A model generated the notes under the pieces. The model did not search any database. It saw only the letters and a list, made by a program, of their open reading frames with translations, and was not told where the DNA came from. From contig CAWKAJ010000001.1 of assembly GCA_963847595.1 (NCBI GenBank), positions 601,258 to 665,257 of the forward strand: a DNA stretch of 64,000 nt. The letters run 5' to 3'. This DNA comes from an uncultured Chloroflexia bacterium. Lineage in GTDB: Bacteria; Chloroflexota; Dehalococcoidia; SZUA-161. The translations under genes were made by a program, and so were the position numbers. Within the stretch, counting starts at the first letter, position 1, and each line of letters starts with the position of its first letter. Below are positions 1 through 64,000 of the stretch, in pieces.

Positions 1-632
1 TCTCGCTCCCGGCGGTGTGCGATCAGCTCCTTGATTTTCAGTTCCGGCTCATGTATCGGCGGGCCGTGCCCGGGGCATATCAGACGGACGTCGTATTTCA
101 GAAGCTTCTTCAGAGAATCTATGTACTGGGTCATATCGCCCTCAGGGGCATCGACGAAAGTAGTGCCGATACCCAGAATATGATCTCCGGTGAACAGAAC
201 CTTGTTCTCCCTCACATAGACGCAGATGCTGGCAGGGCTATGGCCCGGCGTATAGACCATTTCCAGGTGTATGCCGCCTATGTCCAAGACATCGCCGTCT
301 TCCACCAGAATATCCCCTGTCACCCGATACTTTCTTCTCGCCTCGCCAGCGGCAAGACGATGCATCACCACTTGAGCGCCGGTCGCCTTCCTGATTGCAC
401 GGCAGCCCCCGATGTGGTCAGGGTGAGGGTGAGTGACTATGATATATGCCAGCTTCAACGGGGCCAGCCGCCTGATGTACTCAACCCTGCTTTTAGCTGC
501 TTCTCTGTCCTCGAATCCCGAATCTATAAGCGCAGCCTCTTTGCCCACCACAAGGTAGACGTTGGGCACATATACCCCCATGAATGTCCAGGTGGACATC
601 GGAATCGAGTGAACGCCGGGAGCTATTTCCAT
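1..632 (-). CDS. MBL-fold metallo-hydrolase (metallo-beta-lactamase superfamily), C-terminus runs off the window start
   Basis: Minus-strand translation starting at ATG 632..630 reads MEIAPGVHSIPMSTWTFMGVYVPNVYLVVGKEAALIDSGF...AYIIVTHPHPDHIGG... with the canonical H-x-H-x-D-H motif (THPHPDHI). The ORF is open to coordinate 1. The track's plus-strand ORF 15..677 is its antisense shadow. Confidence 0.75.
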   Translation of the reverse strand, partial: MEIAPGVHSIPMSTWTFMGVYVPNVYLVVGKEAALIDSGFEDREAAKSRVEYIRRLAPLKLAYIIVTHPHPDHIGGCRAIRKATGAQVVMHRLAAGEARRKYRVTGDILVEDGDVLDIGGIHLEMVYTPGHSPASICVYVRENKVLFTGDHILGIGTTFVDAPEGDMTQYIDSLKKLLKYDVRLICPGHGPPIHEPELKIKELIAHRRER

Positions 633-657
633 CTTTTCTACTTTCCTGCTACTATCG

Positions 658-1644
658 CTAGCCCTTATCCTGGTTAGCTTGTGTCGGCCCTTTCCCCTCA
701 TCGGGCAACTCCGAGGGCACCGGCACAATCTCTTGCTTGCGCGGCCAGATAATGGATGCTATCACGGCAATCAATAGTACACCGGCAACCACGCCCAACG
801 CAATCTCCGTAGGAATCTTATAAAAGTGAGCGATCAGCATCTTAACCCCCACAAAGATGAGGACAGCTATGAGCCCGTAACGGAGATAATAGAACAGCCG
901 CATAACTCCGGCCAGCGCGAAATAGAGCGACCTCAGCCCCAGGATAGCGAAAATATTGGAGGTATAAACTATAAAGGGGTTCAACGTAATGCCGAGCACT
1001 GCCGGAATCGAGTCCAGGGCGAACACGACGTCCGTGGTCTCGACAATCAGCACCACAATCAACAGAGGCGTGACAAAGTAAAGCCCCGCCCTCTTTACCA
1101 GAAACTTGTCATCTTCGTAGCTCTCCGTTACCCGTACAAACCTCCGGAACAGCCTGAGCACTGGGTTCTTTTCCGGCTCTATCTTCTCGTGCTTCTGAAA
1201 AGCCATCCTTATGGCGGTTATGACCAGGAATGTTCCAAAGATGTAGAATACCCAGTCGAATCTGTTCAGCAATTCTATGCCGGCCACGATGAAAATCAAT
1301 CGCATGAAGATGGCGCCGATAATGCCCCAGTAAAGGACTTTATGTTGATACTTGGGAGCCACAGCAAAGTAGGCGAAAATCAGCAAAAAGACAAAGAGGT
1401 TGTCTACGCTGAGAGATTCCTCGATAATGTAGCAGGTCAAAAATTCCAGGGCATGTCCGTGGCCGCGCCACAGGTAAATACCTAGACAGAACAGGAGAGC
1501 CAGGGCAACCCAGAAGGCAGTCCACAGCAGAGCCTCTTTGATCTTGATCTCGTGAGCCCTGCGATTGAAAACCTTGAGGTCCAGCGTCAGCATCACGACC
1601 ACGAAGACGCCGAAGCCAACCCACCACAGAATTTGGCTCTCCAT
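658..1644 (-). CDS. TerC-family integral membrane protein
   Basis: 328 aa multi-pass hydrophobic protein. It has TerC-like motifs (ESLSVDNLFVFLLIF, VFALDSIPAV). RBS AAGGTG lies upstream of the ATG at 1644. Confidence 0.85.
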   Translation of the reverse strand: MESQILWWVGFGVFVVVMLTLDLKVFNRRAHEIKIKEALLWTAFWVALALLFCLGIYLWRGHGHALEFLTCYIIEESLSVDNLFVFLLIFAYFAVAPKYQHKVLYWGIIGAIFMRLIFIVAGIELLNRFDWVFYIFGTFLVITAIRMAFQKHEKIEPEKNPVLRLFRRFVRVTESYEDDKFLVKRAGLYFVTPLLIVVLIVETTDVVFALDSIPAVLGITLNPFIVYTSNIFAILGLRSLYFALAGVMRLFYYLRYGLIAVLIFVGVKMLIAHFYKIPTEIALGVVAGVLLIAVIASIIWPRKQEIVPVPSELPDEGKGPTQANQDKG

Positions 1645-1832
1645 TAAAGCTGCACCTTCTTCTCTGCACTGTGGCTGTCAGGCAAAATCTGCGGGGAGTA
1701 CAGAGGAGGCAATCCTTCAATGTCCGTGGGGGTAATCTCTGCAGCGATAGGAGATACCTGCGTCACAGCCACTATCGGGCTCATGGCATGCATCAAGAGG
1801 ATGTCCCGCTACCTTTACCTCTCACTCAGGGT

Positions 1833-3227
1833 TTAAGTGAATACCCCGGCCTTCTTAAGCTCGCGGAGCTTCTTCAATATCCCCTGTTCCTCCACAAAGT
1901 GGGTGGTGTAATCTCCTTTTCGGAACGACTCGTTGTCCAGGGCTACTATGTGGAACGGGATATTGGTCTTAACCCCTTCGATCTGGTATTCCTTGAGCGC
2001 CCTCTTCATAGTCTCAATAGCTTCAGTGCGGTTTCTGCCCCAGGACAGCAGCTTAGCTATCAAGGGGTCATATTCAAATGGTATGGCGTATCCTGCGTAG
2101 ACACCGCCATCCACTCTGACACCGAAACCGCCCGGCGGGTTGTAGGCTATAAGTTTAGCCGGGGCAGGCATGAAATTCATGAACGGGTCCTCGGCGTTGA
2201 TCCTGCATTCTATGCTCCAGCCCCGGAGCTTAATATCTTGTTGACTGTAGCCCAGCTCCTCGCCGGCAGCTATCCTTATCTGTTCCTTGACCAGATTGAT
2301 ACCGGTTAAAAGCTCACTGAGAGGATGTTCTACTTGAAGACGCGTGTTGACCTCGTTGAAGTAATATTCGTTGCGGTCCATAGAGTAGATGAACTCCACA
2401 GTGAGCGCATTCACATATTTTAGAATCTTGGCTACCTTAACAGCGTCGGAGCCCATCTTCTCTCTCAGTTGAGGGGTCATTATCGGAGAGGGGCCCTCCT
2501 CGATAAGCTTTTGATACCTTCTCTGCACTGAGCACTCGCGGTCGCTCACATAGACCGTGTTGCCCTTCTTGTCAGCCAGGATCTGAAACTCTATATGTTT
2601 AGCTCTGGTGATATATTTCTCGATATAGAACGCAGGCAGGCCGAAAGCCTCGCTGCCCAGCGATTTAGCGTAATCCATCGCCGCCTGCAGCTCTTCTTTG
2701 TTCTTGGCTACTTTCATGCCTATTCCGCCGCCCGCGCCGCTCGGTTTCACAATCACGGGATAGCCGATGCTATCCGCCACGTCGAAAGCCTTGACCATGC
2801 CGGCGGCATCATCGATAGCCCCATCCGAGCCGGGCGATACCGGAACGCCGTTCTTCTTCATCAGGTCGCGGGACTTATGCTTGGGTTTAGCCTCATGCAT
2901 GGAATAGCTGGGAGGGCCGATGAATACAATGCCCCGGGCTTCGCACGCCTCCACAAACTTCGGGTTTTCCGCGAGAAAACCATATCCCGGATAAATCGCT
3001 TCAGCCTGTGCCTTCTCAGCTATGCCCAGTATCTTCTCCATGTTCAGGTAGCTGGAATTGGGCTCCGGGTCTCCCAGGGGGTAGGACTCATCGGCATTTT
3101 TTACGAATAGCGCCGCAGCATCTTTGTCCGAGAAAACGGCCACAGACCGTATCCCCATCTCCCTGCATTCCCTTACTGCCCTGAGGGCGATTTCTCCACG
3201 GTTAGCTACCAGGATCTTTTTGAACAT
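1833..3227 (-). CDS. accC: biotin carboxylase (ATP-grasp) subunit of a biotin-dependent carboxylase
   Basis: 464 aa. N-terminus is MFKKILVANRGEIALRAVRECREMGIRSVAVFSDKDAAALFVKNADESY. ATP-grasp and biotin-carboxylase motifs are present throughout. Confidence 0.9.
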   Translation of the reverse strand: MFKKILVANRGEIALRAVRECREMGIRSVAVFSDKDAAALFVKNADESYPLGDPEPNSSYLNMEKILGIAEKAQAEAIYPGYGFLAENPKFVEACEARGIVFIGPPSYSMHEAKPKHKSRDLMKKNGVPVSPGSDGAIDDAAGMVKAFDVADSIGYPVIVKPSGAGGGIGMKVAKNKEELQAAMDYAKSLGSEAFGLPAFYIEKYITRAKHIEFQILADKKGNTVYVSDRECSVQRRYQKLIEEGPSPIMTPQLREKMGSDAVKVAKILKYVNALTVEFIYSMDRNEYYFNEVNTRLQVEHPLSELLTGINLVKEQIRIAAGEELGYSQQDIKLRGWSIECRINAEDPFMNFMPAPAKLIAYNPPGGFGVRVDGGVYAGYAIPFEYDPLIAKLLSWGRNRTEAIETMKRALKEYQIEGVKTNIPFHIVALDNESFRKGDYTTHFVEEQGILKKLRELKKAGVFT

Positions 3228-3264
3228 TATCCTTTACCTCTCTAAATTTGGAGGATTAAGCTCC

Positions 3265-3486
3265 TTAACATTCGATAAGTACGATAAGGTCTCCCGTTTC
3301 CACTGTCTGCCCTGCAGCGACCTTGACCTCTACCACCGTGCCCTCTACAGGCGACAATATCGGGTTTTGCATCTTCATCGATTGCAGTACGCAGATTTCG
3401 CCGTCCTCCGTTATCGAGCAGCCCGCAGTGACAGCCACACTGACTATTTTGCCCGGTATCGGAGCTTCGATTCTTTCCTGAGACAT
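3265..3486 (-). CDS. biotin carboxyl carrier domain protein (biotinyl/lipoyl attachment domain only)
   Basis: 73 aa. The biotinylation motif SMKM is followed by the hammerhead pattern ...PVEGTVVEVKVAAGQTVETGDLIVLIE. A GGAG RBS is present. It lies directly upstream of accC on the same strand. Confidence 0.8.
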   Translation of the reverse strand: MSQERIEAPIPGKIVSVAVTAGCSITEDGEICVLQSMKMQNPILSPVEGTVVEVKVAAGQTVETGDLIVLIEC

Positions 3487-3840
3487 CTCTAATTACACTC
3501 CTTTGCTACCCTAAGTTCTGCCTGGAAGTCCGTGCTAATGTCGGTGCCGCTCAGCTTGCGCCAGAGCAGACACAACTCAAATTAGTCTATACTTAGTGTC
3601 ATTCTATGTCAAGAGTAAACGTTCAAAGGCGAAGGGCAGGGCGCTTCTGCCAAGGCGGGCTCTCCCAACCTCTTTCAAGGCTCGGTCCCCAGGGAGTCCA
3701 GAGGGATTAAAAAGATATGGAGGATTGCCCTCGGCCGGTTTTTCATTGGTGGAGGATACGGTGTATCTATGTCACCCTGAGTGTAACGAAGGGTCTCTGA
3801 GATTCTTCGCTTTGCTCAGAATGACATCATAACCGGAGTG

Positions 3841-3935
3841 TGCAGAGGGGCAAAGCCCCTTTGCTGGGGGTTTGGGGGTATCCCCCAGTTTCTTAAAGTC
3901 CCCCAAGACTGGGGGATTTAGGGGGTTCAAGAAGA
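3841..3935. repeat. G-rich triple-hairpin repeat, family A copy 1 (aggggCAAAGcccct / tgggggtatccccca / cccccaagactggggg)
   Basis: Near-identical copies occur at 14858-14950, 39231-39330 and 53211-53320. Each contains three consecutive short perfect palindromes. Confidence 0.7.
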
Positions 3936-4029
3936 TGATTATAAACCTCTTCCAGGATAGTTGACGGCAATTCTATTAACACATAAAATTTATTCTAATG
4001 TCCGAATTTTACCGCGTTGTCCCGAAGTG

Positions 4030-5583
4030 ATGAGCATGGGTTCGAAGCCGCTAAGAGAGAAGCTGACAGCGCTCGACAAGATGGGCCACAGGCTCAGGCA
4101 GGGCGGCAGCCTGGCCAGAATAGAGAGACATCGCGCCAAAGGTAAACTCCTAGCGCGCGACAGGATAGAGAGGCTTCTCGACCCCGATACTTTCCAGGAG
4201 CTTGACCTCTGGGGCACCCCTATGGCTACAGGGACTCTCACCGACTATAAAAAGGGCCCTGCAGATGGCGTTGCTGTAGGCTACGGCCGGGTAAACGGAC
4301 GCCCTGTCTACGTCTGGTCGCAGGATGCCACCGTTTTCGGCGGCACCGTAGCCACAGTCCATGCCCGAAAGATAACCATGGTCATGGAGAAGGCCATACA
4401 GGCCAGGGTTCCGATTGTCGGCATCATCGACTCCGAGGGCCCGCGAATCGAGGACGCCATTCAGTATTATCGCTTCTATTCCCCCGAATCTATGGTCTAT
4501 TTTCAGACCCTGGCCTCAGGCGTAATTCCCCAGGTCTCTCTGATAATGGGGCCCTGCGTTGGCGAGATGGCCATCTCCGCCTCTTTAGCTGATTTCGTTT
4601 TCATGGTCAGGAATACCAGCCATATGCACGTAGCGCCGCTTCCTGAGCGCAAGGCTGCCGAGAAGGTGGGCAATGCCTCGGTACATGCTTACGATACCGG
4701 CTGCTGCGATGTGCTTGCTGAAGATGATGAAGAATGCCTGCGTAAATGTCGTGAGCTATTGAATTACCTGCCTTCGCATAACGCTGAGCCTGCTCCGGTC
4801 ATAGACACCGGCGACGACCCCGACCGCAGGGAGGAAGAGCTTCTGGAGATAGTCCCCTTCAATATGAAGAAGGCCTTCGACATGCACCGCATAATTTCCC
4901 TGATTGTAGACAACGGCAAGCTGTTTGAGATAAAGCAGCAGTGGGCAACCAACCTGATAACGTGTTTTGCACGGCTGGCCGGACAAACGGTGGGCTTCAT
5001 AGCCAATAACCCACAGTCCCTGGGAGGCTCCCTGACACTCGATGCTGCCGATAAGATGGCGCGCTTCGTCAGGTTCTGCGATGCTTTCAACATACCCCTG
5101 GTCTGGCTGGCAGATACCCCTGCCTTTCTGCCCGCAGTGGAAGAGGAGACCCGGGGCCTGATACGGCACGGCTGCAAAGTGGTATTCTCCAATGCCGAGG
5201 CTTCGGTGCCTCAAATCACCATCGCCATACGCAAGCTCTACGGAGGTGGAGGAGTAGCCATGCCCGGCACGACTCTGGGTGGCGACCTCGATGTGGCCTG
5301 GCCCTCTGTAGAACGCGGCCTCATGGGTCCGGAGGCGGCAGTATCCATCATCTACAGGAAAGAGCTGAGAGCCCTTAAGGACAAGGATGAAGCCGCATTA
5401 AAAGAACGGCATGCTCAGAGGGTCTTGGAGATGCAGCAGAGGCTGCGCCACCTTGAGCGCGAGTGGGGCCAAGAGTTTATCGACCCTCGTGACACCCGCC
5501 CTTTCCTTATCAAAGCCCTCAAGACATTTGCCCGCAGAGAAGAAGGCCGCCCTCCCCGCAAACACGAAAACATGCGCCTCTAA
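4030..5583 (+). CDS. acyl-CoA carboxylase carboxyltransferase subunit (PccB/MmdA/GcdA family), paralog 1
   Basis: Carboxyltransferase signature blocks (DSEGPRIEDAIQYYRFYSPES, GPCVGEMAISASLADF). Likely start MSMGSKPLREKL at 4030 or 4036. The track ORF starts further upstream at 3961. Confidence 0.88.
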   Translation: MSMGSKPLREKLTALDKMGHRLRQGGSLARIERHRAKGKLLARDRIERLLDPDTFQELDLWGTPMATGTLTDYKKGPADGVAVGYGRVNGRPVYVWSQDATVFGGTVATVHARKITMVMEKAIQARVPIVGIIDSEGPRIEDAIQYYRFYSPESMVYFQTLASGVIPQVSLIMGPCVGEMAISASLADFVFMVRNTSHMHVAPLPERKAAEKVGNASVHAYDTGCCDVLAEDDEECLRKCRELLNYLPSHNAEPAPVIDTGDDPDRREEELLEIVPFNMKKAFDMHRIISLIVDNGKLFEIKQQWATNLITCFARLAGQTVGFIANNPQSLGGSLTLDAADKMARFVRFCDAFNIPLVWLADTPAFLPAVEEETRGLIRHGCKVVFSNAEASVPQITIAIRKLYGGGGVAMPGTTLGGDLDVAWPSVERGLMGPEAAVSIIYRKELRALKDKDEAALKERHAQRVLEMQQRLRHLEREWGQEFIDPRDTRPFLIKALKTFARREEGRPPRKHENMRL

Positions 5584-5591
5584 ACCATGTA

Positions 5592-5720
5592 AATGTCATT
5601 CTGAGCTTTAGCGAAGAATCTCGGTATTTAGGCCTGCCTGCTATTTTCGTTCTTCGTGGTGCTGATTGCAGTCAGCATGACGGATTCCTGCTTACGCAGG
5701 AATCCAGTAGGCGCACAGCG
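5592..5720. repeat. composite hairpin repeat (modules tgtcattctgagc..gaagaatctc + tattttcgttcttcgtg + cggattcctgcNNgcaggaatccag)
   Basis: The same three-module arrangement recurs at 22268-22400 and, more diverged, at 42076-42250. The first module also occurs as a back-to-back inverted pair at 3776-3835. Confidence 0.6.
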
Positions 5721-5801
5721 TGATGTACCCTGGCGCTCCCGCTACTTCTCTTGAAAAGAGCTCGTATATTGAGCATTAATGGTCACCCAGAAGGCCACAA
5801 A

Positions 5802-6779
5802 TCAAGAGGTAAGAAAAGCTTCACGCAGCGCAGCGCTGGCTTCTTCAATGCCGTTTCTAGCTTGATTTAACAATCCATCCATACTCATGAACCCGTGGAT
5901 CATGCCCTTGTATCGTGTGCACTTAACAGAGACCCCTGCCTTTTTCAGCCTTTTCGCGTAAGATTCACCACCATCTCTCAACACATCGAACTCGGCTGTA
6001 ATCACAAGCGCAGGTGGCAGACCACTCAGGTCTGGAGCTAGTAATGGCGATGCCAGGGGGTTCAGTCTGTCCTCTTCGCAGTTTAGGTATTGCTCACAAA
6101 ACCATTCCCCATCACCCTTGGTTAAAAAATAGCCGTCTGCATAGTTACGGTATGAGTCAGTGTTAGATGATGAGACATCAGTCACGGGATACATCAGCAG
6201 TTGATATTTTAGGGTAGGTCCATCCTGGTCACGCGCCATAATAGCCACTACTGCCGCCAAATTGCCTCCGGCACTGTCCCCCCCCACAGCAATACGGGTG
6301 GGATCACCGTTAATGCGATGGGCATTCTTTGCCACCCATTGGGTAGCAGCGTATGCATCTTCTACCGCTGCCGGAAACTTGTGTTCCGGTGCAAGTCGAT
6401 AGTCAACGGAAACCACAACACAACAAGCCCTGTTTGCGAGAGAGCGGCACAGGTTGTCGTGGGTATCGAGGTCGCAGAGTACAAAACCACCTCCGTGGAA
6501 GAAGACAAATATAGGGAATGGGCTGTCACCTCCAGGTGTGTAGATTCGCAGGGGAATTTCCCCCCCGGGACCGGGAATTGTCAGGTTCTCTACATTGGCA
6601 ACTACTTCCGGTTCCGAGGAAAGTGCCGCCATACCCTTCATCGTCTCTCTGGCTTGAGTTGGTGCTAGCGTGTGAAAGGGTGGTAGATTCATCTGTGCCA
6701 TCTGTTGCAATAGAGCTTCAGCTTGGGGATCAAGTTGTTTCTTAGTCTTGGGTTTATGCTGTACTTTTTGGGATTCCAT
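5802..6779 (-). CDS. alpha/beta-hydrolase fold esterase/lipase (HSL-like family)
   Basis: Oxyanion-hole motif HGGGF and nucleophile elbow GDSAGG. RBS GAGGAGAAG precedes the ATG at 6779. Confidence 0.85.
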   Translation of the reverse strand: MESQKVQHKPKTKKQLDPQAEALLQQMAQMNLPPFHTLAPTQARETMKGMAALSSEPEVVANVENLTIPGPGGEIPLRIYTPGGDSPFPIFVFFHGGGFVLCDLDTHDNLCRSLANRACCVVVSVDYRLAPEHKFPAAVEDAYAATQWVAKNAHRINGDPTRIAVGGDSAGGNLAAVVAIMARDQDGPTLKYQLLMYPVTDVSSSNTDSYRNYADGYFLTKGDGEWFCEQYLNCEEDRLNPLASPLLAPDLSGLPPALVITAEFDVLRDGGESYAKRLKKAGVSVKCTRYKGMIHGFMSMDGLLNQARNGIEEASAALREAFLTS

Positions 6780-6934
6780 TTTGCTTCTCCTCGTAACCTT
6801 AGTATATATTGAGGTCGTCTATTAATCGTGTTAGAACTTGGTAGCCTTTTATACCACCGGTATAGTGACTTGTCAACTGCTCTGCAACCCCGCTTGAAAC
6901 GATGTCTCCTTGTAGCTCAACGCACCACGAGGGC

Positions 6935-6963
6935 TTGGTTTTGCAGGTGGCTGACCTTATAAT
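6935..6963 (+). promoter_or_regulatory. candidate sigma70-type promoter (TTGGTT -17- TATAAT) for the peptidase gene
   Basis: TATAAT at 6958-6963 and TTGGTT at 6935-6940 with a 17-nt spacer. Read by eye only. Confidence 0.3.
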
Positions 6964-7003
6964 GAGGAGACGCCGGTCACAGCGTTACCCGATTCCCGAG
7001 AAC

Positions 7004-8209
7004 ATGAAGATGTCTGCGGATAGATATACCGATTACATGTATGGCTTGGTCAAAAAGGTCATCAACGAAATCGGCCCGCGCCCGTCTTGCAGCGAACGGG
7101 AAAAGAAGCTGGGCCGCCTTCTGGTTGAGGAGTGGCAGCCCTTCTGCGACAGGGTCGAGGCGGAGACATTTACCTGCAGTCCCCACGCCTTCCTGGGCTT
7201 CATCCCTGTCTCAGTCTTGCTCTACTTTGCCGCCGTCGTCCTCTACTGGTTCTACCCGCTGGCCTCCTTCGTACTTATCGCCATCGGCTTCGGCACGTTG
7301 TTTTTCGAGCTCCTGCGGTACCGCGAGTTCGTTGATTTCCTGTTCCCCCGCAGACAGGGCGAGAACATCATGGGCACGATTCGACCTAAGGGCGAAGCTA
7401 CACGCAGGGTTATCGTCAGCGCCCACATGGATTCGGCTTACGAGTTCAACCTCATCTATTACCTGAAAAACGCGGTTATCCCGCTAGTAGAAATCGCCAT
7501 ATTAGGGCTGGTCATCGCCCTGGACGGCAGCCTGGCCAAAACCATCGCCTACTTTTATGGCTTCGCAGATTCCACCGCTTTCACGGTGGTTGGATACATC
7601 ATGATTGCGTTCACTCCCCTCATGGCGCTTGCCCTGTTTTTCCACACGTACAAGCCGGTCCCCGGAGCTATGGACGACATGGCAGGGGTTGCAGTCGTCG
7701 CCGGCCTGGGCAAGTACCTGCAGGAGGCGCGCAAGACCGGGGACTGGCTCCCCGAGAAAACCGAGGTAGTGCTGCTAGCGATGTCGTCCGAGGAGGCCGG
7801 GTTACGCGGCGCCAAACGGTACGTGGCTAAGCATCTGCAGGAGATGGTAACGACGCCGACGTACGGGTTGTTCCTGGACGGCATATACGATGAGAAGTTC
7901 CTGACCGTGACCAACCGCGAGCTTTGCACCGGGGCGAAACACGACCCCGGGCTGGTCAAGATGGCTCAGGATGCGGCGGCAAGCCATAACTGGCATATAG
8001 CCACCAGAATGATTCCGTTGGGCGGCACCGATGCCGCCGCCTTCTCAGTGAAGGGAGTCCCCGCCGTATGCCTGCATTGCCAGGATACCTCCCGAGCCGT
8101 GCCCAACTACCACACCCGGGACGACACCTACGAACACATCCGCCCGGAATCGCTTTCGGTATCGCTGCAGCTTGTTATCGATATGCTCCAGCAGATAGAC
8201 AAGAAGTAG
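7004..8209 (+). CDS. membrane-anchored M28-family metallopeptidase (aminopeptidase-like)
   Basis: N-terminal TM segments are followed by an M28-like catalytic region (SAHMDSAYEF...MDDMAGVAVV...SSEEAGLRGAKRY). The start is set at MKMSADRY (7004). The track ORF begins at 6902 but its first 34 residues look non-native. Confidence 0.65.
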   Translation: MKMSADRYTDYMYGLVKKVINEIGPRPSCSEREKKLGRLLVEEWQPFCDRVEAETFTCSPHAFLGFIPVSVLLYFAAVVLYWFYPLASFVLIAIGFGTLFFELLRYREFVDFLFPRRQGENIMGTIRPKGEATRRVIVSAHMDSAYEFNLIYYLKNAVIPLVEIAILGLVIALDGSLAKTIAYFYGFADSTAFTVVGYIMIAFTPLMALALFFHTYKPVPGAMDDMAGVAVVAGLGKYLQEARKTGDWLPEKTEVVLLAMSSEEAGLRGAKRYVAKHLQEMVTTPTYGLFLDGIYDEKFLTVTNRELCTGAKHDPGLVKMAQDAAASHNWHIATRMIPLGGTDAAAFSVKGVPAVCLHCQDTSRAVPNYHTRDDTYEHIRPESLSVSLQLVIDMLQQIDKK

Positions 8210-8215
8210 ATGATA

Positions 8216-8255
8216 CAGTTGTAGGGTGGGTGGGTTCCCTTCCATTTCACCGGCA
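8216..8255. repeat. repeat family H9 copy (gttgtagggtgggtg ... ccatttcaccg), left flank of ADH cassette
   Basis: Shares the core with 9349-9440 and 9711-9772. Confidence 0.6.
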
Positions 8256-8296
8256 TCCTTGCCAGTTGAAATTAAAAGTAAATTTGGAGGAAGCTT

Positions 8297-9286
8297 ATGA
8301 AAGCGATTGTATATACAAAATACGGACCACCCGATGTTCTTCAGCTCAAAGAGATAGCCAAACCTATTCCCAAGGACAATGAAGTACTAATAAAGATACA
8401 TGCCACAACAGTAAATAGAACCGACTGCGCAACAATTAGAGCAATACCTTTTTTCATGAGAATATTTACAGGACTACTCAAACCAAAAAAACAAATTCCC
8501 GGAACTGCATTTGCTGGAGAAATTGAAGCGGTTGGTAAAAGTGTATCGTCTCTAAAAGTAGGAGATAAAGTGTTTGGATTTGATGACCTGGGCTCAGGAT
8601 CTCAGGCCCAATACACGACAATATCAGAAGATAAAGCGCTGACAACAATACCAAGAAATACAACATTTGAGCAGGCTGCAGCTAGTACTGAAGGTGCGCA
8701 TTATGCGTATAATTTTATTAAAAAAGTGAACCTGAAAAGTGGTCAAAAAGTGCTCGTTAATGGCGCAACAGGAGCTATTGGTTCAGCAGCAGTTCAACTT
8801 CTAAAATACTTGGGCCTTAAAGTTACTGCAGTATGCAATACGAAAAACATAGAATTAGTAAAATCATTAGGAGCCGATAAAGTAATTGATTATACAAAAG
8901 AAGATTTTACGAAAGATGAAGAAAAATATAACTTCGTTTTTGATACTGTTGGGAAAAGTTCATTTTTCAAATGCAAACCATTGTTACAATCGGGCGGAAT
9001 TTATATTTCATCGGACTTAGGTTATATGGCTCAAAATGTTTTTTTACCACTTATTACACCGATTATTAAACCAATGATCGGTAATAAAAAAACCATATTT
9101 CCAGTTCCTACAGATATTAAAGGAAGTATACTTTTAATCAAAAAGCTCATTGAGGAAGGAAAATTCAAAGCGGTTATAGATAGAAAATATCCGCTGGAAC
9201 AAATTGTCGAGGCGTATAAGTATGTCGAAGCAGGGCACAAAACGGGAAATGTGGTCATTACTGTGGAGCATAACAACAAAACCTGA
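8297..9286 (+). CDS. zinc-type alcohol dehydrogenase / quinone oxidoreductase (MDR superfamily), low-GC (apparently foreign)
   Basis: 329 aa MDR pattern (NRTDCATIRA..., GATGAIGSAAVQL Rossmann). By eye the gene is roughly 40% GC against roughly 57% in the neighbouring genes. GGAGG RBS is present. Confidence 0.85.
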   Translation: MKAIVYTKYGPPDVLQLKEIAKPIPKDNEVLIKIHATTVNRTDCATIRAIPFFMRIFTGLLKPKKQIPGTAFAGEIEAVGKSVSSLKVGDKVFGFDDLGSGSQAQYTTISEDKALTTIPRNTTFEQAAASTEGAHYAYNFIKKVNLKSGQKVLVNGATGAIGSAAVQLLKYLGLKVTAVCNTKNIELVKSLGADKVIDYTKEDFTKDEEKYNFVFDTVGKSSFFKCKPLLQSGGIYISSDLGYMAQNVFLPLITPIIKPMIGNKKTIFPVPTDIKGSILLIKKLIEEGKFKAVIDRKYPLEQIVEAYKYVEAGHKTGNVVITVEHNNKT

Positions 9287-9348
9287 CAAAGCGCTATACC
9301 CGACCGGTATTCCGCTGCGCTTCATGGCGGCAGGCAAGCTCCATGAGA

Positions 9349-9440
9349 AGTTGTAGGGTGGGTGCAGTCCGTCTCAGGCAGGACGAAACCCACCATTTAC
9401 ATTCTGGGGATTGGTGGGTTACATTTCATTTCACCGCTCT
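9349..9440. repeat. repeat family H9 copy (agttgtagggtgggtgNagtcc...gacgaaacccaccatttacatt)
   Basis: Inverted gggtggg/cccaccc arms. A related copy is at 9711-9772. Confidence 0.65.
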
Positions 9441-9448
9441 ACGATACC

Positions 9449-9655
9449 TTATTGCGGAAACTCGCTCACTACTGCCAACCGTAACGTTGGTTCGTATTTT
9501 TTAAGACTTCCAAAAGCTATTCTTGCTGGGAAGCCATGACTTATGCGCCACTGTTCGTGTTCTGAATCACCAGCGTATGCAACATGTTTAACCATGTCTC
9601 CCCAAGGCCACCTCCGGTGGCACATAGGGCACATGAAAGGCTTACTGAGATTCAT
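9449..9655 (-). CDS. hypothetical small protein (68 aa, CPMC..H..H)
   Basis: ORF between two H9 repeat copies. No recognisable family. Coding status is uncertain. Confidence 0.25.
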   Translation of the reverse strand: MNLSKPFMCPMCHRRWPWGDMVKHVAYAGDSEHEQWRISHGFPARIAFGSLKKYEPTLRLAVVSEFPQ

Positions 9656-9710
9656 AGGTGCCTCCTCCCTGTTCGATGCCTAAATATCATGATTTTTCAA
9701 ATAGTTCACA

Positions 9711-9772
9711 GAAGTTGTAGGGTGGGTGTAGTCCTTCTTGGGAAAGACGAAACCCACCATTTACATTTTCAG
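9711..9772. repeat. repeat family H9 copy
   Basis: agaagttgtagggtgggtgtagtccttcttgggaaagacgaaacccaccatttacatt. Confidence 0.65.
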
Positions 9773-9773
9773 G

Positions 9774-10442
9774 CTATATTTCCTCTTTTGTCCTCGGAGG
9801 TAAGGGGGCAATTAACCATCCGCGTTTTGGATAGGCAAACCCGACGCTGTCTCTACTAAAAAGCATAGCGCGTCTGTACTGTGGTGAATGATTACACCAT
9901 TTCTTCAAATATGACTTTACTTGCCTATATCGGTTCCTTTTGGGTGTTCTATTCTCCCTTAAATCATCGTCGACATATTCCAAGAAGTAGAGAATCGGTT
10001 TTTGCAGGTTCTTGGATTTATAGACGTCTTTCAAGTCGCGAATATCCTTTTCGGTAAAGGTCAATGGGACAACTTGCCCACCACCACGTTTGATTTGGAC
10101 AGCGGCTAGGAGCGGTAATTCCTTTGCAAGTTCTCCTCTAGGGCGGTCCCAGTTGGACTGGGCCTCACTTGCTTTGCTCGGTGCCCACAGAACCAAGTCA
10201 ATGGGGCTTCTAGTCACGCAAGGCCATTCCAGCCGAGCCAAACATATCGTCGAATCTACCCCTGAGTTGGCTGCAAGTGACTCTCTCGTCCATGCCATTA
10301 AGCATGCAGCTATTTCGTGTTCATGGTAAAAATTAAAGGCATCATCACCTTGAAACTGAAATGCAAGCCGCTTCACGCTATTCTCAAATGCTCTCAGTAC
10401 TTCTAAAGACGTTGAATCCCTGTCTGCATAAAACTTTGACAT
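9774..10442 (-). CDS. hypothetical protein, possible PD-(D/E)xK nuclease-like fold
   Basis: 222 aa. The spacing HEHEI ... SPIDLVLW ... AAVQIKRGG fits the E / hhhD / (E/Q)xK pattern. GC is lower than in the core genes. Nothing else is recognisable. Confidence 0.4.
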   Translation of the reverse strand: MSKFYADRDSTSLEVLRAFENSVKRLAFQFQGDDAFNFYHEHEIAACLMAWTRESLAANSGVDSTICLARLEWPCVTRSPIDLVLWAPSKASEAQSNWDRPRGELAKELPLLAAVQIKRGGGQVVPLTFTEKDIRDLKDVYKSKNLQKPILYFLEYVDDDLRENRTPKRNRYRQVKSYLKKWCNHSPQYRRAMLFSRDSVGFAYPKRGWLIAPLPPRTKEEI

Positions 10443-10599
10443 TTCATCGTACTCCTTTATTTGTTAATCCCACCAAAGAACTTATCTGGCGATATTCTAC
10501 AGGGATATGCATATTCGTGCCAGAAGCCTCTTACAACCACCTGTTGACATACCTGGTTATCCAGAAGCATAATTGCCCTGGGAGCAGCAGTGTAAGTAT

Positions 10600-12159
10600 A
10601 TGGCCAAATACATCATAGCCCACGATGTAGGCACCAGCGGAAACAAGGCTGTCCTGGTAGATACCGAGGGGCATGTCCACGGCAAATGCTCCGAGCCCTA
10701 CAGGGTCTGCTATCCTAGGCCCGATTGGGCCGAGCAGGAGCCTGAGGACTGGTGGAAGGCAGTTACCCGCACCACCAGGCTCCTTCTGGAAAAGACAGGC
10801 GTATCGCCCGCCGATGTGCTCTGCGTGACACACTGCACACAGATGCTGGGCATCGTGCCTATAGACCCCCAAACGGGACCGCTCCGGCCCGGGATAATCT
10901 GGCTGGACAACAGGGCCTGCAATCAGGCGAATCGCGTCATGAGAAAGTTCATCAGCGCTCGCCTTTTCGCTCTTATCGCCGGTGCCGCCCTTTGCGGCAA
11001 GGACGGCATCCCCAAACTGCTCTGGCTGAAAGAGGAGGAGCCTGATATCTATAGTAAGATGAGCTGTTTCCTCGACGTCAACGGCTACCTTATCTATCGC
11101 AGCACCGGCAACATAGTCATGGAGTGGACCGGCGCCTCGGTGTTCGGGCTGGACCTCAAGAAAAAGCAGTGGCTTCGCAGCATCTTCCGCTACGTGGGGC
11201 TCGACCCCGCAAAGTTTCCGCCCCTGGTGCGGCCTATCGATAAGGTGGGAACGCTGTCCCGGGAAGCAGCCAGCGAATGCGGGCTGCTGCAGGGCACGCC
11301 TGTCATGGCAGGTGCGGGAGACGCCCCCTGCGCTGCGGTGGGCTCGGGCGCAGTCGGCGAAGGCGAGGGGCACGTCTACCTCGGCACATCGGGCTGGGTC
11401 GGCGTGGTCACAAAACGCACGCCCAAAGGCAAGTGCGGCGCAGCCTCGATACACTCGGCAGACCCCGATAAGGCGTTCCTGTTCGCTGAGACCGAGACCG
11501 CAGGGGCTTGCATGCAATGGATGGCCGAGCAGTTATACAGCTCCGAAAAGATAGACCCCAACATCGGCGATGTGTATGCCCTCATGGACGAGAGAGTTGC
11601 CCGCATACCGCCGGGTTCCGGCTATCTGCTCTTCACGCCCTGGATGTACGGAGAGAGGGCGCCCATCAGCGACTGCAACGTGCGCTCCAGCTTTCTGAAC
11701 CTGAGCGCCGAGCATACCCGCGACCACCTGCTCCGCGCCGTCTACGAGGGGATAGCTTACAATATCAGGTGGATCGTGGAAATCATCGAGAAGGAGTACA
11801 AATTCCCCCTTCCTGATCTCAGGGTAATCGGCGGAGGAGCCAAAGCTGCGCCTTTGATGCAGATTCTGTCAGATGTAACTCAACGAAAGGTGGAGACTGT
11901 CCGCTACCCGCAAGAAGCAGGCGCGGTAGGGGCAGCCATGGTGGCGGCGGTCGGCCTCGGTATCTATCCGAATTTCGAGGCACTAAAAAAGGTGGTGAAT
12001 GTGGACAAGGCCTTCGAGCCTGAGGAAAAGAACCGGGGTATCTACGATTCCCTCTACGGCTCTTACCGGGAGGCATACAGCAGCCTTCGCGGCTTCTATA
12101 AAAGGCTCAATGAGCGGAGAGCGATTCAGCAACGTTCCTGCAAGGAGGTGCGTGGATGA
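10600..12159 (+). CDS. FGGY-family carbohydrate kinase (xylulokinase/glycerol-kinase-like)
   Basis: MAKYIIAHDVGTSGNKAVLVD N-terminal phosphate-1 motif and a full-length FGGY architecture. The track ORF starts 27 nt earlier. Confidence 0.88.
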   Translation: MAKYIIAHDVGTSGNKAVLVDTEGHVHGKCSEPYRVCYPRPDWAEQEPEDWWKAVTRTTRLLLEKTGVSPADVLCVTHCTQMLGIVPIDPQTGPLRPGIIWLDNRACNQANRVMRKFISARLFALIAGAALCGKDGIPKLLWLKEEEPDIYSKMSCFLDVNGYLIYRSTGNIVMEWTGASVFGLDLKKKQWLRSIFRYVGLDPAKFPPLVRPIDKVGTLSREAASECGLLQGTPVMAGAGDAPCAAVGSGAVGEGEGHVYLGTSGWVGVVTKRTPKGKCGAASIHSADPDKAFLFAETETAGACMQWMAEQLYSSEKIDPNIGDVYALMDERVARIPPGSGYLLFTPWMYGERAPISDCNVRSSFLNLSAEHTRDHLLRAVYEGIAYNIRWIVEIIEKEYKFPLPDLRVIGGGAKAAPLMQILSDVTQRKVETVRYPQEAGAVGAAMVAAVGLGIYPNFEALKKVVNVDKAFEPEEKNRGIYDSLYGSYREAYSSLRGFYKRLNERRAIQQRSCKEVRG

Positions 12160-13469
12160 ATACTGAAGAAATCCTGAGCTTACCCTCGGCGCTGCCGGAC
12201 GGGGTGGACTACGATGAGTATCTCATCGCCACCTATCTGGCTTCTTTCGCGGCGGTATGGCCCATTCCCGTGCTTGCCGAGGCGCTCGCTATCGAGCAGA
12301 GCACAGGCACCTGGGTAGCAGTTCCGGGCGAGACCTCGGAGGTACGCTGCCAGCACGTAGCCAAGGTGTTGGGCGTATATGAGCTGCCTGACTACGAGTT
12401 CGAGGTGCCCCAGTCTCTGGAAACAAGGAACTGGATTATCCAGATAGCCTATCCTGAAGTTAACATCGGGGAACAGATACCCATGCTGCTGACTACAGTG
12501 GTAGGCAACATCTCGATGGGTGGAAATATAAAGCTGCTGGACATACGTTTCCCCAAGAAATTCGTCGCCGGGTTCAAGGGACCGAAATTCGGCATCGCAG
12601 GCATCAGGAAAATCCTGAAAATCCCCAAGCGGCCCCTGCTCAACAATATGATTAAGCCCTGCACAGGCTATAAGTTAGAGGTTGGCGCCGAGTTGTTCCG
12701 GAAAGCCGCCACGGGCGGCTGTGACATCATAAAGGACGATGAGCTCATCGCCGATGCCTCGTTCAACTCCATAAAAGGGCGCGTCAAGCGCTACATGGAG
12801 ATCGAGAAACAGGTCTACGAGGAGACCGGCGAGCATACCCTGTACACCGTGAACATAACGGACAAGATACCGAAGGTCTTTCAGAACGCCAAACGCGCGG
12901 TGGAGCTGGGCTGCAACGCCTTGATGATAAACTATCTCGCAGTGGGATTGCCCGTAATGCAGGCGCTGGCGGAGGACCCCAAGATAAATGTCCCTATCCT
13001 GGCGCATATGGATGTCGCCGGCGCCATGTATATGTCGCCGCTGCACGGCATGAGCTCCCATCTTGTGCTGGGCAAGCTGCCCCGCCTCGCCGGGGCCGAT
13101 GTCGTGGTCATACCGGCCCCCTACGGCAAAGCGCCGGTCATACCCGATAAGTTCCGCAACGTCGCCAAGAATCTGTCTTTCCCTTTGTACCATCTCAAGC
13201 CGACATTCCCCATGCCCTCCGGCGGAATCACGCCGTCCATGGTGCCGCAGGTAATCGCCGACCTGGGAACCGATATCGTAATCGGCTCGGGAGGCGGCAT
13301 TCACGCCCATCCCGGGGGGCCCATCGCAGGCGGGAAAGCATTCCGTCAGGCCATCGACGCTACACTGCAGGGCATTTCATTGGAGGAGTACGCTAAGGAC
13401 CACCCGGAGCTTGATACTGCACTCAAGGAATGGAGCGACCCGTTCGGCAAAGGGGTCGCCGCCCGGTAA
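12156..13469 (+). CDS. RuBisCO large-subunit-like protein (form IV RLP)
   Basis: The large-subunit core is conserved (GGCDIIKDDE, i.e. K201/D203/E204 equivalents, and SGGGIHAHPGG). The residues equivalent to K177 and R295 are replaced (MIKPCTG, ILAHMDV), arguing against a bona fide carboxylase. The start overlaps the kinase stop by 4 nt. Confidence 0.85.
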   Translation: MNTEEILSLPSALPDGVDYDEYLIATYLASFAAVWPIPVLAEALAIEQSTGTWVAVPGETSEVRCQHVAKVLGVYELPDYEFEVPQSLETRNWIIQIAYPEVNIGEQIPMLLTTVVGNISMGGNIKLLDIRFPKKFVAGFKGPKFGIAGIRKILKIPKRPLLNNMIKPCTGYKLEVGAELFRKAATGGCDIIKDDELIADASFNSIKGRVKRYMEIEKQVYEETGEHTLYTVNITDKIPKVFQNAKRAVELGCNALMINYLAVGLPVMQALAEDPKINVPILAHMDVAGAMYMSPLHGMSSHLVLGKLPRLAGADVVVIPAPYGKAPVIPDKFRNVAKNLSFPLYHLKPTFPMPSGGITPSMVPQVIADLGTDIVIGSGGGIHAHPGGPIAGGKAFRQAIDATLQGISLEEYAKDHPELDTALKEWSDPFGKGVAAR

Positions 13470-13486
13470 CAGGAAAGGAGGAGGAA

Positions 13487-14704
13487 ATGTCCAGGGTTAC
13501 AGTCTTAGGAGGCTCAGGAGCAGTCGGGAGCGTTGCCGCAGAAACCCTCGCTTCGAGCGGATTTTTTTCCGAAATAGTTCTCGCTGACGCCCGGCTGGAA
13601 CAGGCGAAGAAGCTGGCCGCAAAGCTCGGGGCGAAGAAGGTCTCCGCTGTCAAATTCGATGCGGCAGACCCCCGGAGTATCAAGGTAACGGTCGCCGGCT
13701 CGGCGGTCGTCCTGAACTGTGTCGGCCCGTTCTACAAGTACGGCCCCGTAATTTTGAAGGCGGTGATAGATTCTAAAATCAACTATGTCGATGTTTGCGA
13801 TGATTTCGATGCCACAGAGGAAATGCTGGGCATGGACAAGGCAGCGAAGAAGGCCGGCGTTTCAGCCCTCATCGGGATGGGCAGCTCGCCCGGCATCGCC
13901 AATGTCCTGGTCAGGTTCTGCGCCGATTCGATGCTCGACCGTGTGGAAGCGGTGGATATCTACCATGCCCACGGCGGCGAAAAGATAGAAGGCCCTGCGG
14001 TAGTCAAGCACAGAATCCACTCCATGAAAGCGGACGTGCCCATGTTCCTCAAAGGCAAGTTCACCACTGTCAGGCTCTTCGATGATAGCGGCAGGGCCTT
14101 AGAGGAGGAGGTCGAGTTCAGGGATGTGGGCACGTACGGCGTTTATGCCTATCCGCATCCGGAGACCATCACCCTGCCCCGGTATCTGAAGGGAGTGAAG
14201 CGGGTAACCAACCTGGGGCTGGTGCTGCCGCCTGCTTATGCAGAGCTGATAAAGGGGATGGTAAGGCTGGGCGTGACGGACGAGGAACCGGTTGAAGTCC
14301 AGGGACACAGCATCATCCCGCTCGAATTTGCGGTTGCCTTCATACTCTCCAGGCGGAAGAAGCTGATGCAAGAAGCCGGCCTCGCCGGGCCCATGGGCTG
14401 TCTCAAGATAGTAGTGAAAGGTTCCAAGGACGGCAAAAAGAGCACCTATATCTTCTCCATGTCCTCGAAGAGGCAGGGCATGGGCGAAGGCACAGGCATT
14501 CCCGCAGCGCTGGGTGCGATGCTGATGGGTACGGGCCGGATAAAAGGGAAAGGCGTCCTGCCGCCCGAAGCATGCATCGAGCCCATGGAACTGCTCGAGC
14601 TGGCACGCACCAAGGTCAGCGCCGGCGGAGGCAAAGGTTTTCCCATCGTTATCGAATATATAGACAGCTCCGGCAAATCGAAGACTGTGGACCTTTTTAA
14701 ATAA
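13487..14704 (+). CDS. saccharopine-dehydrogenase-like NAD(P)-binding protein
   Basis: MSRVTVLGGSGAVGSVAAETL Rossmann N-terminus and a Sacchrp_dh-like overall pattern. Strong RBS AGGAAAGGAGGAGG. It sits 18 nt after the RLP stop. Confidence 0.8.
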   Translation: MSRVTVLGGSGAVGSVAAETLASSGFFSEIVLADARLEQAKKLAAKLGAKKVSAVKFDAADPRSIKVTVAGSAVVLNCVGPFYKYGPVILKAVIDSKINYVDVCDDFDATEEMLGMDKAAKKAGVSALIGMGSSPGIANVLVRFCADSMLDRVEAVDIYHAHGGEKIEGPAVVKHRIHSMKADVPMFLKGKFTTVRLFDDSGRALEEEVEFRDVGTYGVYAYPHPETITLPRYLKGVKRVTNLGLVLPPAYAELIKGMVRLGVTDEEPVEVQGHSIIPLEFAVAFILSRRKKLMQEAGLAGPMGCLKIVVKGSKDGKKSTYIFSMSSKRQGMGEGTGIPAALGAMLMGTGRIKGKGVLPPEACIEPMELLELARTKVSAGGGKGFPIVIEYIDSSGKSKTVDLFK

Positions 14705-14738
14705 CTGTCCATCGTCCTGGGATATGCAAGCGTGATTA

Positions 14739-14850
14739 AGGGGGCGACCCGCCTTCGGCGGGTCGCCCCCTTAATATGTCATTGCGAGGAGTCCGCCTCT
14801 GGCGGACGACGTGGCAATCTCCCCGAGCCCGTGTAGCGCCGTGACAGGGA
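14739..14850. repeat. repeat family B copy 1: GC hairpin (ggggcgacccgccTTCGgcgggtcgcccc) + tgtcattgcgag..ccgccNNNNggcgg..gcaatctc hairpin
   Basis: Copies at 16135-16190, 23838-23950 and 58680-58950. The first hairpin may double as the operon terminator after 14704. Confidence 0.7.
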
Positions 14851-14857
14851 GTGCAGA

Positions 14858-14950
14858 GGGACAACAGTCCCTTTGCCGGGGGTTTGGGGGTGTCCCCCAA
14901 TTTCCTTTCCTCCCCCAAGACTGGGGGATACAGGGGGTTCAAGAAGGTTG
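14858..14950. repeat. G-rich triple-hairpin repeat, family A copy 2
   Basis: gtgcagagggacaacagtccctttgccgggggtttgggggtgtcccccaa...cccccaagactgggggatacagggggttcaagaag. Confidence 0.7.
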
Positions 14951-14966
14951 CCAAACACTCCCCCCA

Positions 14967-15275
14967 TTACATGGACATTAGCGGGTACACTGCCACCTGT
15001 CCGCCATTGGCTATGACCGGACAGCCTTTAGCCAGCGCAACCGCGGCATCGAGGCTTTTAGCCTGCAATATGCTGTACCCGGTGACAGGTTTAGCTCCAG
15101 TGCTCTTGACGCCGCCTTTACCGACGATTTTCCCCGGTTGAGCCGGGGCGCCTCCATCCACGACAGCCTTGCCGAGGTCTGCGAACCATTTCATCCACTT
15201 AGCCATCGTCTTCTCGACCAGTTTCGGATCGGTTTCCATTTCGCCACCGTAGTATACCAGTAAGTATTTCCCCAT
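14967..15275 (-). CDS. YciI-like (DGPF/YCII-related) small protein
   Basis: 102 aa. MGKYLLVYYGGEMETDPKL...W..W pattern typical of YciI-like proteins. Confidence 0.55.
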   Translation of the reverse strand: MGKYLLVYYGGEMETDPKLVEKTMAKWMKWFADLGKAVVDGGAPAQPGKIVGKGGVKSTGAKPVTGYSILQAKSLDAAVALAKGCPVIANGGQVAVYPLMSM

Positions 15276-15479
15276 CTTCTCCTCCCTTCAAGTGGCTTGC
15301 AGAAGCATCACCCGAATAGAAAGGTGCAGGCACTCTGCAACAGCCCTATAAAAAATTTTACGCAGCTAAAATAAAGAAGTCATAAAATTAAGGAAAAAAA
15401 GGTTAACAAGTTATGACATTTGAGGCAAGGTCTTTGCAGCTATGCGTGGGGGCGCTATAGATTGCTCGGCGCAGAGATA

Positions 15480-15899
15480 CTATAGTTGACCTCTGCTTGC
15501 CGTCTGCCTCTTATCGGGAGCCAGCCTCTTTCTCGCCATAGCAGCTTCGACTCGCTCGACTACATCGCGGGTGTCGAAGGGTTTTGTCACATAGTCACAG
15601 GCGCCCAGGCGGATACTCTCTTCTACTGCTTCCCTGTCCGGGGTTGGCTCGACCACAATAAACTGAGTCTCAGGACAACGCTCAACCAGCTTGGGCAGCA
15701 ATTCTGCCGCCGGCGTTCTCGACATCATAGCGTCCAGGATAACCACATCGAATTCGTACTCTGCGCACTTATCCAGAGCATCCAGTCCAGTCGACACAGC
15801 AACACAGTAATAGCACTCTCTAGACAGGCTCGACAAGAGCATTCTGCCTGCCGATGCGTCGCCTTCGACTATCAAGATAGAACCCTTAAATATGCTCAT
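15480..15899 (-). CDS. stand-alone response-regulator receiver domain protein (CheY-like)
   Basis: 139 aa with the ILIVEGD...DVVILD...K receiver pattern. No output domain. Confidence 0.85.
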   Translation of the reverse strand: MSIFKGSILIVEGDASAGRMLLSSLSRECYYCVAVSTGLDALDKCAEYEFDVVILDAMMSRTPAAELLPKLVERCPETQFIVVEPTPDREAVEESIRLGACDYVTKPFDTRDVVERVEAAMARKRLAPDKRQTASRGQL

Positions 15900-16106
15900 T
15901 ATGTCCTATTTCCGATCAGTCCCCGGAGAGCCTTCCCTAGCCCTAATTACGTTTTAGCACGATGGTACTGGGTGGTCAACCTCAAAGTACTTAATTCTTC
16001 ATCACTTTTCCCACCATTTTTGCGGCTCTCACACGCAAGATTATTAAGCAACACATGGCAATCCCGAGTCCTCTGGACGCTCAAAAAGACCTCTCAGCAA
16101 CCAGGG

Positions 16107-16190
16107 AGTAATGTAGGGGCGCACTGCAGTGCGCCCCTATAATATGTCATTGCGAGGAGTCCGCCCCAGGCGGACGACGCGGCAATCTCT
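16107..16190. repeat. repeat modules H4 (gtaggggcGCACTGCAGTGCgcccct) + family B hairpin (copy 3)
   Basis: taatgtaggggcgcactgcagtgcgcccctataatatgtcattgcgaggagtccgccccaggcggacgacgcggcaatctc. Confidence 0.7.
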
Positions 16191-16326
16191 CCCAGCCTTC
16201 CTCTTCCGCTCTGTGGTAAATTATCGCGTGTTCGAAAATCTATACTTTATAACGCGGAAGTAGATAGGGAAGCTGTCTCAAAAGCTCCTTGAGGAAACGG
16301 AGTTTCGACCTCAAAGCTAATACCTC

Positions 16327-17835
16327 CTATTTCTTTTCATGTTTCTCTACGAGGTCAGCCACGACTATTCCCGAGAGGATAGTGGAGGGGACACCGCCTC
16401 CTGAACATGTAGAAGCTCCTGCCAGATACAACCCCTTGATGCACTTCGATTTCGAGGAGGGACGGAACACGGTTATACTGGTGACATCCTGTCTCAAGGC
16501 ATAAATTGCGCCCTCGGGCGACAGCAGTCTCCTTTCAAAATCCACCGGCGTGCCAAATTCAGCCACTTTGACATGTTCTGCCAGGCCGGGGATGTACTTC
16601 TTTGAATAATAGTTGATTATATTTTCCTGGAGGCGCGGCTTCTCTTTGTCCCAGTCGGATTCCTTCAATTTGTACGGACCGGGAGCCAAGGTCAGGCATA
16701 TAATGTGATGACCTGGAGGGGCTAGAGCAGGGTCTGAAGCTGATGTCCAACTGATGATGCCGAACTGTTCAGTCGGGTAATAGCCCTTCTTATAGACATT
16801 CCACCAGAAGTCATTCAGCTCGTTCATCGGCAGCGTAGCGAGCGTATGATGGGATTCGAGGGGTGGCTTGTAGTCAACACCCAAATACATCATGGGAACG
16901 GCTATGGAATATTCATAGCTCTTCAGCCCCTTACGCACCAGCCAGGGCAAGTGTTCCTCTCCAATCATATTTAAATATAGTTGCTTGGCATTTATGTCGG
17001 ATACAACTATGTCCGAGGTAATCTCGGTCCCATCCGTTAAAGCTACTCCCATAGCTTTGCCGCGGTTTATCATCACCCGTTTGACACGGGTATTCAGTCT
17101 GACTTTCGCGCCCAATTTCTCTCCGCACCTCTGCAGGGCTGCGGGAATTTGTATCATGCCCCCCTTTGAATAGTACATCCCCCTCCGCTCCAGGCATGCC
17201 AGCATGGCTGCGTACCCGGGGCACAGCTCGGGAGGCAGTCCCAGATAGAAGGTTTGATAGCCTACAGATTCACGAACTCGAGCATCCTTGAAATATTTAT
17301 TTATTTCATCCTGATAGCTTCTCAGGAACATAGGCAGAAACGGGATAAGCCCGGGCGCGCGCCTTATTAGCCTGGACATGTCGCCTAATGTATTGGTCGG
17401 GCTTTGAAAAAAGCCGCCCGCAAAGGCATTGCCCAGGAATTTATTCATGTAATTGAAGTATTTGTACCAGCCTTTCTGGTCTTTGGCAGCTATCTTGCCG
17501 ATTTGCCTGGCTGTTTCCTCGCTGGACAGTGGGTACTTCAGTCTGGTGCCATCTTTCATAATCACACTGTAAACCGGATCGACCGATACCAGATTAACCT
17601 CCCGTTGCAACGAAGTCCCCAGCCTTTGGAATGCCAGGTCTATCTGATCGGCTGCTTCAATTAGAGAGGCACCTAAATCGAAGCGAAAACCATCCTTCTC
17701 GAAAGTTGAGCAACACCCTCCTACGCGCTCGCTTTGCTCGAGAATGAGCACTTTGCGCCCCTGTTTTGCCAGCAGGGCTCCTGAGCTGAGTCCTCCCAGC
17801 CCTGCACCGATGACGATGGCATCATAGTCCGACAT
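16327..17835 (-). CDS. FAD-dependent oxidoreductase, phytoene-desaturase (CrtI/amine-oxidase) family
   Basis: MSDYDAIVIGAGLGGLSSGALLAKQGRKVLILEQSERVGG dinucleotide-binding N-terminus. About 500 aa, CrtI-like. Confidence 0.85.
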   Translation of the reverse strand: MSDYDAIVIGAGLGGLSSGALLAKQGRKVLILEQSERVGGCCSTFEKDGFRFDLGASLIEAADQIDLAFQRLGTSLQREVNLVSVDPVYSVIMKDGTRLKYPLSSEETARQIGKIAAKDQKGWYKYFNYMNKFLGNAFAGGFFQSPTNTLGDMSRLIRRAPGLIPFLPMFLRSYQDEINKYFKDARVRESVGYQTFYLGLPPELCPGYAAMLACLERRGMYYSKGGMIQIPAALQRCGEKLGAKVRLNTRVKRVMINRGKAMGVALTDGTEITSDIVVSDINAKQLYLNMIGEEHLPWLVRKGLKSYEYSIAVPMMYLGVDYKPPLESHHTLATLPMNELNDFWWNVYKKGYYPTEQFGIISWTSASDPALAPPGHHIICLTLAPGPYKLKESDWDKEKPRLQENIINYYSKKYIPGLAEHVKVAEFGTPVDFERRLLSPEGAIYALRQDVTSITVFRPSSKSKCIKGLYLAGASTCSGGGVPSTILSGIVVADLVEKHEKK

Positions 17836-18161
17836 TTGGCACCTCACTTACCGCCGCAGTATAAATTACGTGACATTATCCGGGGCACTCTATTTTGCGT
17901 GCCTTTTGGCTTATTCTTCGCACTCGATATTTCAAAAGCATTATAGCCCTAACAGACCAATAATACACCCCAGCTACCGGGAAGAGATGAGTGAATGATA
18001 TCTTGCGGCAGGTTTCGGCTCCAGGACAAATCCTTGACTTTTTGAGGATTCGGATGATAATACTCAATAAAACACTTGAATAGACTTTGCTAGAAGTAGC
18101 TTGAGAAGCTATCTTTACGTTACATCAGTATATATGAAATAGTGATCGTACGGGAAAGCAT

Positions 18162-19334
18162 ATGAGACGCTCGACACCACGTGTAGCAAGAATCTTGGTT
18201 TATGCCTTGCTGACAGTTCTGGCCATTGTGCCCTTAGCAGCAGCGTCGCACTCGGCGGCATCACCAGCATCCCCGATTAGCCTGACTGGCTCTGTGCAGG
18301 TTTCATTTCCGAATTCAATCACTTTTGATGTTACGGCGCAAAGCGATGCCAACATCACTAAGCTCAGGCTGCATTACATTGTAGATGAGCAGAACTTTGC
18401 TCAGGTGGTTAGCGAGACTTGGCCGCAGTTTACTCCCTCAACATCGGTGGATACCCAGTGGGTCTGGAACATGCAAGAAAGTGGCGGACTCCCGCCGGGG
18501 GCACAGGTGGAATATTGGTGGACAGCCCAGGATGCAGCAGGCGACAGCGCTCAGACAGACACTTCCACGGTCTCTTTCGACGATAACAGATATAACTGGC
18601 AATCTATTACCACGGGGCCTGTTACCCTGCTATGGTATAGCGGAAATCAGCTGTTCGCGAACACACTCATGAACGCTGCCCAAGAGGGGTTGCAGAGGAT
18701 TCAAAACGATTTGGGCCTCACGCCCCAGGGCCACGTTCGCATCTACATCTATGCCAGTACCCAGGACCTGCAAGGAGCTATGCTTTTCGCGCAGCAATGG
18801 GAGGGTGGCGTGACCTTCGAGGGTTTTAACATCACCGCTATCGGCGTAGCCCCAGACCAGTTGTCTTTCGGCGAGGGGGCCATTCCCCACGAACTGACAC
18901 ACTGGGTTGTGCACCAGGTTACCTTCAATGACTATGGCGCCGGGCTGCCCCCCTGGCTGGATGAAGGCCTGGCCACTTACATCCAGGGCACTGTCCCTGA
19001 CTATCAGGATGCGCTCAATTACGCAATCCAACACAACCAGTTGATATCTGTGCGCAGCCTTTCCAGCCCTTTCTCTGCGATAACAGAACAAGCCCTGATA
19101 TCGTATGGGGAAAGCCAGAGCATCGTAACGTTTCTTCTCCAGACATATGGTAAGGATAAGATGGATCAATTGTTGAACGTGTTCCATCAGGGTGCCGGCT
19201 ACGACGACGCACTCAAACAGGTCTATGGCTTTGACCAGGACGGCCTCGAAGCTCTGTGGCTGCAGAGCCTGGGTATCAACATAGCGCTCGACCTCCAGCA
19301 AGAGCTTGCACTGGCCGCTGCCTCTCCGGCGTAG
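18162..19334 (+). CDS. secreted HExxH-motif protein (putative zinc metallopeptidase-like)
   Basis: Signal peptide (MRRSTPRVARILVYALLTVLAIVPLAAA) and a single HELTHWVVH motif. No further family assignment is possible by eye. Confidence 0.55.
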   Translation: MRRSTPRVARILVYALLTVLAIVPLAAASHSAASPASPISLTGSVQVSFPNSITFDVTAQSDANITKLRLHYIVDEQNFAQVVSETWPQFTPSTSVDTQWVWNMQESGGLPPGAQVEYWWTAQDAAGDSAQTDTSTVSFDDNRYNWQSITTGPVTLLWYSGNQLFANTLMNAAQEGLQRIQNDLGLTPQGHVRIYIYASTQDLQGAMLFAQQWEGGVTFEGFNITAIGVAPDQLSFGEGAIPHELTHWVVHQVTFNDYGAGLPPWLDEGLATYIQGTVPDYQDALNYAIQHNQLISVRSLSSPFSAITEQALISYGESQSIVTFLLQTYGKDKMDQLLNVFHQGAGYDDALKQVYGFDQDGLEALWLQSLGINIALDLQQELALAAASPA

Positions 19335-19399
19335 TTTTATGTGTCTAAAATCTGACTAAGTGTCGATATGCTAACGTGGAGGTTCCATTGAACCGTAAG

Positions 19400-20983
19400 A
19401 TGCCTTTCAGAAGCGCAAGCCGTAGGCTCGTGCTGCTTCTGCTCTGTCTCACGTTGCTTGCTCCAACAGCGACAGCTTGCCGTATCGGCAGCAGCGGCAC
19501 CACGCTGAACTTGGCTGGTGCCGGGCCCATCACGCTTGACCCGGCGCTGGCGGCTGATGCAACGTCCGATTCGTATATAGTACAGATTTTCGGCGGACTG
19601 GCACGGCTCGACCAGAACCTCCAGGTAGCGCCGGACATTGCCTCAAGCTGGGACATCAGCAGCGACAGCAAAACGTACACCTTCCATCTACGCCACGACG
19701 TAAAGTTTGACGATGGAAAGCCGGTCACAGCAGCCGATTTCAAGTATTCCTGGGAGCGCGCACTCAATCCGGCAACCGGTTCTTCTACGGCCGGGACGTA
19801 CCTGAGCGATATCGTAGGGGCAGCCGACGTGCTGTCAGGGAGAGCGACGCAGCTCAGCGGCGTTAAGGTCCTGGATGACTACACCATTCAAGTCACCATC
19901 GATGCCCCGAAACCCAATTTCCTGGAAAAGATGGCATTCCCAACTGCCTTCGTAGTGGACGAGACAAATGTCCAATCGGGCAGTACCTGGTGGCAACATC
20001 CCAACGGCACGGGGCCGTTTAAGCTGCAAAAATGGCAGCAGGGCCAGGTGCTTGTTTTGCAACGAAATGATAACTACTACGGGGAAGAGGCTAAGTTGAA
20101 CCAGGTGGTATTCAGTCTGACCGGCGAAAATCCGATGCAGTTGTATCAGGAAGGAAGTATAGATGTATCCTTCGTTAGCTCCGATTATATGGGATTGGTG
20201 ACTGATCCTAGCAATCCTATTTCAAAGGAACTGCAGGAGTTCCCCGAACTAAGCTTGTATTACATCGGCTTTAATTGTTCCGCACCACCCTTTGACGATG
20301 CCAGTATCAGACAGGCCTTTTCCTTAGCGGTGGATAAGTCGAAAGTGATCTCGCTTGCTGCAGATAATGTGGTGGCCGTAGCCAATGGCATCCTCCCACC
20401 CGGAATGCCCGGATACAACGCCAATCTCCAAGGGCTCCAATTCGACCCCGACAAGGCCAAGCAGCTCATTGCAGCCTCAAAATACGGTAACGTTTCAAAT
20501 TTGCCTCCGATAGTGCTGACCACATCCGGCGTGGGCGGGGGCATCTCAGGCATCCTCGGAGGTGTTATCGAACAGTGGAGGCAGAACCTCGGCGTTGAAG
20601 TAACCGTAAGGCAACTGGAGCCGGAAACATTCCTTTATGGAATCAACCAGGAGAAGGACCAGCTATTTGACAACGGCTGGCTCGCTGACTACCCCGACCC
20701 TCAGGACTTCCTTGACCTGCTGTTTCACAGCGGCGCCCAGAACAATATAGGAAATTACAGCAATTCACAATTAGACGCGTTGCTTGACCAGGCGGCAATT
20801 GAGCAGGACCCCAATGCCCGTTTACAGACCTATCAGGCTGCGGAACAGCTAATAGTCCAGGATGCCGCGGTATTGCCGTTGTACTTCGGTACCAACTATG
20901 TAGTGGTCGAGCCGTATGTCAAAGATTACGTGCTGAGCCCGCTGGGTTACCCCCTGCTGAGTCAAGTCAGTATTCAGAAGTAA
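19400..20983 (+). CDS. ABC transporter substrate-binding protein, family 5 (peptide/nickel type)
   Basis: Lipoprotein-like signal (LLLCLTLLAPTATAC) and a family-5 SBP pattern across about 520 aa. The start is uncertain (GTG 19376, TTG 19388 or ATG 19400). Confidence 0.85.
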   Translation: MPFRSASRRLVLLLLCLTLLAPTATACRIGSSGTTLNLAGAGPITLDPALAADATSDSYIVQIFGGLARLDQNLQVAPDIASSWDISSDSKTYTFHLRHDVKFDDGKPVTAADFKYSWERALNPATGSSTAGTYLSDIVGAADVLSGRATQLSGVKVLDDYTIQVTIDAPKPNFLEKMAFPTAFVVDETNVQSGSTWWQHPNGTGPFKLQKWQQGQVLVLQRNDNYYGEEAKLNQVVFSLTGENPMQLYQEGSIDVSFVSSDYMGLVTDPSNPISKELQEFPELSLYYIGFNCSAPPFDDASIRQAFSLAVDKSKVISLAADNVVAVANGILPPGMPGYNANLQGLQFDPDKAKQLIAASKYGNVSNLPPIVLTTSGVGGGISGILGGVIEQWRQNLGVEVTVRQLEPETFLYGINQEKDQLFDNGWLADYPDPQDFLDLLFHSGAQNNIGNYSNSQLDALLDQAAIEQDPNARLQTYQAAEQLIVQDAAVLPLYFGTNYVVVEPYVKDYVLSPLGYPLLSQVSIQK

Positions 20984-21048
20984 GGCTACAGGGGTATAAT
21001 CTACTTGAACTTTAGTCTTTCAGTAAAATGTTTTGAGGGGGTAGTGAT

Positions 21049-22200
21049 ATGCCGAAGAGTTTAAAGATTTCTCTGATAGTTGTCCTGTCTATCTGTGTGC
21101 TTGCCCTGGCTTTTAGTGCGGGATGCCTTACAAATACAGGGACACCCTCATCTACCCCGGGGCCTGATACGGGGTTGCTGGACCAGGCGTGGACTGATAT
21201 AACGCAGCACTATGTGGTGCCCTCTATAGCAAACTCAACTGCCCTTAACGAGGGAGCGGTCATGGGAATGGTGCAGGCATTAAATGACCCCTATTCGGCT
21301 TATCTGAGTCCGGATGAGTACAAATTGACCCAGAGTGCGTTGACAGGCACTTTCAGCGGCATCGGTGCTCAGGTAGAGCTGAACAATGCTAACCAACCGG
21401 TTATCCTGGCTCCCTTTGAGAATTCTCCGGCTGCAAAAGCCGGTATCAAGACCGGAGATGTGATTCTGGCCGTGAACGGCGAGTCCACCCAGGGGTTGAG
21501 CTTGACTGAGGTGATATTGCTTGTCCGCGGTCCCTCGGGTACCACAGTCAAACTGCTTATCCAGCACGCAGGCGAAACTACGCCTGTTGAGATAGATGTA
21601 GTCAGGGCGCAAATTAATGTTCCTGACGTCACCTATCGAATGATGGGGAATATATCTTATATCGACATTACCAGCTTTAGCGAAAATACCAACGCTGAAC
21701 TGAACACAGGTCTCCAGGCGCTGGACCTAAAAGATAGCACCGGTATTATTCTGGATTTACGCGACAACCCCGGTGGCCTTGTAACTGACGTAGTGGATGT
21801 CGCCAGCCATTTTATTAAAACGGGCGTCATCGTCACCCTGGTGGACAACAAGGGCGATCGGTCCTCCCAATCAGCCCACCCTAACGGCGTTTTCACCGAT
21901 CTCCCTATAGTGGTTTTGGTAAACCAATATACCGCAAGTGCTAGCGAGGTTCTCTCGGGGGCCTTACAGGATTATCACAGGGCCACTATCGCCGGTAACA
22001 CCACCTTAGGTAAGGGAAGCTATGATTCCTTCTTCCTGCTCAGCGATGGTTCAGCCATATACTTAACTATCGGCCGCTGGCTGACGCCTGACGGACGGGA
22101 GATTGAAGGGAAGGGTATCACTCCGGACTATGTGCTGACACAGACCGGTGATCAGGAGATCCAATGGGCAATCGATTTCTTAAACAAAGCCGGGCAATAG
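21049..22200 (+). CDS. S41-family C-terminal processing (tail-specific) peptidase with PDZ domain
   Basis: PDZ segment (GIGAQVELNN...PAAKAGIKTGDVILAVNG) and an S41 catalytic region (...NQYTASASEVLSGALQD...). Signal peptide. GAGGGGG RBS. Confidence 0.85.
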   Translation: MPKSLKISLIVVLSICVLALAFSAGCLTNTGTPSSTPGPDTGLLDQAWTDITQHYVVPSIANSTALNEGAVMGMVQALNDPYSAYLSPDEYKLTQSALTGTFSGIGAQVELNNANQPVILAPFENSPAAKAGIKTGDVILAVNGESTQGLSLTEVILLVRGPSGTTVKLLIQHAGETTPVEIDVVRAQINVPDVTYRMMGNISYIDITSFSENTNAELNTGLQALDLKDSTGIILDLRDNPGGLVTDVVDVASHFIKTGVIVTLVDNKGDRSSQSAHPNGVFTDLPIVVLVNQYTASASEVLSGALQDYHRATIAGNTTLGKGSYDSFFLLSDGSAIYLTIGRWLTPDGREIEGKGITPDYVLTQTGDQEIQWAIDFLNKAGQ

Positions 22201-22267
22201 TGATGGACAGTGACTCCTCTCGTCACTTCCTCATGCCATTGCTTTAAAAATAGAATACTGAGGGCTT

Positions 22268-22400
22268 AATGTCATTCTGACCCTGAGTGGAGCGAAGGGG
22301 AAGAATCTCAGTTTAGCCCTGCGCTACTATTTTCGTTCTTCGTGATGAACATTGTAATGCTCATGACGGATTCCTGCGCAAGCAGGAATCCAGGTGCCCT
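22268..22400. repeat. composite hairpin repeat (same three-module arrangement as 5592-5720)
   Basis: tgtcattctgaccctgagtggagcgaaggggaagaatctcag ... tattttcgttcttcgtgatg ... cggattcctgcgcaagcaggaatccaggtgccc. Confidence 0.65.
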
Positions 22401-22490
22401 CGCCCCAATCTTCTCGCCCCTGCTTCAATCAGCCTGTCCAGTGCCTTCCAGTCACGCCGAGTACTCTACCTAAGTTAACAAAAACCACTG

Positions 22491-22499
22491 TGGTATAAT
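22491..22499 (+). promoter_or_regulatory. candidate extended -10 promoter (TGgTATAAT) about 290 nt upstream of the 22792 gene
   Basis: cactgTGgTATAATatat in a 390-bp non-coding leader. No obvious -35. Confidence 0.3.
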
Positions 22500-22791
22500 A
22501 TATATACGTTTTGTTCAGATGTAGGGCATGCTAATGTTTTAGTATGGTAGTGTTGCAGCGGACGGGGTGGGATTTGTGGATAGCCTGTGAAAACGCGCCA
22601 TAAGACCTCACAATCCCCATTATCTTAATCCCCATTATAGGATACACCTTCCTGCTCTTCCCTACCTTGCTCTAAAGTCAAGTCTTTGGCGAATGTTGTT
22701 CTGTTCCGGGAGGACTCGGTTTGGGAATGCTATTCCCAGCGAAGAGCTCACTGCAGGTCTCTGAATTGCTGATTATGATTTAAGGAACACA

Positions 22792-23823
22792 ATGCCCAGA
22801 AAAAAACTGTTTACAGTGCTCTGGATAACCGCAGGCATCATTCTGGGTTTAGTATTAGGCTGGCTGGTGCTGCGGGGCGTTAACTGGAGCAGTATGGTGA
22901 GCGCCTTCGGCAGAGTGTCCTGGGACACGCTAATCCCGGCGGTATCCGCTGTCATCGCTTCACTGTTCTTGCAGGCGGTCCGGTGGAAGCTGATGCTCCC
23001 CCGCGAATCGGTCTCCACAACGCGGCTCTTCTTCGTACGGAATGCCGGCCTGAGCATCAACAACCTGAGTTTTGCGCAGGGTGGGGGTGTCCTGGGCGAT
23101 GCCTCAGAGCTCGCCATGCTGACCAGGTCCGACAAGATCGATGGCAGCAAGGTCGTCGCCAGTCTGTTCATGAGTCGTGCACTGGACTTTGTGATTACAT
23201 CGATATTCGTTCTTGTCGGCTTTTTCATCGTCCCTCAGCTCTCCGTATTCAAGCCAGTGATCATACCGCTGCTGGTCGTTATGGCTTTGCTCGTACTATT
23301 CGTGCTGTTCGCCACAAAAGTCGGCAGGTTCCCGCTGTTGAACAAGGTCAGGGTCCTCCAATCCTCGCTGCATGCAGTTGCTTCTCTGCGCGATCGCAAG
23401 CTTATTTTTTGGCTTTCGATATTTCTGACGGTCTTGGCCTGGATGCTTCTGGGCACTGCAGCCTGGCTCGTAGCTCAAGCCATCGGAATCCAACTGCCGT
23501 TCTGGGTAATGAGCATCCTCCTCGTCGGGATGACTCTATTCTCAGGGGCTATTCCGGCCGCACCGAGTGCCATAGGCACATACGAATTCGTTACTGTTTA
23601 CATATTGGGGTTGTTCTCTATCAACAGGTCGGATGCGCTTTGCTTCGCCTTGATAGTTCACGCGCTGGTTATGCTTCCTCCCAACCTTATCGGAATCCCG
23701 ACGATATCAAAGGAGTGGAAGACGTTCCGCCAGATCATAAGTCAAGCCAGTGCTATACTAAAGCAGCGGTTTTTCCGCCGCAGGGCCGTCGCGACCGCGC
23801 CCGCAGAGGATATCAGCGTGTAA
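22792..23823 (+). CDS. membrane protein of the lysylphosphatidylglycerol-synthase-TM / flippase-like (UPF0104) family
   Basis: 343 aa, about 8 TM segments. The N-terminal pattern ...GVNWSSMVSAFGRVSWDTLIPAVSAVIASLFLQAVRWKLML is typical of the family. Confidence 0.65.
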   Translation: MPRKKLFTVLWITAGIILGLVLGWLVLRGVNWSSMVSAFGRVSWDTLIPAVSAVIASLFLQAVRWKLMLPRESVSTTRLFFVRNAGLSINNLSFAQGGGVLGDASELAMLTRSDKIDGSKVVASLFMSRALDFVITSIFVLVGFFIVPQLSVFKPVIIPLLVVMALLVLFVLFATKVGRFPLLNKVRVLQSSLHAVASLRDRKLIFWLSIFLTVLAWMLLGTAAWLVAQAIGIQLPFWVMSILLVGMTLFSGAIPAAPSAIGTYEFVTVYILGLFSINRSDALCFALIVHALVMLPPNLIGIPTISKEWKTFRQIISQASAILKQRFFRRRAVATAPAEDISV

Positions 23824-23837
23824 GCAGCTATTTAACC

Positions 23838-24085
23838 AAGAGGGTGACCCGCCGAAGGCGGGTCACCCTTCATATGTCATTGCCGCGTCGTCCTTCCCGT
23901 ACGGGAAGGACGACGCGGCAATCCCCCCGAGCCCGCGTAACGTCGTGACTCTCAGACCGAACCACGACCGACGAAACGAGCAGCGCAACCCAAAGACCAT
24001 TGCCGTGAAATGTAGGGGCGCACTGCTGTGCGCCCTCTCCCAAATCCCCCCTTTTGCAAAGGGGGATACGGGGGGATTTCGCTCT
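23838..24085. repeat. mosaic of hairpin repeat modules (family B, H13 ccacgaccgacgaaacgagcagcg, H4, H5 cccccctTTTGCAAAgggggg)
   Basis: Each module has additional copies elsewhere in the window (14739-14850, 48226-48285, 16107-16133, 58499-58543). Confidence 0.7.
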
Positions 24086-24164
24086 CCACAATGCGCAAAG
24101 GGCGCTCCGAAACAGGTGATACCCGAACGGCCACTAACCAAACACTAATTCAGAAGCCACAGTC

Positions 24165-24470
24165 CTATTTCGATGCCCGGAAGGCACCCTCTTTAGCTAT
24201 GGCAAGTGTCTGGTCGAGCGTGAGAACAGGGCTGGTATGCCCGGCTCCAAGGCTATTCAGAGGCCCGAGTGCTCGCGCCAGAGTCGGATAATCGTCGGCC
24301 TCCACCGTAATGTAGAAGGTATGATCCATGAACGAGGTATACCCGGCCACCACTTTCACTCCCGGGGTCTTCTTTAAGGACTGCCACCAGTTAGCCAGGG
24401 TCTTTGTTCGCTCCGGCGAACCGCCCGGACAGGTTTCATTGGTATGAGTGTGAACCACCTGGAACAACAT
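24165..24470 (-). CDS. hypothetical protein (101 aa)
   Basis: Clean ORF in a coding-like context (MLFQVVHTHTNETCPGG...). No recognisable family. Confidence 0.45.
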   Translation of the reverse strand: MLFQVVHTHTNETCPGGSPERTKTLANWWQSLKKTPGVKVVAGYTSFMDHTFYITVEADDYPTLARALGPLNSLGAGHTSPVLTLDQTLAIAKEGAFRASK

Positions 24471-24566
24471 GTTAGCACCTCCCCCGTCATTCTTTTGACC
24501 GTATATCCACCGCTGCCCGCATTGCTGTGGCCCCGTCAGATGTTCTAAGCTTCAGATACGGAACAG

Positions 24567-24752
24567 CTATGTCTTTTTTATTAATTTCTTTAATTCCGCT
24601 ATAAATTTCGGGTCTTTAACCTGCTTATCCGTGTAGCCATGCACTTTCTTTGCGTGCTTTATAGCTTCTGCCAGCGCTTGCTCCTTCGTTTCACCCTTAG
24701 CCACGAAGTTGCAATCTACTCCTGCATCCCGACAAGCCAATGTGTAGGGCAT
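24567..24752 (-). CDS. DUF1059-like small metal-binding protein
   Basis: 61 aa. MPYTLACRDAGVDCNFVAKGETKEQALAEAIKHAKKVHG matches the DUF1059 consensus (C..G.DC.F...G.T.EE....A..HA...HG). Confidence 0.65.
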   Translation of the reverse strand: MPYTLACRDAGVDCNFVAKGETKEQALAEAIKHAKKVHGYTDKQVKDPKFIAELKKLIKKT

Positions 24753-24964
24753 CTCTTAACCTCCTTTCTCCTAGTAATTTCTTACAGGTGATGTATTACA
24801 ATAATAATGTAGCAACAATAGTCTCAAAATGTTATAAAATCGGCAGCGGAAAAGTTACAAATATATGCCATTTAGGGAGCAATGACTTAATTTTATAGAC
24901 AACAGTGTCTATGATGAAGCAGATTCAGGTTTAGTACGTGAAGTGAAACGTAACCCACCACTTA

Positions 24965-25010
24965 CACAAACAAACTAAAAAGGAGGAGTCCTTCCTGGGA
25001 AGGACTCCTC
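24965..25010 (-). terminator. intrinsic terminator of the minus-strand carboxyltransferase operon
   Basis: Perfect 13-bp stem GAGGAGTCCTTCC-cag-GGAAGGACTCCTC is followed on the minus strand by CTTTTTAGTTTGTTTG. It lies just after the stop at 25033. Confidence 0.6.
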
Positions 25011-25032
25011 GCTATGACAAAAGGGTCTGCCT

Positions 25033-26652
25033 CTACAGCGGAATCAGGGAATGCTTTCTCCACGGCCTCGCCGGCCCCGGACCCAGCTTTTCCCAGTGTT
25101 CCATCTTCTGGGATAGCCTCTCCAGGGCGTTGATCAGTATCGGCCGCGTCGTCCTGGGGTCGATGATATCGTCGGCGCCTTGAATCCCTGCCAGATGATA
25201 AGCTGTGGCGTACTTCTCGTGTATCTGCTCCATCAACTGACGCCGCAGCTCCTCAGGATGCTCGGCAGCCGCCAGCTCGCCCCTGTACAGCGCGTCGGCT
25301 GCTCTCTCGTAGCCCTCTATCCTGACGTCGGCAGTGGGCCAGGCGTATACGGCATCGACACCCATGCGCTCGGTGCCCATGACCATGCGGGCTGCGCCCC
25401 AGCACCTGCGTATATACACCGTGATCCTGGGCGTGGTCGCCTCGCAGATAGCGAACACCGGCTTGGCAGAGTTCCTCTCCAGTCCGTCCCTGTGCTGCTC
25501 CTGCTCCAGGCTGGGCAGGAACCCCGGGCTGTCCACGAGAGAGATTATCGGTATATTGAAGCAGTCGCAGAACCTGATGAACCGCGCCTGCTTGTCTCCG
25601 GTGTAAACATCGAGGCAGCCATCTCCGGCCGCCGGATTATTGGCTACAACGCCCACCGTCTTTCCTGCCATGCGGCCGAAGCCGATTATCATGCTGGGGG
25701 CATAGAGGGCCTGCAGCTCGAAGAAGTCTCCCTTGTCCACAATGGATGCGATGACCTTGTGCATGTCGTAGGGCTGGCTCACATCCGCAGGTACTATGTC
25801 CGAAAGATGCTCATCGGTACGGTTAGGGTCGTCGCCCGTATTAACTACAGGGGGCTTGTCTCTCCAGTTGGAGGGCAGGAAGCTGAGCAGCCTCTTGCTG
25901 GCGTCTATGGCCTCTTCATCGCTGTCCACGAGCAGGTCGTTCGAGCCGGTGACTGTGGAGTGCAGCAGCGCCCCGCCGATCTCCTCCTCGGTGACATCCC
26001 TGAAGGTAACCGCCTTCAAGATAGGCGGCGAGGCTACGGACATGAAGGCTATGTGATTGCGCATGATGACGAAGTCAGCCATTATCGGAGAGTAGGCCGA
26101 GCCAGCATAGCAGGGCCCCAGCATCAGGCTGATATGAGGCACCACGCCGGACATCAGCGGAGGATAGTACATGAACCCGCCGCCGCCGCCCACCGGGCTG
26201 CCGCGTACCGGCACCTTGAACCCGTTTCTGCCGAACAGGTCGTGGATTCTGATAGCGCCCGAGTCAATCATCCCCACCATGGGGATGCCCTCCTCCATCG
26301 CCTGTTCCATGGCCCGGGCCACCTTGCTGTTCTGAATCATGGACTGGGTGCCCGCCAGCACGGTGAAATCATGGGCATAGGAGTAAACAGTGCGCCCGTT
26401 GACCTTCCCGTAGCCCACAACCACGGCATCTCGGGGCAGCTCCCGATCATCTACATCGAAGCCGGTCTTCATCGCCTGCGTCCACAAGCCTATCTCATGA
26501 AATGTGCCGGGGTCGAAAAGCCTCTGAATCCTCTCCCAGGCCGTCAGCTTGCCTCGACCGTGCTGTTTATCTATCGCAGTCTTATCTCCACCGGGTAGCC
26601 AATGTTTCCTTTGCTCCTCAACCTTTTGCAGCTTTGCCTTCGCGTCAGCCAT
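25033..26652 (-). CDS. acyl-CoA carboxylase carboxyltransferase subunit (PccB/MmdA/GcdA family), paralog 2
   Basis: 539 aa. Two crotonase-like CT halves are conserved (GMIDSGAIRIHDLFG, GPCYAGSAYSPIMADF). Confidence 0.88.
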   Translation of the reverse strand: MADAKAKLQKVEEQRKHWLPGGDKTAIDKQHGRGKLTAWERIQRLFDPGTFHEIGLWTQAMKTGFDVDDRELPRDAVVVGYGKVNGRTVYSYAHDFTVLAGTQSMIQNSKVARAMEQAMEEGIPMVGMIDSGAIRIHDLFGRNGFKVPVRGSPVGGGGGFMYYPPLMSGVVPHISLMLGPCYAGSAYSPIMADFVIMRNHIAFMSVASPPILKAVTFRDVTEEEIGGALLHSTVTGSNDLLVDSDEEAIDASKRLLSFLPSNWRDKPPVVNTGDDPNRTDEHLSDIVPADVSQPYDMHKVIASIVDKGDFFELQALYAPSMIIGFGRMAGKTVGVVANNPAAGDGCLDVYTGDKQARFIRFCDCFNIPIISLVDSPGFLPSLEQEQHRDGLERNSAKPVFAICEATTPRITVYIRRCWGAARMVMGTERMGVDAVYAWPTADVRIEGYERAADALYRGELAAAEHPEELRRQLMEQIHEKYATAYHLAGIQGADDIIDPRTTRPILINALERLSQKMEHWEKLGPGPARPWRKHSLIPL

Positions 26653-26687
26653 CTGATCCCTCCGAAATTAATTACAGCGATTGCGAT

Positions 26688-28232
26688 TTACAATCTGATA
26701 TTTTCGTGTTTGCGTAGAGGCCTTCCCTCATCCCTGCTGGCAAATGTCTTCAGCGTCTGTATCAGGAAGGGTCTGGTGTCCCTGGGGTCGATGAAGCCCT
26801 GTCCCCATTCACGCTCCAGGGCCCGCAGCTTATGCCTCATCTCGACAGTCCGCTGTTCCAGTTTTTGCGCTCTCGCGGCTTCATCCTCGATGGCAGCGAG
26901 CTCCCTCCGGTAAATAATGGATACCGCACCCTCCGCTCCCATCAACCCGCGCTCCACAGAGGGCCAGGCCACGTCAACGTCGCCTCCCAGCGTCGTGCCT
27001 GGCATGGCCAACTGCCCGCCTCCGAAAAGCTTCCGTATAGCGATGGTTATCTGAGGCACGGTGCACTCGACATTGGAGAATACCAGCTTGCAGCCATGCC
27101 TGATAAGTCCTCTGGTCTCCTCATCGATGGCAGGCAAAAAGGCCGGGGTATCCGCCAGCCAGACCACGGCTATGTTGAAGGCATCGCAGAACCTGACGAA
27201 CCGCGCCATCTTATCAGCCGCGTCCAGGGTCAGCGCGCCGCCCATGGACTGGGGATTATTAGCTACAAAACCTACCGTCTCTCCGGCCAACCTGCCGAAG
27301 CCGGTTATCAGGTTGTTCGCCCACTGCCGTTTCAACTCCAGGAACTCGCCCTTGTCCACTACCAGCGAGATCAGCTTGGTCATACTGTACGGCTTATTTG
27401 TATCGAGAGGAGCCACGCTCAAAAGCTCCTCTTCCCTGCGATTGGGAGGGTCGCCGGTGTCCACCACAGGCGGCTTCTCCTTATTATTTGAGGGCAGGTA
27501 ACTCAGCAGCTTGCGGCAGTTCTCTATACACTCATTGTCGTCCTTGGCCAGGAAATCGCAGCATCCCGTCTTGCGGAAATGCCCCGAAGGATCGCCTGTT
27601 TCCTCGGAGGTCTTGCCCTGAGGCGGTAATGCTATGTGCATGTAGCTGGTCTTTCTGACCATGAACACGAAATCGGCCAGGGAGGCGGAGATAGCCATCT
27701 CGCCCACGCACGGCCCCATAATCAGAGAGATTTGGGGGATCACACCCGAGGCCATGGTCTGGAAATAGACCAGAGATTCGGGAGAGTAGAAGCGATAATA
27801 CTGAATGGCATCTTCGATTCTGGCGCCCTCGGAATCGATAATGCCCACGATAGGGATACGGGCATGGATGGCCTTCTCCATTGCCCCTGATATCTTGCGA
27901 GCATGGATGTTAGCCAGTGTCCCGCCGAAAACGGTGGCATCCTGCGCCCAGACGTAGATAGGGCGTCCATTTACCTGACCATATCCTACGGCAACGCCGT
28001 CTGCGGGGCCTTCCGTCTTATCGATATCGAACGCCGTAGCCATAGGCGTGCCGAACAGGTCAAGCTCCTGAAAAGTGCCGGGGTCGAGAAGCTTCTCAAT
28101 CCTCTCCCGCGCCGTGAGCTTCCCTTTCTTATGCTGCTTTTCAACCTCAGCGGGGCCACCGCCCTGCCTCAACTTGCCCCTCAACTCATCAATCTCGGAA
28201 ATCTTCTGTTTCATCATATCCAGATCGCTCAT
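26688..28232 (-). CDS. acyl-CoA carboxylase carboxyltransferase subunit, paralog 3 (close paralog of 4030-5583)
   Basis: 514 aa. Long blocks are identical to paralog 1 (IPIVGIIDSEG.RIEDAIQYYRFYSPES, GPCVGEMAISASLADFVFMVR). Confidence 0.88.
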   Translation of the reverse strand: MSDLDMMKQKISEIDELRGKLRQGGGPAEVEKQHKKGKLTARERIEKLLDPGTFQELDLFGTPMATAFDIDKTEGPADGVAVGYGQVNGRPIYVWAQDATVFGGTLANIHARKISGAMEKAIHARIPIVGIIDSEGARIEDAIQYYRFYSPESLVYFQTMASGVIPQISLIMGPCVGEMAISASLADFVFMVRKTSYMHIALPPQGKTSEETGDPSGHFRKTGCCDFLAKDDNECIENCRKLLSYLPSNNKEKPPVVDTGDPPNRREEELLSVAPLDTNKPYSMTKLISLVVDKGEFLELKRQWANNLITGFGRLAGETVGFVANNPQSMGGALTLDAADKMARFVRFCDAFNIAVVWLADTPAFLPAIDEETRGLIRHGCKLVFSNVECTVPQITIAIRKLFGGGQLAMPGTTLGGDVDVAWPSVERGLMGAEGAVSIIYRRELAAIEDEAARAQKLEQRTVEMRHKLRALEREWGQGFIDPRDTRPFLIQTLKTFASRDEGRPLRKHENIRL

Positions 28233-28313
28233 AAGACCTCCCTTGATTGCCGTTTAAGCCGACGGGCTAAATTTTAGACCTAATCGAAGCCATCGTCAAC
28301 CACGCCTACGAGC

Positions 28314-28342
28314 TTGACAAAAATCTGGCGACTGGTTACGAT
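28314..28342 (+). promoter_or_regulatory. candidate sigma70-type promoter TTGACA -17- TACGAT
   Basis: Consensus -35 and a reasonable -10. About 235 nt upstream of the CoA-transferase start at 28579. Confidence 0.35.
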
Positions 28343-28578
28343 TCTTTCACCTGACGCAATCATAATTCGCTCGGTTCTCCACATATTTCGCTATTTTTGC
28401 TCCGCTCCGAATACGGAGTGGACTGAGTTTACGAGCTGAGGCATCAGGCATCGCTAAGGGGATTCCCGCCCGGCTCGTGTCGCTTCGCTCAAAGGGGACA
28501 GGTCTGCCTTCTCTCTCAGTTCATTGCACTGTTTACGGAGTCAATTTTTCAGGTTTTCAGCAGTCAGGGAGTGGCACA

Positions 28579-30108
28579 ATGAGGATAACAGACGTCAATC
28601 AGCGCAGAGAGCATAAGAGAGATTGGAAAGAGGACTACAAGAGAAAAACGGTCTCGGCTGACGAGGCAGCCAGGGCGGTCAAGTCAGGCGATAGGGTTGC
28701 TTTACCTTTTGCGCATCCCACAGCGGTTCCGTTAGCCCTGGGGAAACGCAAAGATGAGCTGAAAAATGTATATCTGGAGATTAATGCGCCCTGGCTCGAC
28801 CCATGTTGGCTCCAACCGGGCTGCGAAGAGAATTTCTTCGTCGGTGCCATCCACTTCCTGGGACCGGTAGGCCGACCCTCTCACGATGCTAAGATATGCT
28901 CCTTCGTACCCTGTCTGATGTCGCTGCGGGCCAAGCTGTGCGACGAGGAAAGGCTGCATGGACGCAGGGATATCGACGTTTTCATGACCAACGTATCGCC
29001 TCCTGACAAGCATGGCTTTTGCAGCTTCGGCCCGCATATGTGGAACAAGAAGAGCTACGCCACGCGGGCTAAGGTGGTTATCGCCGAGATAGATGAGAAT
29101 ATGGTCTATCCTTACCGGGGCGACAATTTCATTCACGTATCGGATGTTGACTACTTTGTGGAAGCGCCTACGGCCCGCTTCACCGATGAGCAGCTCAGAA
29201 AGCTCGCTACAGAATCGGTTACAGATAAGAAAATGAGGCAGGCCTGGATAGAAGCCCTGCTAATGGGCAACAAGCACGAGCCGGAATACATCGGGCGCGC
29301 AGCCAACATGATAGCGCCGCTGATGAATCTGATGTCGCCCGATTTTTTTACCGGGCTCGTAGGGCTGGAAGAGCCCTATCCCGAGGCCAGGGCTATAGCA
29401 GGCTATGTGAGCGAGATAATCAAAAACGGCGATACCATCGAGATCGGTGCCGGCAGGCCCAGCACATGGCTGCCCCGGGTGGGACTCTTCGATAAATTCG
29501 AAGACCTGGGGATTCACTCCGAGATGTCGGCCTGGGGGCAACATGAGCTAATCAAGGCAGGGGTATTTAATGGGAAAAGGAAGACACTTCATCCGGGAAA
29601 AGCGATTTTCACGGCGCTCGATGGAGCCGGATGGGAAGGCTACCAGTGGATGAGCGATAACCCGCTTGTCGAGATGTACGATGCGGAGTACGTTCATCAC
29701 CCCACCGTCATCGCCCAAAACGAGAATATGGTAGCTATTAACAGCGTCCTTCAAGTCGACCTCACCGGCCAGATAACATGCGAGACGCAGTTCGGCCCCA
29801 GGATGATTAATGGGCCGGGGGGACAGCTAGACTTCCATCTCGGAGCTTTCATGGCGAAGGGGGGTCGAGCAATCAGCGTGTTGCGCACTCTGGCCTTCGG
29901 TGGGTGTTCCACTATTGTTCCCCAGATGCCCGAGGGCTCGTTGGTGACTATACCGCGTCAATTCGCTGATTATGTGGTCACCGAATACGGCATAGCCAGC
30001 CTGGCCGGCAAGAGCCATCGAGAGAGAGCTGAGGAGCTTATTGCCATCGCGCATCCCGATTTTCGTGCGGAGCTAAAAAAGGAAGCTCGTAAGTTGTTCT
30101 GGCCGTAG
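28579..30108 (+). CDS. acetyl-CoA hydrolase/transferase family CoA-transferase (4-hydroxybutyrate/butyryl-CoA:acetate CoA-transferase-like)
   Basis: About 510 aa with an AcetylCoA_hydro N/C two-domain pattern. The start is set at MRITDVNQ (RBS GGAG). The track ORF begins at 28477. Confidence 0.85.
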   Translation: MRITDVNQRREHKRDWKEDYKRKTVSADEAARAVKSGDRVALPFAHPTAVPLALGKRKDELKNVYLEINAPWLDPCWLQPGCEENFFVGAIHFLGPVGRPSHDAKICSFVPCLMSLRAKLCDEERLHGRRDIDVFMTNVSPPDKHGFCSFGPHMWNKKSYATRAKVVIAEIDENMVYPYRGDNFIHVSDVDYFVEAPTARFTDEQLRKLATESVTDKKMRQAWIEALLMGNKHEPEYIGRAANMIAPLMNLMSPDFFTGLVGLEEPYPEARAIAGYVSEIIKNGDTIEIGAGRPSTWLPRVGLFDKFEDLGIHSEMSAWGQHELIKAGVFNGKRKTLHPGKAIFTALDGAGWEGYQWMSDNPLVEMYDAEYVHHPTVIAQNENMVAINSVLQVDLTGQITCETQFGPRMINGPGGQLDFHLGAFMAKGGRAISVLRTLAFGGCSTIVPQMPEGSLVTIPRQFADYVVTEYGIASLAGKSHRERAEELIAIAHPDFRAELKKEARKLFWP

Positions 30109-30228
30109 CGTTTGACAAGGCCTTAAATATAGTGATAACTTGGAGTCGTCTAGAATACTATGGCGGACGGAAATTCAGGGCGCGGGAACTAATCAGGAGG
30201 GTGCCATCTAGAAAAGGTCAGGTGATTT

Positions 30229-31374
30229 GTGGCCAGAATAGCTCAGCGAGGGCTGGTAAAAGCCCAGGAGCTATACGAACATCGGGAGGCGAGAGCACAA
30301 GAGTTATCAAAAAAGGGCAAGAAGGTAATAGGGTATTTCTGTTCTTACACCCCTGTGGAGATTTTCACAGCCCTCGACGTGGTGCCCTACCGCATCCAGG
30401 GCAAGGTGGGTAAGCCGGTTGAGCAGGTCGGGCAATATCTTGAGTCAATTGTATGTCCCTACGTGCGCAGTTGCTTCGACCTCGCCCTGAGCGGCGATTT
30501 CAATTTTCTGTCCGGCGCCATTATCCCCCATACCTGCGATGCGATGCACCGCCTCTATGATATCTGGAAGTACCATCTCAAGCCGCCCTTTAGCTATCAA
30601 CTCTATGTGCCGCATATGACTCACCAGGCTTCTTACGAATTCTTCCAGAAGGAAATAGAGGGCCTCAAGACAGGCCTGGAGCAATTCATGGGGCGTTCGG
30701 CATCCGAGAAGGCCATAATTACGGCGATCAAACTCCATAACCGCAGTCGCGCCTTTCTCAGAGAGCTTTACAATCTGAGGAAAGCTGAGCCGCCGCTCAT
30801 CACAGGCACTGAGGTTATGTGGGTGCTGATCGCGGGGATGACCATACCTATCCAGGAATTCAACGAACTCCTGGAGGACGTCCTTGCGGAGGTCCGCCGC
30901 CGCAAGCCAGGCCCCGATACTAAGCCGCGTCTCCTCATCTCAGGCAGCGAGGTAGATGATGATTCATTGATACGCCTGGTCGAAGAATCCGGAGCCCATG
31001 TAGTAATGGATGACCTGTGCACGGGCACCCGCTTCTTCTGGCATGATGTTGACGCTTCGAAAGGCGCCATCCCTGGGCTCGCCGAACGCTACCTGGGAAT
31101 CACCTGCCCGCGCACTTACAGGCCGGGCAAAGTCCCGCAACGTTTCAGCTATCTGGGTGACTTCATCCGCGACTGGAAAGTACAAGGGGTTATCCTCTAC
31201 ACCATCAGATTCTGCGACACCTATCAATTAGATGCACCTGAGATGAAAGATTATATACAGAGCTTAGGTCTACCCGTGCTCTTCCTCGAGGATACCTACA
31301 TCACCTCTCCTTTAGGGCAGTGGAAGACCAGGGTCGAAGCCTTCCTGGAAACGATCGAGGCACGAAGGGAGTAA
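30229..31374 (+). CDS. 2-hydroxyacyl-CoA dehydratase family subunit (HgdB/HadC/BcrB-like, HGD-D family)
   Basis: 381 aa. GYFCSYTPVEIFTALDVVPYRIQG and HTCDAMHRLYDIWKY motifs characterise the D-component family. Confidence 0.8.
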   Translation: MARIAQRGLVKAQELYEHREARAQELSKKGKKVIGYFCSYTPVEIFTALDVVPYRIQGKVGKPVEQVGQYLESIVCPYVRSCFDLALSGDFNFLSGAIIPHTCDAMHRLYDIWKYHLKPPFSYQLYVPHMTHQASYEFFQKEIEGLKTGLEQFMGRSASEKAIITAIKLHNRSRAFLRELYNLRKAEPPLITGTEVMWVLIAGMTIPIQEFNELLEDVLAEVRRRKPGPDTKPRLLISGSEVDDDSLIRLVEESGAHVVMDDLCTGTRFFWHDVDASKGAIPGLAERYLGITCPRTYRPGKVPQRFSYLGDFIRDWKVQGVILYTIRFCDTYQLDAPEMKDYIQSLGLPVLFLEDTYITSPLGQWKTRVEAFLETIEARRE

Positions 31375-31378
31375 AGCC

Positions 31379-32707
31379 ATGGCGGAAGAGACCAAAACAG
31401 AACCCAAGCAAAAAACAAGCTCTGCCAAATCCACCGAGTCGGCAGGTAAAATACGCCTCATAGTTAAGCGCATGTATAAAAAGGCGCAGCAGGCTAAAGA
31501 GGAGAACCGCAAAGTAGCCTATTGCATGGTCATGTGCAACTACGAGGAAATCCTGGAGGCGATGGACGTTGTGCAGGTCTATACCGAGAACTACGCCGGC
31601 CTCTGCGCAGTCAAGAGAGAGGCCGAGCAATATATGAAGAAGGCGCAGGCTGAAGGATACTCCGATGTCCTGTGTGGTTACACTCAGGTAGGTATAGGCT
31701 TCGATGCCTGGCGACACGAACTGGGGGGAGCCATGCCGCCCGATGCCCCCGATGGGGGCATGCCGGAACCGGATATGCTTCTCGGGTGCAGTATGGGCTG
31801 CGACCCCCGCTGGAAATGGTACCAGGCTCTGGGGCGATACAAGGACACTCCAATCTATAACATGGAAGTCCTCATGCCACCCAGCGATGCCGATTTCGAC
31901 GCCATCAGGGATTACTACGTTCGCTACATGGCCGAGGAGCTCAGAGGGCTAATCGCATTCCTGGAAAAACTTACCAGCAAGAAGATGGACTACGACCGCC
32001 TCGCGTTAATCGTGAAGCAAGTGGAGGAAACAAGACAGTGGTGGCGCAAAGCCTACGACCTGAGAAAGGCCATCCCCTGCCCGATGTCCACCCAGGACCA
32101 CTTCGTCATTTTTGTGCCCCACCACATGCTGCTCACCGACCCCCTGACTCTGGATTTCTACAAAGGCCTTTACCAGGAGCTGAAAGAGAGAGTGGACAAT
32201 AAGATAGGCGTTATCGATGAGGAGAAGTATCGCCTGCTCTGGGGCGTGGGCATACCGCCCTGGCACAGCATGTATATACTCGACTACTTCCAGGAATTCG
32301 GTGCGGTCTTCGCCGCCGAGACCGCCTACATGATACCCGAACCCTTCGAGATGCCTAACCATATCAAGGATCCGGTGGAGCTAATCGCACTGCGCGCCTT
32401 TGAACGTAATAGCGCCTTGCAACGGAGGGGCAAAGAAGCAGGAGGAGTCCCTCCCCTCGCCCAGGCACACCTGGAGCGTATCAAGGACTTCAGCATCGAT
32501 GGAACAGTGATGCATGTCACACGCTCTTGCAGAGCGGCTACCATGGGTCAGATTCTGGTCAGACAGGTTATTCGTGACTACTATCCTCAAATGCCCGTGA
32601 TGTTCATGGAAAGCGACATCGTTGACGTCGATACTTACTCGGAAGCCGAGACGAAGAACCAGATAGATACTTTCATGGAGATGGTAGCCGCTTATAAGAA
32701 ATCCTAA
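31379..32707 (+). CDS. 2-hydroxyacyl-CoA dehydratase family subunit (HgdA/HadB/BcrC-like)
   Basis: 442 aa, partner of the preceding gene (4-nt intergenic gap). The Cys pattern (CNYEE...LCGYT...GCSMGCD) is HGD-D-like. Confidence 0.8.
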   Translation: MAEETKTEPKQKTSSAKSTESAGKIRLIVKRMYKKAQQAKEENRKVAYCMVMCNYEEILEAMDVVQVYTENYAGLCAVKREAEQYMKKAQAEGYSDVLCGYTQVGIGFDAWRHELGGAMPPDAPDGGMPEPDMLLGCSMGCDPRWKWYQALGRYKDTPIYNMEVLMPPSDADFDAIRDYYVRYMAEELRGLIAFLEKLTSKKMDYDRLALIVKQVEETRQWWRKAYDLRKAIPCPMSTQDHFVIFVPHHMLLTDPLTLDFYKGLYQELKERVDNKIGVIDEEKYRLLWGVGIPPWHSMYILDYFQEFGAVFAAETAYMIPEPFEMPNHIKDPVELIALRAFERNSALQRRGKEAGGVPPLAQAHLERIKDFSIDGTVMHVTRSCRAATMGQILVRQVIRDYYPQMPVMFMESDIVDVDTYSEAETKNQIDTFMEMVAAYKKS

Positions 32708-32728
32708 CAGATTGCAGAGGAGACGCAG

Positions 32729-33931
32729 ATGCCTAAGAGGCCATTGGAAGGTATCAGGGTACTGGACTGGACAGCCTGGCAGGCGGGACCCGTAGCAACT
32801 ACATTGCTGGCAGACATGGGCGCTGAGGTAATCAAGATAGAGCCGCCGGAGGGCGAGCCCGGCCGGGGTATGCTCAAGATGTACGGCGCAGATTTACCAC
32901 TGAACTTCTATTATCAGAGCCAAAATCGAGGCAAGAAAGGTATCGTTCTGAACCTGGCGACGGAGAAGGGCAAAAAGGTCCTTTATGAGCTGGTAAAGAA
33001 ATCCGATGTCTTCGTAACCAACTTCCGTGAAAGCGTGACCAAAAGGTTGAAGGTGGACTATAATACCTTAAAGAAGCACAATCCCAAACTCATCTACTGT
33101 TTGAGTTCGGGCCTCGGACCGAAGGGGCCTGAGGCCGATAGGATGTTCGCCGACTTCGCCGGTCAGGCAAGGGGCGGCTTGCTCAGCATCACTCAATCGG
33201 AAGACGATGTGCCGACATTTATAGGGGCTGGCTTTGCCGACGAGGTTGGCGGATTATTAGCAGCCTATGGAGTGCTGCTAGCCATCATCGCTAGAGAGCG
33301 GTTCGGCATAGGCCAGAGGGTGGACGCCTCTCTGCTGGGCGGGCAGATCGAGATGGGACGCCTTCAATTGCAGATGTACTTTATGATGGGCATCCTTCCC
33401 CCAACTTCAGTGATGAAAGCTATTAGAAATCCGCTATATTATGTCTACCAGGACTGCGATGGTAAATGGTTTGTTATCGCCGCACTTCAGGCAGACAGGT
33501 TCTGGTCTGATTTCTGCAAGGTATTCTGCATCGAAGGGCTGGAGAAAGATGAAAAATTCTGCAACCAGATATGCAGGGGGCAGAATTTCGATGAGCTTAA
33601 GCCCAGACTGTTTGAGATCGCTCGCTCTAAGCCCAGAAGCGAATGGCTGAAGAAGCTGGACGAGGCCGGAATTCCCGCAGCGCCGGTTAACGATTATGCC
33701 GATGTGGAGAAAGATCCTCAGGTGATACTCAACGAATACATCGTGGAAATAGACGACCCCATCCATGGAAAGGTCAAAGTGCCGGGCATCCCTGTGAAAC
33801 TGAGTAAGACACCGGGCAAGGTAGAGAAACTTGCCCCTGAGCTTGGCCAACATACAGAAGAGGTGTTAATGGAAGTTCTGGGCTATACCTGGGACGACCT
33901 GGCTAAATTGAGAGAAGCAGGAGTGTACTAA
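32729..33931 (+). CDS. family III CoA-transferase (CaiB/BaiF/Frc-like)
   Basis: MPKRPLEGIRVLDWTAWQAGPVATTLLADMGAEVIKIEPPEGEPGR is the canonical N-terminus. 400 aa. Confidence 0.9.
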   Translation: MPKRPLEGIRVLDWTAWQAGPVATTLLADMGAEVIKIEPPEGEPGRGMLKMYGADLPLNFYYQSQNRGKKGIVLNLATEKGKKVLYELVKKSDVFVTNFRESVTKRLKVDYNTLKKHNPKLIYCLSSGLGPKGPEADRMFADFAGQARGGLLSITQSEDDVPTFIGAGFADEVGGLLAAYGVLLAIIARERFGIGQRVDASLLGGQIEMGRLQLQMYFMMGILPPTSVMKAIRNPLYYVYQDCDGKWFVIAALQADRFWSDFCKVFCIEGLEKDEKFCNQICRGQNFDELKPRLFEIARSKPRSEWLKKLDEAGIPAAPVNDYADVEKDPQVILNEYIVEIDDPIHGKVKVPGIPVKLSKTPGKVEKLAPELGQHTEEVLMEVLGYTWDDLAKLREAGVY

Positions 33932-35007
33932 TGGCGAAGAGAATTCTTGCCGAGGGCAATGAGGCTGTAGGTTGGGGAGCGTTAAGCGCCGGATGCAAAT
34001 GCTTTTTCGGCTACCCCATAACACCGCAAAACGAAGTCATGGAGTTACTGGCAAAGGAGTTGCCTGACAGGGGCGGGGTTTTCATCCAGTCTCAGTGTGA
34101 GACTGGCGCGATAAACATGCTCTATGGGGCCGCTGCAGGCGGGGTCAGGGCCATGACCTCCACCGCCAGCCCGGGCTGGGCGTTGATGCAAGAAGGCTTG
34201 TCTGACATGGCTGGCGCCAACCTCCCGGGTGTAATCGTATTAGTACAGAGAATCGGGCCCGGTGTTCAAAGAGTGGAACATGCCCAGATGGACTACAACA
34301 GCGCTACCAAAGGCGGAGTCGGTGGCTATAAGAACATCGTTCTCGCTCCATCCTCCGTCCAGGAAACCCATGACCTTATGCAGCTTGCTTTCCATCTGGC
34401 AGACAAGTATCGGCATCCTACGGTGGTGCTGACCGAAGGAATAATGGGACATGTGATTGAGCCTCTAGAGATCAAAACGATAGACTTCGAACCCCTGCCT
34501 GAGAAGGACTGGGCACTACAAGGTCGCGGCAAACATAAAGATGGGAAATATCGTGAACTGGGGCCCAGCTACCATCCGCTGTACGATGGAACCTATCTTA
34601 ACTACCTTAACGCACTTCGAGAGAAATACAAGGCGATGGAGTCTGAACTGAGGTATGAAGAATACAAGATTCAAGGAGCCAAGGTTATTCTTGTCGCTTA
34701 TGGTTACTGCTCCAGGGTCGCCAAGGAAGCAGTAGATATGGCCCGGGCTGAAGGGCTCAAAGCAGGAATGTTGCGTCCCATAACGCTCTGGCCATTCCCA
34801 TACCAGCCACTTCGCGACAAGGCCGGTAAGGGGCGCAAATTTATCGCTGTTGAAGACAGCCTCGGCCAGATGGTCGATGATGTCAAGATGGCTGTCGAAG
34901 GTAAATCCGAGGTCTGCCTGGCAGACGTGACCTTCCGCCATATGCCTTCCGAGGAAGGCATGATCCTTCCGGGCAGGTTATTGCAGGAGATAAGGAGAAT
35001 GCTATGA
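33931..35007 (+). CDS. 2-oxoacid:ferredoxin oxidoreductase alpha subunit
   Basis: MAKRILAEGNEAVGWGALSAGCKCFFGYPITPQNEV... is the KorA/PorA-type N-terminus. The start overlaps the upstream stop (TAATG). Confidence 0.9.
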   Translation: MAKRILAEGNEAVGWGALSAGCKCFFGYPITPQNEVMELLAKELPDRGGVFIQSQCETGAINMLYGAAAGGVRAMTSTASPGWALMQEGLSDMAGANLPGVIVLVQRIGPGVQRVEHAQMDYNSATKGGVGGYKNIVLAPSSVQETHDLMQLAFHLADKYRHPTVVLTEGIMGHVIEPLEIKTIDFEPLPEKDWALQGRGKHKDGKYRELGPSYHPLYDGTYLNYLNALREKYKAMESELRYEEYKIQGAKVILVAYGYCSRVAKEAVDMARAEGLKAGMLRPITLWPFPYQPLRDKAGKGRKFIAVEDSLGQMVDDVKMAVEGKSEVCLADVTFRHMPSEEGMILPGRLLQEIRRML

Positions 35008-35795
35008 GCGAGAAGACAAAAGAAGTAGCGAAGCAAGTCGTTGTCGAAAAGCCGCTGCTTTTACGGGGCGAGGCCTGGATGGACATTATATGGGACCTTT
35101 TCTGCCCTGGCTGCCAGATACCGCTTGTGGGCCGCCTCGTCGCTGAGTCCCTCGAGGAACTAGGCATCGGGGATAAGGCTATTATGGTAGGCTGTGTTGG
35201 CTGCACGGGCATCTTGATAGCCAGTCTCACCATGGATAGAGTGAGCCCGGCCCACGGCCGGGGGCCCGATGTAGCCACCGCGCTCAAGCGTCTTCACCCG
35301 GACACGGTTGTCTTCACCGTGCAGGGTGACGGAGACTGTATCGCCATCGGGGCAGGCTCTCTGGTTGGTGCCTTAACCCGCGCTGAGAAGATTACCGTAA
35401 TCATGATTAACAATACCAACTACGGCACCACCGGCGGTCAGCTCGCGCCTACAACCCTCACCGGGCAGGTAACCAGCACCACCCCCAGGGGAAGAAACCC
35501 GAGCGTGGAGGGATATCCCATGCACACCGCTGAGATGGTAGCTACATTCAAAGGGGCTGCCTACAGCGCCCGGGGTTCGCTGCATACCCCTGCCGATTAC
35601 CAGAGAACAAAGAAATATATCAGGACTGCCTTCCAGAGGCAGATAGAGGGGGTGGGGCTCAGCTTCGTTGAAGTAATCGCAGCCTGCCCCGTTAATTGGC
35701 ATATGACTCCAGTGCAGGCCCTGGACTGGATAGGCGAAAAGGTAGTCCCTGAATTCCCTCTGGGCGAGTTCAAAAACGTCACTCATATCGAATAG
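35004..35795 (+). CDS. 2-oxoacid:ferredoxin oxidoreductase beta subunit (TPP-binding)
   Basis: CPGCQ...GCVGCTG and GDGD TPP-binding motifs. RBS AAGGAG. ATGA overlap with the alpha-subunit stop. Confidence 0.9.
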   Translation: MSEKTKEVAKQVVVEKPLLLRGEAWMDIIWDLFCPGCQIPLVGRLVAESLEELGIGDKAIMVGCVGCTGILIASLTMDRVSPAHGRGPDVATALKRLHPDTVVFTVQGDGDCIAIGAGSLVGALTRAEKITVIMINNTNYGTTGGQLAPTTLTGQVTSTTPRGRNPSVEGYPMHTAEMVATFKGAAYSARGSLHTPADYQRTKKYIRTAFQRQIEGVGLSFVEVIAACPVNWHMTPVQALDWIGEKVVPEFPLGEFKNVTHIE

Positions 35796-35817
35796 ACACG
35801 AAAGCGGGAGAAAAAGG

Positions 35818-36384
35818 ATGAAACAGACCAAAAATTCCAGAGGCGAGTTGATTATAGCCGGACTGGGCGGCATGGGCGTTCTCTCAGCCGGCCAGGTCTT
35901 GCTGGAGGCAGCCTTCCAGCAGTTCAAGTATGTATCCTATACTCCCACCTACGGTTTTGCCAAACGCGGCGGGCTTTGCCAGTGCACTGTTATCTTTTCC
36001 AATAAAGAGATCACCTCTCCGCTGATCGAGCAGGTACAGACGGTGATGTTTCTCGATAGCTCCCAGTTTGAGACTTTTGAGCCCAGGGTACGCCCCGGAG
36101 GGATTATTATTGCAGAGAAGGCCAGCATGTATGCTGAGAGAGGCAGGAAAGACTACAAGCTATATGAACTGCCCGGGCTTGAGATCGCCGTAAGCATGGG
36201 CGCGAGCCAGGTTAATAATTTCATCATGCTGGGTGCGTACGCTGCGATTACAGGGGCAGTCTCACCGGCGCATATCGAAGCCGAACTCGATAGGAGATAT
36301 GGAAAAGACAAGAAGGTATACGAGCGAAATCTGAGCGCCTTCAAGCGTGGCCTCGAGTTGGGGCAGAGCGCTGAATGCATGTAA
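35818..36384 (+). CDS. 2-oxoacid:ferredoxin oxidoreductase gamma subunit
   Basis: 188 aa. MKQTKNSRGELIIAGLGGMGVLSAGQVLLEAAF is the typical gamma-subunit N-terminus. Confidence 0.85.
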   Translation: MKQTKNSRGELIIAGLGGMGVLSAGQVLLEAAFQQFKYVSYTPTYGFAKRGGLCQCTVIFSNKEITSPLIEQVQTVMFLDSSQFETFEPRVRPGGIIIAEKASMYAERGRKDYKLYELPGLEIAVSMGASQVNNFIMLGAYAAITGAVSPAHIEAELDRRYGKDKKVYERNLSAFKRGLELGQSAECM

Positions 36385-36398
36385 GGTAAGAAGGTGAA

Positions 36399-38081
36399 AT
36401 GATAGGAGCAGAGGTCGTATGCAGCATCCTGAAAAATGAGGGTGTGAAGTATGTTTTTGGCGTTCCCGGCAACAGCGAAGTGCCCCTCCTGGATGCCCTG
36501 GCCCAGACCAAAGGAATAAGGTATATCAGCGCAATCCATGAGTCTGTCTCCATGGGGATGGCAGATGGCTACGCCCGAGCCTCAGAAAACGTGGGGGTGG
36601 TGCTGGTGCACACTACACCGGGAACTGCCAATATCATAGGGAACTTGAGCAATGCCTACGATGCCGGCACGCCCCTCGTAGTTATCGCAGGACAGCAGGA
36701 CTCGCGCCTCCAGTGGTGCGACTCTCTATTGGACTCCGACATTCTGCCCATGGTGAGCCAGCATACCAAAGACCGTTGGCGAGTGAACCGCGTCGAGGAT
36801 ATAGCTATAGCGCTGAACCGTGCATTCAAAGAAGCCTCGACTCCGCCGAGAGGGCCGGTATTTCTAGTAATTCCCCGGGACCTGCAGTCTCAGGCTTTGA
36901 CTACTGAGTACCACCCAACCCCGCGCCGCCAGGTGCCCATGTCCGTGAGACCAGATCAAGAGTATTTAAAAAAAGCAGCCCAGCTTCTAGTTGCCGCAAA
37001 GCAACCTGCCATCATGGCTGGTTCGCAGGTGCCCGGCGACGATGCCATTGCCGAGCTTACCGAATTGGCAGAGTTGCTCGGCGCCCCGGTATTTACCACC
37101 GGCCTGGTTCCCACGTTTATTTTCCCCACGAATCACCCGCTTTATTACGGCAGAGTACCGCCTATAGGTTTCGGTCTCCCCGGACTGGACAGCCCTGCCG
37201 ATGTGCTCGTGGCAGTGGGTAGCAGACTGTTCAAGCAGCTATTCTATATCGAGGGACCGATAATACCACCAAGCACTAAATTAATTCACATTGACCATGA
37301 CCCCAAAACGCTGTCCAGAGAATGTCCGGCAGAGGTAGCACTGGTAGGCAGCCCCAAGGCCATCCTTGCCGAACTGGCAACTGAGGTCAAGAAGCTCATG
37401 TCGCCCCGGCAGCGCCAGAGGAGCCAGCAAAGATTCAAAAAGCTGCAAAAGGGACATGAACAAGCCAAGGCAGCCTGTGCAGCGGACTTCAAGAAAGAAT
37501 GCAATGACGTGCCTATGCGGCCGTCGCGTGCCATCAAAGAGATCTCTAACGCTTTACCTCCAGACAGCGTAGTGGTAGATGAGGCCGTGATGCTTACCAG
37601 CTACGTGGCAAGCATCATGGAGTTCACCAAACCGGGAAGCTACTTCTGCTCCATCACTTCCCTGGGATGGGGCCTCCCCGCCTCACTTGGGGTGGGGTTG
37701 GCTAATTCTCGAAAGCCGGTGGTGGCGCTGGTGGGAGACGGCTCAGCTCTCTTCGGCATCCAGGCTTTGTGGTCGGCCGCCAAATACCGGATCCCCGTGG
37801 TCGTGGTAGTGCTCAACAACCGGGGCTATGCCGCCGTCAAGTGGGGTCTCGCCTCGTACCCGGACAGGAAATCAAGAGAAGGGGCTGACCTCGGCTACGA
37901 CCTGGGCAATGTCGATTTCCCTAAGCTGGCTCAATCCTTCGGTGTCAGTGGCCAACGCATCGAGAAGCCAGGCGAGATTGTGCCTGCATTGAAAAGAGCT
38001 ATCAGGGGCAGAAAGCCCGCCCTGCTCGACATTATGGTCGACCCCAGAGATGTAGGCTATGGCATGCCCCGCCTATCCTGA
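36399..38081 (+). CDS. thiamine-pyrophosphate enzyme of the ALS/POX/oxalyl-CoA-decarboxylase/2-hydroxyacyl-CoA-lyase superfamily
   Basis: 560 aa with a three-domain TPP pattern (GVPGNSEVPLLDAL, GTANIIGNL...PLVVIAGQQD, C-terminal GDG..N motif region). The specific function cannot be determined. Confidence 0.85.
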   Translation: MIGAEVVCSILKNEGVKYVFGVPGNSEVPLLDALAQTKGIRYISAIHESVSMGMADGYARASENVGVVLVHTTPGTANIIGNLSNAYDAGTPLVVIAGQQDSRLQWCDSLLDSDILPMVSQHTKDRWRVNRVEDIAIALNRAFKEASTPPRGPVFLVIPRDLQSQALTTEYHPTPRRQVPMSVRPDQEYLKKAAQLLVAAKQPAIMAGSQVPGDDAIAELTELAELLGAPVFTTGLVPTFIFPTNHPLYYGRVPPIGFGLPGLDSPADVLVAVGSRLFKQLFYIEGPIIPPSTKLIHIDHDPKTLSRECPAEVALVGSPKAILAELATEVKKLMSPRQRQRSQQRFKKLQKGHEQAKAACAADFKKECNDVPMRPSRAIKEISNALPPDSVVVDEAVMLTSYVASIMEFTKPGSYFCSITSLGWGLPASLGVGLANSRKPVVALVGDGSALFGIQALWSAAKYRIPVVVVVLNNRGYAAVKWGLASYPDRKSREGADLGYDLGNVDFPKLAQSFGVSGQRIEKPGEIVPALKRAIRGRKPALLDIMVDPRDVGYGMPRLS

Positions 38082-38166
38082 TCGTAGCAGATTGTAAGAG
38101 GTGCCCTCCTTCCCTGGAAGGATGGGGGACACAGGGGTTGAAGAACTTAGGCTGAAGGGAGGAACA

Positions 38167-39210
38167 ATGGCCTTTAAAGCGGTTGACATCCTGGGAATAT
38201 CCATGCTGCAGGACTATGCCAAGATGTTCAAAGATGCCGGGGTAGACGTTGAACTTGTGGTAAACGCCTGCCCTCTGGGGCCCACCGAGGACGAAATCAT
38301 CGCCGCAGCGAAAGATGCCGATGCTGTGATTGCGCAGGTTTCCTACCAGTGCCTTACCAGAAAAGTTCTGAGCAACTTGAAGACGTGTAAGTTAATTACC
38401 AGCATTGGCATTGGTTACGAGAATATAGATGTAGCAGCAGCCACTGAATTCGGTATCATGGCTGCCAACGTACCGGATGCCAACATAGAAGATGTGTCAG
38501 ACCATACCATGGGGCTTATACTGGCCTGCACCAGGCGGATTGTGCAGTTAAATAACGTCGTTAAAAAGGGAGGCTGGACCTCAGTAGCCTCTCCCCAAAT
38601 CATCGGAGATGTATGGCCGCATCTATCGAGGCTGAGGGGGCAAACTCTGGGGCTTATTGCCTTCGGCAAAATTCCGCGAGCTTTGGTACCCAAGGCCAGG
38701 GGCTTCGGGCTGAAGATTATGGTCTACGACCCCTACCTGCCGCCAGATATAATCCGCAGGTTCGATGTGGAACAGGTAGACCTGGACCGGTTGCTTGCGG
38801 ATTCCGACATCGTTTCCATACATACGCCGTTGACCGCGGAGACGAAACATATCCTGGGACTCAAGGAATTGAAGAAGATGAAACCCACCGCTTGCCTCAT
38901 CAATACCGCTCGCGGCGGTGTCGTTGACCATAAGGCGCTGTACACAGCCTTAACCAAAGGATACATTGCCGCAGCAGCCTTCGATGTCACCGAACCGGAA
39001 CCAATCAATCCGGATAACCCCTTGTTGAAGCTGGATAACTTCATCGTAACGGCCCACTCCGCTGGCCTGTCGCCACAGGCTCTCGCCGAAATGCAGCGCC
39101 GTCCCGGCGAGGAAATCATCAGGGTGGTTCAAGGTAGATGGCCCTTTGGGTTGGTCAACCCCGAGGTCAAAACCAAGTTCATCAAAAAGTGGGGGAAAGC
39201 TCTCAAGTAA
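38167..39210 (+). CDS. D-isomer-specific 2-hydroxyacid dehydrogenase (NAD-binding)
   Basis: About 347 aa with the 2-Hacid_dh pattern (GLIAFGKIPRAL...HTPLT...NTARGGVVD...TAHSAG). The start is set at MAFKAVD (RBS GGGAGG). The track ORF begins at 38101. Confidence 0.85.
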   Translation: MAFKAVDILGISMLQDYAKMFKDAGVDVELVVNACPLGPTEDEIIAAAKDADAVIAQVSYQCLTRKVLSNLKTCKLITSIGIGYENIDVAAATEFGIMAANVPDANIEDVSDHTMGLILACTRRIVQLNNVVKKGGWTSVASPQIIGDVWPHLSRLRGQTLGLIAFGKIPRALVPKARGFGLKIMVYDPYLPPDIIRRFDVEQVDLDRLLADSDIVSIHTPLTAETKHILGLKELKKMKPTACLINTARGGVVDHKALYTALTKGYIAAAAFDVTEPEPINPDNPLLKLDNFIVTAHSAGLSPQALAEMQRRPGEEIIRVVQGRWPFGLVNPEVKTKFIKKWGKALK

Positions 39211-39230
39211 CCGTGTCGTTTAGGAACTGA

Positions 39231-39330
39231 GGAGTCCAGAGGGGCTTTGCCCCTCTGGTGGGGGCCTGGGGGTATCCCCCAGCCTTAAAAGTCCCCCAAG
39301 ACTGGGGGATTTAGGGGGTTGAAAAGTGTC
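39231..39330. repeat. G-rich triple-hairpin repeat, family A copy 3 (within operon, between dehydrogenase and ferredoxin)
   Basis: ggagtccagaggggctttgcccctctggtgggggcctgggggtatcccccag...cccccaagactgggggatttagggggttgaaaag. Confidence 0.7.
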
Positions 39331-39368
39331 GCTAAATGCTCTCTCAAGTAACCGTTTTAGGGGGAAAC

Positions 39369-39599
39369 ATGGCTAAAGGTGAAATAACAATTAACGAAGC
39401 GGTTTGCAAAGGGTGTGGCTACTGCGCCAAATTCTGCTCCCGTGGGGGCATCGTGATGTCCAAGGATAAGTTCACACCCAAGGGTTATCTTCTCCCCACC
39501 TTCGCCAATCCCGAGAAGTGCAACGCCTGTGGTATTTGCGGCTGGATGTGCCCCCGCTTCGCTATCGAGGTTTATAAATACGTCGACGCGCCTTGTTGA
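39369..39599 (+). CDS. 2x[4Fe-4S] ferredoxin
   Basis: 76 aa with two CxxCxxCxxxCP motifs (CKGCGYCAKFC, CNACGICGWMCP). Confidence 0.85.
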   Translation: MAKGEITINEAVCKGCGYCAKFCSRGGIVMSKDKFTPKGYLLPTFANPEKCNACGICGWMCPRFAIEVYKYVDAPC

Positions 39600-39683
39600 C
39601 CATCTAAGCCAGCTACGATGACGATGCTGGAATCCTCTCTTTATATCCCTTAGTGGCTCAGCGCACTTACGGAGGGTTCAAAC

Positions 39684-40127
39684 ATGAGAAGTGTGGAGTT
39701 GACCGTCACCATCAAAGCACCCAGGGACATAGTTCTCAGGGAGATCTCGGAATATACCCATCCTCCGATACTCCACAAGCGCGTGATAAAGTCAGTCCGG
39801 GTGCTTGAGGATGCTAACAACGTCAGCGTCGCGCTGTGGCGACTTAAGGTGCTCGGATTCACACGCTCGGCGAAGCAAAGGCAGACTGTAATTCCGCCTG
39901 ACCGGATGACGAACGAGACTATCGAGGGATTCGCCAAGGGCACTTTGGAGAGCACCTCTCTCCAAGAGACAGGCGACACTACCGTAATTGTGGACAGGGT
40001 GGACGTGCGGGTGCCCTCTTGGGGTAAGCTGCTGGAGATACCGGTAGCCTGGTATACGAAGCGCCTGACTCTGGGAATACTTATGGACCATAAGAGAGAC
40101 CTGGAGTCTAGAAGCACATCCAGGTGA
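39684..40127 (+). CDS. SRPBCC (Bet v1/START-like, polyketide-cyclase-like) ligand-binding domain protein
   Basis: 147 aa. MRSVELTVTIKAPRDIVLREISEY resembles the N-terminus of SRPBCC family members. Moderate confidence. Confidence 0.45.
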   Translation: MRSVELTVTIKAPRDIVLREISEYTHPPILHKRVIKSVRVLEDANNVSVALWRLKVLGFTRSAKQRQTVIPPDRMTNETIEGFAKGTLESTSLQETGDTTVIVDRVDVRVPSWGKLLEIPVAWYTKRLTLGILMDHKRDLESRSTSR

Positions 40128-40170
40128 AAGGCCCGGTATGCCATTGTCAAATGAGAGGCGGAGGTCGAAC

Positions 40171-40725
40171 ATGAAGGAGAAACTGGGGACAAAGGTTGGC
40201 AAGGGAAAGGTTGACTCAGACGTCCTTAAGCTTTACGTTGAGACAGTCGGCCCATCCGTTCTTCCGAACCTGGTTCGGGGAATCATGAAGGGTGTTTTCA
40301 AGCTTGATGAGGAATCGCGAAACAAAGTGCTTGAGGAGATGGGCAAAGCTTGCTACGAGGGTTTCAAAGAGTTCGTCGGGACACCGCCTACCGGCATGGA
40401 TATCAAGAGTGCCTGCCAGTGGTTGGAAAAGACGGTGCCTCACCACAGACGCTTTCAGAAAGCAGGAGACACCCTTTATTGGGAGGCGGATGTGAAAGAC
40501 ACTTATGGAGGATGCATGTGTATCCTTGTTCGGCTCGGCATCGTGGAGCCCAGACCGGAATTATGCATCTGCTCCACTAACTATAACAAGAGTGCGCTTG
40601 AGCAGATGACCGGTGAGACTGTGGAGGGAGAGTTGGTGGAGAGTATAAATAGCGGCGCCCGGAATTGCGTTTATAGATACCACTTTAAGCCGACCCCCTA
40701 TAATTCCAGGTTGAAAAGCAGATAG
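40171..40725 (+). CDS. hypothetical Cys-rich protein
   Basis: 184 aa from MKEKLG (RBS GGAGG, 7-nt spacing). Contains GGCMCILVRLG...PELCICSTNY. No family recognised. Confidence 0.45.
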   Translation: MKEKLGTKVGKGKVDSDVLKLYVETVGPSVLPNLVRGIMKGVFKLDEESRNKVLEEMGKACYEGFKEFVGTPPTGMDIKSACQWLEKTVPHHRRFQKAGDTLYWEADVKDTYGGCMCILVRLGIVEPRPELCICSTNYNKSALEQMTGETVEGELVESINSGARNCVYRYHFKPTPYNSRLKSR

Positions 40726-40833
40726 ATACAATTTCCCCACTTGGTTGATAAGACCCTCTATCTCGACTTCGTGGTGTCTTGGTAAATGGTGTTGGGCACC
40801 CAAAATGCCCAACCTAGTTAGAGAGCAGAATTC

Positions 40834-42033
40834 ATGGCTAAAAAGGCTTTAGCAGGAATCAAGGTTGTGGAAGTAGCTCAGTGGGTGGCGGCTCCGGGTG
40901 CTGGCGCTCTGCTCGCCGATTGGGGGGCAGACGTGGTGCACATCGAGCACCCCGTGACGGGCGATTCGATGCGGGGCTTGTCGAATGCGGGTGGGTTGGC
41001 TGTTGACTGGTTGTTCGAACTGGATAACCGCAATAAGAGAAGTATAACTCTGGATATAAGCAAAAAAGAAGGTCAGCTTGTCCTTTACAAGTTACTGGAA
41101 GGAGCCGATGTGTTCATCACGAGCCTTCGCCCCAGCGAACTCAAGCGCTACCATCTGGAGTATTCTGTGCTTGCAAAGCTCAACCCCGGGCTTGTGTATG
41201 CCAGTTTAACAGGGTATGGGCACAAGGGCCCCGATAAAGAAAGGCGGGGATATGATGTGAGCGCCTTCTGGGCCCGGTCCGGCTTCATGGCTTCCATCAG
41301 AGAGCCGGACATGGCTCCACAATTCCCCAGAGGGGGCATGGGAGACCACACTGCCTCCATAGCGATGGCCTGTGGCATAACCACTGCCCTTTACGCCAGA
41401 GAGCGCACTGGCGTCGGGCAGGAGGTAGATGTCAGTCTGTACAACACCGGCGTTTGGGTATTGAGCATTGATATGAGCTGCGCGCTGGTGACGGGTGAAT
41501 ATGCTCCGTCGCGCCGAAGGTCGGAGACACCTGCCATGACCAATGTCTACCGTACCAAGGATAATAAGTGGATATACTTCGTGCATCTGCAGCAGGACCC
41601 TTACTGGCCGGGGTTTTGCCGGGCTCTGGGGCTGGAGCACCTCGAAAAGGATGACAGGTTCAACTCCATGATGTCGCGGATGATGAACAATGATGAGCTT
41701 TTTGCTATGGCGGAGCAAGCCATGGCTAAACGGACATTGGAAGAATGGAAACCGATACTCGACGAGTATGAGCTAATCTATGCACCGGTACAGGACCCTA
41801 CAGATGTAGCTAAGGATGAGCAGGCATGGGCGAACGACTTCTTTGCCACTGTAGAACATCCTACCTTGGGCAAGATAAAACTGGTGGCTAACCCGATAAA
41901 ACTGAGCAAAATGCCTTCCTCTATCAAGACAACGGCACCCCAGTCCGGGCAGCATACAGAGGAAGTCCTGCTGGAGAACGGCTACAGTTGGGACGACATC
42001 GCACGTTTTAAAGAGCAAGGTCTCATCGCCTAG
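40834..42033 (+). CDS. family III CoA-transferase (CaiB/BaiF-like)
   Basis: MAKKALAGIKVVEVAQWVAAPGAGALLADWGADVVHIEHP is the canonical N-terminus. 399 aa. Confidence 0.9.
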   Translation: MAKKALAGIKVVEVAQWVAAPGAGALLADWGADVVHIEHPVTGDSMRGLSNAGGLAVDWLFELDNRNKRSITLDISKKEGQLVLYKLLEGADVFITSLRPSELKRYHLEYSVLAKLNPGLVYASLTGYGHKGPDKERRGYDVSAFWARSGFMASIREPDMAPQFPRGGMGDHTASIAMACGITTALYARERTGVGQEVDVSLYNTGVWVLSIDMSCALVTGEYAPSRRRSETPAMTNVYRTKDNKWIYFVHLQQDPYWPGFCRALGLEHLEKDDRFNSMMSRMMNNDELFAMAEQAMAKRTLEEWKPILDEYELIYAPVQDPTDVAKDEQAWANDFFATVEHPTLGKIKLVANPIKLSKMPSSIKTTAPQSGQHTEEVLLENGYSWDDIARFKEQGLIA

Positions 42034-42075
42034 CTTCGTACATGTCATTCCTTTGAAAATCGAGGGCTGAGGACT

Positions 42076-42250
42076 CAATGTCATTCTGACCCTGAACGGA
42101 GTGAAGGGGAAGAATCTCAGTACTTAGAGAGTAGGGCGGGTTCCCCAACCCGCCCTCACCAGATGTCGTATCTTCGAAGACACGTTATTTTCATTCTTGG
42201 TGGTGAACGGAGCAACATAGGGTAGGTGCTCCGTCACCTACCCTGGAATG
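42076..42250. repeat. diverged composite hairpin repeat (cf. 5592-5720, 22268-22400) plus GC hairpin agggcgggttCCCCaacccgccct
   Basis: tgtcattctgaccctgaacggagtgaaggggaagaatctcag ... ttattttcattcttggtggtg ... Confidence 0.55.
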
Positions 42251-42506
42251 CGGGTGACTCAAATCCCCCCTTTACCAATTCGTACAGTGACACTCGACAT
42301 TTTCTCCGATAGCCAAATGACAGAAAAGCGATATTGACTTAACTAATATCAGGTGCTAGGATAACTCCGCCATGACCTTCCCTCAATACTTAGTGGCGGT
42401 TTTGCTCTGCTCCCGCTGAGGGGCAGACCTGCTGGGGGCAAGGGTTTAATATCTGTTGTGGCAGAATATTGCCAGCTTTGGCTAATCTAAATACTGGGAG
42501 GACAAG

Positions 42507-43574
42507 ATGAGAAAAGTCTTGTGGAGCGTACTTGTCGTAGCACTATTGCTGACTATGCTGGTATCAGGGAGCTCGTGCAGTAAGACGGCCTCTGTGACGG
42601 CGACGCCAACGCCAACACTCACCCTTACACCAACACCTGCACCTGCAATTACATCTACATCTACACCAACGCCAACACCCAAGTCGACTTCCACGCCTAA
42701 GGCCGCACCAGTCTCTGGCTGGAGCGCCATGAGCAGCAGCACCCACTCAGTCCTTTATAGTGTCTGGGGCAGTTCCTCCTCCGACATCTTCGCGGTCGAT
42801 GAAGATGGAGGTATCCAGCACTACAACGGCAAGACCTGGAGCACCATGTACACCAGCACCATACAGTACCTTTATGGTGTCTGGGGCAGCTCTTCCTCCG
42901 ATGTCTTCGTTGTGGGGGGAGCTAATGGCGATATCCTGCACTATGACGGCAGCGCCTGGAGCACCATGCACACCGGCTTCCTAGTCTACCTTCATGCTGT
43001 CTGGGGCAGCTCCTCTTCCGATGTCTTCGCCGTGGGGGATGGTGGCACCATCCTGCACTACGACGGAAGCGCCTGGAGCGCCATGACTAGCGGCACCGAC
43101 GAAGGTCTTGATGGTGTCTGGGGCAGTTCCTCCTCCGATGTCTTCGCCGTGGGATGGGATGCGTCGACTAACAATGGTATCATCCTGCACTACGACGGAA
43201 GCGCCTGGAGCACCATGACCGGCGACACCACGAACTTGGTTTTGTATGGTGTCTGGGGCAGCTCCTCCTCCGATGTCTTCGCCGTGGGATCCCCTGGATT
43301 GAGTCAGTCAACTGAAAATACAACTATCCTGCACTATGACGGCAGCGCCTGGAGCACCATGAGCGGTGGCAGTATAAATGGCCTGCAGGGAGTTTGGGGC
43401 AGCTCCTCCTCCGATGTCTTCGCCGTGGGGGGAAGTGGCGCTATCGTGCACTATGACGGCAGCGCCTGGAGCGCCATGAATAGCGGCACCGAAGAGTCGT
43501 TTAATGGTGTCTGGGGCAGTTCTGCCTCCAATGTCTTCGCCGTGGGGAGTGATGGCATTATCCTGCACTATTGA
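42507..43574 (+). CDS. secreted beta-propeller repeat protein (BNR/Asp-box, Ycf48-like) with Thr/Pro-rich linker
   Basis: Signal peptide and a TPTPTLTLTPTPAP linker. Nine to ten tandem units of the form GVWGSSSSDVFAVG..G.ILHYDGSAWS.M. HYDGSAWS fits the Asp-box x-D-G-x-x-W. Confidence 0.75.
   Translation: MRKVLWSVLVVALLLTMLVSGSSCSKTASVTATPTPTLTLTPTPAPAITSTSTPTPTPKSTSTPKAAPVSGWSAMSSSTHSVLYSVWGSSSSDIFAVDEDGGIQHYNGKTWSTMYTSTIQYLYGVWGSSSSDVFVVGGANGDILHYDGSAWSTMHTGFLVYLHAVWGSSSSDVFAVGDGGTILHYDGSAWSAMTSGTDEGLDGVWGSSSSDVFAVGWDASTNNGIILHYDGSAWSTMTGDTTNLVLYGVWGSSSSDVFAVGSPGLSQSTENTTILHYDGSAWSTMSGGSINGLQGVWGSSSSDVFAVGGSGAIVHYDGSAWSAMNSGTEESFNGVWGSSASNVFAVGSDGIILHY
42750..43570 (+). repeat. tandem DNA repeats of about 117-130 bp encoding the propeller blades
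   Basis: Stretches such as cagctcctcctccgatgtcttcgccgtgggg and atcctgcactacgacggaagcgcctggagc recur nearly verbatim. Confidence 0.75.
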
Positions 43575-43756
43575 GGTAAAGCACAGCCTATGATAATCTC
43601 TGTTGGCACCAATCTGGGGCATCTACTTTTAGACGCCGTTACGTTTGGCTGAATTTACGGACTATAAGGCCGCGGCTTAGATAAGTTGATAATATCCATG
43701 TTTGGTAGATACCAGAGCAAGGTAATTATAACCTGAGTACCCTATGCTAGTCCTTT

Positions 43757-43960
43757 TCGAGCCCCCGGAATAAAACCCTCTCTCCGATAGCCCCTGCGGG
43801 GTCTCATTCTCGAGGCAGGGCAAGGGAACCTCGTTCCTGCACTCGTCGTGGCTCCCGTCACAACGAGTAGGGGCACAGTGCACTGTGCCCTCGCCCAATT
43901 CCCCTTTTGTAAACTTGTCCCTGACTCGTTCAGGGAGGGGGCAAGAGGGATTTAAACCTC
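43757..43960. repeat. mosaic of hairpin modules (H11 ccggaataaaaccctctc..., H4 gtaggggcACAGTGCACTGTgccc, H5 cccctTTTGtAAAc...)
   Basis: H11 has a second copy at 50100-50180. H4 and H5 have copies at 53150-53178, 58892-58918 and 59210-59270. Confidence 0.65.
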
Positions 43961-43963
43961 CGA

Positions 43964-45898
43964 TCAGAGGACAGCCAGGAGCTTCCGTTTCTCTAGGTCA
44001 TCTGCCACTTCGGCGAGCCCCAGCTCCTCGAGCTTTGTCCTCGTTTGCAGACCGGTGACGACATCCCATCCCCTAAGAGGATAATACTCGTCCTTCATCC
44101 CTTCGAATCTCTCCCGCTCGACTACCGCTCCCTTTCGTGAGATTACCTCACCATCCTTCCCCGGTGCCAGGCATTCGGGGTTCAGGGTGCCGAACTTGAG
44201 CGGTTTTGTGTAGAAAGGCTCGGGGAGCACGTCATCTTCCCTTCCTCGATGACCTTCCCTGACCAGTATGGCCCTCTGCAGATTGAAAACCCGTTCACCG
44301 ATCCGGTAAAGACCCTGCTCGTCTACCTCTCTTCCGGTAACCGCGGAAAGAAGCTTGCTTTCAACACCGGGGTCTCCGACGTGATCCTCCGAATGTCTGA
44401 CCTGTGTAATCGGCCACAGTACATCGCAAAGAATCAGACTCTCTTTCGCATAGGCTCGGTCTTGGATCTTTGTTGTGGCCAGGGCTTTGCCGTCATAGGT
44501 AGAGAAATCAGCGGCAAGCTCACCCCCCCAGAACCTCCTTGCGATTTTGCGGAAGGCCTCACTGGAGAGGTAGGAGCCCTCAACCTTGTTAGCCCAGTTC
44601 AGCCAATCGAACAGAGCAATGCCCACCTCATGAAGCTGGTGCATAGGCAGCGTCGGTTCCATAGCGTACATCAAACCTGATACAATGTACATTCTCGGAC
44701 AGTATGCCGAAATCCGCCCTGCTTTTGAAACGTAGTCAGTGATTAGTTCCTGTGATCCCTTTCCCACAGAATCCGCCGCCTTGACGAGGCCCTGTGCCAG
44801 GATTTCGCCGAAACCCTCTCTGAATGTGATCTTCCTTAGCAATGTCTCTATGAATTCGAGGCTCCCCAGCTTGGATATAGGTATCCCGATACTCTCGTCA
44901 TCCAGGATACCGGCTTTATAGCACCTGGACAGCCACGCAATCAAAGTGTGAACCGGATACACATCAAGGCCATAGCCATCGCAGAGTACTGTCGCCAGGA
45001 ATGGGACCTCGTTCACTTCGCCGTAGTGTCTCACCGCCCACTCGTGATAATAGACCGCAGAGCCGCAGAAGAACTTGTGCCGCGTTCCATCTTCAGTGGC
45101 CCGGGTGGCCCTGATGCAGCCGCTTCCACCGATGCAGCCATAGCATGGGTCCAGCTTCATCTCAGTATCTGTCGTCGGTCTTTCGTCGTGCAGCGTTGAG
45201 AAGCCGGTCTTCAGTTCATGGACATATCTCCTCAGTTCCTCAAGTTTCTTCGGGTTGGCTGCAGTCGCTTTCTTTGAACCCCTCACAGCAATGGCCTTCA
45301 GCTTCTTGGCGCCCATAACCGCCCCAAAGCCATTGGAACCGCTGGCATCGTTATCAGCAATAAGGCCGGCAAAGGTTACCATATTTTCACCTGCAGGTCC
45401 GCAGGCTACCACCCTTGCGGAGCTTCCGAGCTCTGTTTTCAGCGTCTCTCGCGCCTGAACTGTGCTCTGGCGCCAGAGGGTGGACGCATCTCTGATCTCG
45501 GCGACACCATCCTGGATGGACAGATAGACTGGCCTGTCAGATTCCCCCTTAATCACAATGCCGTCATAGCCTGCGAATTTAAGTTGGGCCCCCCAGCTGC
45601 CGCCCATATTGGTATAGGAGAAGTGCTCGGGGTTGGTCGCCGGTGATTTTCCGCAAACGGTCCACCTGGAACCAGCGATACCGGAGAAGCCTGCAAGCGG
45701 CCCGGTCATGAACAGGAGCCGGTTCTCAGGATCCAGGGCGCCTGTCTGTGGTGATACCTCATCCCAGTAGATCTTGGCAGCAATGCCCCTGCCGCCCAGA
45801 AACCTGTCGGCGTAGTCTGCCGTGGGCAGATCCGTCGTGCTCCCCGAGCTTAGATCAACCTTCAGGATCTTTCCGGCATATCCATATTGCACTGCCAT
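43964..45898 (-). CDS. aldehyde:ferredoxin oxidoreductase family tungsto/molybdo-pterin enzyme (AOR), paralog 1
   Basis: MAVQYGYAGKILKVDLSSG...DRFLGGRGIAAKIYWDEV N-terminus is typical of the AOR family. About 644 aa. RBS AAAAGGGG. Confidence 0.9.
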   Translation of the reverse strand: MAVQYGYAGKILKVDLSSGSTTDLPTADYADRFLGGRGIAAKIYWDEVSPQTGALDPENRLLFMTGPLAGFSGIAGSRWTVCGKSPATNPEHFSYTNMGGSWGAQLKFAGYDGIVIKGESDRPVYLSIQDGVAEIRDASTLWRQSTVQARETLKTELGSSARVVACGPAGENMVTFAGLIADNDASGSNGFGAVMGAKKLKAIAVRGSKKATAANPKKLEELRRYVHELKTGFSTLHDERPTTDTEMKLDPCYGCIGGSGCIRATRATEDGTRHKFFCGSAVYYHEWAVRHYGEVNEVPFLATVLCDGYGLDVYPVHTLIAWLSRCYKAGILDDESIGIPISKLGSLEFIETLLRKITFREGFGEILAQGLVKAADSVGKGSQELITDYVSKAGRISAYCPRMYIVSGLMYAMEPTLPMHQLHEVGIALFDWLNWANKVEGSYLSSEAFRKIARRFWGGELAADFSTYDGKALATTKIQDRAYAKESLILCDVLWPITQVRHSEDHVGDPGVESKLLSAVTGREVDEQGLYRIGERVFNLQRAILVREGHRGREDDVLPEPFYTKPLKFGTLNPECLAPGKDGEVISRKGAVVERERFEGMKDEYYPLRGWDVVTGLQTRTKLEELGLAEVADDLEKRKLLAVL

Positions 45899-45997
45899 CT
45901 CGCCCCTTTTCATCTTCCCGTGATTATCCGCAACTTAATGCGAACTTATACGATTATCTACCGGCCTCGCTGGAGCTAATAAGCACAGGCCGGCATC

Positions 45998-47950
45998 TCA
46001 GGGGACAGCGATGAGTTTCCGTTGCTCTAGGTCCTGTGCCACCTCGTTGAGCCCCAGCTCCTCGAGCTTCTTCCTCGTCTGCAGGCCGGTGGCAGCGTCC
46101 CACCCTCTTAGCTGATAGTATTTGTCCTTCATCCGCTCGAATTCGGTTCTGTCGACAACCTCACCTTTCCGTGAAATTACTTCCCCGTTCTTTCCCGGCA
46201 AGAGGCACTCAGGGTCGTGGACGTTTGTTTCCAGGGGGGTATTGAAGTAGACCTCCGGAAGCACATCGCTCTCCCTTCCCCTGTGACCTTCCCGGACCCG
46301 TATGGCTCTCTCCAGATTGAAAATTACCTCTCCCATCCTGCGGAGCCCCTCCTCGTCCACCTGTTTTCCAGTTACTGCTGATAGGAGCTTGCTTTCAAGT
46401 GCCGGGTCGCCCACATGGTGAGCCGAGTTCTTGACCGTCATTATCGGGAAGACGTATATGCAGAGAATCAGGCTTGCGATTGCAGACTCGCGATCCTGGA
46501 CCATCTTGGCAGCCAGGGCTTTGCCGTCATAGGTGGAGAAATCCGCGGCGATCTCGCCCCCCAGGAACTCTCTGGCTACGGCGCGCCATACGTCGCTCGT
46601 AACATATGCTCCTTCATCCTTGTGGACCCAGGCCAGCCATCCGCTTAGAGGCTTGATTGTCTCCGCATACTGGTATCTAGCCACTCTCGGTTCCATAGCA
46701 TGGAAAAACGCTATTGGTGAGAAGAGCCTGGGGTCTCCGCCCGGGGGCTCTTCAGCTTTGATGGTGTGTTCGGTAATCATTCCTTCAAGCAGCTCCTTTG
46801 ACCCCCCGCCCACTACGTTGGCAGCGCGGGCTATTCCCAGGGCAAGGGTATCTCCAAAGCCCTCCCTCAGTGATATCTTCTTCACCAGAGTTTGAATAAA
46901 CGCAAGACTCCCCTTTTCAGATATAGGAATGCCTGTACCTTCATCTGTCAGAATGCCCGCTCTCCGGCATCTCCGGAGCCAGGTAATCGATGTCGCGATA
47001 CCGAAAGCATCCAGTCCGTAGTCATCGCAGAGCTTGGTGGCAAGGAACGGCACCTCATTAGCCTCCCCGTAGTATTTGTGGGCCAGCCCCTGATAGAACA
47101 TCGAAGAGCCGCACATGAATTTCCCTTTGGTGCCATCCGATGCTTCGTAGGTTTCTCGCCAGCAACCGTTGCCCCTGCAGCCATAGCAGACCTGTTTCTT
47201 CATGTTCGGGCCGGGTGGAAGTCCCCTGAGAATCATTGTGAGTGGCAGCGGCCCGCCGCTGGTATACTCGCGAATGATATCCGCGAGCTGTCGAAGGCCC
47301 TCCGGATTGGCCGCAGTTGGCCTGTTGCCGCCTCTGACCACGATGGCCTTCAATCTCTTGGAGCCCATAACAGCTCCGAAGCCCCCTGAACCGCTGGCGT
47401 CCTCATCGGCCAGAAGACTGGCAAAGAGCACCCCATTCTCGCCGGCGGGGCCACAAGCCACAACCCTCACCGAGCTTCCCAGTTCCCTCTTTAGAGTGTC
47501 GCGCACCTCGAAGATCCCCTTGCCCCATAGGGCCGAGGCATCCCTCAACTCAATAGTGTCATTCTGTACGAAGAGATAGACCGGTTTGTCCGACCTGCCC
47601 TGGACCACGATCCCGTCATATCCGGCAAGCTTGAGTTGGGCACCCCAGCTTCCCCCAAGATTGCAGGTGCAGAATTGCTCCGGGTTGGTGACCGGTGATT
47701 TTCCGCAAACTGTCCACCTGGAGCCCGATACCCCGGGAAACCCCGCGAGCGGCCCGGTCATGAACATTAGCCGGCTTTCAGGATCCAGGGCGCCTGTCTG
47801 CGGTGAAACCTCATCCCAGTAGATCTTGGCGGCGATGCCCCTTCCGCCTAGAAACCTGTCGGTGTATTCTACTGTTCTCACGTGTGTTATTTCGCCGGAG
47901 GGTAAGTCCACCCTCAGGATTTTTCCGGCATATCCATATCGCGCTGTCAT
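45998..47950 (-). CDS. aldehyde:ferredoxin oxidoreductase family enzyme, paralog 2 (tandem with paralog 1)
   Basis: MTARYGYAGKILRVDLPSGEITHV...DRFLGGRGIAAKIYWDEV. About 650 aa. Confidence 0.9.
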   Translation of the reverse strand: MTARYGYAGKILRVDLPSGEITHVRTVEYTDRFLGGRGIAAKIYWDEVSPQTGALDPESRLMFMTGPLAGFPGVSGSRWTVCGKSPVTNPEQFCTCNLGGSWGAQLKLAGYDGIVVQGRSDKPVYLFVQNDTIELRDASALWGKGIFEVRDTLKRELGSSVRVVACGPAGENGVLFASLLADEDASGSGGFGAVMGSKRLKAIVVRGGNRPTAANPEGLRQLADIIREYTSGGPLPLTMILRGLPPGPNMKKQVCYGCRGNGCWRETYEASDGTKGKFMCGSSMFYQGLAHKYYGEANEVPFLATKLCDDYGLDAFGIATSITWLRRCRRAGILTDEGTGIPISEKGSLAFIQTLVKKISLREGFGDTLALGIARAANVVGGGSKELLEGMITEHTIKAEEPPGGDPRLFSPIAFFHAMEPRVARYQYAETIKPLSGWLAWVHKDEGAYVTSDVWRAVAREFLGGEIAADFSTYDGKALAAKMVQDRESAIASLILCIYVFPIMTVKNSAHHVGDPALESKLLSAVTGKQVDEEGLRRMGEVIFNLERAIRVREGHRGRESDVLPEVYFNTPLETNVHDPECLLPGKNGEVISRKGEVVDRTEFERMKDKYYQLRGWDAATGLQTRKKLEELGLNEVAQDLEQRKLIAVP

Positions 47951-48039
47951 CTCGCTCCTTTTCCCAGGATATCTAGAGGGTAGCATGCGCCCATCTGACT
48001 GTCAATCAGCCTCGTCGGTTCATTGTGCCACAAACACTG

Positions 48040-48290
48040 GAGATGAAGGAATAAAATTTCCCTCCCCTCGAGGGAGGGATTAAAGGGAGGGGGATCTAGC
48101 ATCCGTTTCTGGTGAGCCTTGTCCTGAACTTGCCGAAGGATCGTCGAAGGATGAGGGGGAAGAATTCAACCATAGGGACACAGGGTGCCGTGCCCTTCAC
48201 TTTGCCTTTCGAATTCGTTCATAGCCCCGAAACCCACGACGATAGACGAAACAAGCAGCGTAACCGGACGACGAACCACTCCCTCATCTG
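48040..48290. repeat. mosaic hairpin-repeat region (ccctcccCTCGAGggaggg, cctgtcctga..gtcgaagga, ccacgacgatagacgaaacaagcagcg)
   Basis: Modules match 58551-58566, 59300-59345 and 23945-24000 respectively. Confidence 0.55.
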
Positions 48291-48592
48291 TGTAAAATGT
48301 CGCACCTTCAAGCTGTCACCGGCCAGACTTCCGGATATCGAGTTGGAAACAAGAAAGGTCAAGAGTAGGAACTTCTAAACACACTAGATTCTGAAGCATT
48401 AGCCCAGATTTGACGGGCAATCTCTTACGGCCGATTATCAGGTTCACGCGAGCAGTCGCTTGAGGTCTTCAATAAATTTGTTAAAGTTTTTCACTTTATT
48501 ACTTTCTTCAACATCGTCTTCACAAAGTACATGGCTTCCGTCAAGATGTAGCTCTAGAACAGCTCTGCCATTCTTCATTGGTTCTTTGGGGG

Positions 48593-48820
48593 CTAATCCT
48601 TTGAGTATTTTTCAATGCGCTCTTTAACCCAAACCCAATCTGGGTCGCCGTAATTGAAAAAACATTTGAAATTATCCTTGAGCCACTCGTAATAGTCGTC
48701 TTCAACATATTTGCAGAAAGTCTCGATAAGCACATCCCCAATAATATCCTTAGGTATCCTTATTTCTAAGTCTTCGAGTTGTTCATCTAGGAATTCTTTC
48801 ACAACTTGTCTATCAAGCAT
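48593..48820 (-). CDS. hypothetical small acidic protein (75 aa), AT-rich
   Basis: Sits 24 nt downstream of the 48845-49834 gene on the same strand. No family recognised. Confidence 0.3.
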   Translation of the reverse strand: MLDRQVVKEFLDEQLEDLEIRIPKDIIGDVLIETFCKYVEDDYYEWLKDNFKCFFNYGDPDWVWVKERIEKYSKD

Positions 48821-48844
48821 CTTACAACCTCCCCATATTCCAGA

Positions 48845-49834
48845 CTAATCATGTATTTCTTCCAGAACTAGAGCATTCTTTTGGGGATTGACTTTGTATT
48901 TGATGAGCCTCACCGTTTTTTCTTCAATCGCTTTTCTTTTCCTCCAATATTCGAGCACTCTTTCATCAAATCCAAATCCTACTAGGATGCTCTGAACCAT
49001 TTCAGAATCTCCATCGGCGAGTTTTCTGACTATCCAGTTTTCATATTTTATGATTTGATTAAGGTCTTCTTCGGAAATTTTGCCCGCTTTTAGCTCCATG
49101 CATGTGAACTTATGCAGAATATCAACAGAGTCAATTGTAGTTACATGTGTAAGGAATATATCCATTACCTTGTTAAACGAGGTGGGCACATAATTCAAAT
49201 AGTCTCTATAATCACCAATGAGTTCTTTCAATTTACCGTTTGAAAAGGCCCGCATAAACCAGGCATTAAGACATCCTTCGTATCTTAAGTGACCACTTTT
49301 ATCGGATTCAAGACTCAGAGGTAAGGGTACCTTTTTCGTCAGCAAATAAGGTTGTGGTATGATATCTGGCTTTGCGAAAATAGGATTATTCCTAAGTAAT
49401 AGTCGGATTAACTCTTTTCCCTCATCAGTGGTGATCGGATTGTGTGATTTTTTCGTAACGGTTCCCAAATCAAAGGTCCATATCTTGCCTTTATCTTTTA
49501 AATCCAAAATATCAGCCATCGCAATGGGGGCCGAAAATCTTCTGATTGTTGGTTCAAAGCATACTCTGAACGGGTAAAGTTGGTCTGGATCATCCCAAAC
49601 AGGTGTTGTATCATAGAATGAGTCAGTGGTAATCCTCCACAATCCATAGATGCCTCTATTCTTTACATAGAAGAATACAAAGTCCCCAATCTTGATTCCG
49701 GCAAATCCAGAAATAACTTCTGAATTCGTTTGCTCCGATTTGGCTGAGCCGTGAAATTCAATACCACCATAGACTCCTTTCCTTAAGCAAACGCCAAAGT
49801 TGCTTTCCCCAGCGAGAAAAATGTGATACCCCAT
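48845..49834 (-). CDS. PUA/EVE-like N-terminal domain protein with possible PD-(D/E)xK nuclease C-terminal domain
   Basis: N-terminus MGYHIFLAGESNFGVCLRKGVYGG...IKIGDFVFFYVKNRGIYGLWRITTD resembles EVE/PUA-like domains. The C-terminus contains D...VDILHKFTCMELKAGK, which is (D)-x-ELK-like. The gene lies in an AT-rich islet. The domain calls are by eye only. Confidence 0.5.
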   Translation of the reverse strand: MGYHIFLAGESNFGVCLRKGVYGGIEFHGSAKSEQTNSEVISGFAGIKIGDFVFFYVKNRGIYGLWRITTDSFYDTTPVWDDPDQLYPFRVCFEPTIRRFSAPIAMADILDLKDKGKIWTFDLGTVTKKSHNPITTDEGKELIRLLLRNNPIFAKPDIIPQPYLLTKKVPLPLSLESDKSGHLRYEGCLNAWFMRAFSNGKLKELIGDYRDYLNYVPTSFNKVMDIFLTHVTTIDSVDILHKFTCMELKAGKISEEDLNQIIKYENWIVRKLADGDSEMVQSILVGFGFDERVLEYWRKRKAIEEKTVRLIKYKVNPQKNALVLEEIHD

Positions 49835-50099
49835 AATTAATTCTCTCCTTTTCCGCTAGACTTCAGCAATATAGTGAGCTAATGAAAACCATATCTACAC
49901 TATCATTCGCAAGCGGAATCTTTCTCGCCTCACTGGGGTTATGTCATAACCGATGGCTCTTCTCTTTTCTTCCCCGCATCCCAAACCTCCCCTTCAACTA
50001 AGCATCGGCTCCTTTGCATAGCACATGTTTATTAAGTCTTGTTTTCGCAGACATTATACAGCATGCGTCGAGTTTCAAAAAGAAGTCGTTCCCGAGCGG

Positions 50100-50180
50100 C
50101 CGGAATAAGACCCTCTCGCTAGTAAAATGATAGACCCGACGGGGTATCGTTCTCGGGTCAGGGCGAGAAGGTCTCTCCAG
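50100..50180. repeat. repeat module H11 copy (ccggaataagaccctctcgctagtaaaatgatagacccgacggggtatcgttctcgggtcagggcgagaag)
   Basis: Aligns with 43757-43830. Confidence 0.55.
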
Positions 50181-50313
50181 GGAGACATCTCACTTCTTCG
50201 AGATACATAAACGGCCCCAGCGGTGTGTACCCTCGCCGGATAGCTTCATTACGCCGACGCATTAGCACAGATATGCCGAAGTTGCCAATCCGGTGGGCGT
50301 GTAGTAGAATTGT

Positions 50314-50694
50314 GTGCGTAGAAGCAGTAGATTCGTGAAAGAGCGAGACAATTACCCGCTGAGCCAACGGGAGCGAGAAGCACTTATTCTCGCCGCTCGA
50401 GGTATGACTAATAAGGACATCGCTGAACGCTTGTGTACCAGCACAAGCACGGTAAAAGCTATCATACATCAGGCATGCGTTAAGCTCGGAGCACGCAGCA
50501 GAGGGCAGGCGATCGTCATAGTCTTGAAACGGGGCATCGTGCGTACGGACGAGATGTATACCCTGGATGAACTGGCAGATATGCTCTGCTCCCTCGGCTC
50601 ACAAACGATAGAGTCCATAGCTGAAATCGTGAAGCAAAAGTTCGAACAGGTTCGACTGCCTCTGGATGTCGAATCATCCCCTTCCCGACGATAA
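50314..50694 (+). CDS. LuxR/GerE-type HTH transcriptional regulator (small)
   Basis: LSQREREALILAARGMTNKDIAERLCTSTSTVKAIIHQACVKLGA is a clear LuxR-type HTH. GTG start per track. The true start is uncertain. Confidence 0.7.
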   Translation: MRRSSRFVKERDNYPLSQREREALILAARGMTNKDIAERLCTSTSTVKAIIHQACVKLGARSRGQAIVIVLKRGIVRTDEMYTLDELADMLCSLGSQTIESIAEIVKQKFEQVRLPLDVESSPSRR

Positions 50695-50969
50695 TAGAGT
50701 CTCACCAACAACCCATACCCCTTCCTTGCCCCAATTTCCTTTACAAATTATTTAACCATTCCGACCATCTACCACGAAGACCATTCGAAGCTAAACCAAA
50801 GTTATGAACCGAAGTTACTTGAAAATAACGCAGCAATGTGCTATTTCTGTAATCGCCTGCATCAGAGCCAACAATCGGCCCTCATTAGCTTTCAACTGGC
50901 CTCAGTCAGATAGCAGTTGATTTGATTCGATCGAGTTGGAGGAGCACAGAGTCTTCGGAGGTGCGAGCA

Positions 50970-53141
50970 ATGGCAACCGCGGAAAAGGCGTACTACGTTG
51001 GGACCGATATGAATTGCGGCGGGGCCTGCCTGCTGAAGGTGCATGTGAAAGACGGCGTGATCACACGCCTGGAGACTGACGACGGCGATGAGCCGCAGCT
51101 CAGGAACTGCCTCCGCTGCCGGGCATATCGCCAGAGGGTATATGCCCCTGACCGGCTTCTCTACCCGATGAAAAGGGTGGGCGAGCGCGGCGAAGGCAAG
51201 TTCAAGCGGATATCGTGGGACGAGGCGCTTGATACCGTAGCCAGCCAGTACAAGAGAGTCAAGGAGACCTATGGCCCTGCAGCGATGATATATCTCACCA
51301 CGGGTGGTGACATCGGTCAGGTGCACAACACCAGGACTGCAGTGCGAGTCTTCTGCCTGGCTGGAGGTTGCACCCTGATGTGGGGCGTAGCCTCTAACGA
51401 GGGATGGATGTTTGCCTGCCAGGCCACCTACGGCTATCCGGTAGGCAACGACCATCGCGACCTGCCGAACTCCAAGCTTGTGATCCTGTGGGGCATGAAT
51501 CCGGCCGTTATCATCGATGGCTGTGGCACGGCCTACCATCTCGCTCTTGCCAGAGAGAAAGGCACGAGATTTATCGTAGTCGATCCCAGATATACCGATA
51601 CAGCGGCCCTGGTCGCTGACCGCTGGGTTCCCATCAGGCCGGGCACAGATGCCGCCGCCATGATCGCCATGGCCTATGTCATGATTACCGAAGACCTCTA
51701 CGACAAGGAGTTTATTAACAAGTACACCGTAGGCTTCGATAAGTTCAAGGATTACGTCCTCGGCCGGGAAGACGGCGTGCCCAAGACACCAAAGTGGGCC
51801 GAGGCTATCACCGGCGTCCCTGCCCGTACCATAGTCGAGGTAGCCAGGGAATACGCCACCATTAAGCCGGCGGCCTTGTTGCCCAGCAAAGGCCCCGGGC
51901 GCACAGCCTTCGGTGAGCAGTTCCATCGCGCAGCCTTCACGCTTGCGGCGATGACAGGCAACATCGGCAAAAGCGGAGGCAGCGCAGGTTCTGAAATTAC
52001 GCAGCGTGGCGAGATCCCGTTCGCCATGGGACCGGCCATGAAAACGGGAGGCAACCCGGTTGATGCTGGCTCGCCGATGCGCAAAGACGCCCTTCCTACG
52101 CCGATCTCGAAGGGGCCCGGGCTGGTGGCGCGGCTGCATAATTCTGAGATTTGGGATGCCATACTCAAAGGCAAAGCCGGCGGCTACTACAGCGACTACA
52201 AGATAGTGTACATCGCCAACTGCAACTACCTCAATCAATACCCCAACGTGAACAAAGCGGTTGAGGCGATGAAATCCCTGGAGTTCATCGCTGCGCAGGA
52301 GCAGTTCATGACTCCCACGGCGAAGTTCGCCGATATTATTCTGCCTACCTGCACCTTCCTCGAGCGCAACGATGCCGTATGGGGCGCGGGACCGCATGTT
52401 GCCTATCAACCGAAGGTCATCGAGCCCCTTGGCGAATCGCGTTCGCACCTGTCGATATGCGATGACCTTGCTGCGAAATTGGGCATCGTCGGCTACAACG
52501 ACAAGACCGACGAACAGTGGCTGGAACAGATAATGACACCATGTGTTGGCGACTTCGAGAAATTCAAAGAGACCGGCGTGAAGAAATACTATAATCCGCC
52601 GTCCATCCCGTTCAAGAAGGAGATCGGGGACATCGAGAATAGCCCCTTCCCCACGCCATCGGGGAAGATTGAAATCTTCAGCCAGCAAATCGCTGACATG
52701 AACAACCCGTTAATACCTCCCATCCCGAAATATATAGAAACTTGGGAGAGCCGCAACGACCCGTTGGCGAAGAAGTATCCTATCCAGATGACCAGCACGC
52801 ACCCCAAGAGACGCTCCCACAGCCAGTTCGACAACATACCCTGGCTACGGGAGGTCGATCCTCAGGTGATATGGCTGAATGGGAAAGATGCCAAAGCCAG
52901 AGGAATAAAGGACGGAGACCTGGTGAAAGTTTTCAATGACAGGGGCCAGGTTATAATAAAGGCCAAGATTACCGAGAGAATCATGCCCGGCGTCGCCGAC
53001 CTGCCCGAAGGTGCATGGTATAATCCCGACAAGAAGGGCGTCGATCACGGGGGCTGTGCCAACGTGCTGACCATCGACAAGCGCTCTCCCGGTGGCGCGT
53101 TTACCAGTAACTCATGCCTGGTACAAGTAGAGAAAGCATAG
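50970..53141 (+). CDS. molybdopterin (bis-PGD) oxidoreductase catalytic subunit, DMSO-reductase superfamily, cytoplasmic
   Basis: 723 aa. N-terminal Cys cluster (NCGGAC...RNCLRCRAY). No twin-arginine signal. Molybdopterin-binding and C-terminal beta-barrel regions. RBS GGAGG. Confidence 0.85.
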   Translation: MATAEKAYYVGTDMNCGGACLLKVHVKDGVITRLETDDGDEPQLRNCLRCRAYRQRVYAPDRLLYPMKRVGERGEGKFKRISWDEALDTVASQYKRVKETYGPAAMIYLTTGGDIGQVHNTRTAVRVFCLAGGCTLMWGVASNEGWMFACQATYGYPVGNDHRDLPNSKLVILWGMNPAVIIDGCGTAYHLALAREKGTRFIVVDPRYTDTAALVADRWVPIRPGTDAAAMIAMAYVMITEDLYDKEFINKYTVGFDKFKDYVLGREDGVPKTPKWAEAITGVPARTIVEVAREYATIKPAALLPSKGPGRTAFGEQFHRAAFTLAAMTGNIGKSGGSAGSEITQRGEIPFAMGPAMKTGGNPVDAGSPMRKDALPTPISKGPGLVARLHNSEIWDAILKGKAGGYYSDYKIVYIANCNYLNQYPNVNKAVEAMKSLEFIAAQEQFMTPTAKFADIILPTCTFLERNDAVWGAGPHVAYQPKVIEPLGESRSHLSICDDLAAKLGIVGYNDKTDEQWLEQIMTPCVGDFEKFKETGVKKYYNPPSIPFKKEIGDIENSPFPTPSGKIEIFSQQIADMNNPLIPPIPKYIETWESRNDPLAKKYPIQMTSTHPKRRSHSQFDNIPWLREVDPQVIWLNGKDAKARGIKDGDLVKVFNDRGQVIIKAKITERIMPGVADLPEGAWYNPDKKGVDHGGCANVLTIDKRSPGGAFTSNSCLVQVEKA

Positions 53142-53149
53142 AGGTATCC

Positions 53150-53380
53150 CTGTAGGGGCACAGTGCACTGTGCCCTGTAAGTCTCCCAAGACTGGAATTA
53201 ATGGATTGTTACTGAAAGGGGAGTGCAGAGGGGAAAGTCCCCTCTGCCAGGGGTTTGGGGGTGTCCCCCAACCCCAAAATCCCCCAAGACTGGGGGACAC
53301 AGGGGGTTGAAAAGGCCTTATCGAAGACCTAGTCGATTAACAATTAGGGGAGTCCGGAGGGGAAAAGCCCTTCTGGCGGA
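53150..53380. repeat. H4 hairpin (gtaggggcACAGTGCACTGTgccct) + family A triple hairpin copy 4 + partial extra copy, within operon
   Basis: ggggagtgcagaggggaaagtcccctctgccaggggtttgggggtgtcccccaa...cccccaagactgggggacacagggggttgaaaagg ... ggagtccggaggggaaaagcccttctggcgg. Confidence 0.7.
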
Positions 53381-53388
53381 GGAATACG

Positions 53389-53967
53389 ATGCAAACAGGA
53401 TTTTATTTTGACCAGACACGGTGCACCGGCTGCTACACTTGCGTGATAGCCTGCAAAGACTGGCACGACGTGCCGGCCGGCCCGGCCAGTTGGAGAAGGG
53501 TTCTAACCATAGAAGAAGGCAAATTCCCGGATGTGTTTGTCGCCTGGCTTGCCACCTCCTGCTATCACTGCGCCAAGCCTGCCTGCGTCGCAGCGTGTCC
53601 TGCCGGAGCTATCACGAAAAGGAAAGAGGATGGCATTGTAGTCGTTGACCCGGCTAAGTGCCTGGGCAAAGACAAGTGCGACCTCTGCCTGCAATCGTGT
53701 CCCTATGGCGCTCCGCAGTTCGGGGCCGAGGTGAACGCCAAGATGCAAATGTGCAACCTATGCTTTGACCGGCTGAAGGAAGGGAAGAAACCCATCTGCG
53801 TGGCCGGATGCCCCATGAGAGCGCTGGACGCCGGCCCCATTGATGAGCTTCGAGCGCGGTATGGGGATAAGACTGAGGCCGTGGCCTTCACCTGTTCTGC
53901 CGACTTGAAGCCGTCAGTTATCTTCAAGCCCAAGCCTAGAAAGAGCGTGGTGGGGGCAAGAAAATGA
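53389..53967 (+). CDS. 4Fe-4S dicluster electron-transfer subunit (DmsB/HybA-like)
   Basis: 192 aa with several CxxCxxCxxxCP-type motifs (CTGCYTCVIAC, CYHCAKPACVAACP, CDLCLQSCP, CVAGCP). Confidence 0.85.
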   Translation: MQTGFYFDQTRCTGCYTCVIACKDWHDVPAGPASWRRVLTIEEGKFPDVFVAWLATSCYHCAKPACVAACPAGAITKRKEDGIVVVDPAKCLGKDKCDLCLQSCPYGAPQFGAEVNAKMQMCNLCFDRLKEGKKPICVAGCPMRALDAGPIDELRARYGDKTEAVAFTCSADLKPSVIFKPKPRKSVVGARK

Positions 53968-55910
53968 AGGAGCACTACGGATACGCCGGGAAAATCCTGA
54001 GGGTGGACCTGTCCTCAAAGAAGATAACCACCGTGCCCACCGCACAGTATTCCGATAGGTTCCTCGGGGGCAGAGGTATCGCCGCCAAGATTTACTGGGA
54101 CGAAGTGCCGGCTAAAGTCAAGGCCTTCGACCCCGAGAACCGCTTAATATTCGTCACCGGGCCGCTGGCCGGAATCGGCGGGCTGTCCGGCTCAAGGTGG
54201 CAGGTTTGCGGCAAGGCACCCGCCATGTATCCGGAGGAGTTCTCCTACTGCAACCTCGGCGGCAGATGGGGCTGGCAGCTCAAGTGCGCCGGGTACGATG
54301 CCCTCGTCATTGCGGGAAAATCTGAAAAGCCCGTCTATCTGTTTATCCAGGACGACAAAGTGGAGATAAGGGACGCTTCCGCACTCTGGGGCAAGAGCAC
54401 AGTCGAGACTCGCGAAACCCTGAAGAGCCAGTTCGGTAGCAGCTTCGCAGTGGTGGCCTGCGGCCCTGCGGGGGAGAACCTTGTATCATACGCCATCGTT
54501 CTCGCCGACAACGACGCCAGTGGCTCCAGCGGCTTCGGCGCAGTCATGGGTTCCAAGAACCTCAAGGCCATCGCGGTGAGAGGCCAGGGAAAAGTGAACG
54601 CAGCCAATCCTGAGAGGCTGACTGAGGTAAAGAAGAACGTCCGCCAGTTGTTGTGGAAGGGGCCGGATTATCAAAAAGAGATTGGCAAACCCGAGGCCCA
54701 TATCGAGGTCGTATCCGGTCAGAAAACGAAGCTCGACCTTTGCCTGGGCTGCGCCGGATTCGATGGAAGGATAACTATAGAATCCCGGGACGGCACAAAG
54801 AAGGGCAAGTCCCTCTGCGGCTCCTCGCTGTTCTACCTCGATAAGGTCAACAAGTACTACCCTGAACCGACGGAGACTACTTTTTATGTCAACAGGCTCT
54901 GCGATGAGTACGGCGTTGATGCTCTCGCCATCGAATCGATGATGAAATGGCTCTCGAGGTGCCGACATACAGGAATCCTGACGGACGAAAATACCGGCAT
55001 CCCCCTGTCCAAGCTGGGAAGCTGGGAGTACATGGAAGCGCTGGTCAGGAAAATGGCGCTCCGCGAAGGCTTCGGCGACGTCCTGGCCCTGGGCATACAG
55101 AGGGCAGCCGCAACTCTGGGCCCTAAAGCCGAGGAACTGGTCGGCGACTATATATCGAAGGCCGGTCACCTGCTCAGCTATTGCCCGCGCACCTTCCCGG
55201 CTCACGGCCTGCTCTACGCGATGGAGCCGAGACAGGCTGTGAACCAGTTGCACGAGATGGGACTTGTCCTGTTCCAGTGGGTCAACTGGGCCAATAATCC
55301 CGAAAACTCCTATCTCTCCAGTGACGTATTCCACAAGATAGCTGCCAGGTTCTGGGGCAGCGAGCTTGCGGCTGATTTCTCGACGTACGATGGCAAGGCT
55401 CTGGCAGCGGCCGCCATTCAGGACCGCGAGTACGCCAAGGAATGCCTCATCCTCTGCGACTTCACCTGGCCGGTAACGCATACTATGGAAGGAGACCACA
55501 TAGGCGATCCCTCCATAGACAGCAAGATGCTTGCCGCAGTCACCGGACGCGATATAGACGAACGCGGACTCTACCGCATCGGGGAAAGAGTGTTCAACAT
55601 GCAGCGCGCCATACACATCAGGGAAGGACACAAAGGCAGGGAAAGCGACATGATTCCCGAAGCCCTTTTCACTACCCCGCTCAAGGGCAACGAGATGAAT
55701 CCCAAAGCCCAGGCCCCGGGCAAAGACGGTGCGATTACCTCGAGGGTCGGCGTGGTGGTGGACAGAGCGGAGTTCGAGCGGATGAAGAGCGAGTATTATC
55801 AGCTCAGGGGATGGGACGTGGCCAGCGGCCTGCAAACCGTAAAGAGGCTGAAGGAACTCGACCTCGCCGAAGTCGCTCATGACCTGGGGCGCATGGGCCT
55901 CGCCCTGTAG
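53964..55910 (+). CDS. aldehyde:ferredoxin oxidoreductase family enzyme, paralog 3 (start overlaps FeS-subunit stop)
   Basis: MKEHYGYAGKILRVDLSSKKITTV...DRFLGGRGIAAKIYWDEV. 648 aa. Confidence 0.9.
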   Translation: MKEHYGYAGKILRVDLSSKKITTVPTAQYSDRFLGGRGIAAKIYWDEVPAKVKAFDPENRLIFVTGPLAGIGGLSGSRWQVCGKAPAMYPEEFSYCNLGGRWGWQLKCAGYDALVIAGKSEKPVYLFIQDDKVEIRDASALWGKSTVETRETLKSQFGSSFAVVACGPAGENLVSYAIVLADNDASGSSGFGAVMGSKNLKAIAVRGQGKVNAANPERLTEVKKNVRQLLWKGPDYQKEIGKPEAHIEVVSGQKTKLDLCLGCAGFDGRITIESRDGTKKGKSLCGSSLFYLDKVNKYYPEPTETTFYVNRLCDEYGVDALAIESMMKWLSRCRHTGILTDENTGIPLSKLGSWEYMEALVRKMALREGFGDVLALGIQRAAATLGPKAEELVGDYISKAGHLLSYCPRTFPAHGLLYAMEPRQAVNQLHEMGLVLFQWVNWANNPENSYLSSDVFHKIAARFWGSELAADFSTYDGKALAAAAIQDREYAKECLILCDFTWPVTHTMEGDHIGDPSIDSKMLAAVTGRDIDERGLYRIGERVFNMQRAIHIREGHKGRESDMIPEALFTTPLKGNEMNPKAQAPGKDGAITSRVGVVVDRAEFERMKSEYYQLRGWDVASGLQTVKRLKELDLAEVAHDLGRMGLAL

Positions 55911-55934
55911 TAGCTTTAGACCAAGGAGGTATTT

Positions 55935-57140
55935 ATGCCCAAGCAACCTCTATCAGACGTTCGAGTGCTCGACCTGACCTGGCACATAGCCGGGCCTGCC
56001 TGCACCAAGTTCTTTGCCGACTACGGTGCTGACGTCATCAAAATTGAAAGGCCGGATGGGGGAGATCCGTCCCGGAGCCTGGGCCCCTTCTACAAGGACG
56101 ACCCTCATCCCGAGAAGAGCGGCCTGTTCCTGTTCCTCAACACCAACAAGCGCAGCATCACCCTGAACCTGAAAACCCATACGGGGCAGAAGATACTCAA
56201 AGAGCTTGTCAAGGATGTGGATATCCTGGTCGAGAACTTCAGCCCCCGTGTCATGCCCGGCCTCGGCCTGGACTACGAGACCCTGGAGAAGCTTAACCCC
56301 GAACTAGTCATGACCTCCATCTCCAACTTCGGACAGACCGGCCCGTATCGCGATTTCAAAGCGTCGGAAGCCATCATCTATGGCATGGGCGGGGCCATGT
56401 GCAGCACCGGAGTCGGTGACTGCGAGCCTGTCAAGAAGGGCATGAACGTCATCCAGCACCAGGGAGGGTACATGGCGGCTACGGCTACCATGATTGCATT
56501 TTATGCTGCCAGGATGCAGGGAGTTGGAGAGCATATTGACGTCTCGCTGATGGAGACCCAGATGGCCGCCATCGATAGAAGGATGAGCGAACTCCTGGCC
56601 TACGAGTATAACAAAGAGCTGACCCCCCGGATGGACATAGCGGGGATGCTTCAGTATCCCTACGGCATCTTCCCCTGCAAAGACGGCTACGTCGATGTCG
56701 CGGGCGGCTTTATGTTCCTGGACCGTATCGAAAGGGTGCTCAAGATGGCCCTCATGGAGACCTACGGCGGGGCGAATCAGTTCGACGAGGCACGCAGAGA
56801 GGAGTTTCTGGGCACTATCTGGTACCCCTGGCTGATGGAGCGAAGCCGGAAAGAGATTGTTGAGGTCTGCCAGGAAGGGCGCGTTTTGAGCGCTCCCATC
56901 AATACCACCGAAGACCTCGTGGCTGACCCCCAGTTCCGTGAGAGGGGCTTCTGGGCCGAGGCCGAGCACCCCGTGGTGGGCAAGCTGACCTATCCCGGCA
57001 GGCCCGCCATATGCTCGGAGTTGCCCTGGAAGATAAGGCATCCCGCGCCGCTGCTGGGTCAGCACAACGCAGAGGTCTATACCTCCCTGGGGTACTCGAA
57101 GGGGGACCTGGTGAAACTGAGGGAAGGGGGTATCATCTAA
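55935..57140 (+). CDS. family III CoA-transferase (CaiB/BaiF-like)
   Basis: MPKQPLSDVRVLDLTWHIAGPACTKFFADYGADVIKIERP. RBS AAGGAGG. Confidence 0.9.
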   Translation: MPKQPLSDVRVLDLTWHIAGPACTKFFADYGADVIKIERPDGGDPSRSLGPFYKDDPHPEKSGLFLFLNTNKRSITLNLKTHTGQKILKELVKDVDILVENFSPRVMPGLGLDYETLEKLNPELVMTSISNFGQTGPYRDFKASEAIIYGMGGAMCSTGVGDCEPVKKGMNVIQHQGGYMAATATMIAFYAARMQGVGEHIDVSLMETQMAAIDRRMSELLAYEYNKELTPRMDIAGMLQYPYGIFPCKDGYVDVAGGFMFLDRIERVLKMALMETYGGANQFDEARREEFLGTIWYPWLMERSRKEIVEVCQEGRVLSAPINTTEDLVADPQFRERGFWAEAEHPVVGKLTYPGRPAICSELPWKIRHPAPLLGQHNAEVYTSLGYSKGDLVKLREGGII

Positions 57141-57141
57141 G

Positions 57142-58473
57142 ATGGCTAAGCTACCGCTGGAAGGCGTAAGGGTTGTGGGCATGACCCAGATGTGGGCCGG
57201 CCCCATCGTCGAGATGCACCTGGCCGACTGGGGTGCCGAGATAATCAAGGTCGAGTCCATTCACTATCTCGCCGTCGGCACCAGGGGCCCCGCTCCCAGG
57301 CATCCCAAGTTCGCTGTTGATTTCGTCAAGGGCGGCTATGCCGCCTATCTCAAAGAGGGTTACGACGAGACCAAATGCAGGCCCTGGAATCTGAGCTGCA
57401 TGTTCAATGTGCATGGCCGCAACAAATATTCCTGCACCGTGGACTCCGTCAAGCCCGAGGGCAAGGAAATAATCAAGCGCCTGATACAGGTGAGCGACGT
57501 TTTCATCGAGAACAGCCAGCCCGCCGTCATGGAGGACTTCGGCCTCACCTACGACGTCATCAGCGCCTGGAACCCGAATATCATCATGCTCTCCATGTCC
57601 GGCTTCGGCCAGACCGGCCCCTACAAGTACTTTCGCTCTCTCGGCGCCCATCAGGATGCCTTCCTGGGGCATACCTATCTCAGGGGCTATGCGGACCGGG
57701 ACGTGACGGCAAACTCGGCAATCTACCATTGCGACGAAGCTTCAGGAACAATCGGTGCCTTCATGGTTGTTATGGCGCTGCACCAGCGCAACAAGACAGG
57801 CAAGGGCATGTTCATCGACATGGCGCAGACCGAGGCCACCATGATCCAACTGGGTGAGGCCATCATGGACTACACCATGAACAGTCGCATCACCGAGAGG
57901 ACCGGGAACCGCGACCTCTACGGCGGCATCCAGGGCTGCTACCGCTGCCGCGGCGAGGACAGATGGGTAACCATCGCCATCCGCACCGATGAGGAATGGC
58001 AGGGCTTCTGCCGTGCCCTGGGCAATCCCGGGTGGACCAAGGACGACAGGTTCGCCGATAGCCTGAGCAGGTGGCGTAATCAGGAAGAGTTGGACAAACA
58101 CATCGGCGAATGGACCGGCCGGCATGAAGCCTTCAAGGTCATGAACACCCTGCAGAAAGAAGGCGTAGCTGCCGGCCCGGTAGAGCACCCGGACGATGCC
58201 TACAACGACCCGCAGATGAAAGCGCGGGGCTTTTTCGAAACGGTAACTCAGGCTGAATGCGGGACACACAGATACCCCGGCCTGGCATTCAGGATGTCCA
58301 AGGCGCCCAACCATTTCCGGCTTCCTCCCGTCCGTCTGGGCGAGCACAACGAATACGTCTATAAGAAGCTTCTCGGCTTCTCCGACGCAGAGTATGCTCG
58401 CCTGGAAAAAGAGGGGCACATAGGGATGGACCTGGTGCCCGATATCGTAATCGGCAAATACAAGCCCGAATAA
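57142..58473 (+). CDS. family III CoA-transferase (CaiB/BaiF-like), 443 aa with insertion
   Basis: MAKLPLEGVRVVGMTQMWAGPIVEMHLADWGAEIIKVES. Starts 2 nt after the previous stop. Confidence 0.88.
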   Translation: MAKLPLEGVRVVGMTQMWAGPIVEMHLADWGAEIIKVESIHYLAVGTRGPAPRHPKFAVDFVKGGYAAYLKEGYDETKCRPWNLSCMFNVHGRNKYSCTVDSVKPEGKEIIKRLIQVSDVFIENSQPAVMEDFGLTYDVISAWNPNIIMLSMSGFGQTGPYKYFRSLGAHQDAFLGHTYLRGYADRDVTANSAIYHCDEASGTIGAFMVVMALHQRNKTGKGMFIDMAQTEATMIQLGEAIMDYTMNSRITERTGNRDLYGGIQGCYRCRGEDRWVTIAIRTDEEWQGFCRALGNPGWTKDDRFADSLSRWRNQEELDKHIGEWTGRHEAFKVMNTLQKEGVAAGPVEHPDDAYNDPQMKARGFFETVTQAECGTHRYPGLAFRMSKAPNHFRLPPVRLGEHNEYVYKKLLGFSDAEYARLEKEGHIGMDLVPDIVIGKYKPE

Positions 58474-59546
58474 TGTAGGGGCGACCGGCTGGTCGCCCTC
58501 TCCCAAATCCCCCCTTTTGCAAAGGGGGCAAGGGGGATTTTAGCCTCCTCTCGCCCCTGGAGGGAGAGATAAGAGTGAGAGGGATAATCCGTTCGCCCTG
58601 AATCCTTCTGTGGTAGGACAGGCTCCCCAGCCTGTCCCTGACCTGATCAGGGAGCACGAATCCAGGTGCCCTTCTCTTGTCATTGCGAGTCCTTCTCTGG
58701 AAGGACGAAGCAATCTCACCGCGCCTGTCTTGAGCCCCTGACAACGTACAACATGCCATTCCTGCGCAAGCAGGAATCCAGGTGCCCCCATATGTCATTG
58801 CGAGGAGTCCTTCAAGGAAGGACGACGCGGCAATCTCACCGGCCCCGCGTGACGCCCTAACGGGTAGGTTGGAGCACCCGCTCCAACCAGGTAGGGGCAC
58901 AGTGCACTGTGCCCTTCTGTATGTCATTGCGAGTCCGCCTCGGGCGGACGAAGCAATCTCCTCGTCATCATTCCGTAGGGGCAGACCCATGTGTCTGCCC
59001 GAATCTGAGAATAGGGTCGGTGCTCCGCAACCGACCCTTTCGTAGGGGCAATTCATGAATTGCCCCTTTAATGTCATTCCTGCGCAAGCAGGAATCCAGG
59101 CGCCCCTAATTTTCCCTCCCCTGGAGAGAGAGAAAAGCCTGTCCTGAGCCCCTGACAACGTACAACATATCATTCCTGCCCTGAGCAGGAATCCAGGCGC
59201 GCCACGAACCAATCCCCCCTTTTGCAAACTTGTCCCTAACTCGTTCAGGGAGGGGGCAAGGGGGATTTTAGCCTCCTCTCGCCCCTGGAGGGAGGGGGAT
59301 AATCCGTTCGCCCTTAGCCCTGTCCTGAGCCCCGTCGAAGGACTGTCGAAGGGCTATCCTTAATTGGGTAGCTTGGAGCACCCGCTCCAACCTCGTAGGG
59401 GCACAAGGCATTGTGCCCAAAAACGTAGGGGCGAGGGCCCTCGCCCCGGGATCCGAAGAGCGACTTCTTTACTGCTGATCGGGGTATCGCAGCATGTTAC
59501 TGATCTCCCGTTAAAATAACCTTTCGCATTAAATCCGACTAGTTCG
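58474..59546. repeat. about 1.07 kb ORF-free array of more than 20 short hairpin-repeat modules (H1, H3, H4, H5, H6, H7 families)
   Basis: Examples: gtaggggcGACCGGCTGGTCgccctc, tgtcattgcgag..gcaatctc (x3), cattcctgcgcaagcaggaatccagg (x3), gtaggggcACAGTGCACTGTgccc, gtaggggcAGACCCATGTGTCTgccc, gtaggggcAATTCATGAATTgcccct, ggtaggttggagcacccgctccaacc (x2), cccccctTTTGCAAA...gggggg (x2). The track's 312-aa ORF here is repeat-derived. Confidence 0.85.
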
Positions 59547-60998
59547 CTACGCTGCGCTGCAATATTCGCTATATCTTACCAGGTGAGCAAGTATTTTAGC
59601 TGATTCTTCCGGGTCAGGGTAGAGATTTAGATGGCTCTGCTTCAATGTCAGAGGAACCGTGCCCTGAGTTTCGAAACGCGCTGCTCCAACGGTGAAAAGG
59701 ACGGGCTTACGGTGTTTTGCCATAAGCTCAATAGTCGTCTTTATGTTCTCAAGCTCAGGTTCCTCCATTTGCATTCCCACCTCTTGAGTAGCCTTTTTCA
59801 TCAACGGTGGTGCCCACGTAGCGTAGCCGGAGGTCATCGCGACACCGCCGATAACCAATATGGCGTCGAAATTCTCATCCTCTATCATTGGCCAGAGAGC
59901 CTGGTAGCTGACGAAGTCCCCGGCAGGATCGACTGGGTTTCCTCCGGACCACCTTCGCGACATCATAGACTCCAATTTCTCCATAGTAGCTGCTGACAGA
60001 GGGGGCAGTTCTAAACCCTCTTTCCTCAAGGCGTCTGCGGCGATGACTGCCATCCCACCGCTCATAGACAGCACTCCTACCCTTCTCCCCCGGGGCAGCG
60101 ACTGACCCAGCAAAGCCACAGCGACATCTATCATTTCGTGAAGCTTCTCCACCCGGATCACACCGCACTGCTTGAACGCAGAATCGAGCGTTGCATCCGA
60201 TCCTGCCAGAGCAGAGGAGTGAGACCGCGCTGCCCTGCTCCCGACATCCGTACGCCCCACCTTCATAATGACCATGGGCTTCTTTTTTGTTATTTCCCTT
60301 GCCAGTTCAAGGAAACGCTTGCCTTCTCTGAAGCCTTCTACGTAACCCAGGACAACCTCGGTTTTCTCATCCTGAGCCAGATACTCCAGATAGTCTTCGA
60401 AGCGCAGGTCGCCCTCGTTTCCGCTGCTGATAAACTTGCTAAACCCGACTCCCATCTGCAGCCCGTAATCGAGTATTGCCTGGCCCGAGTTCCCGCTTTG
60501 AGAGATGAGCGCCACATGACCTCTCTCGATAGGGGGCATGAAAGGCACAGTGCAGAATTCTGCGTACGGGTTACAAAACCCCAGGCAGTTCGGACCTATG
60601 AAGCGTATACCGCCTCGCCGGGCGATTTCAACCGCCTCCCGTTGTATTCTTGCGCCTTCTTCACCTGTCTCGGCAAGACCGCCGGAGATAATGACAGCGC
60701 TCTTGACTCCCTTTCTAACGCAGTCTTCCATAGCAGCGGGGACATCCTGAAACGGGACCGTTATCACAGCAAAATCCACTGGCCCGGGCACTTCAACCAC
60801 GCTCATATAAGCTTTCATCCCCATCACTTCGGCTTCCCTGTTGTTGACCGCGTAAATCTCTCGCCCCTGCTTATGGCTCAGTACGCGGCTTAGCACGTTG
60901 TATCCCCACTTACCGAAGTTGTTAGAAGCCCCGATGACCGCCACTGCCCTAGGATTGAACAAATTATCCAACTGCTCTTTTAGACTCATGTTGCTCAT
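59547..60998 (-). CDS. NDP-forming acyl-CoA synthetase alpha-domain protein (CoA-binding + succinyl-CoA-ligase-like domains)
   Basis: NPRAVAVIGASNNFGKWGYNVLSRVL...RFIGPNCLGF pattern of ADP-forming acetyl-CoA synthetase and related enzymes. The start is set at MSNMSLKEQ (RBS GGGAGAGG). The track ORF begins at 61052. Confidence 0.85.
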   Translation of the reverse strand: MSNMSLKEQLDNLFNPRAVAVIGASNNFGKWGYNVLSRVLSHKQGREIYAVNNREAEVMGMKAYMSVVEVPGPVDFAVITVPFQDVPAAMEDCVRKGVKSAVIISGGLAETGEEGARIQREAVEIARRGGIRFIGPNCLGFCNPYAEFCTVPFMPPIERGHVALISQSGNSGQAILDYGLQMGVGFSKFISSGNEGDLRFEDYLEYLAQDEKTEVVLGYVEGFREGKRFLELAREITKKKPMVIMKVGRTDVGSRAARSHSSALAGSDATLDSAFKQCGVIRVEKLHEMIDVAVALLGQSLPRGRRVGVLSMSGGMAVIAADALRKEGLELPPLSAATMEKLESMMSRRWSGGNPVDPAGDFVSYQALWPMIEDENFDAILVIGGVAMTSGYATWAPPLMKKATQEVGMQMEEPELENIKTTIELMAKHRKPVLFTVGAARFETQGTVPLTLKQSHLNLYPDPEESAKILAHLVRYSEYCSAA

Positions 60999-61095
60999 GC
61001 TACCTCTCCCACCCTGGGTTGACGTTTCCCCCGAAAACAGTAGCACCGCCATTTAGAGTCCTCCGCTATAATAAAACGAAAGAGGAGGGCTCATC

Positions 61096-61362
61096 ATGGT
61101 ACGCAAGAGGTACACCGAGGAACAGATCATCGCCGTGCTCAGGGAGGCAGAGGCCGGAGCTAAAGTAACCGATCTCTGCCGTAAATATGGGATGAGCGAT
61201 GCCACCTATTACAACTGGAAAGCCAGGTATGCCGGACTGACCGTCAGTGAACTGAAAAGGTTGAAAGCCTTAGAAGAGGAAAACCGGCGTCTCAAGCAAA
61301 TCGTGGGCGAGCAAGCACTGGACATCAGAGCGCTCAAGGATCTGCTATCAAAAAACTTCTAA
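61096..61362 (+). CDS. IS3-family transposase OrfA (HTH)
   Basis: MVRKRYTEEQIIAVLREAEAGAKVTDLCRKYGMSDATYYNWKARYAG...LKRLKALEEENRRLKQIV (leucine zipper). Slippery heptamer A AAA AAC at 61350-61356 in the OrfA frame. Confidence 0.9.
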   Translation: MVRKRYTEEQIIAVLREAEAGAKVTDLCRKYGMSDATYYNWKARYAGLTVSELKRLKALEEENRRLKQIVGEQALDIRALKDLLSKNF

Positions 61363-62183
61363 AGCCCGGGGCCAAACGCCTGGCAGTTTCCCATGCCAGG
61401 GAGAGTCTTGGGCTGAGCGAAAGGAAAGCCTGCCTGCTGGTCAATATTTCGGCTTCGGTATATCGCTATAGGCCGAAATCGGATAGTGATGTTGCCCTGC
61501 GTCAGCGTTTACGGGAGCTGGCAGGACAGAGAAAACGGTTTGGCAGTCCCCGGCTCCACATTTTGCTGAGAAGGGAGGGGCTGGTGATTAATCACAAGCG
61601 GACAGAGAGGATCTATCATGAAGAGGGATTGGCGCTGAGGAGAAAGAGGCGTAGGAAAGGTGCTGCCGGGTTGAGGGTAATCATGCCATCACCGCAGAGG
61701 CCAAACCAGCGCTGGTCCATGGATTTTGTTACTGACAGCATCGTCACCGGGCGGCGTTTTCGCGCCCTTGCCATCGTGGATGACTACTCCCGGGAATGTC
61801 CCGTCATCGAGGTGGACACTTCACTGGGTGGTGCCAGAGTGGTGAGTGTGCTGGAAAGGCTAGCTGAAACGAGGGGATTGCCTAACGTAATTACCACGGA
61901 CAATGGGCCGGAATTCGCAGGGCGGGCACTCGATGAATGGGCATACTGTAAGGGCGTGAAGCTGAACTTCATCCGGCCGGGAAAGCCAATTGAGAATGCC
62001 TATGCCGAGAGCTTCATCGGCAGGCTCAGGGACGAGTGTTTGAACGAGAACTGGTTTATGAACCTGAAGCATGCCCGGGACATCATCGAAGACTGGAGGA
62101 GGGATTACAACGAGGTCAGGCCACACAGCTCATTGCACGGTAGGGCTCCCATGGAGTATGCTGAAACAGCGGCTGGGCTCTAA
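61353..62183 (+). CDS. IS3-family transposase OrfB (integrase/DDE rve core), expressed as an OrfAB fusion by -1 frameshift
   Basis: The -1 frame reads KLLKPGAKRLAVSHARESLGLSERKACLLVNISASVYRYRPK... It continues into the listed ORF (61563-62183), which has DDE-integrase hallmarks (WSMDFVTD, ITTDNGPEF, ENAYAESFIGRLRDECLN). No internal stops are seen. Confidence 0.85.
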   Translation, partial: KLLKPGAKRLAVSHARESLGLSERKACLLVNISASVYRYRPKSDSDVALRQRLRELAGQRKRFGSPRLHILLRREGLVINHKRTERIYHEEGLALRRKRRRKGAAGLRVIMPSPQRPNQRWSMDFVTDSIVTGRRFRALAIVDDYSRECPVIEVDTSLGGARVVSVLERLAETRGLPNVITTDNGPEFAGRALDEWAYCKGVKLNFIRPGKPIENAYAESFIGRLRDECLNENWFMNLKHARDIIEDWRRDYNEVRPHSSLHGRAPMEYAETAAGL

Positions 62184-62212
62184 TAGCCGGTGATACTAAT
62201 ACCGGGGGAAGG

Positions 62213-63106
62213 TCATACTTCCTGATAACTATCTAGATAATCGATGAATTGTATCTCATATTTTGGTGGTGGGTCATTTTGTCTCAATCTAGTGGTGGTA
62301 TGTAGAAGAGAAAGTACACTAAAATCATTGGTATTTAAGGAGCAACCGATTATCCGTAATATATCACATTTCAGGCAAGATCTTGCTTTCCCCCAGATAG
62401 CGTTAAACGGGTAATAGTCATTCCTTTTGATTACACCTGGAGGAACCCAGAGTATATGATCTCTATCGTCGTTCATATTGATAAGATTTTCATTAATTCT
62501 TACTGGATTTGTATTTTCCCAATTAAAAGAACCGTGTAATTTACATAGGGCTGGAATACCTGTATTATTCGTAATTTCACCGTTTTCTGGTATTACTTCA
62601 AACGGGATATTTAGGCTCGCGTAATTCTCAAACATAGCCTTTTCTATAAAGTTGTCGTAGTTTAAAGTAAGAATTGCACACAATTCTTCGTTAAAATCCG
62701 GTAACGAATACATATCAAGCAGTGCAGTTATTAGGTTTGGAGATTGTTTTTCATTCCTTAGCCCATTTTTAATCCTATTATTTATCGATTTTCTAAAGTA
62801 ATTTCGTAATTTGTTAGTACGCTCCTTGTCTTTAAAAGTGCCGGAGGATTCATAAAGGGTTATTATCTCTTCAATATCAACGTTTCGGTGTATTTTTCGT
62901 TCATCTAACCATGTAATATTGCTCAAGTCTCTCAATGAAACATCTTCTTCATTTTTACAAGCTAATAAGACATCTTCAGCTATATCGGCCATTAATATTC
63001 CATCATTTGTTGGATCGAGATGTTTAATGACAGCATGACTCGCACCAGCGCCCAAGAGATATACAACTTTCTTCTTTTCGTCAGGCATCTTTTCTCCAAA
63101 AAACAA
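62213..63106 (-). CDS. SIR2_2-family (ThsA/DSR-like sirtuin) domain protein, AT-rich
   Basis: VVYLLGAGASHA (G-A-G-x-S), ILTLNYDNFIE (xNYD..hE) and LCKLHGS (K-h-H-G) match the three signature motifs of defence-type SIR2 domains. The stop codon (TGA, 62215..62213) is formed by the first bases of the IS3 right terminus. Confidence 0.75.
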   Translation of the reverse strand: MFFGEKMPDEKKKVVYLLGAGASHAVIKHLDPTNDGILMADIAEDVLLACKNEEDVSLRDLSNITWLDERKIHRNVDIEEIITLYESSGTFKDKERTNKLRNYFRKSINNRIKNGLRNEKQSPNLITALLDMYSLPDFNEELCAILTLNYDNFIEKAMFENYASLNIPFEVIPENGEITNNTGIPALCKLHGSFNWENTNPVRINENLINMNDDRDHILWVPPGVIKRNDYYPFNAIWGKARSCLKCDILRIIGCSLNTNDFSVLSLLHTTTRLRQNDPPPKYEIQFIDYLDSYQEV

Positions 63107-64000
63107 TGCTTTCTCGGGACGGACTTCTCATATAGTCTCTCATTTGTTGAGAGCTATTTCCCCTATATCTTACAGCCCATATATTTTCCGGACTTAAGCC
63201 CACTTGTAATCCAATTTCAGATAATATTTCATCGACAAGGATGTCAACTCCTGCAAATCGAACATTACTAATGACCATAGCCACTTTCCCGCCATTTCTT
63301 AGGCACCTGTGTATCTCAGAAAGAGATAAATACATATCTTCAAAATAACCTTCTAACATCTTGATCACTTGCGGATTATTAGCACCATTCCTTTTGACTT
63401 GGGCGATTAAGGACTCAAGTGTATCTGGTATTTGATAGCCGATAGCTTCATATTTTTCCCTTGCCTCGACATGTGACCGGATCGTTTCATAACGTATCCT
63501 TTTAAGTTGATCGTTATCTGATATAAAATCGAACATCATCTCTAGAGAATATATTCTAGTATAATCATGCCGGTTGGGGTATGGAGGAGAAGTGATAACA
63601 GCATCATATTTTCTTTGAGTAGGAAGTTTTCTCGCATCGCCTATCTTGGCCAATGAACTTACATTTTTGCCTTTCTCGTATTTGAATTCAAGTACATCTT
63701 GAATCATGGACTCTACTTTGTTTAAAAACTCACCCATTATCTCATTTGGGTTCACCTGACGATTTATTATGCGAAGAAACCCCCCATCCTTCGAGGTATT
63801 GCTTGCAGACTCAATAATACTTAGGAATCCAAGGTTGAAAAAAGCCCTAATCTTAGGATTTTCAATATTGTCTTCGATTCTAGATTTTATCGACAACAAT
63901 TCTTTTGCTACGTCTGTGCTAAAAGCTTTTTTAACTATAGGGATATTAGGTAGAACTCTATTATCATTACTTATTACATCTTTTGTTTTTAGCACTTCAA
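63081..64000 (-). CDS. DNA amino-methyltransferase (N4-cytosine/N6-adenine type, SPPY motif IV); N-terminus lies beyond the window end
   Basis: DAVITSPPYPNRHDY is a classic motif IV. CLRNGGKVAMVIS is downstream. The reading frame is still open at 64000, so the ORF is 5'-truncated by the window. Its 3' end overlaps the SIR2 gene start by 26 nt. Confidence 0.7.
   Translation of the reverse strand, partial: EVLKTKDVISNDNRVLPNIPIVKKAFSTDVAKELLSIKSRIEDNIENPKIRAFFNLGFLSIIESASNTSKDGGFLRIINRQVNPNEIMGEFLNKVESMIQDVLEFKYEKGKNVSSLAKIGDARKLPTQRKYDAVITSPPYPNRHDYTRIYSLEMMFDFISDNDQLKRIRYETIRSHVEAREKYEAIGYQIPDTLESLIAQVKRNGANNPQVIKMLEGYFEDMYLSLSEIHRCLRNGGKVAMVISNVRFAGVDILVDEILSEIGLQVGLSPENIWAVRYRGNSSQQMRDYMRSPSRESIVFWRKDA

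What the first reader, a model, noticed from the sequence alone, without database searches (positions are those of the whole stretch)
61020..62215. Intact IS3 element wedged between the acyl-CoA synthetase promoter region and the SIR2 gene; the SIR2 stop codon is supplied by the IS terminus
OrfA, the A-AAA-AAC slippery site and an uninterrupted OrfB suggest an active element. Its left end lies only about 22 bp upstream of the start codon of the minus-strand NDP-forming acyl-CoA synthetase (start at 60998), separating that gene from whatever promoter it had. Its right terminus (..ggtca, 62215) provides the TGA that ends the SIR2 ORF. The SIR2 gene may therefore have been 3'-truncated by the insertion, losing a C-terminal sensor or effector domain as found in ThsA or DSR proteins.
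Basis: seen in the sequence. Interest (0 to 1): 0.5.

Follow-up and report, generated by a model that had tools for sequence, protein, structure and literature searches.

The report
IS element at a deletion junction
An intact jumping gene of the IS3 family sits at a rearrangement scar that cut off the end of a SIR2 anti-phage gene, removed that gene's obligatory partner, and replaced the promoter region of a neighbouring metabolic gene; this is an ordinary kind of event, though the damaged defence operon may be of an undescribed type.

Summary
Window 61020-62215 is a complete 1196-bp IS3-family element of IS407-group type. It has OrfA, a conserved A_AAA_AAC -1 slippery site, an uninterrupted OrfB and imperfect terminal inverted repeats (TGAC...GTCA). 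More than 40 related copies in Chloroflexota MAGs lose homology at exactly these two coordinates.

The SIR2 gene is truncated. All homologues are 360-386 aa against 291 aa here, and its TGA is the last three bases of the IS.

It is not a simple insertion:
- The family makes 4-bp target duplications (21 of 42 related sites), but this copy is flanked by GGGT and TACT.
- The SIR2 3' end is absent from the other side of the IS and from the rest of the window.
- The DUF262/ParB-like gene that follows SIR2 in 61 of 61 informative loci is missing.
- G+C falls from 54% to 36% at the IS end.

The best reading is an IS-mediated deletion or IS-IS recombination junction. It leaves a methyltransferase plus a crippled SIR2. 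It also replaces a conserved promoter-like motif upstream of the acyl-CoA synthetase, keeping only 21 bp with the ribosome-binding site. A chimeric MAG assembly across the IS repeat cannot be excluded. The event is ordinary. The MTase-SIR2-DUF262 operon is an interesting side lead.

The parts
61020..62215 (+). Complete IS3-family (IS407-group-like) insertion sequence, 1196 bp
   Evidence: Pfam and NCBIfam matches. Homology to more than 40 related copies ends exactly at these coordinates. The closest copy, L002, is 95% identical in DNA.
61020..61061 (+). Left terminal inverted repeat (TGACGTTTCCCCCGAAAACAG...)
   Evidence: The family consensus is TGACCTTACCCCCGAAAACAG.
62175..62215 (+). Right terminal inverted repeat (...CCGGGGGAAGGTCA). 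Its last three bases are the SIR2 stop codon on the minus strand.
61096..61362 (+). orfA, 88 aa, helix-turn-helix DNA-binding protein
   Evidence: HTH_Tnp_1 at E 3.5e-23.
61350..61356 (+). A_AAA_AAC programmed -1 frameshift heptamer
   Evidence: It lies in the OrfA frame and a -1 shift enters the OrfB frame. It is found in frame in 33 of 36 distinct related copies.
61363..61414 (+). Predicted stem-loop starting 7 nt after the slippery site; a possible frameshift stimulator
   Evidence: The MFE and centroid folds agree. The z-score is only -1.4, so the support is weak.
61350..62183 (+). orfB frame (277 codons from the slip site): HTH_21 plus a DDE integrase core, with D at 61722, D at 61899 and E at 62007 by motif
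   Evidence: rve at 6e-22 and rve_3 at 2e-28. The motifs WSMDF, TTDNG and YAESF were located. There is no start codon of its own before 61563.
61016..61019 (.). Left flanking 4-mer GGGT, which does not match the right flank
   Evidence: 21 of 42 related sites carry a perfect 4-bp duplication.
62216..62219 (.). Right flanking 4-mer TACT, which does not match the left flank
62213..63088 (-). Truncated SIR2_2 gene (291 aa). It retains the invariant N143 and H185 motifs but lacks about 90 C-terminal residues.
   Evidence: Pfam SIR2_2. Homologues are 360-386 aa. Alignment A1. The AF2 model of the full-length relative places the break inside helix 290-299.
63081..64000 (-). 3' part of an N6/N4 DNA methyltransferase gene (418 aa in full, running off the window). 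It overlaps the SIR2 start by 8 bp.
   Evidence: L001 is identical to the window over 1796 bp. PADLOC MTase_II at 7.6e-85.
59547..60998 (-). NDP-forming acyl-CoA synthetase gene (483 aa), intact
   Evidence: Pfam CoA_binding_2 and Succ_CoA_lig. Homologues are 84-95% identical and many of the closest, including the top hit, are also 483 aa.
60999..61019 (-). Remaining 21 bp of the synthetase leader, with the GGGAGAGG ribosome-binding site. Homology to relatives stops at the IS.
   Evidence: Alignments A2 and A3.

Best explanation
A structurally intact IS3-family element of the IS407 type marks a rearrangement junction. It is not a simple insertion.

Proposed history. Originally a low-G+C defence cassette, methyltransferase - SIR2 - DUF262/ParB-like NTPase, lay somewhere to the right of the acyl-CoA synthetase. 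One IS copy inserted into the SIR2 gene at a TACT target, after codon 291. Then one of two things happened. Either a second copy inserted 21 bp upstream of the synthetase start (GGGT target) and homologous recombination between the two directly oriented copies deleted everything in between. Or a single copy promoted an adjacent deletion.

Result. One hybrid IS copy without a target duplication is now flanked on one side by the synthetase, which keeps only its ribosome-binding site. On the other side is SIR2 lacking its last ~90 residues, terminated by the TGA of the IS end. The SIR2 tail, the DUF262 partner and the synthetase's native promoter region are gone. The methyltransferase is left as an orphan next to a probably non-functional SIR2.

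Consequence for the synthetase. All three genes are on the minus strand and no terminator-like site lies between them. The synthetase may therefore now depend on read-through from the MTase-SIR2 operon or on a cryptic antisense promoter in the IS.

Shown: the IS anatomy and boundaries, the truncation, the missing partner, the missing duplication, the G+C break and the missing conserved upstream motif.

Inferred: the order of events, one-copy versus two-copy mechanism, and how the synthetase is expressed.
For: - IS identity and boundaries.
- The family makes 4-bp duplications: 21 of 42 distinct related sites are perfect, P about 1e-39 by chance. The window copy has GGGT and TACT.
- IS407A is reported to make 4-bp duplications and to mediate deletions and rearrangements by recombination in Burkholderia mallei (PMC2877748).
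- In a related Dehalococcoidia MAG, two copies without duplications carry reciprocal flanks (accc/agct and agct/accc). This is the signature of IS-IS recombination. The expected number of such double matches by chance is 0.003.
- SIR2 truncation: the 120 listed homologues that are not themselves fragments are 355-386 aa, and 85-95 conserved residues are missing here.
- No SIR2 tail anywhere in the window (tblastn).
- A DUF262 gene follows SIR2 directly in 61 of 61 loci with room. It is absent here.
- No DUF262 relative from the same 836-kb contig appears among the 120 best hits. The six closest hits after the query's own protein sit on contigs of the same length as the known SIR2 partners or come from other metagenome sources.
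- G+C is 53.7% to the left, 54.3% in the IS and 35.8% to the right.
- The cassette has lower G+C than its flanks in 11 of 11 other loci.
- A conserved GTGGTATGCTTTGTAGAAAT motif lies 45-60 bp upstream of the synthetase start in relatives whose upstream genes differ. It is replaced by the IS in the window.
- There are zero terminator-like sites in 60900-62400.
Against: - The rest of the genome could not be read, since the 836-kb contig was not retrievable. I therefore could not look for a second IS copy, for a reciprocal TACT-IS-GGGT partner, or for a displaced SIR2 tail and DUF262 gene. An inversion or translocation rather than a deletion remains possible.
- The source is a MAG, and a mis-join across a repeated IS would produce the same picture.
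- IS3-family elements move by copy-out-paste-in, which does not itself make adjacent deletions, so the one-copy variant is less natural.
- No promoter for the synthetase was demonstrated.
Confidence: 0.7

Rival explanations
1. Assembly artefact. The MAG contig was joined wrongly across two different copies of a repeated IS, so the synthetase flank and the SIR2 flank are not really adjacent. In that case each locus would carry its own normal insertion.
For: - There is no target duplication, the flanks are unrelated and G+C jumps by 18 points exactly at the IS end.
- An independent k-mer assembly of the same run breaks 8 bp into the IS (L001). That is expected if the IS is repeated in the sample.
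- Related MAGs carry up to 15 or more copies.
Against: - An 836-kb contig suggests long-read or well-supported assembly, which would span a 1.2-kb repeat.
- Low G+C is a property of this cassette wherever it is found (11 of 11 loci).
- Even in this case SIR2 is still interrupted by an IS at codon 291, so the truncation claim survives. Only the adjacency to the synthetase would fall.
- No other IS copy is present in the 64-kb window.
Confidence: 0.12
2. Simple insertion. The IS jumped into a pre-existing junction where an already short SIR2 gene abutted the synthetase leader, and the 4-bp duplication was later lost by mutation.
For: - The IS is intact and its closest relative, L002, shows a clean 4-bp duplication, so the family does insert simply.
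- Half of the related copies also lack duplications.
Against: - GGGT and TACT share no position, so four independent substitutions would be needed.
- The SIR2 reading frame is open right up to the IS and is stopped only by the IS's own TGA.
- No homologue ends near this position.
- The conserved partner gene is absent.
Confidence: 0.05
3. The IS sits at the natural edge of a mobile island or composite transposon that brought in the MTase-SIR2 genes. The truncation happened in a previous host, and the IS was the vehicle rather than the cause of a local deletion.
For: - The cassette is low in G+C and clearly horizontally mobile.
- The region upstream of the synthetase is variable in relatives and includes phage-like genes in L167.
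- The IS lies exactly at the composition boundary.
Against: - The IS G+C (54.3%) matches the host side, not the island.
- Its relatives are resident in Dehalococcoidia genomes.
- The other end of the putative island lies beyond the window and could not be examined.
- This model still requires an IS-associated truncation of SIR2.
Confidence: 0.1

Closest known systems
IS407 / IS407A (IS3 family, IS407 group) of Burkholderia
   Same: - About 1.2 kb long.
- An 88-aa OrfA, with OrfB expressed by a -1 frameshift.
- DDE transposase with rve and rve_3 domains.
- TGAC...GTCA tips.
- 4-bp target duplications (PMC2877748).
- Copies that have lost their duplications through inter-copy recombination, causing deletions.
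- The best plasmid-borne protein matches are Burkholderia and Ralstonia IS3-family transposases.
   Different: - Only about 55% amino-acid identity to those proteobacterial elements.
- The hosts are Chloroflexota/Dehalococcoidia.
- I could not compare with the ISfinder reference sequence, so the subgroup assignment rests on shared features and on my recollection of the group's definition.
SIR2 of the SIR2-HerA (Nezha) anti-phage system
   Same: It is the closest solved fold to the full-length relative of the truncated protein (Foldseek E 5e-9, TM about 0.45-0.53). It is a defence-type SIR2 that works with a separately encoded NTPase partner. The invariant N and H catalytic motifs are present.
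   Different: Sequence identity is 14-18%. The partner here is a ParB-like DUF262 protein, not a HerA ATPase, and a DNA methyltransferase is usually attached. NADase activity has not been shown.
Menshen (NsnA-NsnB-NsnC) and other DUF262 systems (GmrSD, SspE, Dazbog, PD-T4-2)
   Same: The partner gene lost from the window is NsnA-like in relatives (PADLOC NsnA at 1e-14 to 5e-23). In these systems ParB-DUF262 proteins are thought to sense DNA or DNA modification (PMC12065111, PMC10952713).
   Different: There is no NsnB ATPase or NsnC effector, no DUF1524 nuclease, and no match to the Dazbog models. The effector is SIR2 and the gene order is MTase-SIR2-DUF262.
Orphan methyltransferases left by decay of restriction-modification systems
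   Same: A Type-II-like MTase (PADLOC MTase_II at 7.6e-85) remains intact while the associated, potentially toxic effector genes are truncated or deleted.
   Different: The lost effector is a SIR2-DUF262 pair, not a restriction endonuclease. Whether the MTase protects against that pair is an inference.

Membership tests
IS3 family insertion sequence | Two overlapping reading frames, orfA (HTH) and orfB (DDE integrase core), in relative phase -1 | tested here: met
   OrfA matches HTH_Tnp_1. OrfB matches HTH_21, rve and rve_3. NCBIfam transpos_IS3 scores 231 bits against a cut-off of 160. The frames were verified.
IS3 family insertion sequence | Slippery heptamer for programmed -1 frameshifting in the overlap | tested here: met
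   A_AAA_AAC at 61350-61356, in the correct phase. It is found in frame in 33 of 36 distinct related copies. Frameshifting itself was not assayed.
IS3 family insertion sequence | Imperfect terminal inverted repeats ending 5'-TG...CA-3' | tested here: met
   TGACG...GGTCA. The 36-nt arms are 75% complementary.
IS3 family insertion sequence | Short target-site duplication flanking the copy | tested here: not met
   The window copy has GGGT and TACT. The family as a whole meets this feature: 21 of 42 related sites have perfect 4-bp duplications. The failure is a property of this copy's history, not of the element.
IS407 group of the IS3 family | About 1.1-1.3 kb long, 4-bp duplications, OrfB with an rve_3-type C-terminus | tested here: met
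   Length is 1196 bp. Relatives have 4-bp duplications. rve_3 matches at 1.8e-28. IS407A makes 4-bp duplications according to PMC2877748.
IS407 group of the IS3 family | Clusters with the ISfinder IS407-group reference transposases | not testable with these tools
   No ISfinder library is available. Only indirect evidence exists: the best plasmid hits are Burkholderia and Ralstonia IS3-family transposases at about 55% identity.
Defence-type SIR2 (PF13289 SIR2_2) NADase | SIR2_2 domain with conserved N and H catalytic residues | tested here: met
   SIR2_2 matches at 6.5e-10. The TxNYD and KLHGS motifs are invariant in A1 and A4 and are retained in the truncated protein. The fold match is to SIR2-HerA, SPARSA, DSR2 and ThsA.
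Defence-type SIR2 (PF13289 SIR2_2) NADase | NAD+ hydrolysis on activation | not testable with these tools
   This needs a biochemical assay.
Thoeris ThsA / DSR1-DSR2 | SIR2 fused to a large sensor domain (SLOG in ThsA; a long C-terminal region in DSR proteins) | tested here: not met
   Full-length homologues are only 360-386 aa and model as one compact globule (pTM 0.91). They have no SLOG or other Pfam domain. PADLOC gives only weak generic SIR2 hits.
Menshen | NsnA plus an NsnB ABC-ATPase plus an NsnC effector | tested here: not met
   Only an NsnA-like gene is present in relatives, flanked by SIR2 and an MTase.
Type II restriction-modification system | MTase paired with a restriction endonuclease | tested here: inconclusive
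   The MTase matches the PADLOC MTase_II model strongly. The DUF262 partner gives only weak REase_II hits (2e-4 to 7e-7). No nuclease domain was detected by Pfam.

The most novel reading that the evidence does not exclude
The operon damaged here, DNA methyltransferase - SIR2 - ParB-like DUF262 NTPase, is a widespread and so far undescribed methylation-linked abortive-infection system. In this reading the DUF262 protein reads the modification state of DNA and switches on the SIR2 NADase, while the methyltransferase marks self DNA. The window would then show a natural 'disarmed' state in which an IS-mediated deletion removed the sensor and the SIR2 tail but kept the methyltransferase.
Probability: 0.4. 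Interest if true: 0.6.

Novelty: new member of a known kind. Interest (0 to 1): 0.3.

Why it matters
For genome annotation:
- The SIR2 ORF should be flagged as a truncated pseudogene-like remnant.
- The methyltransferase should be flagged as an orphan.
- The synthetase should be flagged as a gene whose expression now depends on foreign upstream DNA.

For mobile-element biology, this adds a well-defined IS407-type element with many copies in Dehalococcoidia MAGs. It also provides clear signatures of IS-IS recombination in that class.

The larger value is indirect. Tracing the truncation exposed an invariant SIR2-DUF262 gene pair, usually accompanied by a methyltransferase. I could not find it described in the literature I searched or in PADLOC, and it would be straightforward to test experimentally.

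Tried and rejected
- Other IS copies or a SIR2 tail inside the window. A pattern search with 3 mismatches, blastn and tblastn found none.
- Retrieving the 836-kb source contig to read beyond position 64000 and to find other IS copies. Exact-protein look-ups for SIR2, OrfA, the synthetase and the CoA-transferase returned only short Logan contigs or nothing. The GTDB representative collection does not hold this genome.
- An outward sigma-70-like promoter in the IS left end. There were no hits on the minus strand inside the IS. By eye, TATTAT at 61066-61071 lacks a credible -35. I rejected this as evidence.
- The frameshift-stimulating stem-loop. It is predicted, but its z-score is only -1.4, so I treat it as weak.
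- Dazbog, PD-T4-2, Thoeris, DSR and Menshen as the identity of the cassette. PADLOC gives only generic SIR2 hits and NsnA-like or weak PD-T4-2_A hits. I rejected all of them as memberships.
- Metis (m6dAMP-sensing NAD+ depletion, bioRxiv 10.1101/2025.11.05.686725). I read it as a possible match for 'methylase plus NAD+ depletion'. Its proteins are different (metallophosphatase and HAD), so it is not the same system.
- NCBIfam has no model for the SIR2 or DUF262 proteins.
- An empty site in a closely related strain. The nearest synthetase loci are 84-88% identical at protein level and have different upstream genes. They gave the promoter comparison but not a true empty site.
Full report

Yes. 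Window 61020-62215 is a 1196-bp insertion sequence.

- OrfA (61096-61362, 88 aa) matches the transposase helix-turn-helix family HTH_Tnp_1 at E 3.5e-23.
- The second frame carries HTH_21, rve and rve_3 domains. It scores 231 bits against NCBI's IS3-family transposase model, whose cut-off is 160.
- The second frame is open from the slippery site to 62183 but has no ATG, GTG or TTG before 61563. It can therefore only be expressed well as an OrfAB fusion.
- The heptamer A_AAA_AAC (61350-61356) is in the OrfA phase, and a -1 slip enters the OrfB frame (read directly).
- Of 36 distinct related copies, 33 have the same heptamer in frame, and 32 of those have OrfB open for 271-278 codons.
- A stem-loop is predicted 7 nt downstream, but it is not significantly better than shuffles.
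- The DDE motifs WSMDF, TTDNG and YAESF are present.
- The ends are imperfect inverted repeats. The 36-nt arms are 75% complementary, and with a one-base indel they run to TGAC...GTCA at the tips.

The boundaries do not depend on that inverted-repeat alignment. blastn of the element plus 100 bp on each side against 80 related loci from Chloroflexota/Dehalococcoidia MAGs stops at exactly 61020 and 62215 in more than 40 copies. The closest copy, L002, is 95% identical in DNA.

**2. Is SIR2 truncated?**

Yes.

- The ORF at 62213-63088 (minus strand, 291 aa) is a SIR2_2 protein.
- Among the 120 best homologues, those that are not themselves fragments are 355-386 aa and the closest thirteen are 375-385 aa.
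- In alignment A1 they all continue for about 85-95 residues beyond the window protein's last residues (...IDYLDSYQEV). That stretch includes nearly invariant N, F, W and L positions.
- The last native codon is GTA (62216-62218).
- An AlphaFold model of the closest full-length relative (pLDDT 89, pTM 0.91) is a single compact globule. The break falls inside helix 290-299 and removes one strand and five helices.
- The nearest solved folds are the SIR2 subunit of SIR2-HerA/Nezha, then SPARSA SIR2, DSR2 and ThsA.
- The catalytic-type motifs (TxNYD, KLHGS) are retained in the stump.

What was lost is therefore an integral C-terminal part of a small protein. It is not a ThsA-like or DSR-like sensor domain.

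**3. What else was lost?**

Looking up the homologues' contigs showed a conserved operon: N6/N4 DNA methyltransferase (about 404-418 aa), then SIR2, then a DUF262/GmrSD_N protein (378-429 aa). The genes have overlapping or nearly abutting ends.

Across 80 further loci from metagenomes:
- A DUF262 gene follows SIR2 directly in 61 of 61 loci that have at least 300 bp downstream.
- An adjacent methyltransferase precedes SIR2 in 34 of 51 loci with room upstream.

In the window the methyltransferase is present. It overlaps the SIR2 start by 8 bp, is 418 aa in the identical Logan contig L001, and matches PADLOC MTase_II at 7.6e-85. The DUF262 gene is absent.

In PADLOC the DUF262 protein is NsnA-like. 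In Menshen and related systems such ParB-DUF262 proteins are considered DNA or DNA-modification sensors (PMC12065111, PMC10952713).

**4. Simple insertion or rearrangement?**

Several independent observations argue against a simple insertion.

- (a) The family makes 4-bp target duplications. 21 of 42 distinct related sites have perfect ones, P about 1e-39 by chance. This is as reported for IS407A (PMC2877748). The window copy is flanked by GGGT and TACT.
- (b) If the IS had simply landed in SIR2, the SIR2 tail and the DUF262 gene would lie to its left. Instead the left flank is the start of the acyl-CoA synthetase, 21 bp away. tblastn finds no SIR2 tail anywhere in the 64 kb.
- (c) G+C is 53.7% to the left of the IS, 54.3% in the IS and 35.8% to its right. 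The same cassette is lower in G+C than its flanks in 11 of 11 other loci, so it is a mobile, foreign cassette.
- (d) No DUF262 relative from the same 836-kb contig appears among the best 120 homologues of the expected partner.

The gene orientations fit a deletion between two directly oriented IS copies. One copy would have been in SIR2 and the other just upstream of the synthetase. An adjacent deletion promoted by one copy also fits.

Recombination between copies of this IS does occur in the group. Half of the related copies lack duplications. In one MAG, two such copies carry reciprocal flanks (agct-IS-accc and accc-IS-agct), where 0.003 such double matches are expected by chance.

**5. The synthetase side.**

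- The gene (59547-60998, minus strand, 483 aa) is intact. Its closest homologues are 84-95% identical, and many of them, including the top hit, are the same length.
- In four related loci the upstream genes differ. In one of them they are phage-like.
- All of these loci nevertheless share a motif, GTGGTATGCTTTGTAGAAAT, 45-60 bp upstream of the start codon. It looks like an extended -10 promoter element (TGnTATGCT).
- In the window, similarity to these relatives stops about 21 bp upstream of the ATG, just after the GGGAGAGG ribosome-binding site, and IS sequence begins.

- The consensus scan found no sigma-70-like site pointing outward in the IS left end, and no terminator-like site between SIR2 and the synthetase.
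- The methyltransferase, SIR2 and synthetase are all on the minus strand, so read-through across the IS (antisense to the transposase) is a plausible source of expression. This is inference only.

**6. Rivals.**

The main rival is a chimeric MAG join across a repeated IS. It would mimic the missing duplication and the unrelated flanks. An independent k-mer assembly of the same run ends 8 bp into the IS. I could not obtain the rest of the contig or the reads. Even under this rival, SIR2 is still interrupted at codon 291 by the IS.

A simple insertion followed by decay of the duplication is very unlikely. An IS-bounded island brought in already truncated is possible, but it is not favoured by the host-like G+C of the IS.

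**7. Comparison with known things, and novelty.**

The element is a new member of the IS3 family with the hallmarks of the IS407 group. Its transposase is about 55% identical to Burkholderia and Ralstonia elements. The subgroup could not be tested against ISfinder references.

IS-mediated truncation of a defence gene and the displacement of a promoter are common events, so the finding itself is ordinary.

The by-product is less ordinary. PADLOC does not model the MTase-SIR2-DUF262 operon as a system. Four full-text searches found no paper describing it. A mechanism in which the methyltransferase marks self DNA and the DUF262 NTPase gates a SIR2 NADase is a reasonable hypothesis by analogy with SIR2-HerA, GmrSD/SspE and Dazbog, but it is untested.

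**8. Verdict.**

- Observation: confirmed.
- Best explanation: an IS-associated deletion or recombination junction, confidence about 0.7.
- Interest: 0.3.
- Novelty: new member of a known kind.

Noticed in passing
window 58500-59450: The roughly 1-kb intergenic stretch downstream of the synthetase is a mosaic of short G+C-rich repeat modules, partly palindromic. There are 7 direct-repeat families of 23-53 nt, including a perfect 44-nt pair at 58523 and 59251. It looks like REP/MITE-type repeats and creates spurious long ORFs, for example 58289-59227 on the minus strand.
   Followed up: partly
window 60999-61052 (minus strand): The synthetase reading frame stays open for 18 codons into the IS left end, up to an ATG at 61052. 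That ATG is preceded by GGAGGA at a ribosome-binding distance, so an IS-borne start could give an N-terminally extended protein. This is probably chance.
   Followed up: no
L082-L165 (for example L082 1514-5193, L083 4759-8215, L085 4794-8396): A conserved operon of DNA methyltransferase, SIR2_2 and DUF262/ParB-like protein. The SIR2-DUF262 pair is found in 61 of 61 informative loci and an adjacent MTase in 34 of 51. The operon is always lower in G+C than its flanks. It is found in Chloroflexota, KSB1 and Nitrospirota-type MAGs. I found it described neither in PADLOC nor in the searched literature.
   Followed up: partly
L013 and L017 (contigs CAXXFI010000002.1 and CAXXFI010000001.1 of one Dehalococcoidia MAG): Two copies of the related IS lack target duplications but carry reciprocal flanking 4-mers (accc/agct and agct/accc). 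This is the footprint of recombination between IS copies in a genome that holds 15 or more copies.
   Followed up: partly
L167 1090-6526: In one close relative the region upstream of the orthologous synthetase carries phage-like genes (portal, Mor-like regulator, EVE-domain protein). This suggests that the flank is a variable or integration-prone spot in this lineage.
   Followed up: no
window 57142-58473 and L166: A run of family III CoA-transferase genes (CoA_transf_3) lies near the synthetase. This is consistent with an acyl-CoA metabolism cluster and is ordinary.
   Followed up: no

What the first reader, a model, noticed from the sequence alone, without database searches (positions are those of the whole stretch)
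62213..64000. Methyltransferase + SIR2_2 gene pair on an AT-rich island at the window edge: candidate unnamed defence system
The two minus-strand genes are translationally coupled by a 26-nt overlap. Upstream is an amino-MTase with motif IV DAVITSPPYPN. Downstream is a 297-aa protein carrying the three hallmark motifs of defence-associated SIR2 domains (GAGxS, xNYDxxhE, KxHG). Those motifs are seen in ThsA, DSR1/2, SIR2-HerA and pAgo-associated SIR2. The island is far lower in GC than the core genome and sits immediately beside an IS3 element. An MTase partnered with a SIR2 NADase-type effector, in place of a restriction endonuclease, is not a configuration I can assign to a named system. The 5' part of the MTase and anything further upstream (a specificity or sensor gene?) lies outside the window.
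Basis: partly seen in the sequence, partly recalled or inferred. Interest (0 to 1): 0.8.

Follow-up and report, generated by a model that had tools for sequence, protein, structure and literature searches.

The report
IS3-truncated methylase–SIR2–DUF262 defence cassette remnant
The methyltransferase and SIR2 genes are real, but they are the broken remains of a widespread three-gene cassette that appears undescribed (DNA methyltransferase, SIR2 enzyme, ParB-like DUF262 DNA sensor); here an insertion sequence has cut off the end of the SIR2 gene and the sensor gene is gone.

Summary
**Observation.** It mostly holds.
- An AT-rich island (GC 0.36 against 0.54) carries an amino-MTase (SPPY motif) and a SIR2_2 gene (Pfam E 6e-10; GAGAS, NYD and KLHGS present), next to an IS3 element.
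- The real gene overlap is 8 nt (ATG at 63088), not 26.
- The "297-aa protein" is not a complete protein. All full-length homologues are 355-386 aa. The window copy stops at residue 291, and its stop codon is the terminal TCA of the IS3 inverted repeat.

**Relatives.**
- In 80 of 82 related loci from bacteria and archaea, the SIR2 gene is followed directly by a ParB-DUF262/ParBDB gene. That gene is NsnA/SspE/BrxU-like, has an invariant DGxQR motif and has no nuclease domain.
- A DNA MTase lies within about 2.6 kb in at least 71 of the 82 loci, and about a dozen also carry a classical restriction enzyme gene.
- A syntenic close relative (L003, core 94% identical) carries the intact MTase-SIR2-DUF262 operon at the same chromosomal site.

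**Interpretation.**
- SIR2 and DUF262 co-evolve with each other (Spearman 0.75) but hardly with the MTase (0.14).
- The likely mechanism is R-M-like: the methylase marks self DNA, the DUF262 NTPase senses DNA, and SIR2 depletes NAD+. This is inferred, not shown.
- I found no named system or paper that matches this gene set.
- The window copy is probably inactive as a defence system, apart from a possibly active orphan methylase.

The parts
63081..64000 (-). 3' 305 codons of a type II amino-DNA methyltransferase. It is alpha-class in motif order (motif I, then a target-recognition region, then motif IV SPPY) and is cut by the window end. The complete gene is 418 aa in the identical Logan contig L001 (296-1552).
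   Evidence: ORF list. PADLOC MTase_II PDLC03224 E 3e-53 for the window part and 8e-85 for the full protein. Pfam N6_N4_Mtase 52 bits for the full protein. L001 is identical to the window over 1788 nt. 30% identity over the full length to an MTase that sits next to a BsoBI-type REase.
63573..63605 (-). MTase catalytic motif IV, DAVITSPPYPN.
   Evidence: Coordinates computed. From general knowledge, SPPY is typical of N4-cytosine or N6-adenine amino-MTases. The base modified was not determined.
62216..63088 (-). 5' 291 codons of a SIR2_2 gene (probable NADase effector). The catalytic motifs are intact but the C-terminal 85-95 residues are missing. The start ATG at 63088 overlaps the MTase stop by 8 nt.
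62213..62215 (-). Stop codon TGA of the truncated SIR2 ORF, supplied by the last three bases (TCA) of the IS3 right inverted repeat.
   Evidence: Logan contig L001 breaks 8 nt into the IS end.
61020..62215 (+). IS3-family insertion sequence, 1196 bp. orfA is 61096-61362. orfB is in the -1 frame and runs to 62183. The imperfect terminal inverted repeats are TGACGTTTCCCCCG... (from 61020) and ...CGGGGGAAGGTCA (to 62215). There is no target-site duplication (GGT against TAC).
   Evidence: Pfam HTH_Tnp_1 E 3.5e-23 and rve/rve_3 E 1e-28. Alignment of the two ends. Sequence. GC is 0.543, like the host.

Best explanation
Window 62213-64000 holds a degraded copy of a horizontally acquired, AT-rich three-gene cassette. 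Its gene order is type II amino-DNA-methyltransferase, then SIR2_2 protein, then ParB-DUF262/ParBDB protein.

**The window copy.**
- An IS3 element, or a rearrangement mediated by it, removed the last 85-95 codons of SIR2 and the whole DUF262 gene.
- What remains is an intact and probably active orphan methyltransferase.
- The SIR2 stub is very likely non-functional as a defence effector.

**How the intact cassette most likely works (inferred).**
- It behaves like a restriction-modification system.
- The methyltransferase marks host DNA.
- The DUF262 NTPase with its DNA-binding ParBDB domain monitors DNA. Its relatives SspE, BrxU/GmrSD and DndI read DNA modification.
- On meeting foreign or unmarked DNA, the sensor switches on the SIR2 partner. 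SIR2 then hydrolyses NAD+ and arrests the infected cell.
- SIR2 plus DUF262 is a co-inherited two-gene module that plugs into different methyltransferases or complete type II R-M pairs.

**Shown:** the gene content, the truncation, the conservation of the triad, the co-evolution of SIR2 and DUF262, the conserved catalytic and NTP-binding motifs, and the fold similarities.

**Inferred:** NADase activity, the sensing of methylation state, the direction of activation, and the defence phenotype.
For: **Truncation**
- Homologue lengths, pairwise alignment and profile coverage 1-280 of 368 all show a missing C-terminus.
- The stop codon lies inside the IS3 inverted repeat.
- No DUF262 gene or SIR2 3' fragment is found anywhere in the 64-kb window.
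- The missing part is conserved and confidently modelled. N347, F349, W352 and L353 are invariant, and pLDDT is about 90 over residues 290-360.

**Synteny**
- L003 shares 94% nt identity with the window's core genes.
- L003 has the intact MTase-SIR2-DUF262 operon at the same site.

**Conservation of the triad**
- A DUF262 gene follows SIR2 directly in 80 of 82 independent loci.
- A window-type MTase lies within 2.6 kb in 69 of 82 loci. A D12-class MTase in L076 and MTase fragments with an XcyI-like REase in L082 add two more.

**Module behaviour**
- Spearman correlation of pairwise identities is 0.75 for SIR2 against DUF262, but 0.14 for SIR2 against MTase.

**SIR2**
- G13, G15, N143, Y144 and K183-L-H185-G-S are invariant.
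- The best fold matches are NADase SIR2 proteins of SIR2-HerA/Nezha systems.

**DUF262 partner**
- QRExxxW and DGxQR are invariant in 72 of 72 sequences.
- PADLOC NsnA scores E 6e-19 over the full length.
- Only GmrSD_N is found in Pfam, with no DUF1524.

**Island character**
- GC is 0.33-0.39 against 0.46-0.56 for the flanks in L002, L003, L005 and the window.
- The flanks are housekeeping genes.
Against: - No experiment exists for any member of this family. NADase activity and any defence phenotype are extrapolated from distant SIR2 relatives (14-18% identity).
- The weak coupling between the MTase and SIR2-DUF262 sequences is hard to square with a sensor that reads one specific methylated site. 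So is the variety of partner MTase families and positions.
- I could not read the source contig beyond 64000, nor the rest of the source genome.
  - The DUF262 gene and the SIR2 3' end could therefore have been moved elsewhere by an IS-mediated inversion rather than deleted.
  - The absence of a target-site duplication fits either event.
- A C-terminally truncated SIR2 that keeps all catalytic motifs could retain some activity.
Confidence: 0.72

Rival explanations
1. One reading: a complete, functional two-gene MTase + SIR2 defence system. Any extra component would lie upstream of the MTase, beyond the window edge.
For: The two genes overlap and are co-oriented. All SIR2 catalytic motifs are present. 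The ORF has no internal stops or frameshifts.
Against: - SIR2 lacks 23% of the conserved family length, and its stop codon comes from IS3.
- Among the 82 related loci, SIR2 lacks an adjacent DUF262 partner only at a contig end (L040) and in L078.
- Upstream of the MTase there are only 295 non-coding bases in L001 and housekeeping acyl-CoA dehydrogenase genes in syntenic L003.
Confidence: 0.05
2. SIR2-DUF262 is an autonomous two-gene module. It would be a modification-dependent type IV-like system or an abortive-infection system, with the GmrSD HNH nuclease replaced by SIR2. On this view it merely clusters with MTase and R-M genes in small defence islets, or guards an R-M system as PrrC guards EcoprrI. 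The MTase would not be its self-marking component.
For: - SIR2-DUF262 identities are nearly independent of MTase identity (Spearman 0.14).
- MTases of several families sit upstream, downstream, convergent or divergent.
- Some loci already hold a complete type II or type IIL R-M.
- The nearest structural relatives of the sensor (BrxU/GmrSD, SspE, DndI) read modified DNA.
- Two cassettes in one Dehalogenimonas MAG share an 85%-identical MTase, but their SIR2 proteins are only 35% identical and their DUF262 proteins 43%.
Against: - The commonest arrangement (35 of 82 loci) is MTase-SIR2-DUF262 with small or overlapping gene junctions and no REase. It sits as a three-gene island between housekeeping genes. 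That pattern argues for a functional dependence on the MTase.
- An MTase is present in about 95% of the loci that can be tested.
Confidence: 0.2
3. The SIR2-like protein acts on DNA rather than on free NAD+. It might ADP-ribosylate DNA or protein. Or, together with the ParB-like DUF262 protein, it might form the cleaving 'R' component of an unusual restriction enzyme.
For: - SIR2 occupies the position of the REase next to the MTase.
- Some ParB-like domains have nuclease or nicking activity (general knowledge).
- A PADLOC/REBASE-derived REase_II model (PDLC03418) weakly matches the DUF262 domain (E 1e-5).
Against: - No nuclease motif or domain is detected in either protein.
- About a dozen loci keep a classical REase as well. 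A second cleaving enzyme there would be less needed.
Confidence: 0.08

Closest known systems
SIR2-HerA (Nezha) anti-phage system
   Different: No HerA ATPase gene is adjacent in any of the loci. The partner is a ParB-DUF262 protein, and a DNA methyltransferase is part of the locus. Sequence identity is only 16-18%, and PADLOC SIR2 models match weakly and partially.
SspABCD-SspE, Dnd-DndI, and GmrSD/BrxU (DUF262-based modification-sensing defences)
   Same: The partner protein has the same ParB-DUF262 NTPase with the DGxQR and QRxxxW motifs, followed by a helical DNA-binding domain (PMC12065111). As in Ssp and Dnd, a DNA-modifying enzyme is encoded beside the DUF262 sensor.
   Different: The DUF1524 HNH nuclease is absent, and a separate SIR2 protein takes the effector role. 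The modification is a methyl group from a type II amino-MTase, not phosphorothioate or a glucosyl-hmC reader arrangement.
Menshen (NsnABC)
   Same: The DUF262 partner's best PADLOC hit is NsnA, over nearly its full length (E 6e-19). NsnA is the proposed DNA sensor (ParB-DUF262 + ParBDB) of Menshen (PMC12065111).
   Different: No NsnB ABC-ATPase gene or NsnC nuclease gene is present. SIR2 and an MTase are there instead.
Classical type II restriction-modification systems (for example BsoBI, XhoI, MvaI/BcnI)
   Same: The MTase is a type II amino-MTase of the kind paired with BsoBI-like REases (30% identity). About a dozen family loci contain such REases between the MTase and SIR2. The cassette is a small AT-rich mobile unit.
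   Different: In the window lineage and in the 35 MTase-SIR2-DUF262 loci no REase gene is operon-linked. A SIR2 gene and a DUF262 gene sit where the REase would be.
PrrC-EcoprrI (an abortive-infection effector embedded in an R-M locus)
   Same: This is a conceptual parallel for the loci where SIR2-DUF262 follows a complete R-M pair. A suicide-type effector is genetically attached to an R-M system (general knowledge; also cited in bioRxiv 10.1101/2024.01.29.577857).
   Different: The protein families are unrelated. PrrC is an anticodon nuclease. No evidence here shows that SIR2-DUF262 monitors the R-M enzyme.

Membership tests
SIR2_2 (PF13289), defence-type SIR2 domain | Profile score above Pfam's gathering threshold | tested here: met
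   39.8 bits against a cut-off of 24.5, E 6.2e-10. P0002 scores 35.2 bits.
SIR2_2 (PF13289), defence-type SIR2 domain | Rossmann GxGxS loop and the catalytic Asn and His (NYD, KxHG) | tested here: met
   GAGAS, LNYDNFIE and KLHGSFNW are present in the window copy. They are invariant in 22 family members and align to the same motifs of PsSIR2 and KomC.
SIR2_2 (PF13289), defence-type SIR2 domain | SIR2 fold | tested here: met
SIR2_2 (PF13289), defence-type SIR2 domain | Complete protein as in the rest of its own subfamily | tested here: not met
   The window copy is 291 aa against 355-386 aa for homologues. It covers profile positions 1-280 of 368, and its stop codon comes from the IS3 end.
SIR2_2 (PF13289), defence-type SIR2 domain | NAD+ hydrolase activity | not testable with these tools
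   Needs biochemistry.
Type II restriction-modification system | DNA methyltransferase with AdoMet-binding motif I and catalytic motif IV | tested here: met
   DPFCGGGTT (motif I) and SPPY are present in the 418-aa protein. Pfam N6_N4_Mtase 52 bits; PADLOC MTase_II E 8e-85.
Type II restriction-modification system | Cognate restriction endonuclease gene adjacent | tested here: not met
   None in the window, L001, L002, L003 or L005. REases are present only in about a dozen distant family loci.
SIR2-HerA (Nezha) | Adjacent HerA-type ATPase/helicase gene | tested here: not met
   The gene after SIR2 is DUF262 in 80 of 82 loci. No HerA is in the operon. The DUF87/HerA-like gene in L068 is on the opposite strand, 1.4 kb away.
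Thoeris (ThsA/ThsB) | SLOG domain fused to SIR2, and a TIR-domain ThsB gene | tested here: not met
Short pAgo-associated SIR2 (SPARSA) and DSR1/DSR2 | Adjacent or fused APAZ/pAgo; or a single protein of more than 1000 aa with SIR2 at the N-terminus | tested here: not met
   PADLOC Aga_SIR2 hits are weak and partial (E 7e-8 or worse). No Argonaute neighbour is found. Among the 150 best family representatives listed, lengths are at most 458 aa.
Menshen (NsnABC) | NsnA-like ParB-DUF262+ParBDB gene followed by an NsnB ABC-ATPase and an NsnC effector | tested here: not met
   An NsnA-like protein is present in relatives (E 6e-19), but no conserved gene follows it. The gene is absent from the window altogether.
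GmrSD / BrxU / SspE (type IV-like DUF262-DUF1524 enzymes) | DUF262 NTPase domain with the DGQQR motif | tested here: met
GmrSD / BrxU / SspE (type IV-like DUF262-DUF1524 enzymes) | C-terminal DUF1524 His-Me/HNH nuclease | tested here: not met
   No DUF1524 hit. The protein is about 350-430 aa against 560-594 aa for SspE, BrxU and DndI.
IS3 family insertion sequence | orfA (HTH) plus orfB (DDE rve) in the -1 frame; TG...CA imperfect terminal inverted repeats | tested here: met
IS3 family insertion sequence | Short direct target-site duplication flanking a simple insertion | tested here: not met
   The flanks are GGT and TAC. This fits a deletion or rearrangement after insertion.

The most novel reading that the evidence does not exclude
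MTase-SIR2-DUF262 would be a distinct, so far unnamed class of restriction-modification-like immunity, widespread in uncultured bacteria and archaea. A ParB-like NTPase reads the methylation state, or the presence, of DNA. Instead of cutting the DNA it triggers NAD+ depletion through a dedicated SIR2. The SIR2-DUF262 pair would be a portable effector-sensor module that can be bolted onto unrelated methyltransferases or complete type II R-M systems as a second, abortive layer.
Probability: 0.4. Interest if true: 0.75.

Novelty: new variant of a known kind. Interest (0 to 1): 0.5.

Why it matters
If the intact cassette works as inferred, it links two large branches of prokaryotic immunity. One is epigenetic self-marking, as in restriction-modification. 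The other is NAD+-depleting abortive infection. A ParB/DUF262 NTPase would sit between them as the switch.

It would also show that one sensor-effector pair can be exchanged among methyltransferases of different specificity. That raises a testable question about what the DUF262 sensor actually reads.

The family is not rare. It has 186 clusters at 50% identity with E of 1e-30 or better. It occurs in Chloroflexota, Ignavibacteria/Bacteroidota, Acidobacteriota, Nitrospirota, CPR bacteria, and Bathyarchaeia, DPANN and haloarchaea. It is almost confined to uncultured lineages, which may explain why it has escaped screens based on model organisms.

For the window itself the practical message is the opposite. 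This copy is a broken relic and should be annotated as an orphan methyltransferase plus a truncated SIR2 pseudogene next to IS3.

Tried and rejected
**Extending the contig past 64000**
- The exact-protein look-up of SIR2 returned only a 2.4-kb Logan contig (L001), not the 836-kb NCBI contig.
- Look-ups all found nothing on record: IS3 orfA, the NCBI 344-aa MTase call P0382, and the neighbouring CoA-ligase-like gene with two alternative starts.
- The source genome was not among the GTDB species representatives returned.
- Deletion of the DUF262 gene and its relocation therefore stay unresolved.

**Looking for the lost pieces in the window**
- A sensitive HMM search of all six frames found no DUF262 gene and no SIR2 C-terminal fragment.

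**Looking for the window genome's DUF262 partner in the protein database**
- All close homologues of the L003 partner pair with already known SIR2 relatives.
- None comes from an 836-kb contig.
- This is suggestive only.

**Annotated collections**
- There was no tblastn hit in 72,556 plasmids.
- There was no relative in 2.9 million viral contigs.

**Named systems**
- PADLOC gave only generic MTase_II, weak SIR2/Aga_SIR2, and NsnA/PD-T4-2_A domain-level hits.
- NCBIfam gave nothing.
- Dazbog, PD-T4-2, MADS, Thoeris, DSR, SPARSA, Menshen and SIR2-HerA were each considered and rejected on gene content.

**Literature**
- Eight full-text searches combined SIR2 or sirtuin with DUF262, GmrSD, ParB, methyltransferase or restriction-modification.
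- None found a paper describing this gene set.
- Neither the Menshen/DUF262 survey (PMC12065111) nor the 'embedded defences' preprint mentions a SIR2 partner.
- The library lacks most subscription-journal papers, so this is not proof of novelty.

**Other points**
- The automatic repeat finder missed the IS3 left inverted repeat. It was recovered by aligning the two ends directly.
- Split SIR2 or DUF262 ORFs occur in about ten related loci. I did not take them as evidence of frequent decay. Most come from MAG series (OZ and MFD accessions) that I assumed, without checking, to be long-read assemblies, in which frameshift errors are common.
Full report
**1. What is in the window**

Two minus-strand ORFs occupy 62213-64000.

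*The methyltransferase.*
- The upstream ORF (63081 to the window edge) is an amino-DNA-methyltransferase. Motif IV, DAVITSPPYPN, lies at 63573-63605.
- The window fragment falls below Pfam thresholds.
- It matches a PADLOC type II MTase model at E 3e-53.
- The complete 418-aa protein comes from a Logan contig (L001) that is identical to the window over 1788 nt. It passes Pfam N6_N4_Mtase at 52 bits and scores E 8e-85 against the same PADLOC model.
- Motif I (DPFCGGGTT) precedes motif IV by about 170 residues. That order is the alpha-class layout.

*The SIR2 gene.*
- The downstream ORF is a SIR2_2 protein: Pfam 39.8 bits against a 24.5 cut-off.
- It carries GAGAS, LNYDNFIE and KLHGSFNW.

*The island and the IS.*
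- The island has GC 0.358 against 0.537 for the rest of the window.
- It abuts an IS3-family element with HTH_Tnp_1 and rve domains.

**2. Two corrections**

*The overlap.*
- The 26-nt overlap assumes a TTG start.
- The closest homologue begins MPDEKKKVVYLLGAGAS, which corresponds to the ATG at 63088, five bases after a GGAG.
- Independent gene calls in L001, L003 and L005 all give the 8-nt overlap ATGCCTGA.

*The SIR2 ORF is truncated.*
- Every full-length homologue among the 120 best hits is 355-386 aa.
- The window protein is 291 aa. It aligns to residues 1-296 of the 385-aa P0002 at 67% identity.
- It covers positions 1-280 of the 368-position family profile.
- Its TGA stop (62213-62215) is the reverse complement of the final TCA of the IS3 right inverted repeat. 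The unique 27-mer TGACCTTCCCCCGGTATTAGTATCACC sits at 62189-62215.
- Aligning the two IS ends gives imperfect inverted repeats starting at 61020 and ending at 62215, so the element is 1196 bp.
- The flanking triplets differ (GGT and TAC). There is no target-site duplication, which points to a deletion or rearrangement rather than a simple insertion.
- The lost segment is conserved. N347, F349, W352 and L353 are invariant.
- The lost segment is also confidently modelled as a strand plus five helices.

**3. The missing third gene**

- Gene neighbourhoods of the closest homologues all read MTase, then SIR2_2, then GmrSD_N (DUF262), co-oriented and with tight junctions.
  - These are L002 (Chloroflexi RBG_13_46_14), L003 (Logan SRR18214653) and L005 (a Dehalogenimonas MAG).
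- L003 is syntenic with the window.
  - Its CoA-transferase and aldehyde-oxidoreductase genes match window 54258-58473 at 94% nt identity.
  - Its MTase-SIR2 region matches 62244-64000.
  - A close relative therefore has the intact three-gene operon at the same chromosomal site.
- In the window lineage the segment from the SIR2 3' end onward is replaced by IS3, a CoA-ligase-like gene and a repeat-rich spacer.
- A sensitive six-frame HMM search finds no DUF262 gene and no SIR2 C-terminal fragment anywhere in the 64 kb.
- Upstream of the MTase there are only 295 non-coding bases in L001, and housekeeping acyl-CoA dehydrogenase genes in L003. Nothing relevant is hidden beyond the window edge on that side.

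**4. How general the cassette is**

A scan of GTDB species representatives returned 80 loci from Chloroflexota, Ignavibacteria/Bacteroidota, Acidobacteriota, Nitrospirota, Omnitrophota, Patescibacteria, Proteobacteria and archaea (Bathyarchaeia, Halobacteriales, DPANN, Methanobacteriaceae).

Over 82 independent loci:
- A DUF262 gene follows SIR2 directly in 80. One exception is a contig end.
- An MTase detectable with a window-type HMM lies within 2.6 kb in 69. Their positions are:

| MTase position | Loci |
|---|---|
| Directly upstream | 35 |
| One gene upstream | 13 |
| After DUF262, same strand | 7 |
| Convergent | 12 |
| Divergent | 2 |

- Seven contigs are too short to judge.
- Of the six loci with no MTase detected, L076 has a D12/Dam-class MTase, and L082 has an XcyI/BsoBI-like REase with MTase fragments.

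Where a gene intervenes between the MTase and SIR2, it was in most cases examined a classical type II REase. Those found are BsoBI-like, XhoI-like and MvaI/BcnI-like (in L057), with EcoO109I and XcyI-like REases among the adjacent ORFs. The intervening ORFs in L070 and L015 have no Pfam match, and L027, L028, L036 and L069 were not checked for one. Two loci have an MmeI/type-ISP-like fused R-M enzyme directly upstream of SIR2.

Other properties of the family:
- It comprises 186 representatives at E of 1e-30 or better in a library clustered at 50% identity. None of the 150 best listed is a fusion protein; the longest is 458 aa.
- The cassette is AT-rich relative to its host wherever this was checked.
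- It is typically flanked by housekeeping genes.
- It was not found in plasmid or viral collections.

**5. Module structure**

- Across 60 loci with all three genes, pairwise identities of SIR2 and DUF262 correlate strongly (Spearman 0.75). SIR2 against MTase gives 0.14.
- Two cassettes in the same Dehalogenimonas MAG (L005 and L006) have 85%-identical MTases, but only 35% identity for SIR2 and 43% for DUF262.
- The window and L003 show the same pattern at fine scale.
  - The central 540 nt of the MTase are 99-100% identical.
  - The MTase flanks are 87-93% identical.
  - Identity falls through the MTase 3' end to 63-83% in SIR2.
  - This gives a recombination mosaic in which the SIR2 module, and presumably DUF262 with it, has been exchanged.
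- SIR2+DUF262 is therefore a co-inherited two-gene unit that is shuffled among methyltransferases and R-M pairs.

**6. What the proteins look like**

*SIR2.*
- Next come classical sirtuins, KomC, ThsA and Avs5 SIR2.
- The profile aligns the NYD and KLHGS motifs with those of PsSIR2 and KomC.
- G13, G15, N143, Y144 and H185 are invariant.
- An active NAD+-consuming enzyme is therefore likely but not shown.

*The partner.*
- It has only a GmrSD_N Pfam domain.
- It matches PADLOC NsnA, the Menshen sensor, over its full length at E 6e-19.
- It keeps QRExxxW and DGxQR in 72 of 72 sequences.
- It has no DUF1524 or other nuclease domain.
- According to PMC12065111 and PMC10952713, ParB-DUF262 plus the following helical ParBDB domain act as NTP-dependent DNA or modification sensors in SspE, GmrSD/BrxU and, by prediction, NsnA.

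**7. Most likely mechanism (inference)**

*For the intact cassette.*
- The MTase marks host DNA.
- The DUF262/ParBDB NTPase binds DNA and discriminates marked from unmarked or foreign DNA.
- SIR2, encoded immediately upstream and co-evolving with the sensor, is switched on and depletes NAD+. The result is abortive infection.
- In four-gene loci this would be a second layer behind a cutting REase.

*What supports it.*
- The operon logic, in which an REase-less MTase needs a reason to be maintained next to a toxic effector.
- The properties of the relatives.

*What is not explained.*
- It is unclear how one sensor lineage can serve MTases of different families and specificities.
- This keeps alive the rival that SIR2-DUF262 is autonomous, either type IV-like or a guard of R-M, and only clusters with methylases.
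- I put about 0.5 on the R-M-like model for the family and about 0.2 on the autonomous-module rival.

*For the window copy.*
- I put about 0.9 on 'truncated relic of the three-gene cassette'.
- I put about 0.8 on 'no longer a working defence system'. The MTase is intact and may persist as an orphan methylase.

**8. Comparison with known systems and novelty**

- The set fails the defining gene content of every named system considered.

| System | Feature missing here |
|---|---|
| SIR2-HerA | No HerA |
| Thoeris | No SLOG or TIR |
| SPARSA and DSR | No pAgo; not a giant single protein |
| Menshen | No NsnB or NsnC |
| GmrSD/BrxU/SspE | No DUF1524 |
| Canonical type II R-M | No REase in this lineage |

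- PADLOC-DB v2 has no model set that covers it.
- Eight literature searches found no description of a SIR2-DUF262 pairing with or without a methylase.
- The library lacks many subscription-journal papers, so prior description cannot be excluded.
- All parts are known building blocks. I rate the family as a new variant of known kinds: an R-M-like system with a DUF262 sensor and a SIR2 effector.

**9. Verdict**

- The interest lies in the family, which is best studied from intact loci such as L003, L002 or L005, not in this window's remnant.
- Overall interest is 0.5.

Noticed in passing
window 48845-49834 (-), with 50314-50694 (+): A second AT-rich patch (48-50 kb, GC 0.40-0.44) holds a 329-aa ORF. 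It has an N-terminal EVE (PUA-like) domain (Pfam E 3e-6) and an uncharacterised C-terminal half. It could be a modified-base reader or a type IV-like restriction gene. A LuxR/GerE-type HTH gene lies next to it.
   Followed up: partly
window 58480-59546: A non-coding stretch of about 1 kb is built from interspersed short repeats. There are seven families of 23-53 nt, each with 2-3 copies at 61-100% identity to the reference copy (80-100% for all but one copy). Related copies occur at window ~16106, ~24009 and ~48306, and in L003 (2823-2862, 6801-6978, 7848-7975). These look like genome-wide REP/MITE-like elements. The spurious long ORFs listed there are artefacts of the repeats.
   Followed up: partly
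window 9774-10442 (-): A 222-aa orphan ORF with no Pfam match sits at the edge of a third AT-rich patch (8-10 kb, GC 0.42-0.43).
   Followed up: no
window 62216-64000 compared with L003 3218-5116: Mosaic identity between two close relatives. The core genes are 94% identical. The central 540 nt of the MTase are 99-100% identical. SIR2 is only 63-83% identical at the nucleotide level (65% at the protein level). This points to recent recombination that exchanged the SIR2 module, and probably DUF262 with it, while keeping the MTase target-recognition region.
   Followed up: partly
L005/L010 and L006 (Dehalogenimonas sp. TCA1, two contigs): One genome carries two complete MTase-SIR2-DUF262 cassettes. 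Their MTases are 85% identical, but their SIR2 proteins are 35% identical and their DUF262 proteins 43%. One cassette sits next to a type III-like MTase/ResIII pair and a TnsA-like gene.
   Followed up: partly
L001 213-245 (upstream of the MTase start; outside the window): The sequence TGACTTCCCCCAAATGTAG... resembles the IS3 terminal repeat TGACCTTCCCCCGG. It may be a solo inverted-repeat remnant, which would mean IS activity on both sides of the island. The Logan contig also ends 295 nt upstream of the MTase.
   Followed up: no
window 61001-61052 and the IS3 left end at 61020: IS3 sits 21 bp upstream of the likely true start (ATG 60998, preceded by GGGAGAGG) of the CoA-ligase-like gene 59547-60998. 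The 501-aa ORF that starts at 61052 borrows its first 11 codons (33 nt, 61020-61052) from the IS end. The insertion may therefore also affect that gene's promoter.
   Followed up: partly
L013, L017, L036, L043, L057, L061, L063, L068, L069, L045: In about ten related loci, SIR2 or DUF262 is split or shortened while the MTase is usually intact. Most are from MAG series (OZ and MFD accessions) that I assumed, without checking, to be long-read assemblies, so sequencing frameshifts cannot be told apart from real decay.
   Followed up: no
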